Assembly: GCA_944384995.1 (NCBI GenBank)
Contig: CALWVN010000007.1
Location: forward strand, 4,348-68,347
Reading direction: 5' to 3'
Source: an uncultured Clostridia bacterium
Lineage (GTDB): Bacteria > Bacillota > Clostridia > Oscillospirales > Acutalibacteraceae
Length of the DNA stretch: 64,000 nt
In this document: positions 1-64,000 of the stretch, piece after piece
How the letters are laid out: the number at the start of each line of letters is the position of its first letter
How positions within the stretch are numbered: position 1 is the stretch's first letter
The notes under the pieces: generated by a model
Database searches by the model: none
What the model was told of the DNA's origin: nothing
Seen by the model: only the letters and a program-made list of their open reading frames with translations
Position numbers and translations under genes: made by a program

Positions 1-315
1 CAGGATCTTTACGACGGCTACCACACCTTTGCGCTGAAGTGGACGCCGGAATATTATGTATTTTACATCGACGGCAAGCCGACCTGGGCAACATCGGGCG
101 GCGGTGTTTCCAAGGTCAAGGAGTTTTTGCGCCTGACCGTGGAGATCGACGCGGGCGACGGCTGGGGGCCGCACGGACAGAAGATCGGGCAGTTTCAGCA
201 CGAGGGCGACACCGCCTTTTATGTGGATTACGTCAAAGTTTGGCAAAATGAGAATTACGAGCCCTACATCATTGACGATGCCTTGTTCCCCGGTGGGTTG
301 GATATGGCAAATTAA
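1..315 (+). CDS. C-terminal fragment of a GH16-like (jelly-roll beta-glucanase family) protein; 5' end lies outside the window
   Basis: Frame 1 is open from base 1 to TAA at 313-315. The translation QDLYDGYHTFALKWTPEYYVFYIDGKPTW...DTAFYVDYVKVWQNE resembles the conserved C-terminal strands of family-16 glycoside hydrolases. A terminator follows. Confidence 0.55.
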   Translation, partial: QDLYDGYHTFALKWTPEYYVFYIDGKPTWATSGGGVSKVKEFLRLTVEIDAGDGWGPHGQKIGQFQHEGDTAFYVDYVKVWQNENYEPYIIDDALFPGGLDMAN

Positions 316-338
316 GCGCAAAAAACAATGATACATAT

Positions 339-376
339 AAAAATCCCCGCTTTCCATTCAAGCGGGGATTTTTGTA
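339..376 (+). terminator. Rho-independent terminator of the GH16-like gene
   Basis: Hairpin ATCCCCGCT-TTCCATTCA-AGCGGGGAT followed by TTTTTG. Confidence 0.75.
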
Positions 377-394
377 TAGGAGCGCTGCAAACAG

Positions 395-430
395 GCAAAG
401 CAAAAGCTCCGAAACGGACGGTCTCGGAGC
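395..430 (-). terminator. Intrinsic terminator ending the minus-strand non-coding transcript
   Basis: On the minus strand: GCTCCGAGACCGTCCGTTTCGGAGC followed by TTTTGCTTTG. The T-tract is better on the minus strand than on the plus strand. Confidence 0.6.
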
Positions 431-1072
431 CTCTATTTATATCGTTATTCAGTTTTATCCAAGCTGCCCGCTGCGGCGTCAGACTTCACGAAAATCGTTT
501 TGTTTTTGTAGTTCTTTAACGCACTTCTTACAGCGAACGTAGTCAAATTTGTTCTTGGAGATACGATAAAACTCTTACAACTTACATCTTATCTGTCAAA
601 TTTGACCGCAGCGGACAGCGAACCGAATGTCTGCGGTTCTTCAGTCCCTACACCGTACATTGGATTCGCCTCCCTTCGTTTTGTAACAAAAGGCTTTTCA
701 GAAACCACCCGCCGAGACCTATCGCAATCGGCAGAACGATTGCCTTTTGAGAAGTCTCGTGATTCAAAGCACATTTTGAACTCCGCATTTTCGTACCGAT
801 CGGTCTTTCTTCGGACCTTGGGGTTTTTGCCCCTGCGTCACACTGCCGACCTGCAACCGAAGAGCGCCGCGAACGTCTGATCTGCGTCCGCTCCCCCGAC
901 CCTGTTTTACCGAATCTCGTTTCGCCGTGCTTAACGGCAAATCCTTTCAAACGGATTCGAGCCTTACATGCTGCCGGAGTACTTTCCTTTCGGCTCTTAT
1001 ATCTGCGGAGATCCAAAAGCCTTACCACGCCTTGAACCGTTTTGGGGTTTGCTTTGGTTTCTCCCTTTGTTC
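395..1072 (-). ncRNA. Candidate large (~680 nt) structured non-coding RNA, family unassigned
   Basis: Bounded by a near-consensus promoter (1079-1106) and the terminator at 395-430. It holds no credible ORF; the 126-aa ORF at 648-1028 is Arg-rich junk. Many short GC stems are present: 986-993 (CCGAAAGG in the RNA), 940-944/953-957, 924-927/935-938, 820-823/830-833, 802-805/814-817, 763-768/775-780, 724-730/737-743 and 605-611/631-637. Confidence 0.45.
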
Positions 1073-1078
1073 ATCTTT

Positions 1079-1106
1079 ATTATAGCACCGAATTCGGAAA
1101 AGTCAA
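1079..1106 (-). promoter_or_regulatory. Sigma-A-type promoter driving the non-coding transcript
   Basis: On the minus strand: -35 TTGACT (1106-1101), a 16-nt spacer, and an extended -10 TGCTATAAT (1087-1079). It is preceded by a ~35-nt A/T tract (1107-1142) that resembles an UP element. Confidence 0.6.
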
Positions 1107-1227
1107 TAGTTTTTTTTAAATTTTTTATATTTTTTTATATTGATTGTCCATCTTGCCGAAAATCGGTGTTTTTCCCTGTCTACCGTAGCGCAAAACGCGC
1201 AAAATGCAGGGTGGGCAATTTTTACCG

Positions 1228-1256
1228 TTGACTATACGCCCGTTTCGGGGTAAAAT
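1228..1256 (+). promoter_or_regulatory. Sigma-A-type promoter for the DUF1292 gene
   Basis: TTGACT (1228-1233), a 17-nt spacer, then TAAAAT (1251-1256). It is divergent from the ncRNA promoter. Confidence 0.55.
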
Positions 1257-1289
1257 GTAAACAGAATGAAGCTACCAACGGAGGAACGC

Positions 1290-1586
1290 ATGGACGAAGC
1301 ATACAACCCCGACATCGTCAGCGTCGTGGACGAGGACGGTACGGAACATATCTTTGAAGAGCTTGACCGCATTGAAACGGATGACGCGCGCTATGTAGCG
1401 CTGCTTCCCGTTTACGATGAGGCGGAAGAGATCCTGGACGACGACGGCGAGCTGATCATTCTCAGAGTGATTGAGGAGGACGGTGAAACGTACCTCGAGC
1501 CCATTGAGGATGACGACGAATTCAACCGGATCGGCGCTGCATTTGAGGAACGGCTCGCAGATATGTTCGATATCACGGAAGAATAA
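1290..1586 (+). CDS. DUF1292 family protein (small acidic protein)
   Basis: The ATG at 1290 is preceded by GGAGG. The acidic sequence MDEAYNPDIVSVVDEDGTEHIFEELDRIETDDARYVALLP...LILRVIEEDGETYLEPIEDDDEF is typical of DUF1292. Confidence 0.8.
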   Translation: MDEAYNPDIVSVVDEDGTEHIFEELDRIETDDARYVALLPVYDEAEEILDDDGELIILRVIEEDGETYLEPIEDDDEFNRIGAAFEERLADMFDITEE

Positions 1587-1796
1587 AAAACATCAACCTG
1601 CCCGATGCGAGAACCGCACGGTTCAATATTAACCCAACACGTTTTTAAACGGGAGTCGGAATTCCGAGGCGGTGTGCAGACCTCCCGCCCTTTGGCGGAC
1701 GTTGGGAGCACTAAAACCGAGGATAGGCGCCCACCTGCTTTTTGCAGGTTATTATTAGCCGTGCGCGGTCGGGCGGGGATTTTTATACCTGTTTGC

Positions 1797-1843
1797 AGAA
1801 AGCGCGCAGCCCGAACGAGTCTGTTCGGGCTGCGCGCTTTTCG
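1797..1843. terminator. Bidirectional terminator between the convergent DUF1292 and uvrA genes
   Basis: 15-bp stem GCGCGCAGCCCGAAC / GTTCGGGCTGCGCGC, flanked by A-rich sequence on the 5' side and TTTT on the 3' side. Confidence 0.7.
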
Positions 1844-1858
1844 GATTTTACGTTTTGG

Positions 1859-4699
1859 TTATTTGCCCGCCTGTTTTTCAAGCAGCGGCTTGAGATACTG
1901 CCCCGTATAGGACTGTTCACAGCGTGCGACTTCTTCGGGCGTGCCCTCGACGACAACGGTGCCGCCGTTGTCCCCGCCCTCGGGGCCGAGGTCGATGATA
2001 TGGTCCGCGACCTTGATGACGTCCAGATTATGCTCGATGACAACGACCGTATTGCCGCCGTCCGCGAGCTTCTGCAAAACGTCAATAAGGCGGTGCACAT
2101 CCGCAGTATGCAGACCTGTGGTGGGCTCGTCCAAAATATAGATCGTCCTGCCCGTCGGGCGGCGGGAAAGCTCCGTTGCAAGCTTCACGCGCTGCGCCTC
2201 GCCGCCGGAAAGTGTGGTGGCGGGCTGCCCGAGCTTGACGTAGCCAAGCCCCACGTCGTAGATTGTTTGGAGCTTGCGGCTGATCTTGGGGATGCTCGAA
2301 AAGAAGCCGAGCGCCTCTTCCACCGTCATTTCCAGCACATCATAAATGGATTTGCCCTTATATTTGACCTCCAGCGTTTCGCGGTTGAAACGCGCGCCCT
2401 TGCACACGTCGCAGGGAACATAAATATCCGCCAAAAAGTGCATTTCGATCTTCACAATGCCGTCGCCCTGGCACGCTTCGCAGCGTCCGCCCTTGACGTT
2501 AAAAGAGAAACGGCTCGGCGTAAAGCCGCGCACCTTCGCATCCTGCGTTTGGGCAAACAGGTTGCGGATATCTGTGAATACGCCCGTATAGGTGGCGGGA
2601 TTGGAACGCGGCGTTCTGCCGATGGGCGACTGGTCGATATCCACGACCTTATCGAGATTTTCAAGACCTAAAATATCCCTATGCTTGCCCACGGGCTTTT
2701 TCGCGCCGTTGAGCTCATTAGCAAGGCGCTTGTACAAAATTTCATTGACCAGCGAAGATTTACCCGACCCCGACACGCCGGTCACGGCGATGAATTTGCC
2801 CAAGGGGAATTTTACGTTGATGTTTTTGAGGTTGTTTTCCGCCGCGCCGCGCACAGTTAAAAACTTGCCGTTCCCCTTGCGGCGCGTTTCGGGCACGGGG
2901 ATTTTGCGCTTGCCGCTCAAATACTGTCCGGTGATGGACGCAGGGCAGTTTTTGATATCCTCCACCGTGCCCGCGCAGACCACCTCGCCGCCGTGCACAC
3001 CCGCCCCGGGGCCGATGTCCACGATGTAATCTGCGGCATACATGGTGTCCTCGTCATGCTCGACGACCAGCAGCGTGTTGCCGAGGTCGCGCAGATGCTT
3101 GAGGGTAGCGAGCAGCTTGTCGTTGTCACGCTGATGCAGTCCGATGCTCGGCTCGTCGAGGATATACAGCACGCCCATTAAAGACGAGCCGATCTGCGTC
3201 GCCAAACGGATGCGCTGGCTTTCGCCGCCCGACAGCGTGCCCGACGAGCGCGCAAGCGTTAAATATTCGAGCCCGACGCTCGACAGGAATTCAAGTCGAC
3301 TGCGGATCTCGCGCAAAATCTGGTCGGCAATCATGCGGTCGCGGTCGCTCAAATTCAGACCATCCAAAAACTTGAGCGCCGCCGTCACGGACATTTTGGT
3401 GAATTCATAAATATTGATGCCGCCCACCGTCACGCCTAAGGTGATGGGCTTCAGACGCGCACCGTGGCAGTCGGGGCAGTCACAGGCTTTCATAACCTGC
3501 TCGATCTCCCAGCGCGCCCAATCGCTTGTAGATTCCTTATACCGCCGCTCGAGGTTGTTGACAATGCCTTCGAATGCAGCGGTATAGCTGCCCGTGCCGT
3601 AGACATTGGTGCGCTGCATGCTCAGCTTTTCACCTTTTGTACCGTACAGCAAAGCATCGAGCGCCTTTTTGGAAAGGTCACAAATGGGCGTGTCGAGCGT
3701 AAAGCCGTATTTTTTGCCGAGCGCCTCGTAATACATCTGCGCGATGGTGCCGCCCTCGGCATTTGTCCAGCCGCTGGCACGAATGGCGCCGTCGCGGATA
3801 GACAGCTTCTTGTTCGGGATGATGAGATCGGGATCGACCTTTAAAAACGTCCCAAGCCCCGTACAGGTCTCGCAAGCGCCGAACGGATTGTTAAAGGAAA
3901 ACATGCGCGGCGTCAGTTCGTCCACTGAAGCGCCGTGCTCGGGGCAGGCGTAGTTCTGCGAAAACAGCAGATCCTCCCCGCCGATAAGGTTGATGAGCAC
4001 CGTGCCGCCCGAAAGCGACGTCGCCGTTTCAATGGAGTCCGCAAGGCGGCTGCGGATGTCGGGTGAGATCACGAGCCGGTCCACCACGATCTCGATGCTG
4101 TGCTTGAAGTTCTTTTCGAGCTTGATCTCTTCGGAAAGGTCGTACAGATTGCCGTCCACGCGCACGCGCACAAAGCCCGAACGCCGCGCGGCGTCGAGCT
4201 CTTTTTGGTGCTCGCCTTTTCTGCCGCGCACCACGGGCGCCATGACCTGGATCTTTGCGCCCGGTTCCAATTCCATAACGCGGTCTACGATGGTATCCAC
4301 CGACTGCCGCACGATCTCACGTCCGCACACGGGGCAGTGCGGCACGCCCACGCGCGCATACAAAAGCCGCAGGTAGTCGTAAATTTCCGTCACCGTGCCC
4401 ACGGTGGAACGCGGATTTTTGGACGTGGTCTTCTGGTCGATGGAAATGGCGGGAGAAAGCCCGTCGATCGAATCGACGTTCGGCTTTTCCATCTGCCCGA
4501 GGAACATACGCGCATAGGAGGACAGCGACTCTACATACCGCCGCTGCCCCTCGGCATAAATGGTGTCAAACGCGAGCGACGATTTACCCGAGCCCGAAAG
4601 ACCTGTAAGCACCACGAGCTTGTCGCGCGGGATCTCGACATCTATATTTTTCAGGTTGTGCTCACGCGCACCCTTTACCACAATGTGTTTGCTTGCCAT
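1859..4699 (-). CDS. uvrA: Excinuclease ABC subunit A
   Basis: 946 aa. Two ABC ATPase modules ([24 protein letters not shown]), LSGGE signatures and zinc-finger CxxC motifs. Its start overlaps the uvrB stop (TGATG). Confidence 0.97.
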
Positions 4700-6669
4700 C
4701 AGCGTTTTTCCCCTTTGAGTTCCTGAATTTTATCGCGCAGCATGGCCGCGTGCTCGAATTCCAGCAGCTTTGCCGCCGCGCGCATCTCGGCGGTCAATTT
4801 GGCGATCATCGCCTGCCGTTCGCGTTCACTCAGGCGCTTGCGCGGCTTCTTGCCGTCCTCGGCATGCGTGGAGATTTCGAGAATATCGCGCACATCCTTT
4901 TGAATGGTGCGCGGTGTGATTCCGTGTGCTTCGTTATAGCGCATCTGTTTTTCGCGGCGGCGCACCGTCTCGGCAATGGCGCGTTCCATGGAGGGCGTAA
5001 CGCTGTCGGCATACATAATGACCTCGCCGTGTGCGTTGCGCGCCGCGCGCCCGACGGTCTGCACCAGCGACGTTTCCGAGCGCAAAAAGCCCTCTTTATC
5101 CGCATCGAGGATCGCGACGAGCGACACCTCGGGAATGTCCAGACCCTCGCGCAGGAGGTTGATGCCGACGAGCACGTCAAATTCGCCCAGACGCAGATCG
5201 CGGATGATCTCCATACGCTCGATGGTGTCGATGTCGTAATGCATATATTTGACCTTAATGCCGTGCGTGTCGAGGAAGTCGGTCAGATTTTCCGCCATTT
5301 TTTTGGTCAGCGTCGTGACGAGCACGCGCTCGCCACGGTCGGTGCGCAGACGAATTTCAGAGATCAGATCCTCGATCTGCCCCTCGGTCGGGCGCACGAA
5401 GATCTCGGGATCCAAAAGCCCCGTGGGTCGGATGACCTGTTCGACGATCTGCGCGCTTTTTTCACGCTCGAAGTCACCGGGCGTGGCACTCACGAAAATT
5501 TTCTGCCCGACGCGCTCGTAGAATTCGTCAAAGGTCAACGGCCGGTTATCAAACGCCGAGGGCAGGCGGAAGCCGAATTCCACTAAGGATTCCTTGCGGG
5601 AACGGTCGCCGCCGTACATGCCGCGCACCTGCGGGAGCGTGACATGAGACTCGTCAACGAACAGCAGAAAATCGTCCGGGAAGTAATTGAGCAGCGTAAA
5701 CGGCGCGGAGCCGGGTGCACGCCCGGACATCACGCGGGAATAGTTTTCGATCCCCTTGCAGAAGCCCGTTTCACGCAGCATTTCCATGTCGTATTCGGTG
5801 CGCTGGCGGATGCGCTGCGCTTCAAGCAGCTTGCCTTCTTTTTCGAATTCCTTGACGCGTGCCTCCATTTCGGCAAGGATCTCTTCGATCGCAGTTTCGA
5901 GCTTATCGGGCGAAACGACATAATGCGACGCGGGATAGATCGCGGCGTGGGAGACCACATTTTTGACCTGCCCCGTTATGGGGTTGATCTCGCTGATGCG
6001 GTCGATCTCATCGCCGAAGAACTCCACGCGAATGGCAGTATCGCTGGCATAAGCCGGAAAAATCTCCACCACATCCCCGCGCACGCGGAATTTGTTACGG
6101 ATAAAGTTGATGTCATTGCGCTCGTATTGGATCTCCACGAGCTTTTGCAGCAGCTCGTCGCGGTTTTTCTGCATCCCCTGCCGCAGGGAGATGACCATAT
6201 TGCGGTAGTCGATGGGGTCGCCGAGGGTATAAATGCAGGAGACGCTGGCGACGATGATGACATCGCGGCGCTCGGAAAGCGCCGACGTCGCGGAGTGACG
6301 CAGCTTGTCGATCTCATCGTTGATGGCGGAATCCTTTTCGATATACGTATCCGTTGAAGGGATATACGCCTCAGGCTGGTAATAATCGTAATAGGACACG
6401 AAGTATTCCACGGCATTTTCAGGGAAAAATTCCTTGAACTCCGAGCAAAGCTGCGCCGCAAGGGTCTTGTTGTGCGCGAGCACCAGCGTCGGGCGGTTGA
6501 GGTTGGCGATGATATTCGCCATTGTAAAGGTCTTGCCGGAACCCGTCACGCCCAAAAGCGTCTGCTCCATATAGCCTTTATTTACACCCGCGGTCAGCGC
6601 TGCGATCGCCTCGGGCTGGTCGCCCGTAGGGGCATAAGGCGCTTTCAATTTGAATTTTTGTTCTTCCAT
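4699..6669 (-). CDS. uvrB: Excinuclease ABC subunit B
   Basis: Helicase motifs ([12 protein letters not shown]), the beta-hairpin region and a C-terminal UVR domain. The ORF opens at GTG 6690, but ATG 6669 (MEEQKFKL) has a GGAG 7 nt upstream. Confidence 0.95.
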
Positions 6670-6821
6670 AGGGTTCTCCGTAGCGGTCACAAAATCAAAA
6701 AGAACATTTGTTCTTTCCTATCATACCCTGTTTTTCAGGCTTTGTCAACTGTTTTTACGGCAACAGAAAAGCGCGGCGGGACGCCCCGACACGCTTTTAG
6801 CATTGGCTTGCGCGAGATGAT

Positions 6822-7526
6822 TTAAAACAGGTATTTGAACTTCGGGCTGGTTTTCATGGAAAACCAATCCTTGCCGGCGATAATGAAGTGGTCGTTCACG
6901 CGGATACCCAGCGCGCGCAGCGTTAAAACGATGTTGCGCGTGGCATCGATGTCCGCAGCCGACGGCGCTGCGACGCCTGCGGGATGGTTGTGCGCAAGCA
7001 GGATATCGGACGCGCCGTTTTGGATCGCCGCCTCGGCGATCTTGCGCAGATTGATACGCGTACTGTCCGGCGTGCCCTCGGAGATCACGACCGTATTCAC
7101 CACACGGCATTTGTGCGTCATGCACACAGCCAAAAGCTGCTCGGTGGTTTTGCCGATGAACTGCGAAACGAAATATTCACCCGCCGCCTGCGCGGTGTTG
7201 AGCACGAGCGAGCCGGATTTGACCTTGTCCTGCTCATATTTCGCGAACAGGGACGACATCAGGCGAATGAGAACCGCCGTATTCTCACCAACGCCCGGCA
7301 CGTGCATCAGCGCCTCGACGCTCGCATCAAACACACCGGAAAGCGAGCCGAACTCGTCAATGAGGCGGTGCGCAAGCTCGTTGGTATCGCGCTGCGGGAT
7401 CGCGTAAAACAGCAACAGCTCCAGCGCGTTGTGATCTTCAAACGCATCTAAGCCCTCGCGGACAAAGCGCGCTTTGAGCCGCGCGCGGTGCCCGCCGTGC
7501 AGCGGCGCAGTCTGCTTTTCTGCCAT
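6822..7526 (-). CDS. radC: RadC-like JAB-domain protein (UPF0758)
   Basis: N-terminal HhH region (HGHRARLKARF..., VPGVGE) and a C-terminal JAB motif (ILLAHNHPAG...PSAAD). Confidence 0.9.
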   Translation of the reverse strand: MAEKQTAPLHGGHRARLKARFVREGLDAFEDHNALELLLFYAIPQRDTNELAHRLIDEFGSLSGVFDASVEALMHVPGVGENTAVLIRLMSSLFAKYEQDKVKSGSLVLNTAQAAGEYFVSQFIGKTTEQLLAVCMTHKCRVVNTVVISEGTPDSTRINLRKIAEAAIQNGASDILLAHNHPAGVAAPSAADIDATRNIVLTLRALGIRVNDHFIIAGKDWFSMKTSPKFKYLF

Positions 7527-7532
7527 CGCGGA

Positions 7533-8117
7533 TTATTTGATCTTACGGCTGCCGGGCTTTACAAGCTCGATCTCGCCCGCCTTGCAAAGCGGACATTCCG
7601 ATGCTTCCCAAGAAGTCACCGGCGCGGAATACACTGCCTTAAAGGGCACGCCGAAATCGATCTTGCCGCCGGTACGGTCCACAATGGAACCGACACCGAC
7701 AATGTCGCCGCCCGCCTCACGCACAAGGTCGATGACCTCTTTCACGGAGCCGCCCGTGGTCACGACATCCTCAACGATCAGCACTTTTTCACCGGGGGTA
7801 ACCGCAAAGCCGCGGCGCAGCGTCATTTTACCGTCCTCGCCGCGCTCGGTAAAGAAATTCTCACAGCCGAGCGCCCGGCTGACCTCATATGCCATTTGCA
7901 CCGCGCCCATAGCGGGGCCTATCACGACCTGCACGCCTGCATCCTTGTATTTTTCCGCCAGCGCCGCGCAAAGCTCCTCGCTGTATTTGGTGTTGCGGAA
8001 GATCTTGGCGCATTGTAAATATTTATCGGAATGCCGGCCGGAGGTCAGCAGGAAATGCCCTTCCAAAAGCACGCCCGCCTCTTTTAAAATTTCGGTCACT
8101 CTCTCTTGCGTAAGCAT
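7533..8117 (-). CDS. pyrE: Orotate phosphoribosyltransferase
   Basis: [36 protein letters not shown]... with the PRPP loop [13 protein letters not shown]. The start at 8117 follows AAAGGAG; the longer ORF up to 8228 has no support. Confidence 0.92.
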
Positions 8118-8272
8118 GGCTAAAGCTCCTTTTTGACATTGTTGCTTGTATTTTAGCATATCTGATCCGTTTTGAAAAGGGGTGTATGAAAAGAAAGCTC
8201 TTTCGAAAACACAAAACACGGAGTGCAAAAGCGCTCCGTGTTTACAGCAGTCAAGTCAACCGCTTTACATAT

Positions 8273-8827
8273 TCATTTGAACTTAAGCAGCTTACGAACG
8301 GATTTCCGCCATTTGAGCATATACAGCGTGACAAGGCGGGAGATCGCGATATCATAGATCACAAACACGACGTTGCCCAGCCCCAAAAGCGCCCAGACCG
8401 CCCATTTGCCGTAGTCCTCCATATCGTCAAACGGAATCCGGAACACATAAATGATCACAAGGTACGCCGCCACCACCGACACATTGAAAAGCAGGAATTT
8501 CAGCACCCACAGCCATACGCCGTGCAGCCTTCCCTCCAAAATTGCCTTAAAGATGGGGTAGTGTCCGAAAAAGAACACATACATCACGGCGGCTTCCTTG
8601 TCGGGAAGCACCAGCAAAGAAAGCAGGCTCACCGCCGCATATACGCCGAACGCCCATTTTTTGCCGACGTCGATGACCATGACCACCAAAAGCACGCCCG
8701 CCACCGCAGGCAGCGCATAGGTCAGTGTCGGGATCACTGCCGTAAGGAACATCGTCACGACCGAAAGCGCCGCTACGATACCGCCGAGCGCGGTTTTGGA
8801 GGTGTTTTGAAAGCTATCCTTTCCCAT
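8273..8827 (-). CDS. Polytopic membrane protein, function unknown (possibly ECF S-component-like)
   Basis: 184 aa with about 5 hydrophobic helices. It lies 1 nt downstream of the J-domain gene, suggesting a shared operon. No catalytic motif was recognised. Confidence 0.6.
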   Translation of the reverse strand: MGKDSFQNTSKTALGGIVAALSVVTMFLTAVIPTLTYALPAVAGVLLVVMVIDVGKKWAFGVYAAVSLLSLLVLPDKEAAVMYVFFFGHYPIFKAILEGRLHGVWLWVLKFLLFNVSVVAAYLVIIYVFRIPFDDMEDYGKWAVWALLGLGNVVFVIYDIAISRLVTLYMLKWRKSVRKLLKFK

Positions 8828-8828
8828 A

Positions 8829-9464
8829 TCAGCAGCCCGGGATCAGATCGCCGCCCATGCACTCGCAGCAGCAGTCCGCACACAAAAGCGATGAACAGAT
8901 GTCGCAGGCGTCGCACCCGCCGCCGCGGGTCTGGCGATAACCGCCGCGCGAATTGTTGTTCAGCGAATTGAACGCCGCCGCGTACTCGGTATTGCCCGGG
9001 TCGCGTTGGCAGGCGGCGGAATAATTTTTATATGCTTCGTCGAACCAGCCGCGCCGCTGCTGGATCTGCCCTTTCAGGAAATACCACTCCGCCGTACGCG
9101 AGCTGATCGGGATGCCGTCTAAGATCATCTCGGCGTCATCGATGCGCCCGCTGTTGATCTGCGCGCGCACATCGGCAAACTGCGAACCGCTGTAAGCGTT
9201 GCCGCCGTAGGCGTTATAACCGCCGTTTCCCGCATTCGTATAAGAGGACTGACCGTTTGTATATGCGGTCTGCCCGCGCCGTTCGGCAACGATCGCATCA
9301 TAGGCGCGGTCGAGCTCTTCCATTTTGCGACGTGCTACGTCCGCAAGCGGACCGGAAGCAAGAGAATCCTCCTGATATTTGCGGGCAAGTGCACGGTATG
9401 CGTCCTTGAGCTGTTCGTCGGTCGCGTTACGCGGTATGCCCAAAACGGCATACGGATCTGCCAT
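8829..9464 (-). CDS. J-domain protein with a TPR-like middle region and a Cys-rich C-terminal tail
   Basis: N-terminus DPYAVLGIPRNATDEQLKDAYRALARKY (a J domain, though the classic HPD is not obvious). The middle region is TPR-like (WYFLKGQIQQRRGWFDEAYKNY). The tail is CDACDICSSLLCADCCCECMGGDLIPGC. Confidence 0.75.
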   Translation of the reverse strand: MADPYAVLGIPRNATDEQLKDAYRALARKYQEDSLASGPLADVARRKMEELDRAYDAIVAERRGQTAYTNGQSSYTNAGNGGYNAYGGNAYSGSQFADVRAQINSGRIDDAEMILDGIPISSRTAEWYFLKGQIQQRRGWFDEAYKNYSAACQRDPGNTEYAAAFNSLNNNSRGGYRQTRGGGCDACDICSSLLCADCCCECMGGDLIPGC

Positions 9465-9512
9465 GTGGTCTTCACCTCTTTGGTATCGGTCACAAAAAGC
9501 CGTTTTAGGCGG

Positions 9513-10394
9513 TCATTTCGCGTGTGTGTCCTGATATTTTTCCCGAATCTCGGCGGTTTTCGCATTTAAGCCGTCGCATAAAATATTTTCCAGGATCGAA
9601 CGCCGCACACTGCCCGAAAGCAGCGCAAGGGTCGTGGCAGCTTCGTTTTCGGTCATATAAAGCGAACGAAGCACGCCCTGCTGCACATCATTCTGCCGCA
9701 ATTCTTCAAAAGAAGTCACGCCGTATTGCAGCAAAAACGGATTGTAGCCGCCGTTTTTTAAATCTTTTTCCATATCGTCGAAAGCGTCCATGAGATACAC
9801 CCAGCGCCCAACGCAATAGGCAATGCGCTCCGTCACGCGGCGCTGCTCACCCTCGGGCATATGCGCCGTACAAAGCGCGGCAAGCGCCGAAGCGCTCGGA
9901 TCGGCGGCGCGGTCGGCACTGTCACACTGTGCCGCTTCAAGGGCCTGCTGTTTTTCCATGGAAGATGCGGCGATCTCTGCAAAATGCGGATAGCGTTTTG
10001 CCGCTTTTTTATAGCTTGCCCGTAACGCTATGCAAACAAGCGCGACCGCTGCCTTTTTTAGTCCTTTGGAATCGCGGCGGTCGTCGCGCGCTTTATGATA
10101 CGCAAGGATCACCGTCAGCGCTGCAGCGGCGCGGTAGCTTTCCGTGCAGTCGGTCTGATAGTTGCACACCTTCGCGGGATTGAACGGACAGCGGCCTTTT
10201 TTGTACTGCGGGGTACTGTCCGCCGCACAGTCGCGAAGCAAAATATAAAATGTTGCATCGTAGCTCAAAAGAAGACGGGACGTGATCCCGTATTCCTTAC
10301 CGAGCGTTTTGCAAAGCGTGCAGTAGACCGCCTTGTACTCCTCGTATTCACGCACTTTGAGCTCCGGCTTGAAGGTGCGCACATACCCGAACAA
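9513..10394 (-). CDS. DUF5685-like protein
   Basis: TTG start preceded by GGGAGGGAG. The N-terminus MFGYVRTFKPELKVREYEEYKAVYCTLCKTLGKEYG is characteristic of this Clostridia-restricted family. Confidence 0.7.
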   Translation of the reverse strand: MFGYVRTFKPELKVREYEEYKAVYCTLCKTLGKEYGITSRLLLSYDATFYILLRDCAADSTPQYKKGRCPFNPAKVCNYQTDCTESYRAAAALTVILAYHKARDDRRDSKGLKKAAVALVCIALRASYKKAAKRYPHFAEIAASSMEKQQALEAAQCDSADRAADPSASALAALCTAHMPEGEQRRVTERIAYCVGRWVYLMDAFDDMEKDLKNGGYNPFLLQYGVTSFEELRQNDVQQGVLRSLYMTENEAATTLALLSGSVRRSILENILCDGLNAKTAEIREKYQDTHAK

Positions 10395-10407
10395 GCTGCT
10401 CCCTCCC

Positions 10408-11268
10408 TTACAGGATGGACGAGAGATTGCGCATGATCGCGCCCGCGACCTCGGGACGGTTCATGGTATAGATATGGATGCCCGAAACGCCGTTGGCGAT
10501 AAGCTCAATGATCTGTTCGGTGGCGTAGGCAATGCCCGCCTGCTGCATCGCTTCGGGATCGTCTGCGAATTTGTCGACGACCGTTTTCAGCCGTGCGGGC
10601 AGCGTAGTGCCCGACAGCTTGCAGGAACGTGCGATCTGCTTGGGATTCATCACAGGCATGATCCCCGCGCAAACGGGAATATCGATCCCCTTTTTCAGCG
10701 CGCGGTACAGGAAGCTGTACAGCACGGAATTGTCAAAAAACATCTGCGTCACAAGGAAGTCCACGCCGCAGTCCACCTTGCGTTTGAGGTTTTCAAGGTC
10801 TTGCTCGGGGCTCAAAGCCTCTACGTGCCCTTCCGGGTAGCACGCGGCACCGACGGTAAACCCGCCGAATTTGCGTACTGCCGAAACGAGCTCGGAAGCG
10901 TAGCGGTAATGGTCGTCGTCCGGCGCAAAATTTTCCGGCAGATCTCCGCGCAGCGCCAAAACATTGCGCACGCCGCGCGCCTTGAGATCCGAAAGCACAT
11001 TATGCACGGTCTGCTTGTCGCTGGAGGCACAGGTCAGATGCGCCATGGCGGGGATGTGCAGATCGTTTTCGATATGCGCCGCGATCTTCGGCGTGTTGAC
11101 GGAGGTACCGCCGCCTGCGCCGTAGGTCACGCTGATAAAGTCCGGCGAAAAGGAAGCAAGCGCATCCACTGCCGCTTCGACCGGCGCATACGCCGCGTCG
11201 TTTTTCGGCGGGAACACCTCAAACGAGACGACAAGCTGCTTGCTGCGAAATTTTTCCATCAGATCCAT
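10408..11268 (-). CDS. metF: 5,10-methylenetetrahydrofolate reductase
   Basis: 286 aa. SFEVFPPKN...ISVTYGAGGGT...AHLTC...VRNVLALRGD are typical MTHFR motifs. Confidence 0.9.
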   Translation of the reverse strand: MDLMEKFRSKQLVVSFEVFPPKNDAAYAPVEAAVDALASFSPDFISVTYGAGGGTSVNTPKIAAHIENDLHIPAMAHLTCASSDKQTVHNVLSDLKARGVRNVLALRGDLPENFAPDDDHYRYASELVSAVRKFGGFTVGAACYPEGHVEALSPEQDLENLKRKVDCGVDFLVTQMFFDNSVLYSFLYRALKKGIDIPVCAGIMPVMNPKQIARSCKLSGTTLPARLKTVVDKFADDPEAMQQAGIAYATEQIIELIANGVSGIHIYTMNRPEVAGAIMRNLSSIL

Positions 11269-11449
11269 ACTCTACCGTCCAAACCGCGTTTTCCTCGCGA
11301 AAAACGCCGAAAATCCATCAATTGCACCATGTATCATAGCACAACTTGCCGCGAAGAACAAGGAAAACGGATATTTTTTCATATTGCGGACATCGGAATT
11401 TACAGTTTGTTAACAATCCGTTTGGAAATGTCGAGTTATACGGTACGCT

Positions 11450-11488
11450 GAAAAGCAAAGGAAAAGCGCATCCGAAACGGATACGCTT
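11450..11488 (-). terminator. Terminator of the B12-regulated gene pair
   Basis: On the minus strand: AAGCGTATCCG-TTT-CGGATGCGCTT followed by TTCCTTTGCTTTT. Confidence 0.65.
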
Positions 11489-11497
11489 TTTATGCAG

Positions 11498-12208
11498 TCA
11501 GAATGGGATGTTTCCCACATCGCCGGGCGAGCAGGTGTATAGAAATTCCAAAACATCGCCCGCCTGCAGCTTGCAGTATTTACTTGAATAGTTCATGAAT
11601 TCGCCGTTGATGCGGTAAAGCCAGCCGCTTTGCGCGCCGCAGTCTCGTTCCGAAAGGCCGCCGATGCTGCGCACATAGCCGCTTGACGAAGCAATCGAAA
11701 AAACGATGTCATTCTCCCGCAGCGTGCGTTTGAGCACGTCTAAGGCGGACTCCCCCGCTTTGATCTCAACGGCGGCGTTTTGCAGAAAATATCCGCTGGC
11801 AGGCAAAACGCCCGCAAAAGCGGGATCGTTTAAGATGCCGTAATCCACCGCCGTTTGGAAGCTGACCGTCAAGGTGACGGTATTGGCGGGTACTGCGGGC
11901 TGCTGTGCGGCAGTCGTCGGTACGGACACCGTCACATTGCCCGTACCGCTTTGCCCCGCGCCGTTATCCTGTGCGTTGCTCGGCGTGCCCTGCTTACCAC
12001 CCGCTTCGGCTGCCTGCGTCTGTACATTCTGCGCTTCGGTCGTGCCGGCGGCAGTGATCTGCGTTTCAGCGCTCGTTACAGTCTGCTCGGCTGCGGTCGT
12101 CGGGGCAGCGGCATTCTCCGCTTTGCCGCACGCACACAGGAGCAGCACAAAGACAAGTAAAGCGGCTACCCCGCGCAAAATACGTCTTTTACTCACCGCG
12201 TTACACAT
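11498..12208 (-). CDS. Lipoprotein with a C-terminal DUF4430-like (transcobalamin beta-domain-like) module
   Basis: Signal peptide with lipobox LLLCAC-GK, an Ala/Thr/Gln-rich linker, and a C-terminal ~110 aa (VTLTVSFQTAVDYGI...GWLYRINGEFMNYSSKYCKLQAGDVLEFLY). It overlaps the upstream gene by 8 nt. Confidence 0.7.
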   Translation of the reverse strand: MCNAVSKRRILRGVAALLVFVLLLCACGKAENAAAPTTAAEQTVTSAETQITAAGTTEAQNVQTQAAEAGGKQGTPSNAQDNGAGQSGTGNVTVSVPTTAAQQPAVPANTVTLTVSFQTAVDYGILNDPAFAGVLPASGYFLQNAAVEIKAGESALDVLKRTLRENDIVFSIASSSGYVRSIGGLSERDCGAQSGWLYRINGEFMNYSSKYCKLQAGDVLEFLYTCSPGDVGNIPF

Positions 12209-13331
12209 GTTTTTTCCGTGTTACCAGCACGGCTGCAGCAGCAAGCACCGCCAAAGCAGCAGCCGCGGGAACGGCGGCACCCGTATTGGGAATGTCCACC
12301 GTTTCGGCAGGCGGTTCGGATTCGCTTCCCGGCGCAGTCGTATCGGTCGCCGGCTCTGTTGTAGGCTCGGAAGCGCGCGCCGTATAGGTGAACAGGGTCG
12401 GTTCGCCGTTTTGGAAGCGCGCATAGGCTTCATACGCCTGCAAAAGCTGATAGGTCGTCAAGGGGTCTTCGGCGTTGGCGTAATTCAAGCCGCCGCCGTT
12501 TTCGGAAATAAAGCTTTCCAGCGCCACCACAGGCGACACGCCGTTTTTGCAGTATCCTTCGGCGGTCGGGTCGAGTCCGAGCGCGCACAGCGCCAAAATC
12601 ACCTGCGCCGTGCTCTCCCCGCTTTGGGTGCCGAATACCGCGCTTCCGAACGCACCGGTATCAAACTGCTGCGCTTTAAGATATACGAGCGCCTTGTCCA
12701 CCGCCTCGCGCACGGCTTCGTCCGTTTCATAATACGGTGCGAGCGCCTGCACCGCCATAGCGGTCGTGTCGCAGTCGGAAGAGATCCCCCAGCCTTCATC
12801 TACGCTGCAATAGGGGAACCCGCCGTCCGCCTGCTGCGCGGCAAGAAGCGTTGTAACGACACTCTGCTTTGTGCTGTCGGCAAATTCGAAAGAAGCGCTA
12901 AAATGCATCGCGAGCAGCGGGAAAGCAAGGCTGCTCAAATAAATCTGTGACGTATAATCCACCGTACCGAGCGCCGCGAGCAGGTCGTGCCCGCCGATAT
13001 TTTGCGCATCCAGTCCGCAGGCGGTCGTACTCAACACGATGCGTGCAAGGTCGCTCGGATAAAGCGAATCAAAGCTGTTCTTTACAGCTTCGTCGATATA
13101 ATCGGCATACGCCGCATCTGGCGCAGCGCCCGACTGCGCGAGCGTGAATGCCGTCCAGTCGATAAGGCTGTCGGGGTAGCTTGTGTCCGTATAATCGAAC
13201 TGCGTGTTGTCCGCGTTTTGCAGCCATGCGGTGAGCGCCCGCTGCGGATCGGCGGGCGCGGCAAACACGGTCGTCGTGAACAGCGCGCACACAAGAAGAA
13301 CAGACAAAAGAATTGAAAATACTTTTTTCAT
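12201..13331 (-). CDS. Secreted prenyltransferase/squalene-cyclase-repeat (alpha/alpha-toroid) protein with an LPXTG-like sorting signal
   Basis: Signal peptide MKKVFSILLSVLLVCALFTTTVFA. Repeats QQADGGFPY and QQFDTGAFG. The C-terminus is IPNTG, a hydrophobic stretch, then RKKHV. It lies directly downstream of a cobalamin riboswitch. Confidence 0.75.
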   Translation of the reverse strand: MKKVFSILLSVLLVCALFTTTVFAAPADPQRALTAWLQNADNTQFDYTDTSYPDSLIDWTAFTLAQSGAAPDAAYADYIDEAVKNSFDSLYPSDLARIVLSTTACGLDAQNIGGHDLLAALGTVDYTSQIYLSSLAFPLLAMHFSASFEFADSTKQSVVTTLLAAQQADGGFPYCSVDEGWGISSDCDTTAMAVQALAPYYETDEAVREAVDKALVYLKAQQFDTGAFGSAVFGTQSGESTAQVILALCALGLDPTAEGYCKNGVSPVVALESFISENGGGLNYANAEDPLTTYQLLQAYEAYARFQNGEPTLFTYTARASEPTTEPATDTTAPGSESEPPAETVDIPNTGAAVPAAAALAVLAAAAVLVTRKKHV

Positions 13332-13351
13332 GGCGTTGTCTTCCTTTCGTT

Positions 13352-13393
13352 TTGTTGCACAAAAGCGTATTTTTGTTGTACAAAAGCGTATTT
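13352..13393 (-). repeat. Tandem 21-nt direct repeat in the riboswitch expression platform
   Basis: Plus strand: TTGTTGCACAAAAGCGTATTT (13352-13372) and TTGTTGTACAAAAGCGTATTT (13373-13393), with one mismatch. The second copy contains the palindrome TTGTACAA. Confidence 0.9.
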
Positions 13394-13554
13394 AAGTGTC
13401 GCTTGACTCCTTTCCGCAAAAAAGCGGAGCTCGTGAGAGCCCCGCCTGATGCGAACAAAAGGAAGACGCCGCGCGCCTTTGCCGTTATATTCGCATACTT
13501 CTCTCCCACCGAAAGAATTTTGCTCAAGGCAAGGCGTGCCGCATTTCCGGCGCT

Positions 13555-13710
13555 CCTCACCTTCACTTACAGGCAGGTCTCCTGGCTTACGGCCTCCGAC
13601 GCCGCCGCCTTCCCAAAGCATTTGCTTCAGTGGCAAATGGCAGCGCCATACCGTTTACAGTAGCGGGGGCTGTCACGGATTCACACCGTGTTCCCTTTTC
13701 ACTTCGCCCA
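13555..13710 (-). promoter_or_regulatory. Cobalamin (B12) riboswitch aptamer
   Basis: The minus strand reads ...AAAGGGAACACGGTGTGAATCCGTGACAGCCCCCGCTACTGTAA...GCCACTG...GGGAAGGC...AAGCCAGGAGACCTGCC. All hallmark core blocks and the B12 box are present. Confidence 0.9.
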
Positions 13711-13759
13711 AAGCGTTCAACGCCGCGAAGCACCTGTAAGCAAAAATTGAAATTTTAAA

Positions 13760-16588
13760 TCAGAAGTTCTCGCAGAAGTCGGCGATCACCGGCGCATTGT
13801 CGTTCCAGTTATACTGCCCGCCGCCGCGGATCACTTCTTTTGCTATTGTACCACATTCTTTTGCATTTGCAAGCGTCGGGTTCTGCGCTTCGAGCGCCTG
13901 CAAAAGCGTTTTTCCATCCGGCACAGGTGCGCCGCAAAGCGCGGCGAGCGCGGCAAGAGCAGTCGGGAGCGCAGAAGTGAACGCCGCATGCTGCACGGCG
14001 CGCGTACCGTCAGCGCGCAGGTATGTGCCGTCCTGCGCCGTAAAGGGCGCGGTGAACAACTGCTCGGTCGCGGTTTCCGTATAGGCGTTGGAAAGCGCGA
14101 GGGTATATTCCGCCGTCACGGCAGACGGCTTTTTGCAGTCGAGCAAAATCGCCGCCTTTTCGCCTTGATAGTCGGTAACAGGCGGGATGCCGAGCAGGTT
14201 AAGCCCCGCAAAGCTTGCGCTTTGTTCCGTTACGTCGGCATAAACCGCCGGGAAATTCGCTTTGGCAAACGCTGCTTCCTCGAGCGTTGCCATAGGGCCG
14301 AGCACGACCGCCACGCTGTCGCCGTAAGAAGCGATCTTCGCACGGAACGCTGCAATCTGTTCTTCTGTCGCGGGCGGCATTTGCGTGTTCGCCGCCAAAA
14401 TGCCGAAGCGCCCGCCCTTGCACAGAAGCCCTTTTTCCCCTACGGGCAGCGAACGCATCACAGTCTTTCCAAGGAAACGTACATCGGTTTCGCACAGCGC
14501 CGCGCAGAAATTGCAGACGGATTTTACGCTGTTTTCTTTTACGGGCACGCGTTTTATGACAGGCTGTTTTTCGCGAAGCGCGCCGGTCGGGCAGACGGTA
14601 ACGCACTGCCCGCAGAACATACAGCTGCTCTTTTCCAGCGGCAGGGAAAATTCGGGGCTGACGACGGTGTCAAAGCCGCGTCCCAGAAGCCCTAAATTGG
14701 TTTTGCCCATGACCTCGTCACACACGCGCACGCAAAGCCCGCACAAAATACATTTATCGGTGTTGCGCGCGATGAGGGAATTGAGATCCTCCTCGTTGCG
14801 GTGATGCTTTTCGCCCGCAAAGCGTTCAGGTCTCACGTCATATTCGTTGGCATATTCGATCAGCTTGCACTCGAAATAATCGTGGCAGCCGCATTCAAGA
14901 CAGCGCATGGCCTCTTTCTTCGCCGCTTCCTCGGAAAGCCCAAGCGCGACCTCATCGAAGTCGGTTCGCCGTTCGCTTGCCGGGCGCACGGGCATTTCCA
15001 CGCGCGGCGCCTTGGGGAATTTTTCAAAAAATTCCACGGGCAGCGTGCGTTCCACCAAAAACGGCTTTTTATAGCGCGCTTCCTCGCCGTTTAAGAAGCG
15101 GTCGATCACAAGCGCGGCTTTCTGCGCTTCGCCGATGGCGGCGATGGCGATGGACGCACCGCGGTTGGTCATATCGCCCACCGCGAATACATTGGGAAGC
15201 GAGGTACGGAAGGTCTCTTCATCGGCGGCAACGGTATTGCGCTTGGTCGCCTCGACCGATTCAAAGCCCGCAAGGTCGGGCTGCTGGCCGATCGCCATGA
15301 TCACGGTATCAAATTCTGCGGTCTCCACCGCGCCCTCGATCGGTTCGGGGCGGCGTCTGCCGCTTAAATCCGGTGCGCCGAGCTGCATTTTCTGCAAGGT
15401 CGCTTGCACCGTATCGCCGCAGTCTTTAAATTCGACCGGCGTCGTCAGGAAACGGAATTCCACGCCCTCTTCGGTCGCTTCGCGGATCTCGATATCCTCC
15501 GCCGGCATTTCCTCACGCGAACGGCGATAGAGCACGGAGACGTGCTTTGCGCCCAGACGCACCGCCGTGCGGCAGGCGTCCATAGCGGTGTTGCCGCCGC
15601 CGACGACCGCCACGCGGTCGCCGATTGTCATCGGCTCGCCGAGCGCCACGGTGCGCAGGAAGTCAATGCCGCCCACCACGCGGGAGGCGTCCTCGCCGGG
15701 TACGCGCATCTCGCTTGAGCGCCATGCGCCCGCCGCGAGCACCACGGCATCATATTCGTTTTGCAGATCTTGGAGCGTCACTTGTTCGCCGACACGGACG
15801 TTATTTTGCATTTTCACGCCGAGCGCGGCGATCTGCGCGATCTCTCGGTCTAAGAGGGCTTTGGGCAGACGGTATTCGGGGATACCGTAGCGCAGCATCC
15901 CGCCCATTTTCGGCATCGCGTCCAATACGGTAACCGCATGCCCCTGACGGCGCAGGAAATAGGCCGCAGTAAGCCCGCCGGGGCCGCCGCCGACCACGGC
16001 GACGCGCTTACCCGTGTCGGGTTCGACGGAAGGAACAAACGGTGTGCTACTTGCCATATCCATATCGGAGGCGAAGGCTTTGAGGGCTGCGATGGAGATC
16101 GGCTCATCCACAAAGCGGCGGCGGCACTCCTTTTCACAGGGGTGCGGGCAAACGCGCCCGATGGACGAGGGCAGCGGGATCTTTTCTTTGATAAGGCGCG
16201 TCGCCTCGGTGTACTCGCCGTTGGCAATGAGCCCCACATACCCCTGGCAGTCCGTGCCCGCCGGGCAGGCTTTGGTGCAGGGCGCTTTGCAGTCGCCGTC
16301 ATGGTCGGACAAAAGCAGCTCCAATGCCATTTTGCGTGCGCGCACAACGCGCTCGGTGTCGGTATGCACGATCATGCCGTCGCGTACTTTGGTCGAACAG
16401 GCGCGCTGCAATTTGGGCGTACCCTCCACCTCGACAACACACAGCCCGCATGCGCCGTACAATTCCACCCTGCCGTCAAAGCAGAGGTTCGGGATTTTCA
16501 AGCCGTTTTTGGTGGCGGCGGCGAGCAGCGTCGTGCCCGCCTCCACCTGCAACGGGTGGTTATCTATGGTAATTTGAATCAAACTCAT
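13760..16588 (-). CDS. Multi-domain Fe-S flavoprotein: 2Fe-2S/NuoG-like N-terminus, GltD/NfnB-like FAD-NAD(P) module, NuoG-like 4Fe-4S clusters and a truncated molybdopterin-oxidoreductase-like tail
   Basis: Starts MSLIQITIDNHPL after GGAGG, with an ATGA overlap on the upstream gene. The GltD-type segment is CPHPCEKECRR...VAVVGGGPGGLTAAYFL...VVGGGNTAMD. Later comes CILCGLCVRVC...CMFCGQCVTVCP, then CNFCAALC...C (an Mo-bisMGD-type 4Fe-4S motif). No H-cluster motifs are present. Confidence 0.75.
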   Translation of the reverse strand: MSLIQITIDNHPLQVEAGTTLLAAATKNGLKIPNLCFDGRVELYGACGLCVVEVEGTPKLQRACSTKVRDGMIVHTDTERVVRARKMALELLLSDHDGDCKAPCTKACPAGTDCQGYVGLIANGEYTEATRLIKEKIPLPSSIGRVCPHPCEKECRRRFVDEPISIAALKAFASDMDMASSTPFVPSVEPDTGKRVAVVGGGPGGLTAAYFLRRQGHAVTVLDAMPKMGGMLRYGIPEYRLPKALLDREIAQIAALGVKMQNNVRVGEQVTLQDLQNEYDAVVLAAGAWRSSEMRVPGEDASRVVGGIDFLRTVALGEPMTIGDRVAVVGGGNTAMDACRTAVRLGAKHVSVLYRRSREEMPAEDIEIREATEEGVEFRFLTTPVEFKDCGDTVQATLQKMQLGAPDLSGRRRPEPIEGAVETAEFDTVIMAIGQQPDLAGFESVEATKRNTVAADEETFRTSLPNVFAVGDMTNRGASIAIAAIGEAQKAALVIDRFLNGEEARYKKPFLVERTLPVEFFEKFPKAPRVEMPVRPASERRTDFDEVALGLSEEAAKKEAMRCLECGCHDYFECKLIEYANEYDVRPERFAGEKHHRNEEDLNSLIARNTDKCILCGLCVRVCDEVMGKTNLGLLGRGFDTVVSPEFSLPLEKSSCMFCGQCVTVCPTGALREKQPVIKRVPVKENSVKSVCNFCAALCETDVRFLGKTVMRSLPVGEKGLLCKGGRFGILAANTQMPPATEEQIAAFRAKIASYGDSVAVVLGPMATLEEAAFAKANFPAVYADVTEQSASFAGLNLLGIPPVTDYQGEKAAILLDCKKPSAVTAEYTLALSNAYTETATEQLFTAPFTAQDGTYLRADGTRAVQHAAFTSALPTALAALAALCGAPVPDGKTLLQALEAQNPTLANAKECGTIAKEVIRGGGQYNWNDNAPVIADFCENF

Positions 16589-18336
16589 GCGTTTACCTCC
16601 ACGGCGCCGAAGTTGCAGTTTTCTGCACACTTGCCGCACTTGATACAAAGCGCCGGATCGATCTTATGCGGCTGCTTGACCGTGCCTGTGATCGCCCCGA
16701 CCGGGCAGCCGCGCGCACACTTGGTGCAGCCGATGCACTTTTCGGGGTTGATGGAATAGGTCGTGAGCGCTGCGCACTCGCCGGCGGGACAGCGTTTGTC
16801 GCGGATGTGCGCTTCAAATTCATCGCGGAAATAGCGGATGGTCGTGAGCACGGGGTTGGGCGCAGTCTGCCCCAAGCCGCACAGTGCGCCGTCCTTGATA
16901 CCGGCACAAAGCTCCTCCAAAAGCTCGATGTCGCCTTCCTGCCCGTTACCTTCGGTGATGCGGGTGAGGACTTCTAACATCCGTTTTGTGCCGAGGCGGC
17001 AGTGCACACACTTGCCGCAGGATTCTTTCGCCGTGAAATCAAGGAAGAATTTTGCCATGCCGACCATGCAGGTGCTCTCGTCCATAACAACCATGCCGCC
17101 GGAACCCATGATCGCGCCCGTGGCACCCAGCGCCTTATAGTCGATAACGGTATCCAAAAGGCTGTCGGGGATACACCCGCCCGACGGGCCGCCCATCTGG
17201 ACCGCCTTAAAGCGTTTGCCGTCGCGGATGCCGCCGCCGATGTCAAAGATCACGTCGCGCAGCGTTTTGCCCATGGGGATCTCGACAAGCCCGCCGCGGC
17301 GGATCTTGCCGGTCAAAGCAAAAACCTTTGTGCCCTTGCTGCCCTCGGTGCCCATGGCGGCAAACGCCGCGCCGCCGTTTTCGAGGATCCACGGGACGTT
17401 GGCAAAGGTCTCGACGTTGTTGATATTGGAGGGCTTGTGCCAATACCCCGCTTCGGCGGGGAAAGGCGGCTTTAAGCGCGGCATGCCGCGGCTGCCCTCC
17501 AAGGACTCGATCAGCGCGGTCTCTTCGCCGCAGACGAACGCGCCCGCGCCTGCCTTGATGCGCATTTTGCAGGAAAAGCTGCTGCCGAAAATATTTTCGC
17601 CGAGGCAGCCTTTTTCTTCCGCCTGTTTGATCGCGCGCGTAAGGCGCTGGATCGCAAGCGGATATTCCGCGCGGACGTACACGATCGCCTCTTTGGCGCC
17701 GATGGCATATGCGCCGATGAGCATCCCCTCTATGAGCCCATGCGGGTCGCCCTCGATGACGGCTCTGTCCATAAACGCGCCGGGGTCGCCCTCGTCGGCA
17801 TTGCAGATGAGGTATTTTTCCTCACCCTCGGCATTGCGCGCGGCATTCCATTTGAACCATGTCGGGAAGCCCGCGCCGCCGCGCCCGGCAAGCCCCGAGG
17901 TTTTGATCTCCTCGATGACCGTTTCGGGCGTCATTTCGAAAAGTGCGCGGCGGATGGCGGTGTAGCCGCCCGCGTTTTCGTATGCTTCGATGCTTTCGGG
18001 ATCGATCACGCCGCAGTGCCGCAGGGCGATGCGCGTCTGCTTCTCTAAAAACTGCGCGTCGTCGTCGGAAATTTTCAGATCCTCGATCGCCGCAAGGTCG
18101 TTGTTTTTCACCGCTTCGGCAATGCGTGGCGCATCCGCTTCGCCGACACGCGTAAGGCGCGTCAGCGTGCCGTTTTCGTCATACAGATCCACAATCGGTT
18201 CGGCAAAGCACATACCGTTGCAGCCCGTAACGGACAGCGCCGCGTTTTCGGGCAAAAGGCTTTCCAGCACGTCATAGACCTTCTGCGCACCTGCGGCAAT
18301 GCCGCATGAGCCCGCGCCCACAACGATCTTCATCAT
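16585..18336 (-). CDS. NuoF/HydB-like NAD(P)H-binding flavoprotein subunit
   Basis: Thioredoxin-like N-terminus, FMN/NADH motifs (GRGGAGFPT, YLICNADEGDPGAF), the SLBB/4Fe-4S region (ESCGKCVHCR) and a C-terminal 2x[4Fe-4S] ferredoxin domain. The start at 18336 is preceded by AAGGAGGG. Confidence 0.85.
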   Translation of the reverse strand: MMKIVVGAGSCGIAAGAQKVYDVLESLLPENAALSVTGCNGMCFAEPIVDLYDENGTLTRLTRVGEADAPRIAEAVKNNDLAAIEDLKISDDDAQFLEKQTRIALRHCGVIDPESIEAYENAGGYTAIRRALFEMTPETVIEEIKTSGLAGRGGAGFPTWFKWNAARNAEGEEKYLICNADEGDPGAFMDRAVIEGDPHGLIEGMLIGAYAIGAKEAIVYVRAEYPLAIQRLTRAIKQAEEKGCLGENIFGSSFSCKMRIKAGAGAFVCGEETALIESLEGSRGMPRLKPPFPAEAGYWHKPSNINNVETFANVPWILENGGAAFAAMGTEGSKGTKVFALTGKIRRGGLVEIPMGKTLRDVIFDIGGGIRDGKRFKAVQMGGPSGGCIPDSLLDTVIDYKALGATGAIMGSGGMVVMDESTCMVGMAKFFLDFTAKESCGKCVHCRLGTKRMLEVLTRITEGNGQEGDIELLEELCAGIKDGALCGLGQTAPNPVLTTIRYFRDEFEAHIRDKRCPAGECAALTTYSINPEKCIGCTKCARGCPVGAITGTVKQPHKIDPALCIKCGKCAENCNFGAVEVNA

Positions 18337-18337
18337 A

Positions 18338-18838
18338 TCAAGCGCCCTCCTTTGCCGCGGCGGCAAGCTCCGCTAAAATTTTCTTCGTCTTGTCGGGCGT
18401 GAGCGTACCGTAAGTCTCGTCGTTGATCATCATCACGGGCGACAGGCTGCAACACCCTAAGCACGCGACGTTTTTAAGCGTAAACAGCCCGTCGGCGGTG
18501 GTCTCGCCGTCCTTTATGCCGAGCGTTTCCGTGATCGTTTTTTCGATTCCGTCCGACCCGTTGACATGGCACGCCGTCCCCTTGCAGAGCATGATCAGGT
18601 ATTTCCCGACCGGCTGCAGGCGGAACTGCGTATAAAATGTAGCGACGCCCATGATCTTGGCGGGCTTTACACCCGTGCGCTCCGAGATATACCGAATCAC
18701 ATCCTGCGGCAGATAGCCGTAGATCTCCTGCGCGTGCTGCAAAATTGTGATAAGGCTCCCGGGGACATCGGCGTATGTATCCAAAACGCCGTCCAAAAGC
18801 GAGAGATCGCTTTTTTGGGCCTGACAAGCACAATCCAT
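18338..18838 (-). CDS. NuoE/HydC-like 2Fe-2S subunit
   Basis: ILQHAQEIYGYLP...CKGTACHVNG...ACLGCCSLSPVMMI is the thioredoxin-like 2Fe-2S motif. ATG 18838 (MDCACQ...) lies 8 nt after GGAGG. The longer ORF up to 18907 has no RBS. Confidence 0.8.
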   Translation of the reverse strand: MDCACQAQKSDLSLLDGVLDTYADVPGSLITILQHAQEIYGYLPQDVIRYISERTGVKPAKIMGVATFYTQFRLQPVGKYLIMLCKGTACHVNGSDGIEKTITETLGIKDGETTADGLFTLKNVACLGCCSLSPVMMINDETYGTLTPDKTKKILAELAAAAKEGA

Positions 18839-19073
18839 TCTCGTTTCCTCCAACATTTCCGAATCGGCTTTCGCGCATGAAAGCCATGCCTTATAATCAT
18901 AATACATATATGCGAAAAATGCAATTTGAAAATCCTGTGAAAGCTACAGAAAATTACATCCCGGCAGACAAAAATTCGGTATTTTTCGCCCTGTTTTGCG
19001 GCGGCGGATCTGTGGTAGAATAGTTGTGCAGGCACAGACGGGATCTGCAGCCGTTCAAGGGAGATGAAAAGTC

Positions 19074-19748
19074 ATGCCGTATCTTACGGAACTGCACGCG
19101 CACACCGCCGAAACCAGCCGCTGCGGCGAGGACAGCGCGGCACAGCTGGTGCAAAATTATGTGAAGCAAGGTTACAGCACCCTTGTGGTGACAGACCACT
19201 TCAGCCACAGGACATTTGACCCCTTTTCGGGAGCAACGCACCGGGAAAAAGTAGATATATTCCTCAGCGGCTACCGTGCGGCAAAACAGGCGGCAAAGGG
19301 CACGGGCCTGCACGTGCTTTTGGGGATGGAGCTGCGCTTTACCGCGCCCGGCAACATCAATGACTATCTGGTTTACGGTGTGACGGAGGATTTTTTATAC
19401 CGTTCCGAGGGGCTTTTGAATATGCGGCTGAAATCCTTTATGCCGCTTGCGCACGAGAACGGAATGCTCGTCTACCAGGCACACCCGTTTCGCGACGGGA
19501 TCCGCGTTGTCGACCCCGCACTGCCCGACGGGTTTGAGGTCTACAACGCCTGTGTGCGCCATGATTCGCGCAATACCATAGCAAAAATCTGGGCAGAGGA
19601 ACACAAAAAGCCCGGCATTTCGGGCTCGGATTACCATAAAACGGAGGACACCGCACGCGGCGGGATAGAGACGGATGCGGAAATTCGAACGAACGACGAG
19701 CTGCTCGCGCTGCTGCGGACAGGGAAATACCGGCTGATTCGAAAATAA
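19074..19748 (+). CDS. PHP-domain metal-dependent phosphoesterase
   Basis: LTELHAHTAETSRCG...LVVTDHFS...YQAHPFRD...GSDYH is the His/Asp ligand pattern of PHP domains. Confidence 0.75.
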   Translation: MPYLTELHAHTAETSRCGEDSAAQLVQNYVKQGYSTLVVTDHFSHRTFDPFSGATHREKVDIFLSGYRAAKQAAKGTGLHVLLGMELRFTAPGNINDYLVYGVTEDFLYRSEGLLNMRLKSFMPLAHENGMLVYQAHPFRDGIRVVDPALPDGFEVYNACVRHDSRNTIAKIWAEEHKKPGISGSDYHKTEDTARGGIETDAEIRTNDELLALLRTGKYRLIRK

Positions 19749-19750
19749 AG

Positions 19751-19788
19751 GCAAAAAAGAAGTGCCCGGGGCGAAATGTCCCGGGCAT
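19751..19788 (-). terminator. Terminator of the glycan/sulfatase operon (weakly bidirectional)
   Basis: Stem TGCCCGGG / CCCGGGCA. On the minus strand it is followed by CTTCTTTTTTGCC. Confidence 0.65.
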
Positions 19789-19801
19789 TGCTGCTATTGG
19801 T

Positions 19802-22192
19802 TTATTCCATATCGCACAGCGCTTCAAGAAGCTGGGCGCGCAGTGCGCGGTTTTTCACACGTTTTGCCGCCGCAACGGCCTCCTCTAAGGTTGCTTTGTT
19901 TTTAAGCCCCTGATAGGTCGCGGACTTTTTCATGTTGTTGGCGTTGAAATGCGTCAGGATATTGCGGATACGTTCTTTATACGGCGGGTTTTCACGTGCG
20001 TGGGCGCCCTCAAGTGTGACCTTGACCGATGTGCCGATAGATAGCGGCGGCAGCGTGACGGTAAGGCCTAAGTCGGGATCGGCTTGGGGCTGCGCTTCTA
20101 TGGGGGTTCCGTTCGCCGTGATCTGCATGCCGGCGGCGTCCGCAACGTCGGCAAAACGCAGCGTCCAGATGCGGTTTTGGGGCATATACGGCTTCTCTTC
20201 ACCGCCCGAAATGCAAAGCGTCAGGGTGCTTTCCGCTTCTTTAAGCGTGATCTCGGTCTTGCTGAAGTCCCCCTGCCGGAAGGCGCGTGTTTCGCCGTCG
20301 TCCTCATACAAAGTAAAGGTGTTGTTCCCGCGGTACAGGCGCAGCTCCATATGTTCGGGATTGCGGACGCTGTTCCCTGCGTCGCGTGACAGCGGGATGA
20401 TCGCACCCGCCTTGGCAAACACGGGGATGGAGTCCATGTCGCTGTGCACGCAGACTGTCCTGCCGCCTTTATAGACCGCGCCCGTGAAGAAATGCGTCCA
20501 GCGTCCTTTCGGCAGATACACCTCGGTCGCAGCAACCTTTGTGCGGGCATTGCGCCTGGAGGTCACGGGGCAGACGAGCATTTCCGAACCGAACAGATAC
20601 CCGTTTTTGCAGCGATACGCCTCCGGTTCCTTCGGGCAGGTGTAGTAAAGCGGCTCGCACAGTGCGCGCCCTTCGGCGTGCGTGCGGTAGTTCATCGCAT
20701 AGATATACGGAATCAGCGCATGGCGCAGGCGAAGTGCCTTGGTCGCAAGCGTATCGGCCGCCCACGAGAAATTCCACGGCTCCTTGCCGAACAGGTCGTT
20801 GGAGGTCGAGTGCAGGCGCAGAATGGGCGCAAACACGCCGAACTGCACCCAGCGCACATACAGCTCGTCGCTGTGTTCGCCGAAGTGGTGCCCGCCGATG
20901 TCGTGGCTCCACCAAGTGTAGCCGCAGTTCGTCGCCGTCGCCGTAAAGTACGGCTGGAAGCGCAGGACGCGCCAATTCATCGCCGTGTCCCCCGAAAAGC
21001 CGAGTGGATAGCGGTGCGAACCGATCCCGGCATAGCGCGACAGGATCATCGGGCGGTGCGCATCTCTGCCGTTATCCAAATAATGATAGTGATTCAAAGA
21101 CCACAGCGGGTCGAGCCCCGCAAGCTTGCTTTTCGTGCCCTGCTGCCAGTCGATCCACCAGAAATCCACGCCGTCGGCTTCGTACGGATGGTGCCCGATG
21201 TCAAGGTAGTTATTGATGAATTTCGGGTCGGCAATGTCGAATTCCACAGGTTCGCGCTTTTCGGCGTCCACGCCCATGGCCTTTGCCATTTCGGGGTAGC
21301 AGTCCTCAAACCAGCGGAAGCCGTCCGCCGGGTGGAGATTGAGCGTGACTTTCAGGTTCTGTTCGTGTAAAAACCGCAAAAAGCCCTGGGGGTCGGGGAA
21401 CAGCTCGGTGTTCCAGCTGTAGCCCGTCCAGCCCGAGGTGCTGCCCCAGGTCTTTTTGAATTTTTCGTGGAACCGTGCTTCCAGATCCACCCAGTGCCAA
21501 TCCATATCCACCGTGGCAACGGTCAGCGGAATGTCCTTGCGGGCGAATTCGAGCATCAGATTTTCGTATTCCGCCTGGCTGTAAGGATAGTAGCGGCTCC
21601 ACCAATTTCCCAGCGCAAAGCGCGGCACCAGCGGAACACTGCCCGTAATGGCAAACAGTGCGCGCACCGCGCCGATATAGTCGTCGCCGAACGCGAACAC
21701 ATATACGTCCTGTTCATTTGCGGGGCGCTGTGTGACCATGCCGTCCTTGTCAAGCAGCAGAGACTTGCTGTCATCGAGCAGCGCAACGCCGTCGGAAGAC
21801 AAAACACCATCCTTTAACGGGATCGGCCCGAAGGTCGCGTCGAGCGTGCGCGCAGTACCTTTGAGGTTATGGCGGCGACAGGGGCGGATCCGTTTGCCGC
21901 CCACGACCGCGTATAACAGCTTTCCGGAAGCGGTATTGACCGCAAACAACGCTTTTGCCGTTTGCACCGTCAGCACCGCGCCGTGCTGTTCGCTCTGGAA
22001 TTCCACTGCGCCGTGATCGCGATACCAGACAGACTGCGTTGCCGCGTCCGTGAAACTCTCTTGCGTACCGTGCTCAATGCGGATGACGCGCTCGAGCAGG
22101 ACGCTTATGCGTGTATTCCCCGCAAGGATTACGTTTTGCGCGCACGGTGCGGGCGCCGGTGCGGCTTGTAAATATTGATGCAGCTTTTCCAT
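19802..22192 (-). CDS. Glycoside hydrolase family 31 protein
   Basis: 796 aa from MEKLHQYL. The GH31-type catalytic region is TVDMDWHWVD...DGVDFWWIDWQQG...LSRYAGIGSHRYPLGFSGD...WWSHDIGGH. The longer ORF up to 22315 would overlap the sulfatase gene. Confidence 0.8.
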   Translation of the reverse strand: MEKLHQYLQAAPAPAPCAQNVILAGNTRISVLLERVIRIEHGTQESFTDAATQSVWYRDHGAVEFQSEQHGAVLTVQTAKALFAVNTASGKLLYAVVGGKRIRPCRRHNLKGTARTLDATFGPIPLKDGVLSSDGVALLDDSKSLLLDKDGMVTQRPANEQDVYVFAFGDDYIGAVRALFAITGSVPLVPRFALGNWWSRYYPYSQAEYENLMLEFARKDIPLTVATVDMDWHWVDLEARFHEKFKKTWGSTSGWTGYSWNTELFPDPQGFLRFLHEQNLKVTLNLHPADGFRWFEDCYPEMAKAMGVDAEKREPVEFDIADPKFINNYLDIGHHPYEADGVDFWWIDWQQGTKSKLAGLDPLWSLNHYHYLDNGRDAHRPMILSRYAGIGSHRYPLGFSGDTAMNWRVLRFQPYFTATATNCGYTWWSHDIGGHHFGEHSDELYVRWVQFGVFAPILRLHSTSNDLFGKEPWNFSWAADTLATKALRLRHALIPYIYAMNYRTHAEGRALCEPLYYTCPKEPEAYRCKNGYLFGSEMLVCPVTSRRNARTKVAATEVYLPKGRWTHFFTGAVYKGGRTVCVHSDMDSIPVFAKAGAIIPLSRDAGNSVRNPEHMELRLYRGNNTFTLYEDDGETRAFRQGDFSKTEITLKEAESTLTLCISGGEEKPYMPQNRIWTLRFADVADAAGMQITANGTPIEAQPQADPDLGLTVTLPPLSIGTSVKVTLEGAHARENPPYKERIRNILTHFNANNMKKSATYQGLKNKATLEEAVAAAKRVKNRALRAQLLEALCDME

Positions 22193-22208
22193 ATGTATTC
22201 CTCTTTTC

Positions 22209-23705
22209 TTAACCCTCACGCCTGCGTTCCGCCGACTGCATGGGAAGCCCCGTGCTGTAATCCAGCTGTACGAAATCATCCTCGGCCTTTTGGCGAATAA
22301 AGCCCGTATCGTCAAAGCTCGCCGTTTTGTCCTTACGCCAAGGACGGCAAGCCCAGTAATACCCGCGGTAGAGATCGCGCGTGTGATTCATGTGATCGAG
22401 CAGACGATCGTGCAGTGCGTTGCGGATCGCGGCGTGCTGCGTGCTGTGGATCAGGTTGGTCATTTCAAAAGGATCGGTCTCCAGGTCGTAAAGCTCGTCT
22501 GTGGTCATCAGATTGATCACCAGCTTATACCGCCCGTCAAAAATACAGCGAATCGGCTGAAAGCCCATAAAGCTGTCGTGATCCACCTCATAGCGCGTGT
22601 ACTCGATATGCACATCGCGCCTCGGCGTTTGCAAATCGACGGTTTGCAGAGCCTCTCCCGTAAGCGCTTTCGGCTTTTGCACCCCAAAGTACCGCAAAAC
22701 CGTGGGCACCATGTCGATGTGCGACACGGGCGTTTGGCTGACGCCCTTCGGAAAATCTCCGCCGGAAATCAGCAGCGGGATGTTGGTAATTTCGTTGTAC
22801 ATCACGCAGCCCTTGCCCAAAAGCCCGTGAGAAAAGAACATGTCGCCGTGGTCGGCCGTGTAGATAATCATGGGCTGTATGCCGAGCGCATCGATCTTAT
22901 CGAGCACGCGGCCAAGCTCGTAATCACAAAATGAATTGCAGGCAAACATGGCGCGCTCGATATGCCGGAACCAGAAAAACGGCATATTTCCGTATTTTTC
23001 ACGCCAGATCTGCTGGTGCACCGGCTTATATTTCAGACTTGCGCGTACATTCGGATTGCGTTTCAGACGGAAGCGGTACCGCCGAAGCGCACGGAAGAAG
23101 CGCCGCGGGCAAACGCTTGGATCGTGCGGCTCATCCAAAGAGACCGTCAGGAAGAAATCGCGGTCGCGGTGCTCTTCCAAAAAGCGGATCGCCCGATCGC
23201 AGCAGCGGTGCGCAAAAGTATCCTCCTCTTTCGGGTCATCCCGGCGGCCGTTCATATTTTGACGGCTCTTCCGGCGCGCGCGGTCATCCGGCAATTCGTC
23301 AAGGAAGTTGCGCATATCGTACCAATACCGTTTGTCAAACCCGTCGGGGCATTTGCCGTAGCCGAAATAGTCGCCGCCGTCCAAATGCCATTTTCCGATG
23401 TAGCCGCACGCGATCCCGTTTTGGGAAAGCATCTGCCCGATATGCGGAATACCGCTGCGCAGCGGCATGCTGTTTGCCTCCATTCCGTTGGTATGCGGAT
23501 AAAGCCCCGTAAACAGCGCCGAACGTGCGGGACCGCAAACCGGCTGGCAGGTAAAGGCATTTTCAAAACGCAGGCTGTTTTCAGCAAGCGCATTTAGATG
23601 CGGCGTGGGTGGGGCTGCTTTGTCATAGCAGCCGACCATATCCTTGCGCTGGGTATCCACCATCATCAAAACGACCTGTTTCAACGCCGGGTCCTCCTTA
23701 TGCAT
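22209..23705 (-). CDS. Cys-type sulfatase (formylglycine-dependent family)
   Basis: N-terminus VVLMMVDTQRKD, the signature C-G-P-A-R-S in FTCQPVCGPARSALFTG, and ADHGD later. Its start overlaps the upstream stop. Confidence 0.85.
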   Translation of the reverse strand: MHKEDPALKQVVLMMVDTQRKDMVGCYDKAAPPTPHLNALAENSLRFENAFTCQPVCGPARSALFTGLYPHTNGMEANSMPLRSGIPHIGQMLSQNGIACGYIGKWHLDGGDYFGYGKCPDGFDKRYWYDMRNFLDELPDDRARRKSRQNMNGRRDDPKEEDTFAHRCCDRAIRFLEEHRDRDFFLTVSLDEPHDPSVCPRRFFRALRRYRFRLKRNPNVRASLKYKPVHQQIWREKYGNMPFFWFRHIERAMFACNSFCDYELGRVLDKIDALGIQPMIIYTADHGDMFFSHGLLGKGCVMYNEITNIPLLISGGDFPKGVSQTPVSHIDMVPTVLRYFGVQKPKALTGEALQTVDLQTPRRDVHIEYTRYEVDHDSFMGFQPIRCIFDGRYKLVINLMTTDELYDLETDPFEMTNLIHSTQHAAIRNALHDRLLDHMNHTRDLYRGYYWACRPWRKDKTASFDDTGFIRQKAEDDFVQLDYSTGLPMQSAERRREG

Positions 23706-26416
23706 CAGCGCAGCGCATCAAACGGCCGGGCATGGTCAAAAAAGGCATATTCCTTGACCGACTCATGCACCTGCAGCTCAGCTTTCGGCAAAGCATCCGC
23801 CTTGTGCTGCGGGTCATAGGCGCCGCCGGAAAGCGCGCCGTCTACGTAGACCTTCAAAACGCCGTTCGGCTCACGCACCACGTCCAAGCGTGCGAAACGC
23901 CGTTCGTGCACTGCGTCATGCGCTTTTGCCTTTACACCCATGCACTCAGCGACGGGGCAGCCGTTGGAAACCGTCACCGTGAAGCCCTGCCCGAGCGTGA
24001 GCAGCACACCGTCGCGCGGGGCGTTTTCCAGCCGCATATGCAGCGTGAAATCCCCTTCACCGGAGAACACACCCGGCAGCTTGCCGTCCGGGTACCATGT
24101 TACGGCACAATCCGCCTGCGCTTGATTGCCCCAAACGTCGCTGACGCTGTAAGATACGGTCAGCGCTTCGCCTTCCGCCGCCGGAGTACGAAGCTGCACC
24201 TCCGCTTCGCTATAATCGGACAACAGACGCGCTTCACAGACTTCTCCGTTCACGGCAATGCTTTGGGCATACAGCACGATGCGCTTGTCGAAGGTCAAGC
24301 GCACGGTATTTTGATCTGTCATGCGCGCACGCCGGAGGACGGGCGCCGTCGTTTCCGGCTTGCCGAAGCAAAGCAAACGCACCGCGTGCGGCTGCAGTTC
24401 CACCTGCAGCGTGTCACCGTACTGCCAAAGCTTATGCATGGGCTCGGGGCTGTACGGCAGCCAAACGACACAGGCCATATCGCCTGCTCCCTCGCCCACA
24501 CCGATTTGACGATCCAGCGTAACGGAAAAGCTCTGCACACGATCCAAAGGATTGCGCAGCGTTACGATGCCCTCTTCACCGTCCCATGCGCTGTACCCAT
24601 ACACAGAACCCGTTTCGGGGCTCTCACCGATAAGCTGCGCGTGCCGCAGAATATGAAATTTATCTCGCAGGAAGCGCAAAACATCAGCATTGATCTGCCA
24701 CTTTTCGGGGGAGAAAAGATTGTAGCTGTAGTAAAGCTCCCAAAACGCCGTACCGCGGGAAGCGAGCATATACAGGTATTTGCGGAATTCCTCGTCGGTC
24801 ATCTGCACCTTCGCGGTGTTGCCGTAAATGGGGTCATGGTTATACATATGCGCCGCAGGGAATTGGTAAGCGCGCGTTTTGTGGAAATCAAAATATTTTG
24901 CGTCGCGGTAGGACAGCATGCGGTCGTAATCCGCACCGCCCATCGGTTCACCGCTGTCGGTCTTATCTAAAAAGCCGACGTCATCGCTGTTCTGCATCCA
25001 AAGGCTTTCGCAGAATTGCAGATACCACGGGCTTGCGTTGCAGTAGCTCGTCTGGTTGAGCCACAGCGCCTTGCCCTTTTCTGCACGTGCGGCACGCATG
25101 GTTTGGAATATGGAGATCCAATTTTCCCAATGGTCGGTAAACGCATACATCCCCTCGTATCCGCCCGTGGGATGTCCATGGTGCTTGGAACGGCAGGGCT
25201 TCAGCATAAAGCCGTCAAGCTTCCAGTAGTTGATGTCAAAGCGCTCCATATAATCCAAAAACAGCGCCGTAATATTTTTGTGGTAACGGTGGTCGGCGGT
25301 GCACACATCGCGGCTGCGGCGGTTGTAGCCACCCTTGCCCGCGCGCTGCATACGCTTGCCGAAGCCCGGCGTTTTACTGTTGTAACCGCCGCGCGGCCCC
25401 AGCCAAAGCCCGAAATGCGAGCCGAAGCTTTCGGCCAATGCGGCACCCTCGTACAGCTCGTTCGGGAATTTTTCGTTAAAGCCCCAAAAATCCTTGTCGT
25501 AGTCCACCCAGCCGTCGTCCACAACATAGGAATCCACAGGCGGCACGCCGTTTTGTGTCAGCCCCTTTTCGATCTCCATAAAGGAATGCCGAATATTGTC
25601 GCGGTCGATGTCCAGCATATGGTCGAACCACGAATTGTACTGCACGCGCAGATCCACGGGGCGCGCAATGTCATCGATATACGAGAGAAAATCCGCACGT
25701 ACGACCTCAGGCTGCGTGCTGCGCGCCGCGCCGAACACGGTTTTCCACGTGGTATATTCGGTCTTGCCGCCGGCAAGGTCATAAAAGGACTTCCCGCTGT
25801 AATAACGCACATGTGCGTAGCCATCCTCAATATTGTTGTCTGAGGCCGGGAACTCGCTGCCCGTGAACAGACCGTTCAAATAGATCGGCTGCCCGAGCGC
25901 CGCATGATACGGCTGCAAAAACGCCTTCTTCATATTCGGGCGGCTCCACTTTTGCTCCATTTCACGCGGCAGAGAAATGAGCTCCGTATCAATGGTATCC
26001 ACGCGCACGTCGTCGTCCGTCGAGGAAAAGCGCAGCGTCTTATACATATAAGGTTTATCGCCCGTGATCTCATACGTCAAGGTGACCACATAGCCGACGC
26101 CCAGTGCGTGCAGCGGTGCAAAGCGGACTTCCAAACGCTTGGTATCGCCCTCTTCGTTTGTCAAAATATCCGCTACACGCAGTGCCGAGCACTTGAGCGC
26201 GGCGATCTTCTTTTTTGCGGTGTACACGCGCAGGACAAATTCCTCCGAGCAGGGCTGAAACTCCAGATCCAATCCGCCCTCGATCCGGCGGTTGCGGATA
26301 TATTCGGTGCGGAACGCCTGTTTATCAGACACCGAAAAGACACGCACAATATGTCTGTTGCCGATGGCAAACAGCCCATTTTCCACTGTAATGAACGGTT
26401 TGTTCGGGAATTCCAT
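23705..26416 (-). CDS. Clan GH-D-like (GH36/GH27-type TIM barrel) glycosidase with a C-terminal lectin/LamG-like domain
   Basis: 903 aa. SYVVDDGW, INYWKLDGF and MQNSDD fit the alpha-galactosidase-type barrel. The C-terminal ~170 aa (LDVVREPNGVLKVYVDGAL) look like a concanavalin-like domain. Confidence 0.55.
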   Translation of the reverse strand: MEFPNKPFITVENGLFAIGNRHIVRVFSVSDKQAFRTEYIRNRRIEGGLDLEFQPCSEEFVLRVYTAKKKIAALKCSALRVADILTNEEGDTKRLEVRFAPLHALGVGYVVTLTYEITGDKPYMYKTLRFSSTDDDVRVDTIDTELISLPREMEQKWSRPNMKKAFLQPYHAALGQPIYLNGLFTGSEFPASDNNIEDGYAHVRYYSGKSFYDLAGGKTEYTTWKTVFGAARSTQPEVVRADFLSYIDDIARPVDLRVQYNSWFDHMLDIDRDNIRHSFMEIEKGLTQNGVPPVDSYVVDDGWVDYDKDFWGFNEKFPNELYEGAALAESFGSHFGLWLGPRGGYNSKTPGFGKRMQRAGKGGYNRRSRDVCTADHRYHKNITALFLDYMERFDINYWKLDGFMLKPCRSKHHGHPTGGYEGMYAFTDHWENWISIFQTMRAARAEKGKALWLNQTSYCNASPWYLQFCESLWMQNSDDVGFLDKTDSGEPMGGADYDRMLSYRDAKYFDFHKTRAYQFPAAHMYNHDPIYGNTAKVQMTDEEFRKYLYMLASRGTAFWELYYSYNLFSPEKWQINADVLRFLRDKFHILRHAQLIGESPETGSVYGYSAWDGEEGIVTLRNPLDRVQSFSVTLDRQIGVGEGAGDMACVVWLPYSPEPMHKLWQYGDTLQVELQPHAVRLLCFGKPETTAPVLRRARMTDQNTVRLTFDKRIVLYAQSIAVNGEVCEARLLSDYSEAEVQLRTPAAEGEALTVSYSVSDVWGNQAQADCAVTWYPDGKLPGVFSGEGDFTLHMRLENAPRDGVLLTLGQGFTVTVSNGCPVAECMGVKAKAHDAVHERRFARLDVVREPNGVLKVYVDGALSGGAYDPQHKADALPKAELQVHESVKEYAFFDHARPFDALR

Positions 26417-26877
26417 TATGTATCCTCCTGAGAAAACAAGATCTTTTCCGCCGCGCGTGCCGCGCTTTCAATGATATGCAGACACGGGCGGTTTTGGTAA
26501 TAGCTTTCCGTACGTGCTTCGGGGGCGCTTTCAAGCGGCGAATCAAGCGGAAGCCCTAAAAGCTCGCGGCAGATGATGGACGGGTTGGTCTTTCTGAACT
26601 CGGCAGCGATCTCCTGCACTTTTTGATACGTATAAGCCTTTGCTTCGCTGTCTGATCCTTCGGTCGCACCGTAAAGCATCCCCGCGAGCATTGCCGCGCC
26701 GCAAAGCGCGCCGCAGACCTCACGCATTCTGCCTACACCGCCGCCCAAGCCCGCCGACACGCGCAGGGCGGTCTCTTCCGCCATACCGACCTTATCACAA
26801 AACGCGGCAAACACAGATTGCGCACAATTAAAGCCGGATTTGAAAAGCTCGACTGAACGGTCGGTATATTTTGACAT
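26416..26877 (-). CDS. C_GCAxxG_C_C family protein
   Basis: GFNCAQSV...CGALCGAAMLAG...C...C pattern. Its TAATG junction overlaps the downstream glycosidase start. Confidence 0.8.
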   Translation of the reverse strand: MSKYTDRSVELFKSGFNCAQSVFAAFCDKVGMAEETALRVSAGLGGGVGRMREVCGALCGAAMLAGMLYGATEGSDSEAKAYTYQKVQEIAAEFRKTNPSIICRELLGLPLDSPLESAPEARTESYYQNRPCLHIIESAARAAEKILFSQEDT

Positions 26878-26886
26878 AGGCCCTCC

Positions 26887-27414
26887 TTAGAATTCAAGCC
26901 CTTCAACAGCGGCAACGCCGCGGTCAAACGGATGACGACGATTTTGGATCTCTGAAATCAGGTCCGCCGCAGCAAGGACGGAGGCGGGAAAATCCCGTCC
27001 CGTCAGAGCAACATGCACAGATTCGGGCAGCGCCTGCAAAAGCGTCAAAAGCACATCTTCTGCGAACATACCGTTTTGAAGCGTGCCGCCCATTTCGTCG
27101 GCAACAAGCAGAAAATCCCCTGTCTGCGGGGTGAAAAACCGAGGTATGGTCCGCGCCGTGCGGACAGTGTAATCCGCTTTTCCGGCTTCGTCGAGTTGAA
27201 AGAAAAACGGCATATTCGGGTGTGCAAGCAGCACCGGCACGCCGAACTTATCTTGCAGTGACGCGAACTCCGGCGAAATCACGGGCTTTAACAATTGAAG
27301 CACGCGCACCTGCTTGCCGTGGGATGCCGCGCGCAGCGCAAGCCCCGCTGCGGCAGTCGTTTTGCCGGCGCCGCCGCCCATATACAAGCGAAGCATGCCC
27401 GCGCCCCCCGACAT
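26887..27414 (-). CDS. Cob(I)yrinic acid a,c-diamide / corrinoid adenosyltransferase (BtuR/CobO-like P-loop protein)
   Basis: LYMGGGAGKTTAAAGLALRAASHGKQVRVLQLLK...DFLLVADE resembles BtuR/CobA. The start may instead be the internal ATG at 27396. Confidence 0.65.
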   Translation of the reverse strand: MSGGAGMLRLYMGGGAGKTTAAAGLALRAASHGKQVRVLQLLKPVISPEFASLQDKFGVPVLLAHPNMPFFFQLDEAGKADYTVRTARTIPRFFTPQTGDFLLVADEMGGTLQNGMFAEDVLLTLLQALPESVHVALTGRDFPASVLAAADLISEIQNRRHPFDRGVAAVEGLEF

Positions 27415-27437
27415 TTCAAGAATCTTTCAGAGTTTTT

Positions 27438-27466
27438 ATTTTACTATATCCCACGAAAAAAGGCAA
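27438..27466 (-). promoter_or_regulatory. Promoter of the 27414-19802 operon
   Basis: On the minus strand: TTGCCT (27466-27461), a 17-nt spacer, then TAAAAT (27443-27438). Confidence 0.5.
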
Positions 27467-27503
27467 CTGTTTCCGTGAAAGTTTTGACAAAATCCACAAG
27501 CAT

Positions 27504-27537
27504 ACAAAAAAATCCCCACCGCATTTGCGGTAGGGAT
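27504..27537 (-). terminator. Terminator of the zinc-ribbon/TM2 gene
   Basis: On the minus strand: ATCCCTACCGC-AAAT-GCGGTGGGGAT followed by TTTTTTTG. Confidence 0.75.
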
Positions 27538-27552
27538 GAAAACTGTGCGGCA

Positions 27553-27960
27553 CTAATCGGAAAGCGCCATACCGTTGGCGTCGGTGATTTTGCCCTGGAA
27601 AATCTGTACGGCTTCTACGATTGCCCAAATCCAAATGGCTGTCGGCGCAACAAACGTCCAGCTCAAAAGGATCGTCACAAGCAGCTGGATGACCGCCTTC
27701 TTTGTGTAGCCAAGGTAAAAGTTGTGAATACCCAGCTGCCCTAAGAAAATCGCCAAAAGCCCCGCGGCAATCTTCGATTTACCCCCTACTGCCGGCTTCT
27801 GCTGTAAAGCGACACCACACGAAACGCACACCACAGCGGACGGTGCGACGGGATTGCCGCAGTTCGGGCAGAATGCGCTCCCCGCGCCTGCGGGCGTGCC
27901 ACAAGTCAGGCAGACGGCCTGATTCGGGTCCATAGCGTTTCCGCAGTTTCTGCAAAACAT
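27553..27960 (-). CDS. Double zinc-ribbon + TM2-domain membrane protein
   Basis: MFCRNCGN...CLTCG...CPNCGN...CVSCG, followed by the TM2-type segment AAGLLAIFLGQLGIHNFYLGY. AGGAGG lies upstream of ATG 27960. Confidence 0.8.
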   Translation of the reverse strand: MFCRNCGNAMDPNQAVCLTCGTPAGAGSAFCPNCGNPVAPSAVVCVSCGVALQQKPAVGGKSKIAAGLLAIFLGQLGIHNFYLGYTKKAVIQLLVTILLSWTFVAPTAIWIWAIVEAVQIFQGKITDANGMALSD

Positions 27961-28137
27961 AAAATCTCCTCCTAAATAAAAAAATGGGAAGTGCAAATTC
28001 CCGCTTTCGGCGGGATATTTTCACCCCCATCATATGATATTTTAGGAAAGATGTCAAGCGGTTTTACAAAAAGTCACCTACAATTTGTGAATACCTAACG
28101 ATTTCCATATGCACAACCGCCATAAGGAGGCGTAAGG

Positions 28138-28168
28138 CAAAAAACACCCCGTCCGAGGACGGGGTGCA
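28138..28168 (-). terminator. Terminator after rplL
   Basis: On the minus strand: CACCCCGTCC-TCG-GGACGGGGTG followed by TTTTTTGCC. Confidence 0.8.
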
Positions 28169-28185
28169 TAACGGCAAAACCGTTT

Positions 28186-28563
28186 TTATTTGAGTTCGAC
28201 CTTGGCGCCGACTTCTTCGAGCTTAGCTTTGGCAGCTTCGGCTTCTTCCTTCGGCATAGCTTCCTTGACGGTCTTGGGTGCGCCGTCGACGAGGGCTTTC
28301 GCTTCGCCGAGGCCCAGACCCGTGATCTCACGGACAGCCTTGATGACCTTGATCTTCTCGGAACCGACTTCCGCAAGGACAACGTCAAATTCGGTCTTTT
28401 CTTCCGCAGCAGCAGCGCCGCCTTCCGCCGGAGCCGCAACCGCTACGGCAGCAGCCGCAGACACGCCGAATTCTTCTTCTACTGCATGGACGAGCTCAGA
28501 CAGCTCGAGAACGGACATTGCTTTGATCTCTTCAAGCAATGCGGTAACTTTTTCAGATGCCAT
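28186..28563 (-). CDS. rplL: 50S ribosomal protein L7/L12
   Basis: 125 aa with an Ala-rich hinge and the C-terminus [26 protein letters not shown]. Confidence 0.97.
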
Positions 28564-28593
28564 TTCTATGATCCTCCATTTTTCTTTTTAGGA

Positions 28594-29187
28594 TTATTCG
28601 GCAGGGGTCTCCTCTGCCGCAGGTGCAGCTTCTTCTGCTGCGGGAGCAGCTTCCTCGGCTGCGGGTTCGGCCGCTTCGGCGGCGGGGGCCTCCTCACCGC
28701 CCTTGTCTACGACGGCCTGAATGGCACGCGCAAACGCAGCGATCGGCGCATTGAACGCGCTGAGCACCGTGGCGAGCAATACCTCGCGCGACGGCAGCTT
28801 AGCAAGACTTTGCAGCTTGGCAAGGTCGATCACTTCATCATCCAGGAAACCACCTTTCAGATTGAAGCTGTCGCTCTTGTCCGCATATTTCCCAAGGATC
28901 CTTGCGGCAGCGACATAGTCATCCGCGCTCGTTGCAATCGCGGTCGTGCCCTCTAAGACGCTGTCGAGCGCCTCATACGGGGTACCCTCGAATGCGAGAT
29001 GCAGAAGCGTGTTCTTGGAAACGGTGTACTGCACCCCCGCTTCACGAAGCTCCTTACGAAGCTGGGTGTCGTCGGCGACGGAGATCCCGCGATAATCCAC
29101 AAGCACGCCCGCGCAAGCCCCGTCCAAACGAGCCTTGAGGTCAGCGACCTGCTGCTTTTTCAGTTCCAAAACTTTCTCACTCGGCAA
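28594..29187 (-). CDS. rplJ: 50S ribosomal protein L10 (with an Ala/Glu/Pro-rich C-terminal extension)
   Basis: TTG start at 29187, 5 nt after GGAGGTG, giving MPSEKVLELKKQQVADLKARL. The tail is ...GGEEAPAAEAAEPAAEEAAPAAEEAAPAAEETPAE. Confidence 0.9.
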   Translation of the reverse strand: MPSEKVLELKKQQVADLKARLDGACAGVLVDYRGISVADDTQLRKELREAGVQYTVSKNTLLHLAFEGTPYEALDSVLEGTTAIATSADDYVAAARILGKYADKSDSFNLKGGFLDDEVIDLAKLQSLAKLPSREVLLATVLSAFNAPIAAFARAIQAVVDKGGEEAPAAEAAEPAAEEAAPAAEEAAPAAEETPAE

Positions 29188-29189
29188 AA

Positions 29190-29352
29190 CATTCACCTCC
29201 AAAACATAAAATGACGCTTGCTTTATGAGAAAACAAAAGCCTTTTCCGCACAAAGACGGAAAAGGCCTGATTTACCTTAACAAAAGTAAAGCACTTTTCC
29301 TCGGCAGGCGGGCAAAGCCCTTACGCAAGCGCACCTGCTGTCTTCGGCAAGC
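29190..29352 (-). promoter_or_regulatory. rplJL leader with an attenuator hairpin (L10-leader-like)
   Basis: A 5' UTR of roughly 165 nt (estimated from the promoter position). It contains the hairpin AGGCCTTTTCCG-TCTTTGTG-CGGAAAAGGCT followed by TTTGTTTTCTC (29227-29268). This fits the L10/L12 autoregulatory attenuation known in Firmicutes. Confidence 0.55.
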
Positions 29353-29358
29353 GAGAGT

Positions 29359-29387
29359 ATACTAACACAAGCGACCTTGCTTGTCAA
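29359..29387 (-). promoter_or_regulatory. Internal promoter for rplJ-rplL
   Basis: On the minus strand: TTGACA (29387-29382), a 17-nt spacer, then TAGTAT (29364-29359). Confidence 0.6.
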
Positions 29388-29395
29388 GTATCTTT

Positions 29396-30103
29396 TTATT
29401 CGGCAGCGGGAGCAGCGCCGATCTTGTTGGCGTTGACCTTGATGCCGGGGCCCATGGTGGTCGCGACCACGCAGGACTTGATGTACTGACCCTTCATCGC
29501 AGCGGGCTTCGCCTTGATGACGGCGTCCATCAGCGCGTTGAAGTTCTCCTCGAGCTTTTCGGGGCCGAACGAGACCTTACCGATGGGGCAGTGGATGATG
29601 TTGGTCTTGTCGAGTCTGTACTCGATCTTACCGGCTTTCGCTTCGGTGACGGCTTTGGCAACGTCAGGCGAGACCGTACCGGCCTTGGGCGAGGGCATAA
29701 GCCCGCGCGGGCCGAGAATCTTACCGAGACGGCCGACAAGGCCCATCATGTTGGGCGCCGCGATGCAGACGTCAAAGTCCAGCATACCGCCCTGCACCTG
29801 CTCGACAAGGTCTTCCGCACCGACGATCTCCGCACCTGCGGCGGCAGCGGCATCCGCGTCCGCGCCCTTTGCAAAAACGGCAACGCGCACGCGCTTACCG
29901 GTACCGTTGGGCAGGATGACCGCGCCGCGAACCTGCTGGTCAGCATGGCGGGAGTCAACGCCCAGGCGGATATGCAGTTCCACGGTCTCATCGAACTTCG
30001 CCGTGGCGGTTTTTACAGTCAGCGCAAGCGCTTCGTCGGTATCATACAGCTTGGTCTTATCCACCAGCTTTACGCTTTCCGCGTATTTCTTACCGTGTTT
30101 CAT
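29396..30103 (-). CDS. rplA: 50S ribosomal protein L1
   Basis: [21 protein letters not shown]...; the ORF opens 3 codons earlier at 30112, but that ATG is too close to the GGAGG. Confidence 0.93.
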
Positions 30104-30159
30104 AACATTCATTTCCTCCTATGAAGTGGTTATCGGATTTTTCCTCCCACGAAGGAGCA

Positions 30160-30585
30160 TCAATCTTCAACAGTGACGCCCATGGAACGCGCAGTACCCG
30201 CGATCATACGCATGGCCGCTTCGACATTGGCAGCGTTGAGATCGGGCATTTTCTGCTCGGCGATCTTGCGGACCTGTTCCGTCGTGATCTTCGCGACCTT
30301 GGTCTTGTTCGGGACGCCCGAACCGCTTTCGATGCCGCACGCCTTTTTGATCAGGACGGCCGCGGGCGGGGTCTTCGTTACGAACGTGAACGAACGGTCT
30401 GCGTAAACCGTGATGACGACGGGGATGATCATGCCCATGTCGTTCTTGGTGCGTTCGTTGAATTCTTTCGTGAACGCCATGATGTTAACGCCGTGCTGAC
30501 CGAGCGCCGGTCCGACAGGCGGTGCCGGCGTCGCTTTGCCGGCGGGGATTTGCAGCTTAATGAAGCCTACAACCTTTTGAGCCAT
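30160..30585 (-). CDS. rplK: 50S ribosomal protein L11
   Basis: [38 protein letters not shown]... Confidence 0.97.
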
Positions 30586-30700
30586 TAGTTAGCACCTCCG
30601 AAATTCGTGGTAGTGGCGGGACGGCTGTCTGCCGGCCCTCCCACAGCGCGCCGAATCGGCACGCCGAAACCAAGCGGGAGACCCGCTTAATTACCGATGA

Positions 30701-31261
30701 TTATTCTTTGACGGTCTCGACCTGGTCGAGCTCCAACTCGACGGGCGTCTCTTTTCCGAACATGGAAATAATGACGCGCACCGAATTGCCTTCCGTATCG
30801 ATATTGTCCACAACGCCGATGACGCCTTCAAACGCACCGTCCACGATGGTGACCATATCGCCCTTTTCGTAGTTGACCTCCACCACGCGCTTTTCAACGC
30901 CGAGCTGAAGGACTTCCTCCTCCGTCAGGGGGACGGGCTTGCTTTCGGGGCCGACAAACCCCGTGACGCCGCGCGTATTGCGCACAACATACCAAGCGTC
31001 GTCGGTCATTTTGACCTCGTCTGTATCCTCGTTTTCAAAAACGGCGAATTTCACGAGCACATAGCCCGGAAAGACCTTGCGCTCCACCTCTTTTTTCGTA
31101 CCGTCCTCACGGATCTCGGTCACAGTCTCGGTGGGCACTTTGACCTCGAGGATCTGATCGTGCATTTTCCGGTTTTCCACAACGGTCTCGATATTTGCCG
31201 CGACCTTGTTTTCATAGCCGGAATAGGTGTGCACGACATACCATCTTGCATCGTCTGCCAT
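30701..31261 (-). CDS. nusG: Transcription termination/antitermination factor NusG
   Basis: MADDARWYVVHTYSGYENKV..., with an insertion domain and the C-terminal KOW motif (GDMVTIVDGAFEG). Confidence 0.93.
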   Translation of the reverse strand: MADDARWYVVHTYSGYENKVAANIETVVENRKMHDQILEVKVPTETVTEIREDGTKKEVERKVFPGYVLVKFAVFENEDTDEVKMTDDAWYVVRNTRGVTGFVGPESKPVPLTEEEVLQLGVEKRVVEVNYEKGDMVTIVDGAFEGVIGVVDNIDTEGNSVRVIISMFGKETPVELELDQVETVKE

Positions 31262-31277
31262 TCGATAAGCTCCTTCG

Positions 31278-31727
31278 TCAGAATCCCAGCAGCCCGGAAA
31301 GCATCGCGCCTGCGGCAGCCGTGGTGGTCTCGCCTTCGGCCGCAGCGTCGCTGCCGACGCGTTCAGCAAGACGGACCAGCGCGCCGATTCCTTCGGAAAG
31401 GCCCGTGTCGATGAGCCACAGGATCACGCCCAGCACCGCAACGACCACGATGACCACCGCTGTGCTCTTAAGCACGGTCTTGGCATCGGGCCAAACGATC
31501 TTTTTGGACTCGGATCTTTCATCCTTGAAGAATTTGGCGATCGCTCTGCCCATGCGCACAAAGATGTTGCCCTTTTTCTGCTTGGACGAATCCTTGCTGC
31601 CTTTGGAATCTTTTTTCGCCTTGGGCTCTTTTTTCTCTTTAGAGCTTTTTTCCGCCTTGGCGGGTTTTTCTTTAGAAGACTTCGGTTGCTCGGCAGAACC
31701 CTTTTTGATCTCGTCAGCCATTGTCAA
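31278..31727 (-). CDS. secE: Preprotein translocase subunit SecE (long Lys-rich N-terminus and an extended C-terminus)
   Basis: Core motif FFKDERSESKKIVWPDAKTVLKSTAVVIVVVAVLGVILWLID. Conserved position between rpmG and nusG. Confidence 0.85.
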   Translation of the reverse strand: MTMADEIKKGSAEQPKSSKEKPAKAEKSSKEKKEPKAKKDSKGSKDSSKQKKGNIFVRMGRAIAKFFKDERSESKKIVWPDAKTVLKSTAVVIVVVAVLGVILWLIDTGLSEGIGALVRLAERVGSDAAAEGETTTAAAGAMLSGLLGF

Positions 31728-31737
31728 TCCTCCGTCT

Positions 31738-31887
31738 TTACTTGGTTTCCCTGTGGAGCGTGTGCTTTTTGCAGAATCTGCAATACTTGTTCATCTCCAG
31801 CCGATCGGGCGTGTTTTTCTTGTTCTTCTTGGTGTTGTAGTTGCGCTGTTTGCACTCCGTGCACGCAAGGGTGATCTTGACTCTCAT
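31738..31887 (-). CDS. rpmG: 50S ribosomal protein L33
   Basis: [49 protein letters not shown]. Confidence 0.95.
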
Positions 31888-32111
31888 TTCGGCACCTCCG
31901 TAACGCAGCGGCAAAGCCGCTTTTTCATAGCCTGCCTCAGAAAACAGGGCACAAAAAAAGAACCCTCTTTCAGAGGTATAAGTACTATACCATATCGAAA
32001 GCGGTTCGTCAAGTATTTTTTTGTATATCGCGGCTTTGTGCATGTAAGGGGCACGCGCAAGGGCGGTTTCCATGTCCTTGCACGCGCCCAAACAGATTTT
32101 TTATGTGCCGT

Positions 32112-32588
32112 TTACGATGGTGCCGCATCCTTTGCCTCTGCCGTTTCCGTTTTTGCGCGGCGCAGCAGCCAAATGTTTTGCCCGAACCAGACGATCAGCG
32201 GCAAGGGCGACAGATAAAGCGCCGGTGCCATCGACAGTCCGCTTTGCAGTACCGCCGACAGAACAAGGCACACCGCATTCAAAAGCCCGAGCCCAAGCGG
32301 AAGCCAGAGCCAAAGCCTGCGCGCAGCATAAGACAGGTCTACGAACCTGTATGCGATCAGCGCATAGATCGCCGGCACGCACAGCGCGGCATGCTCGACG
32401 ACGAGCCAGCTCTCCCCGAGCGCCATCTGCGGGAGAAGGATTCCCACGACGCGAATAAAGTCATATTCGTATTCCGGCGGCAGCAAAACGGAGATCAAGG
32501 CACATATGCCGTACACGAGATAAATCAGGAAATACGCGCTCGGGAACACCAGCGCGATCCCGCAAAGCGCTTTGGTTCGTTTGTTCAT
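32112..32588 (-). CDS. Hypothetical integral membrane protein
   Basis: 158 aa with 4-5 hydrophobic helices. No recognisable motif. Confidence 0.5.
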   Translation of the reverse strand: MNKRTKALCGIALVFPSAYFLIYLVYGICALISVLLPPEYEYDFIRVVGILLPQMALGESWLVVEHAALCVPAIYALIAYRFVDLSYAARRLWLWLPLGLGLLNAVCLVLSAVLQSGLSMAPALYLSPLPLIVWFGQNIWLLRRAKTETAEAKDAAPS

Positions 32589-32861
32589 AACATCCTCTCC
32601 TCACACAAGAACAAATTTATTGTCGGAGGAATGATGCTGCATGGGACTCCCCTGCCTTTCCTGAATTCCGATAAAACAAAACGCAGCTGTACAAACTGCA
32701 CTGCCGCGAACCCTTCTTGCCGTGGAACACGCCGCCGCAGTGCGTGCCGGGACAAACTATGTATTTGAATTGTAAGGCTTTTGAACTTCTATAGTATAGT
32801 ATATCAGATTTTCGCCCGATGTCAATGCCTGCGCTTTTTTCAGCTTTTCGCGATTTTCGGA

Positions 32862-32890
32862 TTGACAAAACGAAACGGATGTTGTATAAT
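32862..32890 (+). promoter_or_regulatory. Consensus sigma-A promoter for the tRNA pair
   Basis: TTGACA (32862-32867), a 17-nt spacer, then TATAAT (32885-32890). Confidence 0.75.
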
Positions 32891-32963
32891 ACACGAGCAT
32901 TTGAAGTTACGCATCATTTGAAAGCGTACTTTAGCGCCGCGTCCTTCGGGCGCGCACCGATAT

Positions 32964-33039
32964 CCGGGTGTGGCGCAGTTGGTAGCGCGCGTGGTTTGGG
33001 ACCATGAGGCCGCAGGTTCGAACCCTGTCACTCGGACCA
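32964..33039 (+). tRNA. tRNA-Pro (anticodon TGG), CCA encoded
   Basis: Manual cloverleaf: acceptor CCGGGTG/CACTCGG with a C1-G72 pair, anticodon arm CGTGG-TTTGGGA-CCATG, T-arm GCAGG-TTCGAAC-CCTGT. 76 nt. Confidence 0.9.
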
Positions 33040-33084
33040 GTTGAAAATTACGGGAGGTCCCGTTCTGCGATAAAAACTGCATAC

Positions 33085-33161
<77 letters not shown>

Positions 33162-33213
33162 AGAATAAAGGTAGCGAACAAATAGTCTGCTGCCTTTATT
33201 TGTATCCATGAAC

Positions 33214-33245
33214 GGTCGGAGGGGATCGAACCCCCTCGTCGATGT
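33214..33245 (-). other. Isolated tRNA 3'-half-like fragment (T-arm plus a 3' acceptor-like strand) with no 5' half
   Basis: The minus strand reads CGACGAGGGGGTTCGATCCCCTCCGACCGTTCA. Its 17-nt core is the exact inverted copy of the tRNA-Val T-arm at 33135-33151. No complementary 5' acceptor strand was found upstream. Confidence 0.5.
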
Positions 33246-33314
33246 TGCGGCGGTTTGCCGCAAGGCAGAGCCGAAACCGACATGTGATGCAGAGGTTTGC
33301 GAAGCAAACGAACG

Positions 33315-33352
33315 AAGCAAAGCGAAGCACCGCTTCGTTTTGCTTTTTTTAT
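33315..33352 (+). terminator. Strong intrinsic terminator downstream of the tRNA region
   Basis: AAGCAAAGCGAAGC-ACC-GCTTCGTTTTGCTT followed by TTTTTTATT. Confidence 0.75.
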
Positions 33353-33480
33353 TCTTAACTTTCCCTTTGAATGTTCGATACGATGCGAGCGTCGGAGAGA
33401 GGAAACGAAGCTTTCGCTTACACTGTCGCTGCGCGCGCCTTTGGCAGGCGTGGAAGCCTGCCGCTGCGCAATATGGAAAA

Positions 33481-33520
33481 GCAGCAAAAACCGGCAGTCG
33501 TATCGCTACGACTGCCGGTT
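33481..33520 (-). terminator. Terminator of the CNNM/hemolysin-family gene
   Basis: 14-bp stem AACCGGCAGTCGTA / TACGACTGCCGGTT. On the minus strand it is followed by TTTTTGCTGC. Confidence 0.75.
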
Positions 33521-33531
33521 TGTTATTTCAT

Positions 33532-34941
33532 TTATTCTTCTTCCGCTTTTTCGTCGCGGCGGGTGCGCTCAAAAATCGATTTGCGCTCTTCGGGCTGTTC
33601 TTCCGTCTCGGGTGGCGGCAGGATCTCCACTTTGACCTTGCCGATGCGGCGCTCCTCCACATTGAGCACCGTGAAGCGCACGCCCGCGTATTCGACCGCG
33701 TTCATGTCGCCGTCCTTAGGCAGAAAGCCAAGTCTGCTGATGATAAAGCCGCCGAGCGTATCGTAATCGCCGTCCGGGAATTCGATGTTGAGCTGCTCCT
33801 CGACCTCCTCGAGATCGGTCACACCGTCCATGGTGAAGGTCGTTTCGTTGATCTTGGAGATCTCCTCATCCTCGTTGTCGTATTCATCCTGGATATTGCC
33901 GACGATGGCTTCCACGATATCCTCCAGCGTCACAAGCCCCGCCGTGCCGCCGTATTCGTCTACGACGATCGCCATTTGGATGTGCTTTTCGGTCATTTCG
34001 GAGAACAGCGCGCCGCAGCGTTTGGTCTCCGGCACGAAATACGCCTCGCGCATAAAGTCCTTGATGCCTTTGGATTTCGGCAGCGACGCGCCGACATATT
34101 TGAGCAGATCTTTGATGTATACGATCCCGACGACATTGTCGGGGTCTTCTTCATACACGGGGATGCGCGAATAGCCCTCCTTGATAGAAAGCGCGAGCAC
34201 CTCCGAAAGGGAATCCTCGATGTCCACGCACGCCATATCGGTGCGGTGGGTCATGATGTCCGCCACGTCGATGTCGTCGAACTCGAAGATATTGTTGATC
34301 ATCTCTTTCTGGACGTCCTCAATGACGCCTTTTTCCTGCCCGACGTCCACCATCATGCGGATCTCCTCTTCCGTGACGGGTTCCTCGTCGGCGTTCGGGT
34401 CCATGCCGCAGAGGCGCACAACGCCGTTTGTGGAGACGGAAAGCAGCTTGACAAAGGGCAGACAGATCTTATTGATAAACAACAAAATCGGCACAACCGC
34501 AAACGAAACCTTTTCGGGCTTCTGCATAGCGATCTTTTTGGGGGCGAGCTCACCCAAAACCAGCGAAAAATACGAGGTAACAAGCGTAATGAGCACCGTG
34601 GAAACGCCGCTGATGACACCGAGCGGCACCACATTTGCAATCGCAGTTCCCGCAATCGCGTCGGTCAGCATGGTCGCAAAGCTCTGCGCCGCCGTAGCAG
34701 AGGTCAGAAAGCCTGCAAGCGTCACGCCGATCTGGATGGTCGAAAGGAAATTGCTGGAGTTTTCCGTCAGCTTTTTCACCTGACGGGCTTTTTTGTGCCC
34801 CTCTTCGGCGAGCTTATCGATCTTCGCGTCGTTGAGCGAAATGATCGCGATCTCCGACATGGCAAAGAAGGCGTTGAGCATCGTGAGCACAAAAAGCAAT
34901 ACGAGCTTCAGTATAATATTCCCGGGGTCTGCGTCGTCCAT
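33532..34941 (-). CDS. Hemolysin-family / CNNM-type protein (DUF21 - CBS pair - CorC_HlyC)
   Basis: Starts MDDADPGNIILKLVLLFVLTMLNAFFAMSEIA (DUF21), then a CBS pair (VADIMTHRTD...VVGIVYIKDLL) and a CorC/HlyC C-terminus (FTVLNVEERRIGKVKVE). Confidence 0.88.
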   Translation of the reverse strand: MDDADPGNIILKLVLLFVLTMLNAFFAMSEIAIISLNDAKIDKLAEEGHKKARQVKKLTENSSNFLSTIQIGVTLAGFLTSATAAQSFATMLTDAIAGTAIANVVPLGVISGVSTVLITLVTSYFSLVLGELAPKKIAMQKPEKVSFAVVPILLFINKICLPFVKLLSVSTNGVVRLCGMDPNADEEPVTEEEIRMMVDVGQEKGVIEDVQKEMINNIFEFDDIDVADIMTHRTDMACVDIEDSLSEVLALSIKEGYSRIPVYEEDPDNVVGIVYIKDLLKYVGASLPKSKGIKDFMREAYFVPETKRCGALFSEMTEKHIQMAIVVDEYGGTAGLVTLEDIVEAIVGNIQDEYDNEDEEISKINETTFTMDGVTDLEEVEEQLNIEFPDGDYDTLGGFIISRLGFLPKDGDMNAVEYAGVRFTVLNVEERRIGKVKVEILPPPETEEQPEERKSIFERTRRDEKAEEE

Positions 34942-35255
34942 ATGGTTTGTGGACTCCTTTCTGAAATATATAAATTTCTGTATAGTATATACTATTTTAC
35001 ATATAAAGTCAACGCCGTACAACAGAAATGTACGGCTGTGGGACAAATGTCGTTTTCCGCAAAACACCAAGCCGCCTTTTCCTTACAGAATCTTCAAAAA
35101 AAATCTGTTTTTGACGGGATTTTCATCGGATTTCATATTTACATGCGCGGCTTGACGTGCTAAAATGATTTCGTATGCGAACGGGCAGCCATCCCGTTTT
35201 CTAAGGTGCGGATCCCCGTTCCTTGCAGGCAACTATCCACCAAGGAGGAAATATC

Positions 35256-38200
35256 ATGGCAGAAACGAAAAAGCCCATCGTCTCGCGCAAGTCGAAGTCG
35301 ATGGACGGGAACAATGCCGCCGCGTATGTCTCCTATGCATTCACGGAAGTCGCGGGCATTTACCCGATCACGCCCTCTTCGCCCATGGCCGACTACGTAG
35401 ACCAGTGGGCTGCGCAGGGGCAGAAAAACATCTTCGGCACGACCGTCCGTGTGGCGGAAATGCAGTCCGAAGCAGGCGCTGCGGGCACCGTACACGGTTC
35501 GCTTGCCGCAGGCGCACTGACCACCACCTACACCGCTTCGCAGGGTCTTCTTTTGATGATCCCGAACATGTATAAGATCGCCGGCGAACTGCTGCCTTCC
35601 GTGTTCCACGTGTCGGCACGCTGCGTCGCTTCGCACGCGCTGAACATTTTCGGTGACCACTCCGACGTGTATGCCTGCCGTCAGACGGGCTTCGCGATGC
35701 TCGCCGAGACGAATCCGCAGGAGGTCATGGACCTCGGTGCGGTCGCGCACCTTGCCGCCATCGAGGGCAGAGTGCCGTTCATCAACTTCTTCGACGGTTT
35801 CCGCACCTCGCACGAGATCCAGAAGATCAAGGTTTGGGACTACGAAGACCTCAAGGAAATGTGCAACATGGACGCTGTGCATGCGTTCCGCAAGCGCGCG
35901 CTCAACCCCGAGCGCCCCGTGATGCGCGGCTCGCACGAAAACGGCGACATCTTCTTCCAGCACAGAGAGGCGTGCAACAAATACTATGACGCCGTCCCCG
36001 CTGTCGTTGAAAAGTACATGGACAAGGTCAACGAAAAGCTCGGCACGGACTACAAGCTGTTCAACTACTACGGCGCGCCGGACGCGGAGCGCGTGATCGT
36101 TGCGATGGGCTCCATCTGCGACGTTGCGGAAGAAGTCATCGACTATCTGACCGCCAAGGGCGAAAAGGTCGGTCTTGTGAAAGTCCGCCTGTATCGTCCG
36201 TTCAGCGTCAAGCACTTCGCGGATGCGATCCCTGCATCTGTCAAGAAGATCGCCGTGCTTGACCGCACTAAGGAACCCGGCTCCATCGGTGAACCGCTGT
36301 TCTTAGATGTTGTCGCCGCGCTGGACGAAGCCGGCAGAAACATCGAAGTCTGCGGCGGCCGTTACGGCCTCGGTTCCAAGGACACCCCGCCCGCATCCGT
36401 CTTTGCCGTGTATGAGCACCTTGAGAAAGAGCATCCCGAGCGCCGCTTCACCATCGGCATCAACGATGACGTGACCCACCTTTCCCTGCCCGAGAAGCCC
36501 TCGCCCAACACCGCGGCGGAAGGCACCATCGAGTGCAAGTTCTGGGGCCTTGGCGGCGACGGCACGGTCGGTGCGAACAAGGACTCCATCAAGATCATCG
36601 GCGACCATACCGATAAATATGTGCAGGCATACTTCCAGTATGACTCCAAAAAGACCGGCGGCGTGACCATTTCCCACCTGCGCTTCGGCGACAAGCCGAT
36701 CAAGAGCCCCTACTACATCAACAAGGCGGACTTTGTGGCTTGCCACAATCCCTCCTACATTGAAAAGGGCTTCAAAATGGTGCAGGACGTCAAGCCCGGC
36801 GGCGTATTCCTCATCAACTGCCAGTGGGATGCCGCAGAGCTTGCCGAAAAGCTCAACGCCGAAACCAAGCGCTACATCGCGCAGAACAACATCCAGCTTT
36901 ATACCGTGAACGCGATCGACATCGCCGCCGAGATCGGCCTTGGTAAGCGCACCAACACGGTTCTGCAGTCTGCGTTCTTCTCCCTTTCCAAGGTGCTGCC
37001 CGAGGCGGAAGCCATCGGCTACATGAAGGAAAAGGCGCAGAAGTTCATGAAGAAGGGCAAAGAGATCGTCGAAATGAACGAAAAGGCGATCGATGCAGGC
37101 GCAAGCGCCTATGTGAAGATCGACGTGCCCGCCGAGTGGGCGAATGCGACGGATGATGCACAGCCCGCGACGGACAAGGGGCCCGCGAAGCTCGTCAAGA
37201 TGGTCGACTCCATCATGAAGCCGGTCGGCAAGATGGACGGCGACTCTCTTCCCGTTTCCGCCTTTGTGGATCATGCGGACGGTACGTTCGAACAGGGTGC
37301 TTCCGCTTACGAGAAGCGCGGCGTTGCGGTCATGGTTCCCGAGTGGAACCCCGACACCTGCGTACAGTGCAACAAGTGCGCGTATGTCTGCCCGCACGCG
37401 ACCATCCGCCCCTATGCGCTTGACGCCGAGGAAGCGGCTGCGGCGCCCGCCGTTGCCACGCTTGCGGACAAAAAAGGCAAGGGCAAGGATGTTTACAAAT
37501 ACACAATGGCTGTCTCCCCCATGGACTGCATGGGCTGCGGCGTCTGCGTCGGCGTGTGCCCGACCAACTCCCTGAAAATGGTTCCGCGCGAATCGCAGGA
37601 TGAGAAGCAGGCGGCGTTCGACTACATGGTCGAAAACGTCAGCGTCAAGGAAGACCTTGCGAACAACACCGTCATCGGCAGCCAGTACAAGACTCCGCTT
37701 CTGGAGTTCTCCGGCTCGTGCGCGGGCTGCGCGGAGACCTCGTATGCAAGACTCATCACGCAGCTGTTCGGCGACAGAATGTATATCTCCAACGCGACGG
37801 GCTGCTCGTCCATTTGGGGCGGTCCCGCGGCGACCTCACCGTACACCGTCAACAAGGACGGTCACGGCCCTGCCTGGGCGAACTCGCTGTTTGAGGACAA
37901 CGCCGAGCACGGCTACGGCATGTACCTCGGTCAGAACGCGATCCGCAACCGTTTGATCGACGAAGTCAAAGCCATTGCGGATTCCGACAAGGCCACGGAA
38001 GCTGTGAAGGCGGCGTGCGGCGCATATCTTGACACCGTCAACGACGGCGACAAGAACACGGCGGCAGCAAAAGACCTTGTTGCGGCGCTTGAAGCGTTCG
38101 ACTGCGACTGCGACGCGCGCAAGGATATTCTGGATAACAAGGAATACCTTTCCAAGAAGTCCATTTGGATCTTCGGCGGCGACGGCTGGGCATACGACAT

Positions 38201-38822
38201 CGGCTTCGGCGGTGTGGACCATGTCCTTGCCACGGGCGAAGATGTGAACATCATGGTCTTCGACACCGAGGTCTATTCCAACACCGGCGGTCAGGCCTCC
38301 AAGGCTTCCAACATCGGCCAGGTCGCACAGTTCGCGGCGGCGGGCAAATCCGTTGCCAAGAAGAGCCTTGCCGAGATCGCTATGAGCTATGGCTACGTGT
38401 ATGTGGCGCAGATCGCCATGGGCGCCGACCAGAACCAGACCATCAAGGCGCTGGTGGAAGCCGAAGCCTATCACGGCCCGTCCATCATCATCGCCTACGC
38501 CCCCTGCGAGATGCACTCCATCAAGGGCGGCATGGTCAACTGCCAGGCAGAGATGAAAAAAGCTGTGGACTGCGGCTACTGGAATATGTTCCGCTACAAT
38601 CCCGCGCTCAAGGCCGAGGGCAAGAACCCCTTCACCGTTGACAGCAAGCCGGCTTCTGCCAGCTATCAGGACTTCCTGATGAACGAGGCGCGCTACTCCT
38701 CTCTGACCCGTTCCTTCCCCGAACGCGCAAAGGTTCTCTTCCAGGAATCGGAGGACGTTGCGAAAGCACGGTACGCACACCTGCTTAAGCTCAAAGACCT
38801 CTACGCACCGGACGCAGAATAA
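35256..38822 (+). CDS. nifJ: Pyruvate:ferredoxin (flavodoxin) oxidoreductase
   Basis: 1188 aa. MAETKKPIVSRKSKSMDGNNAAAYVSYAFTEVAGIYPITPSS..., two ferredoxin-type CxxCxxCxxxCP motifs and the TPP motif GGDGWAYDIG. AAGGAGG lies upstream of ATG 35256. Confidence 0.95.
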   Translation: MAETKKPIVSRKSKSMDGNNAAAYVSYAFTEVAGIYPITPSSPMADYVDQWAAQGQKNIFGTTVRVAEMQSEAGAAGTVHGSLAAGALTTTYTASQGLLLMIPNMYKIAGELLPSVFHVSARCVASHALNIFGDHSDVYACRQTGFAMLAETNPQEVMDLGAVAHLAAIEGRVPFINFFDGFRTSHEIQKIKVWDYEDLKEMCNMDAVHAFRKRALNPERPVMRGSHENGDIFFQHREACNKYYDAVPAVVEKYMDKVNEKLGTDYKLFNYYGAPDAERVIVAMGSICDVAEEVIDYLTAKGEKVGLVKVRLYRPFSVKHFADAIPASVKKIAVLDRTKEPGSIGEPLFLDVVAALDEAGRNIEVCGGRYGLGSKDTPPASVFAVYEHLEKEHPERRFTIGINDDVTHLSLPEKPSPNTAAEGTIECKFWGLGGDGTVGANKDSIKIIGDHTDKYVQAYFQYDSKKTGGVTISHLRFGDKPIKSPYYINKADFVACHNPSYIEKGFKMVQDVKPGGVFLINCQWDAAELAEKLNAETKRYIAQNNIQLYTVNAIDIAAEIGLGKRTNTVLQSAFFSLSKVLPEAEAIGYMKEKAQKFMKKGKEIVEMNEKAIDAGASAYVKIDVPAEWANATDDAQPATDKGPAKLVKMVDSIMKPVGKMDGDSLPVSAFVDHADGTFEQGASAYEKRGVAVMVPEWNPDTCVQCNKCAYVCPHATIRPYALDAEEAAAAPAVATLADKKGKGKDVYKYTMAVSPMDCMGCGVCVGVCPTNSLKMVPRESQDEKQAAFDYMVENVSVKEDLANNTVIGSQYKTPLLEFSGSCAGCAETSYARLITQLFGDRMYISNATGCSSIWGGPAATSPYTVNKDGHGPAWANSLFEDNAEHGYGMYLGQNAIRNRLIDEVKAIADSDKATEAVKAACGAYLDTVNDGDKNTAAAKDLVAALEAFDCDCDARKDILDNKEYLSKKSIWIFGGDGWAYDIGFGGVDHVLATGEDVNIMVFDTEVYSNTGGQASKASNIGQVAQFAAAGKSVAKKSLAEIAMSYGYVYVAQIAMGADQNQTIKALVEAEAYHGPSIIIAYAPCEMHSIKGGMVNCQAEMKKAVDCGYWNMFRYNPALKAEGKNPFTVDSKPASASYQDFLMNEARYSSLTRSFPERAKVLFQESEDVAKARYAHLLKLKDLYAPDAE

Positions 38823-38848
38823 TCGTCTGACGGGAAACGCTAAAACCA

Positions 38849-38886
38849 AAACCGCCCCGGGGCTCGGCCTCGGGGCGGTTCGTCTT
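38849..38886 (+). terminator. Probable terminator after nifJ
   Basis: Stem AACCGCCCCG / CGGGGCGGTT followed by CGTCTT (a weak T-tract). Confidence 0.5.
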
Positions 38887-38959
38887 ACATGTATTTCTAT
38901 TGACAATTTTCGCGGCGTATACTACAATGACGGTAGAAAATTTCCGCGAGGTGAACGAT

Positions 38960-39454
38960 ATGAAAACTTGTCCGAACTGCCACAACGCTGTCGGCGATAC
39001 CGATACATTCTGCGCCGTTTGCGGCGCGGCGCTGCAAGCCGCACCTACGCAAAACGCGCCCATATATAACACTGTGCCGCCCTACGGCGCTAACGCCACA
39101 GGCGGTGCACCCGTGAAATACTGCCAGCACTGCGGCAATCCGTGCGACGTCAATGCAGCCGTCTGCCTGAAATGCGGCTGCGCATTTACGCCGACACAGC
39201 CTGCCAAAGTCGATGAACCGTCCATCTGGCTGCGTATCGCCTGTTTCTTCATTCCCGTTTTGGGGCTGATCATGTTCTTGGTTGAACGCGATGAGCGCCC
39301 GAAATGCGCGAAATCCTACGGTATGGCTGCACTGATCTCCGTGATTCTGCAAGTCGTTTTCTTTATTCTGATCTATGTTTTGATATTTGCGATTTTCGGC
39401 GTGGCGTTTTCCACTGCGGTTACGGATTATTCCTATTACATGATGATGCTTTGA
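38960..39454 (+). CDS. Double zinc-ribbon membrane protein
   Basis: MKTCPNCHN...CAVCG...CQHCGN...CLKCG, then 3 predicted TM helices. GAGGTGA lies upstream. Confidence 0.7.
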   Translation: MKTCPNCHNAVGDTDTFCAVCGAALQAAPTQNAPIYNTVPPYGANATGGAPVKYCQHCGNPCDVNAAVCLKCGCAFTPTQPAKVDEPSIWLRIACFFIPVLGLIMFLVERDERPKCAKSYGMAALISVILQVVFFILIYVLIFAIFGVAFSTAVTDYSYYMMML

Positions 39455-39465
39455 TCGATTTAAGC

Positions 39466-39508
39466 AAAACAGGCGGGTATCCGAATGGATACCCGCCTGT
39501 TTGTTTGT
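39466..39508. terminator. Bidirectional terminator between the zinc-ribbon gene and hpf
   Basis: Stem AACAGGCGGGTATCC / GGATACCCGCCTGTT, with a T-rich flank on the plus side (TGTTTGTT) and a weaker one (TTGCTT) on the minus side. Confidence 0.75.
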
Positions 39509-39512
39509 TGGA

Positions 39513-40043
39513 TTATGCTTCTTCCGCCTGCGGCTCTAAGATCGAATAGCCGCCGTCCTTGCGGCGGTACACGACATTGACCGCGCCCGAATCCGCATTG
39601 AGGAACATATAAAACGTGTGCCCGAGCATATTCATCTGCAAGATCGCTTCTTCTGCGCTCTGCGGGCGAAGCTCCACCGCCTTGGTGCGCACGATGTCGA
39701 ACTCCTCTTCCTCCGCTTCGGGCGCGTTGAACACCTCGTCAAACGAGACCTCGCGCAAGCGGCGCTCCAGCTTGGTTTTATTTTTACGGATCTGCCGAAT
39801 GAGGGAGTCCACGCAGGCGTCCAGCGCATCCTCCAGATCCTGCGCACGTTCCTGCGCACGGAATATAAAGCCGCCCTTTTGGAGCGTGATTTCAACTACT
39901 TTGGCGTTTTTCTCAACCGTCGCCGTGATTTTGGCGGTTGCCTCCGAACCGAAAAATTTTTCCACCTTTTGCAGCTTTTTTGCCGCGTGTTCCTTAAAGG
40001 ACTCTCTGGGTGTGCATTTTCTGCCGACAATGGTAATGTTCAT
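39513..40043 (-). CDS. hpf: Ribosome hibernation-promoting factor (long form)
   Basis: MNITIVGRKCTPRESFKEHAAKKLQKVEKFF..., plus a C-terminal dimerisation domain (RTKAVELRPQSAEEAILQMNMLGHTFYMFLN). Confidence 0.92.
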   Translation of the reverse strand: MNITIVGRKCTPRESFKEHAAKKLQKVEKFFGSEATAKITATVEKNAKVVEITLQKGGFIFRAQERAQDLEDALDACVDSLIRQIRKNKTKLERRLREVSFDEVFNAPEAEEEEFDIVRTKAVELRPQSAEEAILQMNMLGHTFYMFLNADSGAVNVVYRRKDGGYSILEPQAEEA

Positions 40044-40165
40044 TACAACATCCCCTTTTGTATATATTCAAAGGCGTTGCTGCCTTTGTTTTCAAGAACA
40101 GTATAGCACACATTCGGCAAAGAATAAAGACGGAATTTGAAAATTTTGTTAAAAATCTCTAATTT

Positions 40166-41008
40166 TTATAGAACGGCTTTCGCATGGCGCGTGACATGGC
40201 AGCCGATGTTCACGGCGGCGGGCAGCCCCGCGATGTGCGTCGGCGCGGTCTCGATATTGACGCACAGCGCCGTGGTTTTGCCGCCGAAGCCCTGCGGCCC
40301 GATCCCCAAAGCGTTGATGCGTTCGAGCAGCGTGCGCTCCATATCGGCATAAAACGGATTCGAGTTGCGCTCGGAAACGGGGCGGCAAAGCGCTTTTTTA
40401 GCAAGGTAGGCGCAATACTCGAAATCGCCGCCGAAGCCCACGCCGACGACCATCGGCGGGCAGGGGTTGCCGCCCGCGTCTTTCACGACCTGCACGACGA
40501 AATCCATGAGATCCTCCGCCTTGGCGCTCGGCGTGAACATGCGAAGCCGGCTCATGTTCTCGCTGCCGAAGCCCTTGGGCGCGGCGACAATGGAAATATG
40601 TTCGCCGGGAACGATGCGCGTATGGATCACGGCGGGCGTGTTGTCCTCGGTATTCACGCGGTCGAGCGGGTCGCGCACCACGGATTTGCGCAAAAGCCCC
40701 TCGGTATAGCCCTTGGCAACGCCGCGGTTGACTGCTGCTTCAAAATCACCGCCTGTAATGTGTACATCCTGCCCGATCTCGAAAAACAGCACCGCCATCC
40801 CTGTATCCTGACAGATCGGTACATCGAGCTTACGCGCGGCGTCCAGATTTTCACAAAGCGTGTCCATGATTTTTTTCGGCAGCGGCTCGCTTTCCGTTAT
40901 CCCCGCGGCAGCGATGCGCGCGCAGAGGTCGCCGGGCAGGACTTTATTCGCTTGGATCAAAAGCCTTGCGACGGTATTTTCAATTTCGGAAGCATGGATC
41001 TCGCGCAT
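40166..41008 (-). CDS. Fe-S-type fumarate/tartrate hydro-lyase, alpha (catalytic) subunit
   Basis: 280 aa. ...LDVPICQDTGMAVLFFEIGQDVHI...AAPKGFGSEN...CPPMVVGVGFGG are class-I fumarase alpha-domain motifs. Confidence 0.85.
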   Translation of the reverse strand: MREIHASEIENTVARLLIQANKVLPGDLCARIAAAGITESEPLPKKIMDTLCENLDAARKLDVPICQDTGMAVLFFEIGQDVHITGGDFEAAVNRGVAKGYTEGLLRKSVVRDPLDRVNTEDNTPAVIHTRIVPGEHISIVAAPKGFGSENMSRLRMFTPSAKAEDLMDFVVQVVKDAGGNPCPPMVVGVGFGGDFEYCAYLAKKALCRPVSERNSNPFYADMERTLLERINALGIGPQGFGGKTTALCVNIETAPTHIAGLPAAVNIGCHVTRHAKAVL

Positions 41009-41072
41009 GGGTATCCCCTTTCAAAACCGTGCGGGCAAGCGATCTCGCCTGCCCGCGCCTGTTTCTGCAAAA

Positions 41073-41519
41073 TTATCTTTTCTTCGAGTAAGAACTGCGG
41101 CGGCCACCGTCGGTCGCGCGTTTTAAGTCGGAGATCTTTTCGTCGCTGACCTGCTTGAAGCGCGCCATCATATCCTCAAAGGTGCGCGGCTCCTCGCGGT
41201 GCGTCTCATTTCCGCGCCAAACGTTCGGCGCGCTCTTCTGCCGCGGCGAACCGCTGCGGCGCGGATGCTCCTGTTTGCCCTCGGGCGCCGGATTCGCCTT
41301 TTTGATGGACAGACTGATTTTTCCCTCAGGCGTGACATCCAAAACCTTGACCTTGACCGTTTGATTTTCCTGCAGGAAATCATGGATGTCGTTCACATAG
41401 CTTTGAGACACCTCGGAAATGTGCACCATGCCGGTCACATTTCCCGGCAGCGTAACAAACGCGCCGAACCCCGTAAGTCCCGTAACCTTGCCTTCGAGAA
41501 TTTCCCCAACTTCGACCAT
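41073..41519 (-). CDS. S1 RNA-binding domain protein (YabR-like)
   Basis: EVGEILEGKVTGLTGFGAFVTLPGNVTGMVHISEV is an S1 fold, followed by a basic tail. Conserved position after divIC. Confidence 0.85.
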   Translation of the reverse strand: MVEVGEILEGKVTGLTGFGAFVTLPGNVTGMVHISEVSQSYVNDIHDFLQENQTVKVKVLDVTPEGKISLSIKKANPAPEGKQEHPRRSGSPRQKSAPNVWRGNETHREEPRTFEDMMARFKQVSDEKISDLKRATDGGRRSSYSKKR

Positions 41520-41562
41520 AGAAACGATAAGTCTCCTCCTGCCAAGCTATGACGAGTGTACG

Positions 41563-41862
41563 TCAGTTGCTCGGCGTAATATCATAGTATACCTTTTCAT
41601 CAGGCATAACATATCCCAGCTTTTCACGGGCGACGCGCTCGATATACTCAGACTCGTCGCCGCCGTCCACGACTGCCTGCAAACGCTCGTTTTCGGCAAC
41701 CTGCTGCGTTATCTGCTCCTGCAGCGCGGCAGCCTCCTTTTCCTTTTCGCGGATATCGAGCTGCGTGCTGACAAAAGAAATGACAAAATACCCTACTGCA
41801 AGCAGCAGAGCCAGAGAAAGAATGAAGCTATGTTTTTGCTTTTTTCTTTTTCGTTTTGCCAT
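41563..41862 (-). CDS. divIC: Septum formation initiator (DivIC/FtsB family)
   Basis: MAKRKRKKQKHSF, a TM helix, a coiled coil (EKEKEAAALQEQITQQVAENERLQ) and YIERVAREKLGYVMPDE. Confidence 0.85.
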   Translation of the reverse strand: MAKRKRKKQKHSFILSLALLLAVGYFVISFVSTQLDIREKEKEAAALQEQITQQVAENERLQAVVDGGDESEYIERVAREKLGYVMPDEKVYYDITPSN

Positions 41863-42418
41863 GATGTTTCTTTCCGTCACTTTCGGCTTGTGCGTATACT
41901 TCGCCCTCGGACGATACTCTATCGTTTTGATTATACAACAAGTGTCGTACACTTTGCAAGTATATTTTTGATTTTTTTGCCGAAGTTTTCGACTTTTTCT
42001 GTGCTTTTTGAACATTTTTAGCAAAAAAAAGCTTACAAAACACTGCAAAACGCTTCAGCGGCGCCAAGAAAAAGCGCAAAATCACACGAAAAAAGCGGCG
42101 CACGGCGGCGATGATCTTGTCGAACAGCTGCATGACAAGGACCCCAACAGTGAAATAATACACCAAAAAGCCTATCAGCTCACCGAACAGCACATACCCG
42201 CGCACACTGCCGCCGTGCACCGTCAGCGCAAACAGGAAGGTCAGGAACGCTGCTGAAAAGGCAAACAGCACATCGGAGATGAAAAACGCTTTTTTGCCGT
42301 CGGAGACCGCATGCCGCACGGCACGAAACACGTCGTAAAGCAGCCCGATCAAAAAGCCGAAGCCGACAGCATAGAGAAAAGCTGTCACCTGCTGCGGGAT
42401 GTCCGCGATATAGGTCAT
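41828..42418 (-). CDS. yabQ: Spore cortex biosynthesis protein YabQ
   Basis: TM-rich N-terminus (FLYAVGFGFLIGLLYDVFR) and conserved yabP-yabQ-divIC synteny. It overlaps the divIC start by 35 nt. Confidence 0.75.
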   Translation of the reverse strand: MTYIADIPQQVTAFLYAVGFGFLIGLLYDVFRAVRHAVSDGKKAFFISDVLFAFSAAFLTFLFALTVHGGSVRGYVLFGELIGFLVYYFTVGVLVMQLFDKIIAAVRRFFRVILRFFLAPLKRFAVFCKLFFAKNVQKAQKKSKTSAKKSKIYLQSVRHLLYNQNDRVSSEGEVYAQAESDGKKHHGKTKKKKAKT

Positions 42419-42708
42419 CAGCGGAACACCCGGCTAAAGAACGAACCGCGGCTTTCCTTGGACTGTTCGGCGTAAGAAAGCGAAGCAATATCGCCTTCGA
42501 CCGCAAGCTCGCCCATTTCAAGGCTCAATCGGCTGATGTGCAGGTCCGCACCCTTGACGGTCAGCTCGCCAAGCTCCGTAAACACAACGATCATCTGTTC
42601 GTCGAAGCTGTCCACATCGGAAACGCCCGAAACCGTCAGCCGACGCCGATCCTCCAGCACGACGCTGTGCGGCATTTTCATCAGGTTATTGGTATTGCCC
42701 TCGTTCAT
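42418..42708 (-). CDS. yabP: Sporulation protein YabP
   Basis: HSVVLEDRRRLTVSGVSDVDSFDEQMIVVFTELGELTVKGADLHISRLSLE. Confidence 0.88.
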   Translation of the reverse strand: MNEGNTNNLMKMPHSVVLEDRRRLTVSGVSDVDSFDEQMIVVFTELGELTVKGADLHISRLSLEMGELAVEGDIASLSYAEQSKESRGSFFSRVFR

Positions 42709-42781
42709 AAACAGACCTCCTTTGTCCTTCTATATGTATGCGGACAAAGGAGGCTGTATGCGTTTTCAAAGTCTATGCGGG

Positions 42782-43546
42782 TTATTCCTCTTCGAGCAGG
42801 GATTGCAGCAGCACCGGGCGGCGCGTGGTAATATTGTCGGGCGACAAAGTCAGCAAATTGCGCTGCACGAATTTGTTGTCCGCCGTCCAGAAGGATACCT
42901 TTAAGCCCTCTTCGTGGAACACCTCCACGAGCGCCTTGCTTGCGTTGTTGTAGTGACAGTTGAGCCCCACCGCGCCGCTGCGCTGTACTTCATTTGCCAC
43001 ACTGCGCAAATAGGCGCGGTCCTCAAGCTGAAACCGATTGAGGTCGGCATTGAGGTAATAGGGAATGCCGGGTGCATCGATTTTGACCGTTTGGGTATGA
43101 TCCGCCGTCACGCCGGTGAAGAAGCAGCGCGCCTGCATGCCGCAGCGCACGATGGTATCATATACGGCGGGGATATTGGAAAACGCCTTGAGATCAAGGT
43201 TCACCTGCACGCTGTCGGAGCCTTCGGCAACACGGCGCAGGGCATCCTCCAACAAAACGCCCTCATCGTCACCCGCCGTTTCGGCATGCAGCAGGACGGG
43301 CGTACCGTCGTTGCGCACGCTGACGTCTACTTCCATGACAGGGACGCCAAGCTCAAGCGCCTTTTCAATAAACGCCATGGAATTGTCCGCCGTGTCCTCA
43401 CAACCGCTGTGCGCGGTATAGGTAAATCCCTCGGGCAGGCGGATCTCCCCATTCAGAATACGGTGCAGCTCTACACCCGCGCGCACAGCGATCAGCGCGC
43501 CGGCAGCGCTCAAGCCAAGTGCGACGATTTTTAAGATCTTTTTCAT
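42782..43546 (-). CDS. Glycerophosphodiester phosphodiesterase family protein (membrane-anchored or secreted)
   Basis: MKKILKIVALGLSAAGALIA signal/anchor, then AHSG...EVDVSVRNDGTPVLLH GDPD motifs. Confidence 0.75.
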   Translation of the reverse strand: MKKILKIVALGLSAAGALIAVRAGVELHRILNGEIRLPEGFTYTAHSGCEDTADNSMAFIEKALELGVPVMEVDVSVRNDGTPVLLHAETAGDDEGVLLEDALRRVAEGSDSVQVNLDLKAFSNIPAVYDTIVRCGMQARCFFTGVTADHTQTVKIDAPGIPYYLNADLNRFQLEDRAYLRSVANEVQRSGAVGLNCHYNNASKALVEVFHEEGLKVSFWTADNKFVQRNLLTLSPDNITTRRPVLLQSLLEEE

Positions 43547-43557
43547 GGGCGTCTCCT

Positions 43558-44160
43558 TTACTGCTCTATGTCTTTCAGCCAAACCCCGTCCGCCTTGACT
43601 TTTTCAACACGATCGCCCGTCACGAAATAGACGTTGCGGGCAATATCCATCATGGCACGGTCGTTTACGGAATCGGTGTAAAACTCGTCAATGGGCACAT
43701 CGCCGTATTGCTCGCGGTAGGCGGTTATCTTCGCCTCCCGATAGCAAAGGCGGCCGATCTCGCCGGTTTTCAGATCGACCTCGGTGCCGATGAAATGCTG
43801 CACGCCGATACGCCGGCAGATCTCCGAAAGCATCACCTCGGGGCAGGCGGACACGATCACGTCGTCATCGCGGCGGATCTTTAAGTAAAAGTTCTTGATC
43901 TTCTTTTCGTGCCTGTCCCAAAACTCGACGATACTTTGATCAATATCGTCTAACTGTGCGCAGCATTCCCGTAGGATATAGCCGTATTCGCTTTTGACTT
44001 CACTAAGCGCTACTTTACCCATTTTGTATCGCACAAAGCCCTCGCCGACCTTTGGGATATAGCGGGCAATCAGTTTCGGCTCTTTTTTCAGATAAAACAA
44101 AAAAATATCCAGCCCACTCTCACCGTCATAGATCGTATTATCAAAATCAAAAACGCGCAA
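43558..44160 (-). CDS. HAD-IB family hydrolase
   Basis: TTG start after GGAGG. The DxD motif is in RVFDFDNTIYDG, and YTDSVNDRAMM lies near the C-terminus. Confidence 0.75.
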   Translation of the reverse strand: MRVFDFDNTIYDGESGLDIFLFYLKKEPKLIARYIPKVGEGFVRYKMGKVALSEVKSEYGYILRECCAQLDDIDQSIVEFWDRHEKKIKNFYLKIRRDDDVIVSACPEVMLSEICRRIGVQHFIGTEVDLKTGEIGRLCYREAKITAYREQYGDVPIDEFYTDSVNDRAMMDIARNVYFVTGDRVEKVKADGVWLKDIEQ

Positions 44161-44244
44161 AATTCCGCCTCCGCAGTTTTAAAATTGTAAACCGCACGAT
44201 GAAAAAGCAAAGCCGCCCCCGTTAAGGAACGGCAATCCATGTTT

Positions 44245-44580
44245 TTAACCGCGCAGCGCACGCTCCAGCCAAATCTCAGCGATATCCATAGCGGCGAACA
44301 GCCCTTTTTTCTCGCTGGTTTTGATCACGCGCTCCTTAGCGCTTGCATCCGGGTCGGTGCTTAAAAGCTGTACCGTGACCTTTGAAGCTAAGTCATACCC
44401 TTCAAAATCCTTTTTCGAGGTGATGCGCAGCATAATGACATAATCGTCCGACATGTTGCCGTAATAGATCGTGTCGCCGTTGCGCACCAGAGGCTTGCCT
44501 TTATAGGTCAAAAAATCCTGTTTTGCCGGCTTTGCGGGCTTCTCCGTCTTCTCCTGTTTCGCCTGTTTCTCCTGTGCCAT
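44245..44580 (-). CDS. Hypothetical protein (Lys/Gln-rich N-terminus, small beta-rich domain)
   Basis: ATG 44580 lies 8 nt after AAGGAG. No motif was recognised. It is tightly spaced after ireB. Confidence 0.55.
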   Translation of the reverse strand: MAQEKQAKQEKTEKPAKPAKQDFLTYKGKPLVRNGDTIYYGNMSDDYVIMLRITSKKDFEGYDLASKVTVQLLSTDPDASAKERVIKTSEKKGLFAAMDIAEIWLERALRG

Positions 44581-44592
44581 GCGCTTCACTCC

Positions 44593-44859
44593 TTACTTGC
44601 CGTCCGAACCGATTTGCAGATAATTTTTCACAAGCGCCTGCAAAAGCTCATCGCGATCCAGCCGGCGGATCAGGCTGCGGGCGTTGTTATGGGTCGTGAT
44701 ATATGTCGGGTCTTCGGACAAAATATACCCGACGATCTGACTGATGGGATTGTATCCCTTTTCCCGAAGCGCCTCGTACACCGCAACGATGGTTTGGCGC
44801 ATCGTCTCTTCGTGCTCGTCCTTGATGGAAAACTGAATGGTCTTGTTCAGATCCGGCAT
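44593..44859 (-). CDS. ireB: IreB-family regulatory phosphoprotein (UPF0297)
   Basis: [55 protein letters not shown]. Confidence 0.88.
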
Positions 44860-44958
44860 ACAGTGCCTCCCCTTCCGATATCGGCGCGTTTTCCCGCCGC
44901 CGAAACGAATATATTATATACGAACCGCAGACAAAAAACAATATGTTTCCGTCAAATT

Positions 44959-45660
<702 letters not shown>

Positions 45661-45818
45661 ACAGCTTCCCCGCGCAGCGACTGTCCGCGCGGCGCTCCTT
45701 TCCGGCACAAAATCATTCCATATTGAATCATAGCCGATTTTTTCCTATATTTCAATGGACAAATTGTGAATTTTCATGCGGTTTTCGGTCAATCTAAGCG
45801 TATGAGGAGTGAAAAGCA

Positions 45819-46262
45819 ATGGCTACCACCGGAAAAGAATACGATTCCATGACCAAAAAGGCGTCGCCGCCCTCGAAAAAAGCAAAAGATCTGTTTTGCG
45901 CATTCGCAATCGGGGGATTCATCTGCACGCTCGGACAGGTATTTACGTGGCTGTATACGCGCGCAGGGTTTTCCGAGGACGGCGTGAAGGCGGCAACACC
46001 CGTCACGCTGATCGCCCTGACGGCGGTGCTCACGGGCATCGGCGTATTCGATAAGATCGCCAAAGTGGCGGGCGCGGGGACGGTCGTGCCGATCACAGGC
46101 TTTGCGAATTCCATTGTCTCCCCCGCCATGGAGTTCCAGGCAGAGGGACGTGTGCTCGGCACGGGCGCCAAGCTGTTTTCCATTGCGGGACCGGTCATCG
46201 CCTATGGCACGTTCGCGGCGGTCCTCTACGGGCTTATCGCCTATATTTTCAAGCTATATTAA
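45819..46262 (+). CDS. spoVAC: Stage V sporulation protein AC
   Basis: CAFAIGGFICTLGQ...GAGTVVPITGFANSIVSPAMEF. Confidence 0.9.
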   Translation: MATTGKEYDSMTKKASPPSKKAKDLFCAFAIGGFICTLGQVFTWLYTRAGFSEDGVKAATPVTLIALTAVLTGIGVFDKIAKVAGAGTVVPITGFANSIVSPAMEFQAEGRVLGTGAKLFSIAGPVIAYGTFAAVLYGLIAYIFKLY

Positions 46263-46277
46263 AGGGAAGGCGCTTTT

Positions 46278-47306
46278 ATGGCAGTAAGACAAGGCAGATA
46301 TACGCTGAATCTCCCGTCGCGCCCGTCCATCATCGGCAACGCCGCCGTCGTCGGTAAAACCGAGGGGGAAGGGCCGCTGAAAGCCGAATTCGACCACATT
46401 TATACGGACGACACGCTCGGGGAAATTTCGTTTGAAAAGGCGGAAAGCACCCTGCAGCGCGAAGCGGTCATCCGCGCGCTCGACAAAGCGGGCAAAACGC
46501 CCGCCGAAGTGGATTTCATCCTCGCGGGCGACCTTTTGAACCAGTGCATCGGCACGTCGTTCGGACTGCGGGAGCTGAATATCCCGTTTTTGGGGATGTA
46601 CGGCGCGTGCTCGACCATGTCGCTCTCCTTAGGGCTTGCAAGCGTTTTGGTGGACACAAAAGCGGCGGACGTGGCGGTCGCCTCGACCTCCTCGCACTTC
46701 TGCTCGGCGGAACGGCAGTTCCGCCAGCCCTTAGAATACGGCGGGCAGCGTCCGCCCACGGCACAGCGCACGGCGACCGCCGCAGGTGCGAGCGTCGTGG
46801 CGGCGGCCACACCCGAAAAGCCGTGCGTGGAGGCAGTCACGTTCGGTCGGATCGTGGACTTAGGCGTAAAGGATGCAAACAACATGGGTGCGGCTATGGC
46901 GCCCGCCGCCGCGCAGACTATTGCGGACTTTTTAACTGACACGGGCAGCACGCCGCAGGATTACGATCTGATCTTAACGGGCGACTTGGGTCTTGTGGGG
47001 ACAAAACTCTTAAAGGAGCTTTTGCAGAAAGACCACGGCGTAGATCTCGGCGACCGGCACGCGGACTGCGGGCTGCTGCTGTATGACCTGGAAGCGCAGG
47101 ACGTACACGCGGGCGGCTCGGGCTGCGGGTGCGCAGGCTCGGTGTTCAACTCCTATATCCTGCGCCGTGTGACCGCCGGGGAATTAAAGCGCGTGGTTTT
47201 GGTGGCGACGGGGGCGCTGATGTCGCAGACCTCGTCCTTGCAGGGCGAAAGCATCCCGTCTATCGCACACGCGGTGCTCGTGAGCGCGCCGCAAAACATT
47301 TTGTAA
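46278..47306 (+). CDS. spoVAD: Stage V sporulation protein AD
   Basis: 342 aa, thiolase-like fold. IIGNAAVVGKTEGEGPL...GMYGACSTM... Confidence 0.9.
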   Translation: MAVRQGRYTLNLPSRPSIIGNAAVVGKTEGEGPLKAEFDHIYTDDTLGEISFEKAESTLQREAVIRALDKAGKTPAEVDFILAGDLLNQCIGTSFGLRELNIPFLGMYGACSTMSLSLGLASVLVDTKAADVAVASTSSHFCSAERQFRQPLEYGGQRPPTAQRTATAAGASVVAAATPEKPCVEAVTFGRIVDLGVKDANNMGAAMAPAAAQTIADFLTDTGSTPQDYDLILTGDLGLVGTKLLKELLQKDHGVDLGDRHADCGLLLYDLEAQDVHAGGSGCGCAGSVFNSYILRRVTAGELKRVVLVATGALMSQTSSLQGESIPSIAHAVLVSAPQNIL

Positions 47307-47316
47307 ATCGGATGGA

Positions 47317-47499
47317 ATGGAGAACGATATGGAGCAGTTTTTACGCGATCTGCGCCTTGTGCGTGCAGGCACGCAGATCTTGCGCGTTTTGTGCTTTTTG
47401 AAAACCGTACTGACGGTTGGGATAATCGTCTTTAGCGTTTTGGAAGCCTGCGGCATACTTTCCGAACGGAAAAACACCGCAGGGAAGCTTACGGCATAA
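47317..47499 (+). CDS. Hypothetical 60-aa single-TM protein in the position normally held by spoVAE
   Basis: The ORF has a weak RBS and one hydrophobic helix (LCFLKTVLTVGIIVFSVLEACGIL). A terminator follows. It is not SpoVAE-like. Confidence 0.3.
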   Translation: MENDMEQFLRDLRLVRAGTQILRVLCFLKTVLTVGIIVFSVLEACGILSERKNTAGKLTA

Positions 47500-47514
47500 C
47501 GCCGTAACACAACA

Positions 47515-47552
47515 AACAGGCAGTCCGCACAAAAACGGGCTGCCTGCTTTTC
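47515..47552. terminator. Bidirectional terminator between convergent genes
   Basis: Stem CAGGCAGTCC...GGGCTGCCTG with TTTTCTT on the plus side and TTTGTTGTG on the minus side. Confidence 0.7.
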
Positions 47553-48005
47553 TTACGACATAATATACAGAAGCGCCATCAAAAGCGATTCGTCCGTGCC
47601 CTCGGATTTGAGGAGCAGCAGCAGGGAAAACAGCATCGCTTCATCCGGCTCGCGCAAAACGTCGTCGAGCAGATTTGCCTTGGTGCTCTGCGCCGTCTGC
47701 GCTTTGGCTTTCTGCGTTTCGGGATCGAAATATTCCTTGAAGCTCGGATAGGTAAGGTCTCGATTTTCCGGCAGGTTCAACGGCATTTTGATGCGGCCGG
47801 ACGGCGATTTTTTCTGCGGCTGCCGGTTTGGCGCCGTCGCATTTTGTGCAAGCGGTTTGCGCTCGTCTGTATTCTGCGGGCGTCTTTGGGCTGCGGCGCG
47901 GTTGTCCTCTTCTACATACTGCTGTGCGCGCTGCTGCATGCTGCGCACACGTTCGAGCGCCTTTTCCTGCATCCGGCGAAGCTCATCGTACGTATATTCT
48001 TGCAT
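47553..48005 (-). CDS. Hypothetical protein (charged, low-complexity; hydrophobic C-terminus)
   Basis: 150 aa. Third gene of a tightly packed trio. No recognised domain. Confidence 0.5.
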   Translation of the reverse strand: MQEYTYDELRRMQEKALERVRSMQQRAQQYVEEDNRAAAQRRPQNTDERKPLAQNATAPNRQPQKKSPSGRIKMPLNLPENRDLTYPSFKEYFDPETQKAKAQTAQSTKANLLDDVLREPDEAMLFSLLLLLKSEGTDESLLMALLYIMS

Positions 48006-48006
48006 A

Positions 48007-48384
48007 TCAGAACAGCCCCTTCAAAAGCGGAAGTACATCCATCAGCCGCAAAAAGCGCATAGCTTCCTCCGCCTTCTGCCGCCGTTCTTCGGAAAGCAGG
48101 GGCATAAGCGCATGGATAAACCGCGTTCGATCATCCTCTTTGCCCATCTGCCCCGCCACTGTTGCAAGTGTCTTCGTAAGATCCTCGCCAAACAGCGAGG
48201 ACATGCCGCCGCCTGCCTTATTCGACGACGAGGCAGACGGTTTGGAAGAAGTTTCATTCTGTCCTTTTCCCCCGCCCACCGCGCCGGAGTTGATCAGATT
48301 CTGCGCCACGCTTTTCAGCCGTTCAAGCTCTTCGGGGCTGACGGAATTCAAAAGCTCACTGATGCTGTTCGTGTCCATCCGCAT
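48007..48384 (-). CDS. Hypothetical protein
   Basis: 125 aa with a Gly/Ser-rich centre. Its stop lies 1 nt before the next start. Confidence 0.5.
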   Translation of the reverse strand: MRMDTNSISELLNSVSPEELERLKSVAQNLINSGAVGGGKGQNETSSKPSASSSNKAGGGMSSLFGEDLTKTLATVAGQMGKEDDRTRFIHALMPLLSEERRQKAEEAMRFLRLMDVLPLLKGLF

Positions 48385-48598
48385 TCTCCCCCATCAGCTT
48401 GCGCATAAGGCTTTGCGCCTGCGGCGTTTGCAGCAGAGCGCGCGCGGCGCTTTCGTCCGACAGCACCTCTTTGAGCTTTTTGGACTGCGCCGGGCTCAAC
48501 TGCTGCATGAGATAATCTTCTACTTCTTTTTTGGTGCCTTTGGCTTTCATTTCTCCGATCATTTTATCCAAAAATCCGTTATCCTGCATTGCAAACAC
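48356..48598 (-). CDS. Hypothetical small protein
   Basis: 80 aa, helical and charged. It overlaps the following ORF by 29 nt. Confidence 0.45.
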   Translation of the reverse strand: MFAMQDNGFLDKMIGEMKAKGTKKEVEDYLMQQLSPAQSKKLKEVLSDESAARALLQTPQAQSLMRKLMGENADGHEQHQ

Positions 48599-48653
48599 CT
48601 CACCGATTTGATATACTTGTCATACAAATACCTATGAACGGGAGGCAGACATT

Positions 48654-49127
48654 ATGCTTCGTTTGCTGGTGCTTTCGGATTCGCACCGCGACCGATACGC
48701 ACTTGAACGCGCGTTACGCCTGCACCGCGAGGCGGACGCAGTCTTTTTTCTCGGCGACGGGGAGGAGGATTTTCTGTCTCCGAATATACAACAGCTTTGT
48801 CGTGACAAAAAGGTCACGGTGCTTGCGGGAAACTGCGATTTTTACTCCCAGCTGCCCAAAGAGGAGCTGGTGCTTTTGGGCGGGAAGCGCATTTTGGCGC
48901 TGCACGGGCATACGCGATTTGTCAAGCACGGGTTCCAAATGCTCGAAGAAGAAGCCGAGCGCCTGCACGCGGATCTGGTGCTGCACGGGCACACGCATAT
49001 CCCGCGTACGGAATACAAGAACGGCATTTACTACCTGTGCCCCGGCAGCGTGCACGCCGGGGATTACGGGATGGCGGATATCACCGATAAGGGCGAGATC
49101 CTTTGTATAACAGCAAAACTGACATAA
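48654..49127 (+). CDS. YfcE/MJ0936-family metallophosphoesterase
   Basis: LLVLSDSHRD...FLGDGEED...GNCD...HGH...GHTH motifs. Confidence 0.85.
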   Translation: MLRLLVLSDSHRDRYALERALRLHREADAVFFLGDGEEDFLSPNIQQLCRDKKVTVLAGNCDFYSQLPKEELVLLGGKRILALHGHTRFVKHGFQMLEEEAERLHADLVLHGHTHIPRTEYKNGIYYLCPGSVHAGDYGMADITDKGEILCITAKLT

Positions 49128-49147
49128 CGAAAGGAGCATTTCCTATT

Positions 49148-50311
49148 ATGATGCTGCATATAAAAAATGTTCAAATCATTGGGGAAAACAACGTGTTTCC
49201 CGGTGAAGTCCTCGTGAAAGGCGGCAAGATCGCAGAGGTCGGCGCGCACGTCCCCTGCCCCGAGGGCGCCGAGGTGCTCGACGGCGGCGGGCAATACCTT
49301 TCGCCGGGCTTTATCGATCTGCATGTGCACGGCGGCGGCGGATATTCCGCCATGGGCGGCAAGGACGCGGTCGTGCGCATGTGCGAAGCGCACGCGCGCT
49401 ACGGAACGACCTCCATTCTGCCGACAACGCTTGCCGCGCCCATCGCGCAGCTCAAAACCGCAATGGACGGCATCCGCGAAGCACAGAGCGCGACGGACAA
49501 CGTACACATCCTCGGCGTGCATTTGGAGGGGCCGTTCCTCTCGCCGAATATGTGCGGCGCGCAAAGCCCCGAAAACATCCTGGTGCCCGACGAGTGGGAC
49601 TGCGAGGATCTGCTTTCTTACTGGGACGGGATCAAAATCGTAGGCGCGGCGCCCGAAACGAAAGGCGGCATGGCGCTTGGGAAGCTCATCCGCAAGCACG
49701 GCGCGGTGGCGTCCGTAGCGCATTCCACGGCAGATTATGACCTGGCGCAGGAGGCGTTCCGAAACGGGTATTCGGATGTCACGCACCTGTATAACGCCTG
49801 TACCTCCTGCCACAAGATCGGCGTGTTCCGCCACGCGGGAACGGTGGAGGCGGCGCTCGTCAACGACGATGTAACTACACAGGTCATCGCCGACCTGCGC
49901 CACCAGCCCGAGGGCGTTCTGCGGCTGATCTACAAATGCAAGGGCGCAGACAAAATGTATGTCATCACCGACGGGCTGGAGTTTGCCGCGACGCAGATGC
50001 AGGAGGGCGAAGAGTTCGTGCAGGAAAACGGCATGGCGGTCGTCTACACGGACGGCGTGATGCTGCTCGCCGACCGTTCGTGCCTTGCGGGTTCGGTGGC
50101 GACCTGCGACCTTTTGGTGCGCAATCTGTACACAAAGCTGCACTTGCCGCTTTGCGATTGTGTAAAGATGGCAAGCCTTACACCTGCACGAGTGATCGGG
50201 ATCGATGACCACACGGGGAAGATCGCAGCGGGCTATGATGCTGACCTGCTGCTGTTCAACGATGACGTGCGCATCAGCGCCGTTTTTGTAAGCGGCAAGC
50301 GAGTTGTGTAA
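49148..50311 (+). CDS. nagA: N-acetylglucosamine-6-phosphate deacetylase
   Basis: GFIDLHVHGGGG...GVHLEGPFLS...AHSTADY are amidohydrolase motifs. AAAGGAG lies upstream of ATG 49148. Confidence 0.88.
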   Translation: MMLHIKNVQIIGENNVFPGEVLVKGGKIAEVGAHVPCPEGAEVLDGGGQYLSPGFIDLHVHGGGGYSAMGGKDAVVRMCEAHARYGTTSILPTTLAAPIAQLKTAMDGIREAQSATDNVHILGVHLEGPFLSPNMCGAQSPENILVPDEWDCEDLLSYWDGIKIVGAAPETKGGMALGKLIRKHGAVASVAHSTADYDLAQEAFRNGYSDVTHLYNACTSCHKIGVFRHAGTVEAALVNDDVTTQVIADLRHQPEGVLRLIYKCKGADKMYVITDGLEFAATQMQEGEEFVQENGMAVVYTDGVMLLADRSCLAGSVATCDLLVRNLYTKLHLPLCDCVKMASLTPARVIGIDDHTGKIAAGYDADLLLFNDDVRISAVFVSGKRVV

Positions 50312-50681
50312 AGCTGTTTAGCTTGTCTTTTGTGTTCCCGGCGTGAACGGTGTCTCTCGATCATTTGTTGGTTTTCACATAGAGAGGATACATACATTTT
50401 GGCGATTCTGCAAACGGTTCCGCAAGCGGCGCCGCCGTACCTCCGGTTTTTAAAAAGTTATATATCTTTTTGGAAACAGGAGAAGAAAGCTGAACACGAA
50501 ATAACCGGCGGGCTCTGCGAGTCCGCCGGTTTTGATATATATATAATTGTGAAAAACATATCAAAAAATTTTTTGATTAAAAAGTTTTTAAACACTATTG
50601 ACAAATCGCAGGAAATATAGCATACTGTTTTTATAGGGTGAATCTTCATTCACCGAATTTAGTATGAAACGGAGTATGCTT

Positions 50682-51935
50682 ATGTCCTACAACCCTTATG
50701 ACAATGTGCTTGCAACGGTTGAAAAAGCCGCCGAATTGCTCGGCTACGCGCCTGAGGATTACGAAGCCGTCAAATACCCGGAACGGGAACTGAGCGTCTC
50801 CGTTCCTGTGCGCATGGACGACGGCGGCGTGCGCGTGTTCCAAGGCTTCCGCATCCAGCACTCGACCGTGCGCGGTCCTGCGAAGGGCGGCATCCGCTAC
50901 CACCAGAATGTCAACAAGGACGAGGTCAAGGCGCTGGCGGCCTGGATGACCTTCAAATGCGCCGTGGTGGATATCCCCTACGGCGGCGGCAAGGGCGGGA
51001 TCGTAGTCGACCCCTCTACCCTGTCCATTGCGGAATTGCAGCGGCTCACCCGCCGTTTTACCACGATGATCGCGCCGATCATCGGCCCGGACCGCGACAT
51101 TCCCGCCCCCGACGTGGGCACGAACGCGGAGGTCATGGGCTGGGTCATGGATACATACAGCATGCTAAACGGTCATGCCATCCCTGCGGTGGTCACGGGC
51201 AAGCCTCTCCAGCTCGGCGGCAGCCAGGGGCGCGGTGAAGCGACGGGGCGCGGTGTGATGCTCAACACCCTGTATATCTGTGAAAAGCTCGGTATTGCGA
51301 TCCAAAATGCGACAGTCGCCGTGCAGGGTATGGGCAATGTCGGCAGCGTTTCGGCACGTCTGCTTTACGAGCAGGGCGCAAAGGTCGTGGCGGTCAGCGA
51401 CGTTTCCGGCGGTATTTACAAAGCGGAGGGCTTAAACATCCCCGCGATCTGCCAATACCTTTCCAAACGCGGCAATCTGCTTTCAGGGTATGAAGAAGCG
51501 GGTATGACGCGCATAAATAACGAAGAACTGCTTACCTCCGACGTCACGGTGCTCATCCCCGCAGCGCTTGAAAATCAGATCGACGCGCAAAACGCCGGGC
51601 GCATCCGCGCCAAGGTCATTGTAGAGGGCGCGAACGGCCCGACGACGATCGAGGCGGACGATATTTTAGAGAAAAACGGCGTGGTGCTCGTCCCCGACAT
51701 TCTCGCAAACGCGGGCGGCGTGGTGGTCTCGTATTTCGAGTGGGTACAGAATTTGCAGGCGCTCGAATGGGAGGAACAGGACGTCAATGACAAGCTCGCC
51801 AAAAACATGCGCAAGGCGTTTGACAGTGTGTATGCCATCGCTGAGAAAAAGAAGACCACGCTGCGCATGGGCGCGTACCTCATCGCCCTCAAGCGCGTGG
51901 TAGAGGCCACGCAGTTCCGCGGCATCTGGCCGTAA
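50682..51935 (+). CDS. gdh: Glu/Leu/Phe/Val-family dehydrogenase, most likely glutamate dehydrogenase
   Basis: RGPAKGGIRYH...FKCAVVDIPYGGGKGG...VQGMGNVGS. The start at 50682 lies 7 nt after GGAG. Confidence 0.88.
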   Translation: MSYNPYDNVLATVEKAAELLGYAPEDYEAVKYPERELSVSVPVRMDDGGVRVFQGFRIQHSTVRGPAKGGIRYHQNVNKDEVKALAAWMTFKCAVVDIPYGGGKGGIVVDPSTLSIAELQRLTRRFTTMIAPIIGPDRDIPAPDVGTNAEVMGWVMDTYSMLNGHAIPAVVTGKPLQLGGSQGRGEATGRGVMLNTLYICEKLGIAIQNATVAVQGMGNVGSVSARLLYEQGAKVVAVSDVSGGIYKAEGLNIPAICQYLSKRGNLLSGYEEAGMTRINNEELLTSDVTVLIPAALENQIDAQNAGRIRAKVIVEGANGPTTIEADDILEKNGVVLVPDILANAGGVVVSYFEWVQNLQALEWEEQDVNDKLAKNMRKAFDSVYAIAEKKKTTLRMGAYLIALKRVVEATQFRGIWP

Positions 51936-51978
51936 GATGTAAATTTTAGCATGGTGCTCTGACACGGTCAATAAAACC

Positions 51979-52016
51979 AAGCGCGGCGAGGTTACCCTCG
52001 CCGCGCTTAATTTTTA
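51979..52016 (+). terminator. Terminator after gdh
   Basis: AAGCGCGGCGAGG-TTAC-CCTCGCCGCGCTT followed by AATTTTTAT. Confidence 0.8.
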
Positions 52017-52382
52017 TGATTTATAAAGCGGCGCCGCCGTCCGTGCCCGGTTGCCCGGACAGTTCCGGCTGCCATCCCCCTTTACCGTAGACTCAAATAT
52101 CTAGCCAGCCGTCGTCCCCGCCCTCTACCGGGCCGGTGCCGACCAAAACGGCAATGATATCTTCCACATCATACACAGAGACGTCGAAATTCGGGCTCTC
52201 ATAGAGATATTTTATTTTCTTATGCTCCTTTCAGAATCAAATTATCCCTTGTCACCGGAAGATCATCGCATCGCCGTCCTCCGACAAGTCACCGCTGATC
52301 CTTACTTTGATTTCCTCAGTTTGTTCAAACGCCGTTAATTGAAAGTCCGGCGGTGCATATATCTTTCCGATTCCTGTTATAT

Positions 52383-55103
52383 TTAGCCGGTGAAAGGGTA
52401 CGCCGCAAGATAGTCCGCTGCAATGGCGTCATAATTTGCATGCAGAAGAGCCTGCTCGGCCGCATCATAGAACGCGTAAGCCGTCCGGCCGTCCGCGTCG
52501 AGATACTCGATCACGCCGACATACGTCAAATCGGAACGCGTATCCGCGCTTGTGATCTCCAGACGCGCACCGAAGTATGCGTCAGCCGTGTCGCTTGTCT
52601 TCTGGATATAGTTCGTCCAGGCAACTTCATAGCCTTCCGTCGCGGTGCCCTGCGCCACCGCCTGTGCGGTTTCCATGTCGAAGCCGTCCGTCCCTCTGTA
52701 AGCCACGAAGCCAAGTCTTTGGATCGCGTTGGTGCCGCCGCCGGCTGCCGTGTTCGCAAAGTACGCATCCCAATCCGCATCCGTGATCGTGGAGATCACA
52801 CGGAACGTGAACGCATCCGCGACCGTCGTTTCGCTCGTCACCGTCATCTTGACCTGCGCTCTGTTCTTCGTTACGGCAGGGCCTTCCTGCTCGAGTGCTG
52901 TTGCGGTCGCGCTGAAATACTGTTTGCCATCGGTGAGCGTTCCTGCGATCGTCGTTTCCTCCGTAAACGGCGAGCCGTCGATTTGGGTGGCGTCGGCATG
53001 CATCTGTTCCCAAGCCGGCTCCCGGGTGTTTTCATCGAAAATACCGTCGTCCAGGACCTTTATACTGATCGCGGTGTTTTCGGGGCGGACGATCACGTTC
53101 CCTTCACGGTAAAAGCCGGCCGTATAGCCTACTGCGGCTACGTTCCCACCCGAGAGGATGATATCCCCATAGATTGCGATACCGCTGCTGTAAACGTCAG
53201 AGCCGTCACTCACGGCAAAGCCTCCTGCGGCTTTCACCGTGCCACCGGTAACGGTAACGCCGGCGTCGGAAACGATACCGTCGCTGTAGGCGTAGCCGTC
53301 TTCACCCGTGGAGGTGGCTTCGCCGCCTGCGGCGTTCACTGCACCGCTGTTTATGGTGATATTGACACCGCCGATACCGTTGCTTTTCGCAAGCAGAGCT
53401 GTGGCAGCGCCGCCTGTGGCGGTGACCGTGCCGCCGGTGACGGTAATGAAATCGGATTTGATGCCGCTGCTGAAAGCGTAACCGTCTTCACCCGTGGCGG
53501 TAGCTTCGCCGCCTGCGGCGTTCACTGCGCCACTTCTTATGATAACAGCATCATAGGTGTGAATGCCGATGCTGTAGGTATAACCGTATTCGCCCGTGAC
53601 GGCTGCTGCCCCGCCCTTTGCTGTGACCGTACCGGCGCTCACGGTGACCCTATAGGCATAAATACCCGTGCTTTCGGCATTTTCCGAAGCTTCCGCCGCA
53701 CCGCCGGAAATATCCAGCGCACCGTCGCCGGAGACAGTGAGACTGCCGCCGACAAAGACCCCGAAGCTTGCACCGATTCCGTTTAAATCGTCGCCATTCG
53801 GGCCGATGATCGTGTTCGTGCCTGCAAGCTCGAGCGTAAGGTCGGTTTCACAAAAGACGGCGGCGGCGCCTCCGTACTCAAATCCGTGTGCGCCCTGCGT
53901 GACCGTCGCGTTATTCAGGGTAAGCGTGCTGCCGTCCCACGCGATGTTGTAATTGTCTGCAGAAGCGCCTGCGGTCATCACCGCGCCGGAAGCATCCGTC
54001 AAAGCATAAACGGTGGTGTCCGCCTTACCCGCAAGCACCACGCCGCCTACGCAGATAATGTCGTTAAGCTGTACCACAACGCTGTGGAAGTATTTTTCCC
54101 CGGCAACGAGGTCGGTGATCTCTGTTTCCGCTGCAAACGGAGAACCACTGATTTCCGATGCAGTCTCCGCAGTCCCGCCCGTATGCACCTCAATGCCCTC
54201 GCCGGTCTGCGGGTTGACGACAGCATAGCGAGCGTGGGAAACGGCCTCGCTGTCACCGGTGGCAGTGACTTCCCCACCCTCTATGGAAACGTATCCGTTA
54301 TTGGCACATACGCCATAACTGTAAATAAGGGAGTACTCGTTCGTGGCGGCGGCTTTACCGTCTGCGGCAGTGACTTTCCCGCCCCGTATGGAGACGTCTC
54401 CGTTGTTGGAAAATATACCGCAGCTGTAAACCATGCAGGCATGACCCATGGCGGTGGCTTCGCCGCCTGCGGCGGTTACATTGCCGCCCTCTATGATAAC
54501 AGCACCATAAGTGTAGATGCCGTTGCTGTAGGTATAACCGTATCCGCCCGTGACGGCTGCTTCCCCGCCCTTTGCTGTGACCGTACCGGCACTTACGGTG
54601 ACCCTATGGGCATAAACACCCATGCTTTTGGCATTTTCCGAAGCTTCCACCGTACCGCCGGCGGCATTCAGAGAACCGCCGCCGGAAATAAAGATCTCTT
54701 CATTGTTGATATAAATGCCATAGCTGGAGACATAAGCATTTCCGGATTCGTTATCCGATCCTCTGACATGGCTCTCCCCGACCAGTTCTATCGTCAGATC
54801 GGTTTCGCAATAGATGGCAGCGGCTGCGCCGTCCTCAAATTCGTGCGCGCCCTGCGTGACCGTCGCGTTATTCAGGGTAAGCGTGCTGCCGTCCCACGCG
54901 ATGTTGTAATTGTCTGCAGAAGCGCCTGCGGTCATCACCGCGCCTGTATCATCCGTCAGAGCGTAGACGGGGGCGTCCGCACTGCCTGTGAGCGCTATGC
55001 CGCCGACATAGACTGTGTCGCCGTCCGCTGCGAATGCCGCGACGGGCAGCAGCGTCAGCACCAAGCATAGGCTCAGCAGGATCGCGGTCAATCGTTTTTT
55101 CAT
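52383..55103 (-). CDS. Secreted 906-aa repeat protein (beta-helix-like GGxVxAxGG repeats, internally duplicated), putative adhesin
   Basis: AAAGGAGG RBS and signal peptide MKKRLTAILLSLCLVLTLLPVAAFA. There are two ~319-aa modules, each starting ...VYALTD..GAVMTAGASADNYNIAWDGSTLTLNNATVTQGAH, followed by many V-T-A-x-GG-x-A repeats. No LPXTG, SLH or choline-binding anchor was seen. Confidence 0.8.
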   Translation of the reverse strand: MKKRLTAILLSLCLVLTLLPVAAFAADGDTVYVGGIALTGSADAPVYALTDDTGAVMTAGASADNYNIAWDGSTLTLNNATVTQGAHEFEDGAAAAIYCETDLTIELVGESHVRGSDNESGNAYVSSYGIYINNEEIFISGGGSLNAAGGTVEASENAKSMGVYAHRVTVSAGTVTAKGGEAAVTGGYGYTYSNGIYTYGAVIIEGGNVTAAGGEATAMGHACMVYSCGIFSNNGDVSIRGGKVTAADGKAAATNEYSLIYSYGVCANNGYVSIEGGEVTATGDSEAVSHARYAVVNPQTGEGIEVHTGGTAETASEISGSPFAAETEITDLVAGEKYFHSVVVQLNDIICVGGVVLAGKADTTVYALTDASGAVMTAGASADNYNIAWDGSTLTLNNATVTQGAHGFEYGGAAAVFCETDLTLELAGTNTIIGPNGDDLNGIGASFGVFVGGSLTVSGDGALDISGGAAEASENAESTGIYAYRVTVSAGTVTAKGGAAAVTGEYGYTYSIGIHTYDAVIIRSGAVNAAGGEATATGEDGYAFSSGIKSDFITVTGGTVTATGGAATALLAKSNGIGGVNITINSGAVNAAGGEATSTGEDGYAYSDGIVSDAGVTVTGGTVKAAGGFAVSDGSDVYSSGIAIYGDIILSGGNVAAVGYTAGFYREGNVIVRPENTAISIKVLDDGIFDENTREPAWEQMHADATQIDGSPFTEETTIAGTLTDGKQYFSATATALEQEGPAVTKNRAQVKMTVTSETTVADAFTFRVISTITDADWDAYFANTAAGGGTNAIQRLGFVAYRGTDGFDMETAQAVAQGTATEGYEVAWTNYIQKTSDTADAYFGARLEITSADTRSDLTYVGVIEYLDADGRTAYAFYDAAEQALLHANYDAIAADYLAAYPFTG
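53890..53987 (-). repeat. 98-nt perfect direct repeat, copy A (inside the adhesin gene)
   Basis: Identical to 54847-54944, offset 957 nt (319 codons). The flanking sequence stays similar with scattered mismatches, for example 53596-53700 versus 54550-54660. Confidence 0.9.
54847..54944 (-). repeat. 98-nt perfect direct repeat, copy B (inside the adhesin gene)
   Basis: Identical to 53890-53987. Confidence 0.9.
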
Positions 55104-55269
55104 GGGTTCTTTCCTCCTTTTCGCGTCGGTTTGCGATCGTATAGATCCCCTTCCGCGTGCCTTGGGGTATATTCTTACACTGTAATTGTACCGAAAAAAG
55201 GGAGGATTTTCTATTACCCGTTTTGACCCCTGAAATGGGTGATGCCCGCAGAAGTCTGCAGGCATTTTT

Positions 55270-56250
55270 CTATCGCAGCATATACTGTTTCAATTCTTTC
55301 CGGGTTCCGACATGCAATTTCCGCATGGCTTCGGAGATGTGGCTTTTGACTGTATTTGCCGATATATGCAGGTGTTCTGCGATCTCCTGATTCGTCCAGC
55401 CTCTGGCGGCGAGCATCGCCATGGCAAACTCGGTGGTGGTCAGATCATCGGCGACATCGTGCCCGGTGATCGGGTTATGCACTCTACGCCACCCGGAAGA
55501 GAAACGATAGGTGATATCAATGATCCGCTTAAAATCCTTCGGCCATTTTGGTTTGATGACCGCCTCCAGCATAGCGCCCAGAAGACCGTGATGCTCCCCG
55601 AAGCCCTCGATGAGATCGTCCGGTTGGGCGATCTCCCATGCCGTTAGGAGATGCGTCTCGGCGCGGTCGGGCTGCTTTAAACTCATATAGTCCATGACCG
55701 CGACCAAATGCAGGTAGATGGCGGGGATCGGATAATGCGCCGCACCCATGGCAAGGGTAGCTTCCACCAAACCCGCGCTGTGTTCGTATTCCTCTTTCAG
55801 ATAGAGATAGTGTGCCTGCACATACAGAGCAAATGCCCGAATGCCGGGCGGAAGCTGCGGCAGAAAATTTTCCACCTCCGGCAGTTCCTCCGGCAGCGGC
55901 AGGTGCAGCAGTACCGCGCCGGACGAGGATACAAAGGCCGCAGCCGCCCGGAACTGCGGGGACTGCTCGCCTGCGGCAGTCAGGGATGCGTTCAGCTCGC
56001 CCAAAGCGAATCGGGCGCGCTGGATCTCTCCGATAGAGAGATTGGCGTACGCATAAAGCAGGCAGGCGGAGAGCCGCGCGCCCATATCGGGGCTTGTTAG
56101 ATAAACTTCCGCCTCTTTTGCAGCCTTTTCCGGACGGCCGCTGAAATAATGGTACTCGGCAAGCGCAATATCCCGCCGTGGACCTGCCGGCATAGCCTCC
56201 ACCGCCTCCCGGCAATGTCCCGGCGAGAACGCCGTATTCATCAGCGGCAT
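55270..56250 (-). CDS. LuxR/GerE-family transcriptional regulator with an N-terminal TPR-like domain
   Basis: The C-terminus is LTTTEFAMAMLAARGWTNQEIAEHLHISANTVKSHISEAMRKLHV, and the N-terminal ~250 aa are helical repeats. ATG 56250 was chosen because the part of the ORF upstream of it is Arg-rich and overlaps the HTH gene. Confidence 0.75.
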   Translation of the reverse strand: MPLMNTAFSPGHCREAVEAMPAGPRRDIALAEYHYFSGRPEKAAKEAEVYLTSPDMGARLSACLLYAYANLSIGEIQRARFALGELNASLTAAGEQSPQFRAAAAFVSSSGAVLLHLPLPEELPEVENFLPQLPPGIRAFALYVQAHYLYLKEEYEHSAGLVEATLAMGAAHYPIPAIYLHLVAVMDYMSLKQPDRAETHLLTAWEIAQPDDLIEGFGEHHGLLGAMLEAVIKPKWPKDFKRIIDITYRFSSGWRRVHNPITGHDVADDLTTTEFAMAMLAARGWTNQEIAEHLHISANTVKSHISEAMRKLHVGTRKELKQYMLR

Positions 56251-56519
56251 GAGGTTTTGTGATCCAGCAGCCCGCCGTGAGCCGTCTCTGCCGGGTCGGA
56301 TTTGACTTGCCGCTGCGTCCGGCGCGGGTCTCCGGGCTTCTGGGCATCGGCAGGGATCGCCCAGGCTTTCCCGATCCGCTGTGCGCCGGGAATGCGCCCC
56401 TCGGCACAGTATTGGTTGATCCGCCGCTCGGACACGCCCCATTTTTCCGCCGCTTCACGGATAGAAAGATAACGTTTCACTTCACCACTGCCTTTTATTA
56501 AATAGTATGCCGCATACAC
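56241..56519 (-). CDS. Small helix-turn-helix DNA-binding protein (excisionase/MerR-like HTH)
   Basis: YLSIREAAEKWGVSERRINQYCAEGRIPGAQRIGKAWAIPADAQKP. The true start may be GTG at 56480. Its 3' end overlaps the LuxR start by 10 nt. Confidence 0.6.
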   Translation of the reverse strand: MYAAYYLIKGSGEVKRYLSIREAAEKWGVSERRINQYCAEGRIPGAQRIGKAWAIPADAQKPGDPRRTQRQVKSDPAETAHGGLLDHKTSCR

Positions 56520-56536
56520 ACCTGTTTTTCTTTTTT

Positions 56537-56565
56537 ATTCTATACGAATCTTCGTAGACTTTCAA
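56537..56565 (-). promoter_or_regulatory. Promoter of the HTH-LuxR unit
   Basis: On the minus strand: TTGAAA (56565-56560), a 17-nt spacer, then TAGAAT (56542-56537). Confidence 0.55.
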
Positions 56566-56765
56566 GGCTTTCTAACTAAAAGCTGCAAAAAATATTTTCG
56601 ATTTTGATCCGATTGCTCCGCCAATCTGTCCGGGCGGCAATACGCTCTGCGGTTAAAGGCGAAAGAAAGGCTCTGCGCAAATGGCAGCCATTTGCACAAA
56701 GCCTGTTCATTTCCGTTCACTTGGCAAAGGCAGTCTTTTGCCGCACTGCCTTTTGCACCGAGCGT

Positions 56766-58103
56766 TTACTTTTTCTGCGGGCCGTTGTAGCCGTTCTGCT
56801 CCTGGAACGCGGCGATCTTTTCGATCACGCCGAGCACCACATCAAAGCCGTCGCCGACGGTTTCAAGCTCAAAGCGGTCGGGCATATCGCGCCAAGTATG
56901 ATAATAGTAGGTCAGCACGGGGTTCTGCGCCGCAAAAGTGACGGACTTCACGCCCGCTTTCGTCATGGGCGTGCTGTCGCAGCCGCCGACGGGGTTATGG
57001 ATGCAGCCGCCGGTCTTGCTCTCGATGCCGAGCTCCTGGAACGTGTCCTTAAACATTTTTTCCAGATCGGTGTCAAAGCGGGTGAACTGCCAGTCATCCT
57101 TGATGACGACCTCGAAATACTCCTTATCCGCGACGGAGTCGATGTTGATGTTCCATGCGTTTTTCAGCATTTCGTCGTGCTTGTGCTCCTCGGCAAACGC
57201 CATGGAGCCGCGAAGCCCCGCTTCCTCCGAGCCGCAGTTGAGGTCGATGATGCGGCAGTTTTTCGGCATTTTGTCGGGGTTTTCCTTAAAATACTTGAGC
57301 ACCGCATAGCTCAATGCGCACCCCGTAGCGTTGTCCATTGCCCCGCGAGAGGCGTTTTCCTCATGCGGGTCGCCCCACATGAGCACGAAGCAGCTCCCGA
57401 TCGCCGTAACGATCGGCAGGAAAAGCAGGGCGAATTGGAAATTCTGGAACGAGGCGGATTGGATCGCCTCATACGCCCACATCGCGCCGAAAGAAGCGCC
57501 GGTCATAATGGTCGCCATAGCGACGGAAGTGCCGATGAGGAAAAAAACACAAATCGCGCCGAAGCCGACCTTGCCGTAGGTCGAAAGGATCCCGAAAATC
57601 GGGTTATGGCGATGCTTGTAAGCGTGCTCCGAGTGCCGCCAGGACCAGCTGGTATCCGTATGGCCGGAAAGGATGATGGTGTAGTCATACTTGCCGTCCT
57701 CGGGAGTGAGCTCACCGTATGTATTCTGCGAGATCTTCTGGTGGAAGAACATATCGAACCAAGGCTTGTAAAGGAATACGCTGCACACGAGCCACACAAG
57801 GCAGGCGATCCCTGCAAGCGCCATCCCGTACCAAAGGGTGCTGATGGAAAGCGCAAAATACACAAGCCCACTCAAAATGAGCCCGAACCAGCCCGCGTAA
57901 GGAATGCCGCCGATGGACGCGCGCGGCGATACGGCAAACTCCTCTTTGACGGGTTCAATGCCGATCTCACGCAGCTTTTCGCCCATGTAGGCGGCGTATT
58001 TGCGCTCGCCCTCGGAGCCGGGAAGCCGCGAGCCGATCTCATGCGCCGCATGTTTTACGATGTCAAACGCGGTTTCGGCGTACTTTCTGTTTTCTTCTTT
58101 CAT
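56766..58103 (-). CDS. M28-family metallopeptidase whose catalytic domain is interrupted by transmembrane segments
   Basis: GSRLPGSEGERKYAAYM..., a TM block, ILSGHTDT, a second TM block, then GAMDNATGCA...CGSEEAGLRGS. GGAGG RBS. Confidence 0.7.
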   Translation of the reverse strand: MKEENRKYAETAFDIVKHAAHEIGSRLPGSEGERKYAAYMGEKLREIGIEPVKEEFAVSPRASIGGIPYAGWFGLILSGLVYFALSISTLWYGMALAGIACLVWLVCSVFLYKPWFDMFFHQKISQNTYGELTPEDGKYDYTIILSGHTDTSWSWRHSEHAYKHRHNPIFGILSTYGKVGFGAICVFFLIGTSVAMATIMTGASFGAMWAYEAIQSASFQNFQFALLFLPIVTAIGSCFVLMWGDPHEENASRGAMDNATGCALSYAVLKYFKENPDKMPKNCRIIDLNCGSEEAGLRGSMAFAEEHKHDEMLKNAWNINIDSVADKEYFEVVIKDDWQFTRFDTDLEKMFKDTFQELGIESKTGGCIHNPVGGCDSTPMTKAGVKSVTFAAQNPVLTYYYHTWRDMPDRFELETVGDGFDVVLGVIEKIAAFQEQNGYNGPQKK

Positions 58104-58230
58104 GTCTTCCTCCTACAGAATCGATTTTTGAAATAAATCCCCTTTATCATATTGCATTTTTTCACTAAAATCAAGTGGTGAACAGGTATTCACCACATTT
58201 TTATGCAGTTTTTTGGAAAATAAAATTCAT

Positions 58231-58277
58231 TTTTCACAAAGCACCCCGCCCCGCGGCATTTCGCTGCGGGGCGGGGT
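58231..58277 (-). terminator. Terminator after iolG
   Basis: 12-bp GC stem ACCCCGCCCCGC / GCGGGGCGGGGT. On the minus strand it is followed by GCTTTGTGAAAAATG. Confidence 0.55.
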
Positions 58278-58288
58278 CAAAAAGGGTT

Positions 58289-59302
58289 TTATTGAATTTC
58301 AGACAGCTTGACGGGGCGGTGCTCTTGGAGACTCTTTTTCGCGGCGAGCGCGATCTGCACAGACTGGAAGCCCGCGTGAATGCCGACGGGGACATCCGTA
58401 TCGTTTTCACAAGCGTCCACAAACTGCCGCATTTCCTCCGAAAACGAGCCCATGTAGCGCTCGAGGAAGAAGAACAGCGGCTTTTCGCCCGTGACGCCGT
58501 TTGCGTCGGAGACGACGGCAGAGGAAAGCGTATCGTTGGAGGTCGCGACCATGCCCTTCGAACCGAACAACTCCGCACGCTGGTCATAACCGTAGGCGGC
58601 ACGGCGGGAATTGTCGATGACCGCCAGCGCGCCGTTTGCCATTTTCATGGTGATGATGGCGGTATCCACATCCCCCTGCTCGCCGATGGCGGGGTCTACG
58701 AGCACCGCAGCGTTGACATAGACCTCCTCGACGTCGCTGTTCGTCAGGAAACACGCCATGTCGAAATCGTGAATGGTCATGTCAAGGAAGATCCCGCCCG
58801 AAACTTTGATATACGCAGGGTTCGGCGGTTCGGGGTCGCGCGAGGTGATTTTGAGGATGTGCGCGTCGCCGATCCTGCCGTCGTCATACGCCTTGCGCAC
58901 GGCGGCAAAGTTGTGGTCAAAGCGGCGGTTGAAGCCGACTTGGAATTTGAGCCCCGGATGGCGCTCAAGCGCGTCGGCGACCGCTTGGATCTTTGCAAGA
59001 GAATGATCGACGGGTTTTTCGCAGAACACGTGCTTGCCCGCTTCGATCGCCTCCACGGAAATGGCGGCGTGCGTGTCGGTGGACGAGCAGACGAGCACCG
59101 CGTCGATCTCGGGGTCTGCGAGGATCTGCTTATAATCCGTATAGATGTTCTTCACGCCGAAGCTTTCAAGGAATGCTCGGGTATCGTCGTTCATAAAGGG
59201 GTCGGCGACCGCCTTGACCGTCGCATTCGGAACGTGGTTGGTGATGGACTCCAGGTGCACCTTGCCGATGCGCCCTGCGCCGATAATGCCGATGGTTACC
59301 AT
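58289..59302 (-). CDS. iolG: Inositol 2-dehydrogenase (Gfo/Idh/MocA family)
   Basis: MVTIGIIGAGRIGKVHLE...HVFCEKP...GFNRRFD. GGAGG RBS. Sits within the iol operon. Confidence 0.85.
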   Translation of the reverse strand: MVTIGIIGAGRIGKVHLESITNHVPNATVKAVADPFMNDDTRAFLESFGVKNIYTDYKQILADPEIDAVLVCSSTDTHAAISVEAIEAGKHVFCEKPVDHSLAKIQAVADALERHPGLKFQVGFNRRFDHNFAAVRKAYDDGRIGDAHILKITSRDPEPPNPAYIKVSGGIFLDMTIHDFDMACFLTNSDVEEVYVNAAVLVDPAIGEQGDVDTAIITMKMANGALAVIDNSRRAAYGYDQRAELFGSKGMVATSNDTLSSAVVSDANGVTGEKPLFFFLERYMGSFSEEMRQFVDACENDTDVPVGIHAGFQSVQIALAAKKSLQEHRPVKLSEIQ

Positions 59303-59339
59303 AGTTTTCCTCCGTGTGTTGGATTTGTAAAACGCGTCG

Positions 59340-60848
59340 TTAGATCGTGCCGTCCCAGGTGGAGACTTCGGTAGCGGTCTTTTCTTCTTCGTCGAACCAG
59401 TGCGTGGTGACGGCTTTACTTTCGGTGAAGAAGCGGTACGCATCCTTGCCGAGGCAGTGGAGATCGCCGAAGAAGGACTGCTTATGCCCGGAGAACGGGA
59501 AGAAGCCCACGGGCACGGGAATGCCGACGTTGACGCCGACCTGCCCGCCGTCGGTATGGCGGACAAATTCACGCGCGAAATAACCACTTTGCGTGTAAAT
59601 AACCGAACCGTTGGCGTAGGGGCTCGCGTTCATAATGGCAAGGCCCTCGTTGAAATCCTTGCAGCGCTTGATGCACAGCACCGGGCCGAACACCTCGTCG
59701 CGGCCGATGGTCATATCCTCGGTCACATGGTCGAAGATCGTCGGACCTACGAAATAGCCGTCCTCATAGCCTTCGACCTTGTAATTTCTGCCGTCGAGAA
59801 CGAGCTCGGCGCCTTCCGCCACGCCTTTGTCGATATCGGCGAGCACCTCTTTATAATGCTTTTCATAGGTGATCGGCCCGAGCTTGGAGGTCTTATCCCA
59901 CGAAGGGCCGACCTTGATCTTTTGCGCCTGTTTTTTAAGCTCCGCCACGAATTTGTCGGCGATGGCTTCCTCCACCACGCAGCAGGAAAGCGCCATGCAG
60001 CGCTGTCCCGCGCAGCCGTATGCGGAGTTGATAACGCCGGCGACCGTGCGCTCCAAGGCGGCGTCCGCCATGACGAGCGCGTGGTTTTTTGCCTGACAAA
60101 GCGCCTGACAGCGCTTGCCCGCGGCGGCGGCGCGCTGATAGATCTTCAAGCCCACGGGCGTGGAGCCGACAAAGGTGATGCCCTTGACGTCCGGGTGGTC
60201 GAGAATGGTGTTGATCTCGTTGCGCGAGCAGGTCACAACGTTAATGACACCGTCGGGCACGCCTGCCTCTTTGTAAATTTTCGCAAACAGCATTGCGGTC
60301 TTCGGCGTCAGGGACGCGGCCTTCAAAACCATGGTGTTGCCGCAGGCAATGCAGGTCGGTGCCATCCAGCCGAAGGGGATCATGGCGGGGAAATTCACGG
60401 GCACGATCCCCGCGAACACGCCGATAGGCTCACGGTATTTGACCGTGTCATACCCACGCGACGCGTCCATGAGGCTTTCGCCCATCATCAAAGAGGGCAC
60501 TTGTGTGGCAAGCTCCGTCCCCTCTTTGGCTTTCAGCACGTCGCCTTCGGCCTCCGACCAGACCTTGCCGTTCTCTTTGGCGACGCTCATGGTGAGCTCT
60601 TCCATGTTTTCGATGATGAGGTCGCGGATCTTGTAAAGGATCTGCGCGCGCTTGATCGCGGGGACGGCGCGCCAGCCGGGATATGCCGCTTTCGCCGCAG
60701 CGATCGCTTCGAGCACCTCGTCGTTCGTGCAGCAGGGCGCCTGCCCCGTGACCTCACCCGTGCTCGGGTTGTGCAGGTCGTACCATGTATCGGTTTTGGA
60801 ATCCTTGAATTCTCCGTTGACAAAATATTGCAGTCTTTCAACAGCCAT
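59340..60848 (-). CDS. iolA: CoA-acylating methylmalonate-semialdehyde dehydrogenase
   Basis: 502 aa aldehyde dehydrogenase with VNFPAMIP, GQRCMA and the C-terminus FSGHKQSFFGDLH, typical of MmsA/IolA. Confidence 0.88.
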   Translation of the reverse strand: MAVERLQYFVNGEFKDSKTDTWYDLHNPSTGEVTGQAPCCTNDEVLEAIAAAKAAYPGWRAVPAIKRAQILYKIRDLIIENMEELTMSVAKENGKVWSEAEGDVLKAKEGTELATQVPSLMMGESLMDASRGYDTVKYREPIGVFAGIVPVNFPAMIPFGWMAPTCIACGNTMVLKAASLTPKTAMLFAKIYKEAGVPDGVINVVTCSRNEINTILDHPDVKGITFVGSTPVGLKIYQRAAAAGKRCQALCQAKNHALVMADAALERTVAGVINSAYGCAGQRCMALSCCVVEEAIADKFVAELKKQAQKIKVGPSWDKTSKLGPITYEKHYKEVLADIDKGVAEGAELVLDGRNYKVEGYEDGYFVGPTIFDHVTEDMTIGRDEVFGPVLCIKRCKDFNEGLAIMNASPYANGSVIYTQSGYFAREFVRHTDGGQVGVNVGIPVPVGFFPFSGHKQSFFGDLHCLGKDAYRFFTESKAVTTHWFDEEEKTATEVSTWDGTI

Positions 60849-60882
60849 GTTCTGCTACTCCTTTGCTTATGATGCGCGCTGT

Positions 60883-61776
60883 TTACAGCCCCGCTGTTTC
60901 GCGGATATATTTGCGCGCTTTGATCGCATATTCCAGCGGGTTTGCTTTTGCGGGGTCTTGCTCGGCTTCGACGAGCACGTAGCCCTCGTAGCCCGTTTCC
61001 TCCAGCACGTCAAAGATCGGCTTGAAGTCGATCACGCCGTCGCCGGGCACGGTAAACGTCCCCATGCGCACACCGTTGAGGAAGCTTAAGTTCTCCGCCT
61101 TGACCTCGGCGATGACCTCGGGGCGGATGTCTTTTAAATGGACATGGCGCACGCGGTCGGCGTATTTTTTGAGCACCGCCATGTAATCCTCGCCGCAGTA
61201 GGCCAAGTGCCCCGAATCGAACAGCAGCCCGAATACCTCGGGGTCGGTGTTTTCCATCAGGCGGTCGATCTCCGCAGCGGTCTGCACCACCGTACCCATG
61301 TGGTGGTGGAAGCAAAGCGCAATGCCCATATCCTTGGCGACACGCCCGAGACGGTTTAGCCCCGTGCAGAGCTTTTCCCACTCTTCATCGTTCATCACAT
61401 ACTTGTCGCGGAAAATGGAAAGGGTCGTGCCTTGAATGGAATGCCCCTGCTCCGAAACACCGACGACCTTTGCACCCATTTCCTTCAAAAATGAAATGTG
61501 GCGGATGAAGTCACGCTCTGTTTCCTCGTAGGGTTTGGTGGTAAGAAATGTGGAAAACCACGCATTGCAGATCTCCATACCGCGCAGCTCCAGCGCTTTT
61601 TTGAGGATCACTGCATCCTTAGGGTATTTGTTGCCGATCTCACAGCCGGTAAAACCGGCAAGCGCCATTTCGGAAATACACTGTTCAAAGGTGTTTTCCG
61701 CGCCGAGATCGGGCATATCGTCGTTTGTCCAAGCGATCGGCGCAATGCCGAGCTTGACCTTTTTGCTGTCGAGCAT
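60883..61776 (-). CDS. iolE: Inosose dehydratase (xylose-isomerase-like TIM barrel)
   Basis: [25 protein letters not shown]...; the TGATG junction overlaps the iolD stop. Confidence 0.88.
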
Positions 61777-63692
61777 CAATACTTCCTCGCTTTCTCTAAA
61801 TGCGCCTGCCGGTCGGCATAGGCTTTTTGTACGGCTTCGTTTTGGGAGGTGCTCGCCACACCGACGTGCCACCATGCGCCGTAACCGTCCGTCATGGTCT
61901 TGGGCAGCACCTTGATATCGATGAGCGTAGAGACGGTCTGCGTAAGGCTGTCGCGCAAGGCAAACTCCAATTCCTCCATATTGCGCGCCGTATACGTCTT
62001 TACCCCGTAACCGGAAGCGGCGCGGGCAAAATCGATGGGGACAAGGTCGCCCGCAAGCTCGCCGTTCTCGCTGCGGAAACGGAATTCCGTAGCAAGGTTG
62101 CCGATGCCGTTGGACATTTCGAGGTTGTTGATGCAGCCGAAGCCGCAGTTGTCAAACAGCAGGACGTTGATCTTTTTGTGCTCCTGCACGCTTGTGACAA
62201 GCTCGGAATGCAGCATCAGGTAACTGCCGTCGCCGCACATGGCGTAGACTTCCTTTTCCGGATCGGCAAGCTTCGAGCCGAACGCACCCGCGATCTCATA
62301 CCCCATGCAGGAGTAACCGTATTCCATATTGTAAGAATAGCGGCTGTCCGAAGTCCACATGCGCTGCAAATCGCCCGGAAGCGAGCCTGCCGCGCCCACG
62401 CAGACCGCGTCCGCAGGGATCAACTCTCGGATCTTCGCAACGGCGGCGGTTTGGGTCAGCGTGCCGAAGCGTTCGGCGTATTCGGGGATGGTGCGCGGAT
62501 CGCCTGCGGCGATAAGGGGCTTGAACTCTTCGTCATACGCATAGGCAGAGAGTGACTGCATTTCCTTTTCCCAGGCGGTTTTGGCTACGGCAATCTCATC
62601 TGTATAAGCCGTGCAGTAATCGGCTTGTTCAAGCACAGCCTCGAGTGCTTCCAATCCGAGCTTTGCGTCGGCGACGAGTTTCACCGCGCCGAGCTTGTAC
62701 GCGTCAAAGCGGGAGGTGTTGATGGTAAGCACCTTTGCATCCGCGCGGAACAGGGATTTCGACCCCGTGGTGAAGTCGGAGAACCGTGTGCCGACACCCA
62801 AAATGACATCCGCCGCTTTTGCGATCATATTGCCCGCCGCGTTGCCCGTGACACCAAGCCCGCCGAGATTGTACGGATCGGACGAAAGACAGGCGGTCTT
62901 GCCGCTTTGCGTCTCGGCAAAGGGGATATTGAATTTTTTGCAGAAGCGTTCGAGCGTCTCGCCCGCTTCGGAATAACGCACGCCACCCCCGCAGATGACA
63001 AGCGGCTTTTTCGCCTGCAAAAGGATCGCGGCGAGATCGTCCGTTTCCTCCTTTGCGGGCGCAATACGGGTAATGCGATGCACGCGTTTTTGGAGAAATT
63101 CCTCGGGGAAGTCGTAGGTCTCGCCCTCAACGTCCTGCGGCATGGAAATGCAGACGGCGCCCGTTTCAGCGGTATCCGTCAGCACGCGCATGGCGTTGAG
63201 CATGGCGGACATCAGCTGCTCGGGCCGCGCGATGCGGTCCCAATAGCGGCAGACGGCTTTGTAGGCGTCGTTGGTCGTGGTTGCCAGAGAATTGACCTGC
63301 TCGAACTGCTGCAAAACGGGGTCGGGCTGGCGCGTGGAAAACGCGTCGGCGGGGAACAGCAGCAGCGGGATATGGTTGACCGTCGCAGTAGCGGCCGCCG
63401 TGATCATATTTGCGGCGCCCGGTCCTATGGATGACGAGCAGGCGATGATCTTGCGGCGGTTATTTTGTTTTGCGAACGCCGTGGCGGCGTGCGCCATGCC
63501 CTGTTCGTTTTTGCCCTGATAGACGGTCAAAGCGCCGTGGTCGGAATCCAGCGCCTCGCCCAGCCCGCAGACGATGCCGTGCCCGAAGATCGTAAAAATG
63601 CCGTCTACGAACTTTGTTTCCTTGCCGTCAAAAGATACATATTGATTATCTAAAAAGCGCACAAGCGCCTGTGCGGTCGTTAGCTTTGCCAT
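61776..63692 (-). CDS. iolD: 3D-(3,5/4)-trihydroxycyclohexane-1,2-dione acylhydrolase (TPP enzyme)
   Basis: [29 protein letters not shown]... and the TPP motif GDGSYLM...N. AAGGAGG RBS. Confidence 0.88.
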
Positions 63693-63705
63693 TCGCAATA
63701 CCTCC

Positions 63706-64000
63706 TTAATCGGCGTGATCCAGCCACTCGTGCTCGGGCGCAACGGTGCGTGTTTTGCGCCACGGGTCGCCGTCGAGATGGCGGATCATCCAAACGTAAT
63801 ACATCGAATAGCCGGGCGCCGCGACCTGCTGGTGCGTTTGCAGCGGGGTGATGGCGAGCGCGCCGCCGTCGAGCACCTTAAAGCATTCGTCGCCGACAAA
63901 GCCCACACCGAAGCCCTGCGGCTTATCGAATTCATAGTAGTAAAGCTCCGGCTGCGGATGGAAATGCGGCGGGTAGCTTGACCAGCAGCCAGGCTTATGG
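63706..64000 (-). CDS. iolB: 5-deoxy-glucuronate isomerase, C-terminal part (5' end outside the window)
   Basis: The frame is open to the window edge. ...[51 protein letters not shown] is a cupin-type sequence. Operon context supports the call. Confidence 0.8.

Follow-up and report, generated by a model that had tools for sequence, protein, structure and literature searches.

A putative stand-alone, structured RNA gene with a conserved mini-ORF in Ca. Fimenecus, outside the RNA families described in Rfam

We report that the gap between the GH16-like and DUF1292 genes in the window (the whole 64-kb stretch of DNA that was analysed) is, to judge from its sequence and conservation, a real RNA gene transcribed from the minus strand with its own promoter and terminator. 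It belongs to a family not described in Rfam and is not OLE, ROOL, GOLLD or raiA RNA, RNase P RNA, tmRNA or a pseudogene. Comparative sequence analysis supports the unit boundaries, the conservation, the helices, the coding-like evolution of a mini-ORF and the variability of an expansion domain; expression level, translation, a switch and action in trans are what we infer. Specifically, we propose that it represents a new, RNAIII-like family of regulatory RNAs that would be abundant, stand-alone and equipped with a mini-ORF, act in trans and switch between translation and a closed fold, a functional reading to which we give about an even chance. Ca. Fimenecus is, as we take it, a common and uncultured genus of gut and caecal Clostridia, and we know of nothing on its RNA biology. 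If the proposal is true, a new and apparently highly expressed family joins the short list of several-hundred-nt bacterial RNAs without assigned function, and its architecture is directly testable: a self-masked start, an ORF doubling as helix strands, and a hairpin tip tolerating nothing, a 350-nt domain or a heptamer array.

The minus-strand unit is approximately 675 nt long and is bounded by a promoter (1106-1079) with an adjoining A/T tract and by a terminator hairpin (430-396). The promoter comprises the -35 box TTGACT (1106-1101), a 16-nt spacer, TG (1087-1086) and the -10 box TATAAT (1084-1079), giving a near-consensus extended -10 TGCTATAAT (1087-1079) and a score of 11/12 plus the TG; the region has three promoter-like sites versus 1.5 expected. 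Upstream of the -35 box lies the A/T-rich UP-like tract (1107-1142; GC content 0.26 in 1051-1150). Its A-run adjoining the -35 box (AAAAAAACTATTGAC) is kept in all lineages, and ACTATTGAC and GTGCTATAAT of the promoter are invariant or nearly so among the 10 aligned sequences. These elements are present as given in the preliminary description. Counting from the -10 box, the RNA would start at ~1072, with 1055-1072 (GAACAAAGGGAGAAACCA) as its 5' end and the 5' strand of a predicted helix, P1. At the other end, the intrinsic terminator (396-430) has a stem (430-421/415-406), a loop (420-416) and a U-tract (405-397), with a predicted RNA end at ~400. A simple promoter/terminator scan of the region did not list it; folding (-22.6 kcal/mol, z = -4.5) and pairs kept across lineages show the hairpin, since 12 pairs hold, nine of them with compensatory changes, in a stem whose sequence varies freely. 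Homology to L001/L010 ends at approximately position 394, and strains differ greatly in the stretch between the GH16 stop and the terminator (312-393), whereas they share a conserved 394-1142. The minus strand also folds better relative to shuffled sequences (z = -5.2) than the plus strand (z = -2.7). The discrete minus-strand unit and the hairpin-plus-U-tract terminator of the preliminary description are thus both borne out at the level of prediction. Start site, abundance and translation are likewise predictions from the sequence.

The Rfam comparison covered 4227 models, and the unit matched none of them, either at gathering score or in a permissive cmscan of 300-1300 (both strands) at E ≤ 10; the homologues L102, L113 and L112 were searched at E ≤ 5. 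OLE RNA (RF01071) matched neither 300-1300 at E ≤ 10 nor the 64-kb window at gathering score, and the called neighbours are GH16, TsaD, DUF1292 and UvrA, none of them annotated as oapA-like. Likewise, ROOL (RF03087), GOLLD (RF01998), raiA (RF03072) and HEARO (RF02033) matched neither the window (E ≤ 10) nor the three homologues (E ≤ 5), and RNase P RNA, SRP RNA, 6S RNA and group I/II introns had no match in 300-1300. ARAGORN predicted no tRNA or tmRNA in 1-3000, RF00023 gave no match, and the mini-ORF, unlike that of tmRNA, has its own Shine-Dalgarno sequence (SD) and AUG. The absence of RNase P, tmRNA and SRP RNA, first read from missing motifs, therefore agrees with the covariance models, and the view that this is a structured RNA (z = -5.2) fitting no described family holds. 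The 6S RNA of the window is encoded by a separate gene on the plus strand (1592-1783).

Synteny with the adjacent DUF1292 gene led to 11 sequence-distinct Ca. Fimenecus lineages, and the RNA was found in every one of them; the neighbour on the other side changes by lineage (GH16, DUF1349, aldose epimerase, DinB-type polymerase or pyruvate kinase). Probable distant relatives with a common layout are L112, L113 and L126 over the full length and L123 in the 5' part. These were retrieved with a pattern requiring the block of SD, AUG and UAC described below, and the conservation of this block in them is thus by construction. The family is narrow, comprising one genus and a few metagenome contigs. 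Conservation beyond close relatives and covarying pairs are both present, and no homologous locus with an intact protein gene at this place was found. In L112 the RNA is situated 1.2 kb upstream of an IreB-RuvX/DUF1292 operon, and eight loci from two related RuvX-DUF1292 clusters lack it, hence adjacency to DUF1292 is not general outside Fimenecus. Neither the RNA nor a DUF1292 gene was found at any of 80 UvrA loci from genome contigs, because uvrA is unlinked to the RNA and DUF1292 outside the close relatives of the window; these loci are from high-GC genomes, in which a screen for ORF-free gaps is uninformative.

The conserved core is AT-rich and takes in the promoter together with ~35 nt at the start of the RNA and ~310 nt at its 3' end (709-396 in the window). 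At the RNA 5' end, GAACAAAGGGA is invariant in all Fimenecus lineages and is predicted by RNAalifold to pair with 707-700 and 693-685, forming P1. The 3' strand of P1 (685-707) has an invariant 6-nt bulge, GAAAAG (699-694), between these two segments; CTGAAAAGCC and TTGTTAC of this strand are kept in all lineages, and P1b has a compensatory change from A-U to G-C. An alternative RNAalifold pairing between the 5' end and the AUG region was considered; its columns are all invariant and the pairing is weak, and P1 was preferred. Inserted in the tip of P1 is the GC-rich expansion domain of ~350 nt (708-1054, minus strand), which is lineage-specific and single-copy. It is present only in the species group of the window and two related groups (L095-L100 with L128; L104/L105) and is missing in L102, L107, L119, L130, L135 and L137, while L101 has an unrelated short hairpin at the site and L091-L094 have 18 copies of the 7-nt repeat GCCAAAA in its place. 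A-rich loops are common in the domain, which has a consensus fold of its own, and alignment of the domain plus P1 gave 18 doubly changed (compensatory) pairs. The preliminary description had placed many GC stems in the 5' ~470 nt; a GC-rich structured part with a consensus fold does exist, but it is the least conserved part of the unit. The picture of an ornate ~680-nt OLE/ROOL/GOLLD-like RNA centred on this part is not supported, as the RNA, ~675 nt in the window copy, measures only ~345-390 nt in several others. An RNA can hence be most dispensable where it is most ornate.

Downstream of P1 we identified a translation initiation region (658-676, minus strand, read from the sequence) comprising the SD AAGGGAGG (676-669), an 8-nt spacer CGAATCCA and an AUG (660-658). 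None of the lineages located by synteny, not even L101 as the most divergent, departs from this SD, its 8-nt distance to the AUG, the AUG itself or the UAC after it. The AUG opens a mini-ORF of 23 codons, MYGVGTEEPQTFGSLSAAVKFDR (660-589, stop at 591-589), and every homologue has such an ORF, with 16-23 codons; the gap, previously described as having no believable ORF, thus holds a conserved one after a strong SD. Within codons 3-11 there are four synonymous third-position changes, approximately five conservative first-position changes and none at position 2 (a small sample), and all indels in the first ~10 codons are multiples of three. The first ~10 codons therefore evolve like coding sequence, and from these substitution patterns the ORF may be translated.

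The initiation region and the ORF also take part in the predicted fold. The anti-SD GGUUCGCU (617-624, within the ORF) pairs with GGCGAAUC (670-663) in an 8-bp helix. Both strands are replaced compatibly in L101 (GGCGAUA with UAUCGCC), the single lineage from which the covariation of this helix within Fimenecus derives, and for L112, L113 and L126, which are probably distant relatives, prediction gives an equivalent helix. Also inside the ORF is the 5' strand of P2 (GCUGUCCGCUGCGGU, 605-619), which pairs with GCCGCAGCGGGCAGC (463-477) according to RNAalifold and per-pair counts; this long-range helix is 12-15 bp, and one position is C-G, A-U, U-A or G-C depending on the lineage. P3 is a 10-bp helix between the first GUCAAAUUUGAC copy (595-606), which is the 12-nt palindrome GTCAAATTTGAC, and the second copy (542-551; CAAAUUUGAC on the RNA). 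GTCAAATTTG occurs three times in the 64-kb window versus 0.25 expected. In L091-L094 a G-to-A change in the first copy is matched by C-to-U in the partner, such that the palindrome is broken and the P3 pairing is kept. By this evidence the two GTCAAATTTG copies pair together and are the two strands of one helix, not the isolated palindromes first described; both copies do exist, one base away from where they had been placed (594-605 and 543-552). P4 is a small hairpin (ACGAUUUUCGU, 488-498) with 93% of cells paired, and its AAAACGATTTTCGT is kept in all lineages but L101. Upstream of the terminator follows a single-stranded A/U-rich motif, AAAACUGAAUAAC (444-456), which is conserved in Fimenecus and shares a 12-mer with L112 in the same relative place; UUGUAAG and UAAAGA are further single strands that are conserved. 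For the 41 tested pairs, 96% of the cells are paired compared to 33-50% in slid controls, and 17 pairs are doubly changed versus 7.0 ± 1.7 in shuffles, with none of 500 shuffles reaching 17; the significance is overstated by these shuffles because the sequences are related. This covariation supports the fold. Two AAGGGAG sites were also noted, and a CsrA-type sponge was considered, likewise a Rho site.

On this basis we suggest the following course of events. A very strong sigma-70-type promoter (UP-like tract, -35 box and extended -10) would drive a minus-strand transcript from ~1072 that the intrinsic terminator would stop at ~400. The RNA 5' end would form P1 with 707-685, the tip of which would bear the ~350-nt structured expansion in the species of the window. 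The strong ribosome-binding site and the 23-codon mini-ORF would follow 3' of P1, with the spacer of the former pairing with the anti-SD inside the latter. The 3' part of the ORF would be the 5' strand of P2, closing a domain of ~130 nt that includes P3 (the two GUCAAAUUUG copies) and P4, and the A/U-rich single strand and the terminator would complete the RNA. A ribosome could load on the mini-ORF co-transcriptionally, ahead of the synthesis of the anti-SD, and a ribosome passing through the ORF would have to open both P2 and the anti-SD helix. The RNA could consequently be either open and translated or closed with a masked ribosome-binding site, never both at once, and might alternate between these two states. 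Made in large amounts, it might have a trans role like that of the dual-function RNAs (RNAIII/VR-RNA/SR1), either in regulation or by binding protein. When the DUF1292 5' region, the 6S RNA and 187 crudely called start sites of the window were screened for duplexes with ViennaRNA duplexfold, this crude search yielded artefacts with giant loops and did no better than on shuffled sequences. A more specific version, which we consider improbable, is a free-standing translation-gated riboregulator in which the nascent MY-x-x-EE-PQ peptide or ribosome occupancy sets the SD:anti-SD helix and P2 and thereby turns a trans-acting 3' domain on or off according to the translational state. The P1 tip would here display A-rich GAAAAGCC-like motifs (cf. 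the invariant P1 bulge and the 18 tandem GCCAAAA copies in one species) that could titrate an RNA-binding protein.

An ordinary mRNA that encodes a tiny protein of 16-23 aa, the peptide being the product and the structured flanks merely controlling mRNA stability and translation, would account for the strong SD at optimal spacing, the AUG and ORF in every homologue, and the synonymous or conservative changes and in-frame indels of the first ~10 codons. We nevertheless find this rather unlikely. The 3' half of the ORF has the same conserved nucleotides read in three frames across lineages and kept as RNA helices, and the C-termini that follow the conserved MY..EE.PQ start bear no relation to each other (TFGSLSAAVKFDR, TWRFAVRCDRI, H-x-VRCPMR and ASYRRATVL). 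This divergence after ~10 residues argues against a functional peptide, and the ~230 nt 3' of the ORF, which form covarying helices, match or exceed it in conservation. No motif is recognisable in the peptides, which are hydrophilic and acidic, in contrast to the small hydrophobic membrane peptides of type I toxin mRNAs. The short ORF with its conserved nascent-peptide start, upstream of helices that need melting and of a terminator, could instead be a leader-peptide attenuator or ribosome-stalling sensor in which a stall at MY..EEPQ remodels the RNA and controls terminator read-through, e.g. antisense to the convergent neighbour. CCGCAG, of which the ORF has one copy and the P2 3' strand another, is in each case complementary to CUGCGG in the P2 5' strand and would offer an alternative pairing; however, it is broken in L102, CUGCGG occurs in the terminator stem of L091, L102 and L137 and not in that of the window, and the alignments show no conserved alternative overlapping the terminator. 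Given also that no lineage has a same-strand gene downstream (what follows is invariably a convergent gene, whose identity varies by lineage), an attenuator is in our view very doubtful.

To two further readings we give next to no weight. For a decayed pseudogene or mobile-element remnant, with promoter- and terminator-like sequences arising by chance, speak the adjoining DUF1292 gene in Fimenecus and one metagenome contig (L111) whose DUF1292 gene, an intact one, has this same 20-nt SD-AUG-UAC block at its start. A DUF1292 pseudogene was rejected as there is no residual protein similarity: tblastn of three DUF1292 proteins against 10 RNA homologues gave nothing better than E = 0.59, and the ORFs in the gap have no Pfam match in any frame. 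Gene callers called nothing there on 10 near-identical contigs. Across lineages, moreover, compensatory changes accompany the conservation of promoter, terminator and helices, and the RNA gene is single-copy and absent from the phage, plasmid and viral collections searched. BLAST against phages and plasmids gave chance matches to the A-tract or nothing, and three pattern scans of viral contigs returned 1 chance match, 6 and >120, none homologous by nhmmer. The pseudogene or remnant reading is thereby largely refuted. The perfect 12-bp palindrome and its second partial copy, 53 bp apart start to start, might at the DNA level serve as operators through which a regulator controls the neighbouring genes. 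Against this, the first copy in L091-L094 has lost its dyad symmetry while the double change preserves complementarity between the copies, the sequence is wholly different in L102, L107 and L137, and the sites are 470-530 bp inside a terminated transcription unit and far from any promoter.

Returning to the proposed RNAIII-like regulatory RNA, the window copy resembles OLE, ROOL, GOLLD and raiA RNAs in size (~675 nt), in its many GC stems with A-rich loops and in its occurrence in Clostridia. It differs in that no model matches even at E ≤ 10, sister lineages can do without the ornate part, a translation start lies in the AT-rich core, and the family is limited to a genus-level clade and a few relatives. 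Leader-peptide attenuators, such as the erm and cat leaders and those of amino-acid operons, likewise have a short ORF, a strong SD, downstream helices that translation must disrupt and a terminal intrinsic terminator; here, in contrast, there is no regulated downstream gene and no conserved antiterminator/terminator alternative, and the masked SD is that of the leader ORF itself. STAB-SD sequences are 5' stabilisers of Bacillus mRNAs (cryIIIA), and similar to these are the unusually long SD-like AAGGGAGG, with up to eight contiguous pairs to the usual 16S 3' end, the presumed high expression and a second AAAGGGAG located 6 nt from the RNA 5' end, whereas the SD here has a correctly spaced AUG and a coding-like ORF and lies in a partly base-paired region. 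S. aureus RNAIII/hld, C. perfringens VR-RNA and B. subtilis SR1/SR1P are dual-function regulatory RNAs of Gram-positive bacteria. The Fimenecus RNA has no sequence or covariance-model similarity to these, its peptide is conserved over the first ~10 residues only, its ribosome-binding site would be masked by an anti-SD within its own ORF and its 5' hairpin has a hypervariable expansion site. What it has in common with them is a stand-alone gene of several hundred nt with its own promoter and terminator, a highly structured RNA with a short ORF, domains closed by long-range helices, and a conserved 3' domain longer than the ORF.

The gap between the GH16 stop (315, plus strand) and the DUF1292 start (1290, plus strand), approximately 975 bp, carries an orphan structured RNA gene on the minus strand (window 1072-395). 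Its promoter consists of -35 TTGACT (1106-1101), a 16-nt spacer and TG + TATAAT (1087-1079), scored 11/12 in the promoter scan and has an A/T tract 5' of it (GC = 0.26 in 1051-1150); its quality suggests high expression. At the other end, a 10-15-bp hairpin followed by UUUUGCUUUG constitutes the predicted terminator (430-396, minus strand), which was not listed by a simple terminator scan, folds at -22.6 kcal/mol vs -11.3 ± 2.5 in shuffles, and is separate from the bidirectional terminator of the GH16 gene at 344-372. The folding z-score was -5.2 for the minus-strand transcript 1072-395 and -2.7 for the plus strand. Within the species of the window, the 80-bp stretch from the GH16 stop to the terminator varies greatly and 394-1142 is conserved. 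Moreover, two contigs that are elsewhere 98% identical (L001, 8653-8980, and L010) have ~255 extra bp separating the GH16 stop from the RNA terminator, with homology breaking and then resuming exactly at ~394, and both observations agree with the predicted 3' end.

Searching the 64-kb window against Rfam 15 (4227 models) gave five matches at the gathering score, none in the RNA unit, and with permissive filters the region 300-1300 returned only terminator-type noise at E ≤ 10, with no match to OLE, ROOL, GOLLD, raiA, HEARO, RNase P, tmRNA, SRP, 6S or introns. Likewise, three homologues of the RNA matched no known family at E ≤ 5, ARAGORN found nothing at the locus, the longer ORFs in the gap had no Pfam matches, and neither the phage and plasmid collections nor viral contigs held anything resembling the RNA or homologous to it. 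The central claim of the preliminary description, an orphan structured unit outside all known families, including the large RNA classes that it had singled out for comparison, stands, and the unit represents a new, taxonomically narrow RNA family. Elsewhere in the window are a cobalamin riboswitch (13555-13752, minus strand, 137.9 bits), an L10 leader (29224-29365, minus strand, 64.7 bits) and two tRNA genes (32964-33158, plus strand). A profile of the RNA promoter and 5' end gave a weak nhmmer match (E = 8e-4) at 40055-40141 (minus strand), possibly just another strong promoter of like sequence.

The DUF1292 protein places the organism in Candidatus Fimenecus, the nearest named relatives by this protein being F. 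stercoravium, F. excrementigallinarum and F. excrementavium. Homologues of the RNA were gathered by stepping out from DUF1292 variants (83-100% identity) and by one metagenome pattern scan, and the Fimenecus-like loci found represent eleven sequence-distinct lineages. In all of them the RNA gene, single-copy in the window, sits between DUF1292, from which it diverges, and a variable other-side neighbour (GH16, DUF1349, aldose epimerase, DinB-type polymerase or pyruvate kinase). Eighty loci anchored on uvrA, from other Oscillospirales and from further afield, lack the RNA. No lineage has a same-strand gene 3' of the terminator, which makes a cis-acting leader unlikely, and a DUF1292 remnant inside the RNA is ruled out, none having been found there. 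The DUF1292 promoter (1228-1256, plus strand; TTGAC, 17 nt, TAAAAT, with the conserved TTTCGGGG before it) is kept across lineages (alignment A6); it and the RNA promoter stand back-to-back, separated by a distance that varies. Immediately 3' of DUF1292, ~500 nt from the RNA promoter, lies a 6S RNA gene (1592-1783, plus strand; RF00013, 51.5 bits, gathering 46.4), so that two stable-RNA genes flank DUF1292.

Alignments A1 and A2 show a modular architecture in which the promoter, the first ~35 nt (GAACAAAGGGAG...) and the 3' ~310 nt (709-396) are conserved in all lineages and two sites tolerate large insertions. The GC-rich ~350 nt (~708-1054) occur only in the species group of the window and two related groups, are absent from L102, L107, L119, L130, L135 and L137, and had no other occurrence in 2.6 Mb of fetched sequence; across 12 sequences RNAalifold predicts a multi-branch structure in which 18 pairs are doubly changed. 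The ornate 5' part emphasized in the preliminary description is thus accessory, missing in several lineages, and the AT-rich part is the core. In the lineages named as lacking this expansion the RNA measures ~345-390 nt, except in L135 and L136 (~1690-2226 and ~1730-2226, both minus strand), which lack a 5' expansion and have ~230 extra A-rich nt between the GAAUA motif and the terminator, the second variable site. At the first site the most divergent Fimenecus lineage (L101) has a short unrelated hairpin, and the F. excrementavium group (L091 5620-5744; also L092-L094, L108, L115 and L132) has 18 tandem 7-nt copies (GCCAAAA on the RNA strand, 88% matches) at the tip of P1, resembling the invariant GAAAAGCC bulge region of this helix.

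P1, predicted by RNAalifold, closes the expansion domain; in it 1071-1055 pairs with both 707-700 and 693-685, which flank an invariant GAAAAG bulge. Directly 3' of P1 lies an SD, AAGGGAGG (676-669, minus strand), followed by an 8-nt spacer (CGAAUCCA), AUG UAC and a mini-ORF of 23 codons (MYGVGTEEPQTFGSLSAAVKFDR, ending at 589, minus strand). The end of the SD and the spacer (GGCGAAUC, 670-663) pair with GGUUCGCU (624-617), and P2 joins GCUGUCCGCUGCGGU (619-605) to GCCGCAGCGGGCAGC (477-463); hence the translation start is self-masked and the 3' half of the mini-ORF doubles as helix strands. In L101 the SD:anti-SD helix is GGCGAUA with UAUCGCC and both strands of P2 are changed, and one P2 position is C-G, A-U, U-A or G-C depending on lineage. 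The palindrome GTCAAATTTGAC had been noted previously, and its repetition is real (three occurrences in the window vs 0.25 expected), with coordinates shifted by one base to 595-606 and 542-551; rather than separate features, the copies are two strands of one helix, P3, in which two GUCAAAUUUG copies pair mutually over 10 bp. Sequences of the F. excrementavium group combine a G-to-A change in one copy with C-to-U in its partner, which abolishes the DNA palindrome and keeps the RNA helix. Covariation in alignment A3 (41 pairs in P1b, the SD helix, P2, P4 and the terminator) bears out the structure: 96% were paired (33-50% with partners slid 1-3 columns) and 17 were doubly changed vs 7.0 ± 1.7 in shuffles, with 0/500 shuffles reaching 17, figures that support the fold and are not probabilities because the sequences are few and related.

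The gap had been described as having no believable ORF; a short one was missed, and every homologue has an ORF of 16-23 codons. From AUG to a conserved CCGCAG there are 24, 21, 18 or 27 nt, lengths that are all divisible by three, and the substitutions in between comprise four synonymous third-position changes, approximately five conservative first-position changes (V/I/L, T/A, G/C) and none at second positions. Further downstream, lineages differ in which of the three frames they use for the conserved block GGUUCGCUGUCCGCUGCG, and all three occur; the C-termini are unrelated. The start thus behaves as coding, the remainder being under constraint as RNA, and the mini-ORF may be translated.

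The metagenome scan (RGGRGGCGAWWCCRATGTAC) returned 27 loci, eight of them Fimenecus-type. Three others (L112, L113 and L126; ~470-510 nt in total) have a fuller layout in common with the RNA: an A-tract + TTGACA promoter, a transcript beginning GAACCA, an SD:anti-SD hairpin, a 16-21-codon ORF starting MY-x-(D/E)-E-T, and CUGAAAAG and (A)ACUGAAUAAC before a terminator. A fourth, L123, cut by a contig end, has only the promoter and SD-AUG part in common, with a 22-codon ORF beginning MYTSN. These four are probable members of the family, and only probable because the pattern itself imposed the SD-AUG block. The remaining matches look like chance; for a pattern carrying this much information, ~20-60 random matches would be expected if, as a rough guess, ~10^12 bases were searched. 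In one match (L111 12929-13332, plus strand) the pattern marks the genuine start of a DUF1292 gene that has 51% identity to that of the window and a His-rich N-terminal extension of ~40 residues (MYDENACGCGHVHDHE...); the gene begins with the exact 20-nt SD-spacer-AUG-UAC block of the mini-ORF, either by chance or as a hint on the origin of the mini-ORF. The L112 RNA adjoins an IreB-RuvX/DUF1292 operon, an adjacency that eight loci of two related clusters do not show, and a tRNA gene (5404-5476, minus strand) lies ~200 nt upstream on the same strand. Downstream of IreB, L112 encodes RuvX (YqgF) with a C-terminal DUF1292 fusion (2755-3522, minus strand); this fusion occurs widely within one clade of uncultured Clostridia, both Pfam domains being present in most of the 120 matches listed (P0121-P0240). 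RuvX has been proposed to act in RNA or DNA processing, and the fusion may therefore bear on the function of DUF1292.

A ribosome reading the mini-ORF would have to melt the anti-SD helix and P2, so translation and the closed fold would be mutually exclusive. The conserved 3' domain, with an A/U-rich single strand beside the terminator, may act in trans. The closest known kind is presumably the dual-function regulatory RNA, as exemplified by RNAIII, VR-RNA and SR1, a likeness of architecture and not of family membership.
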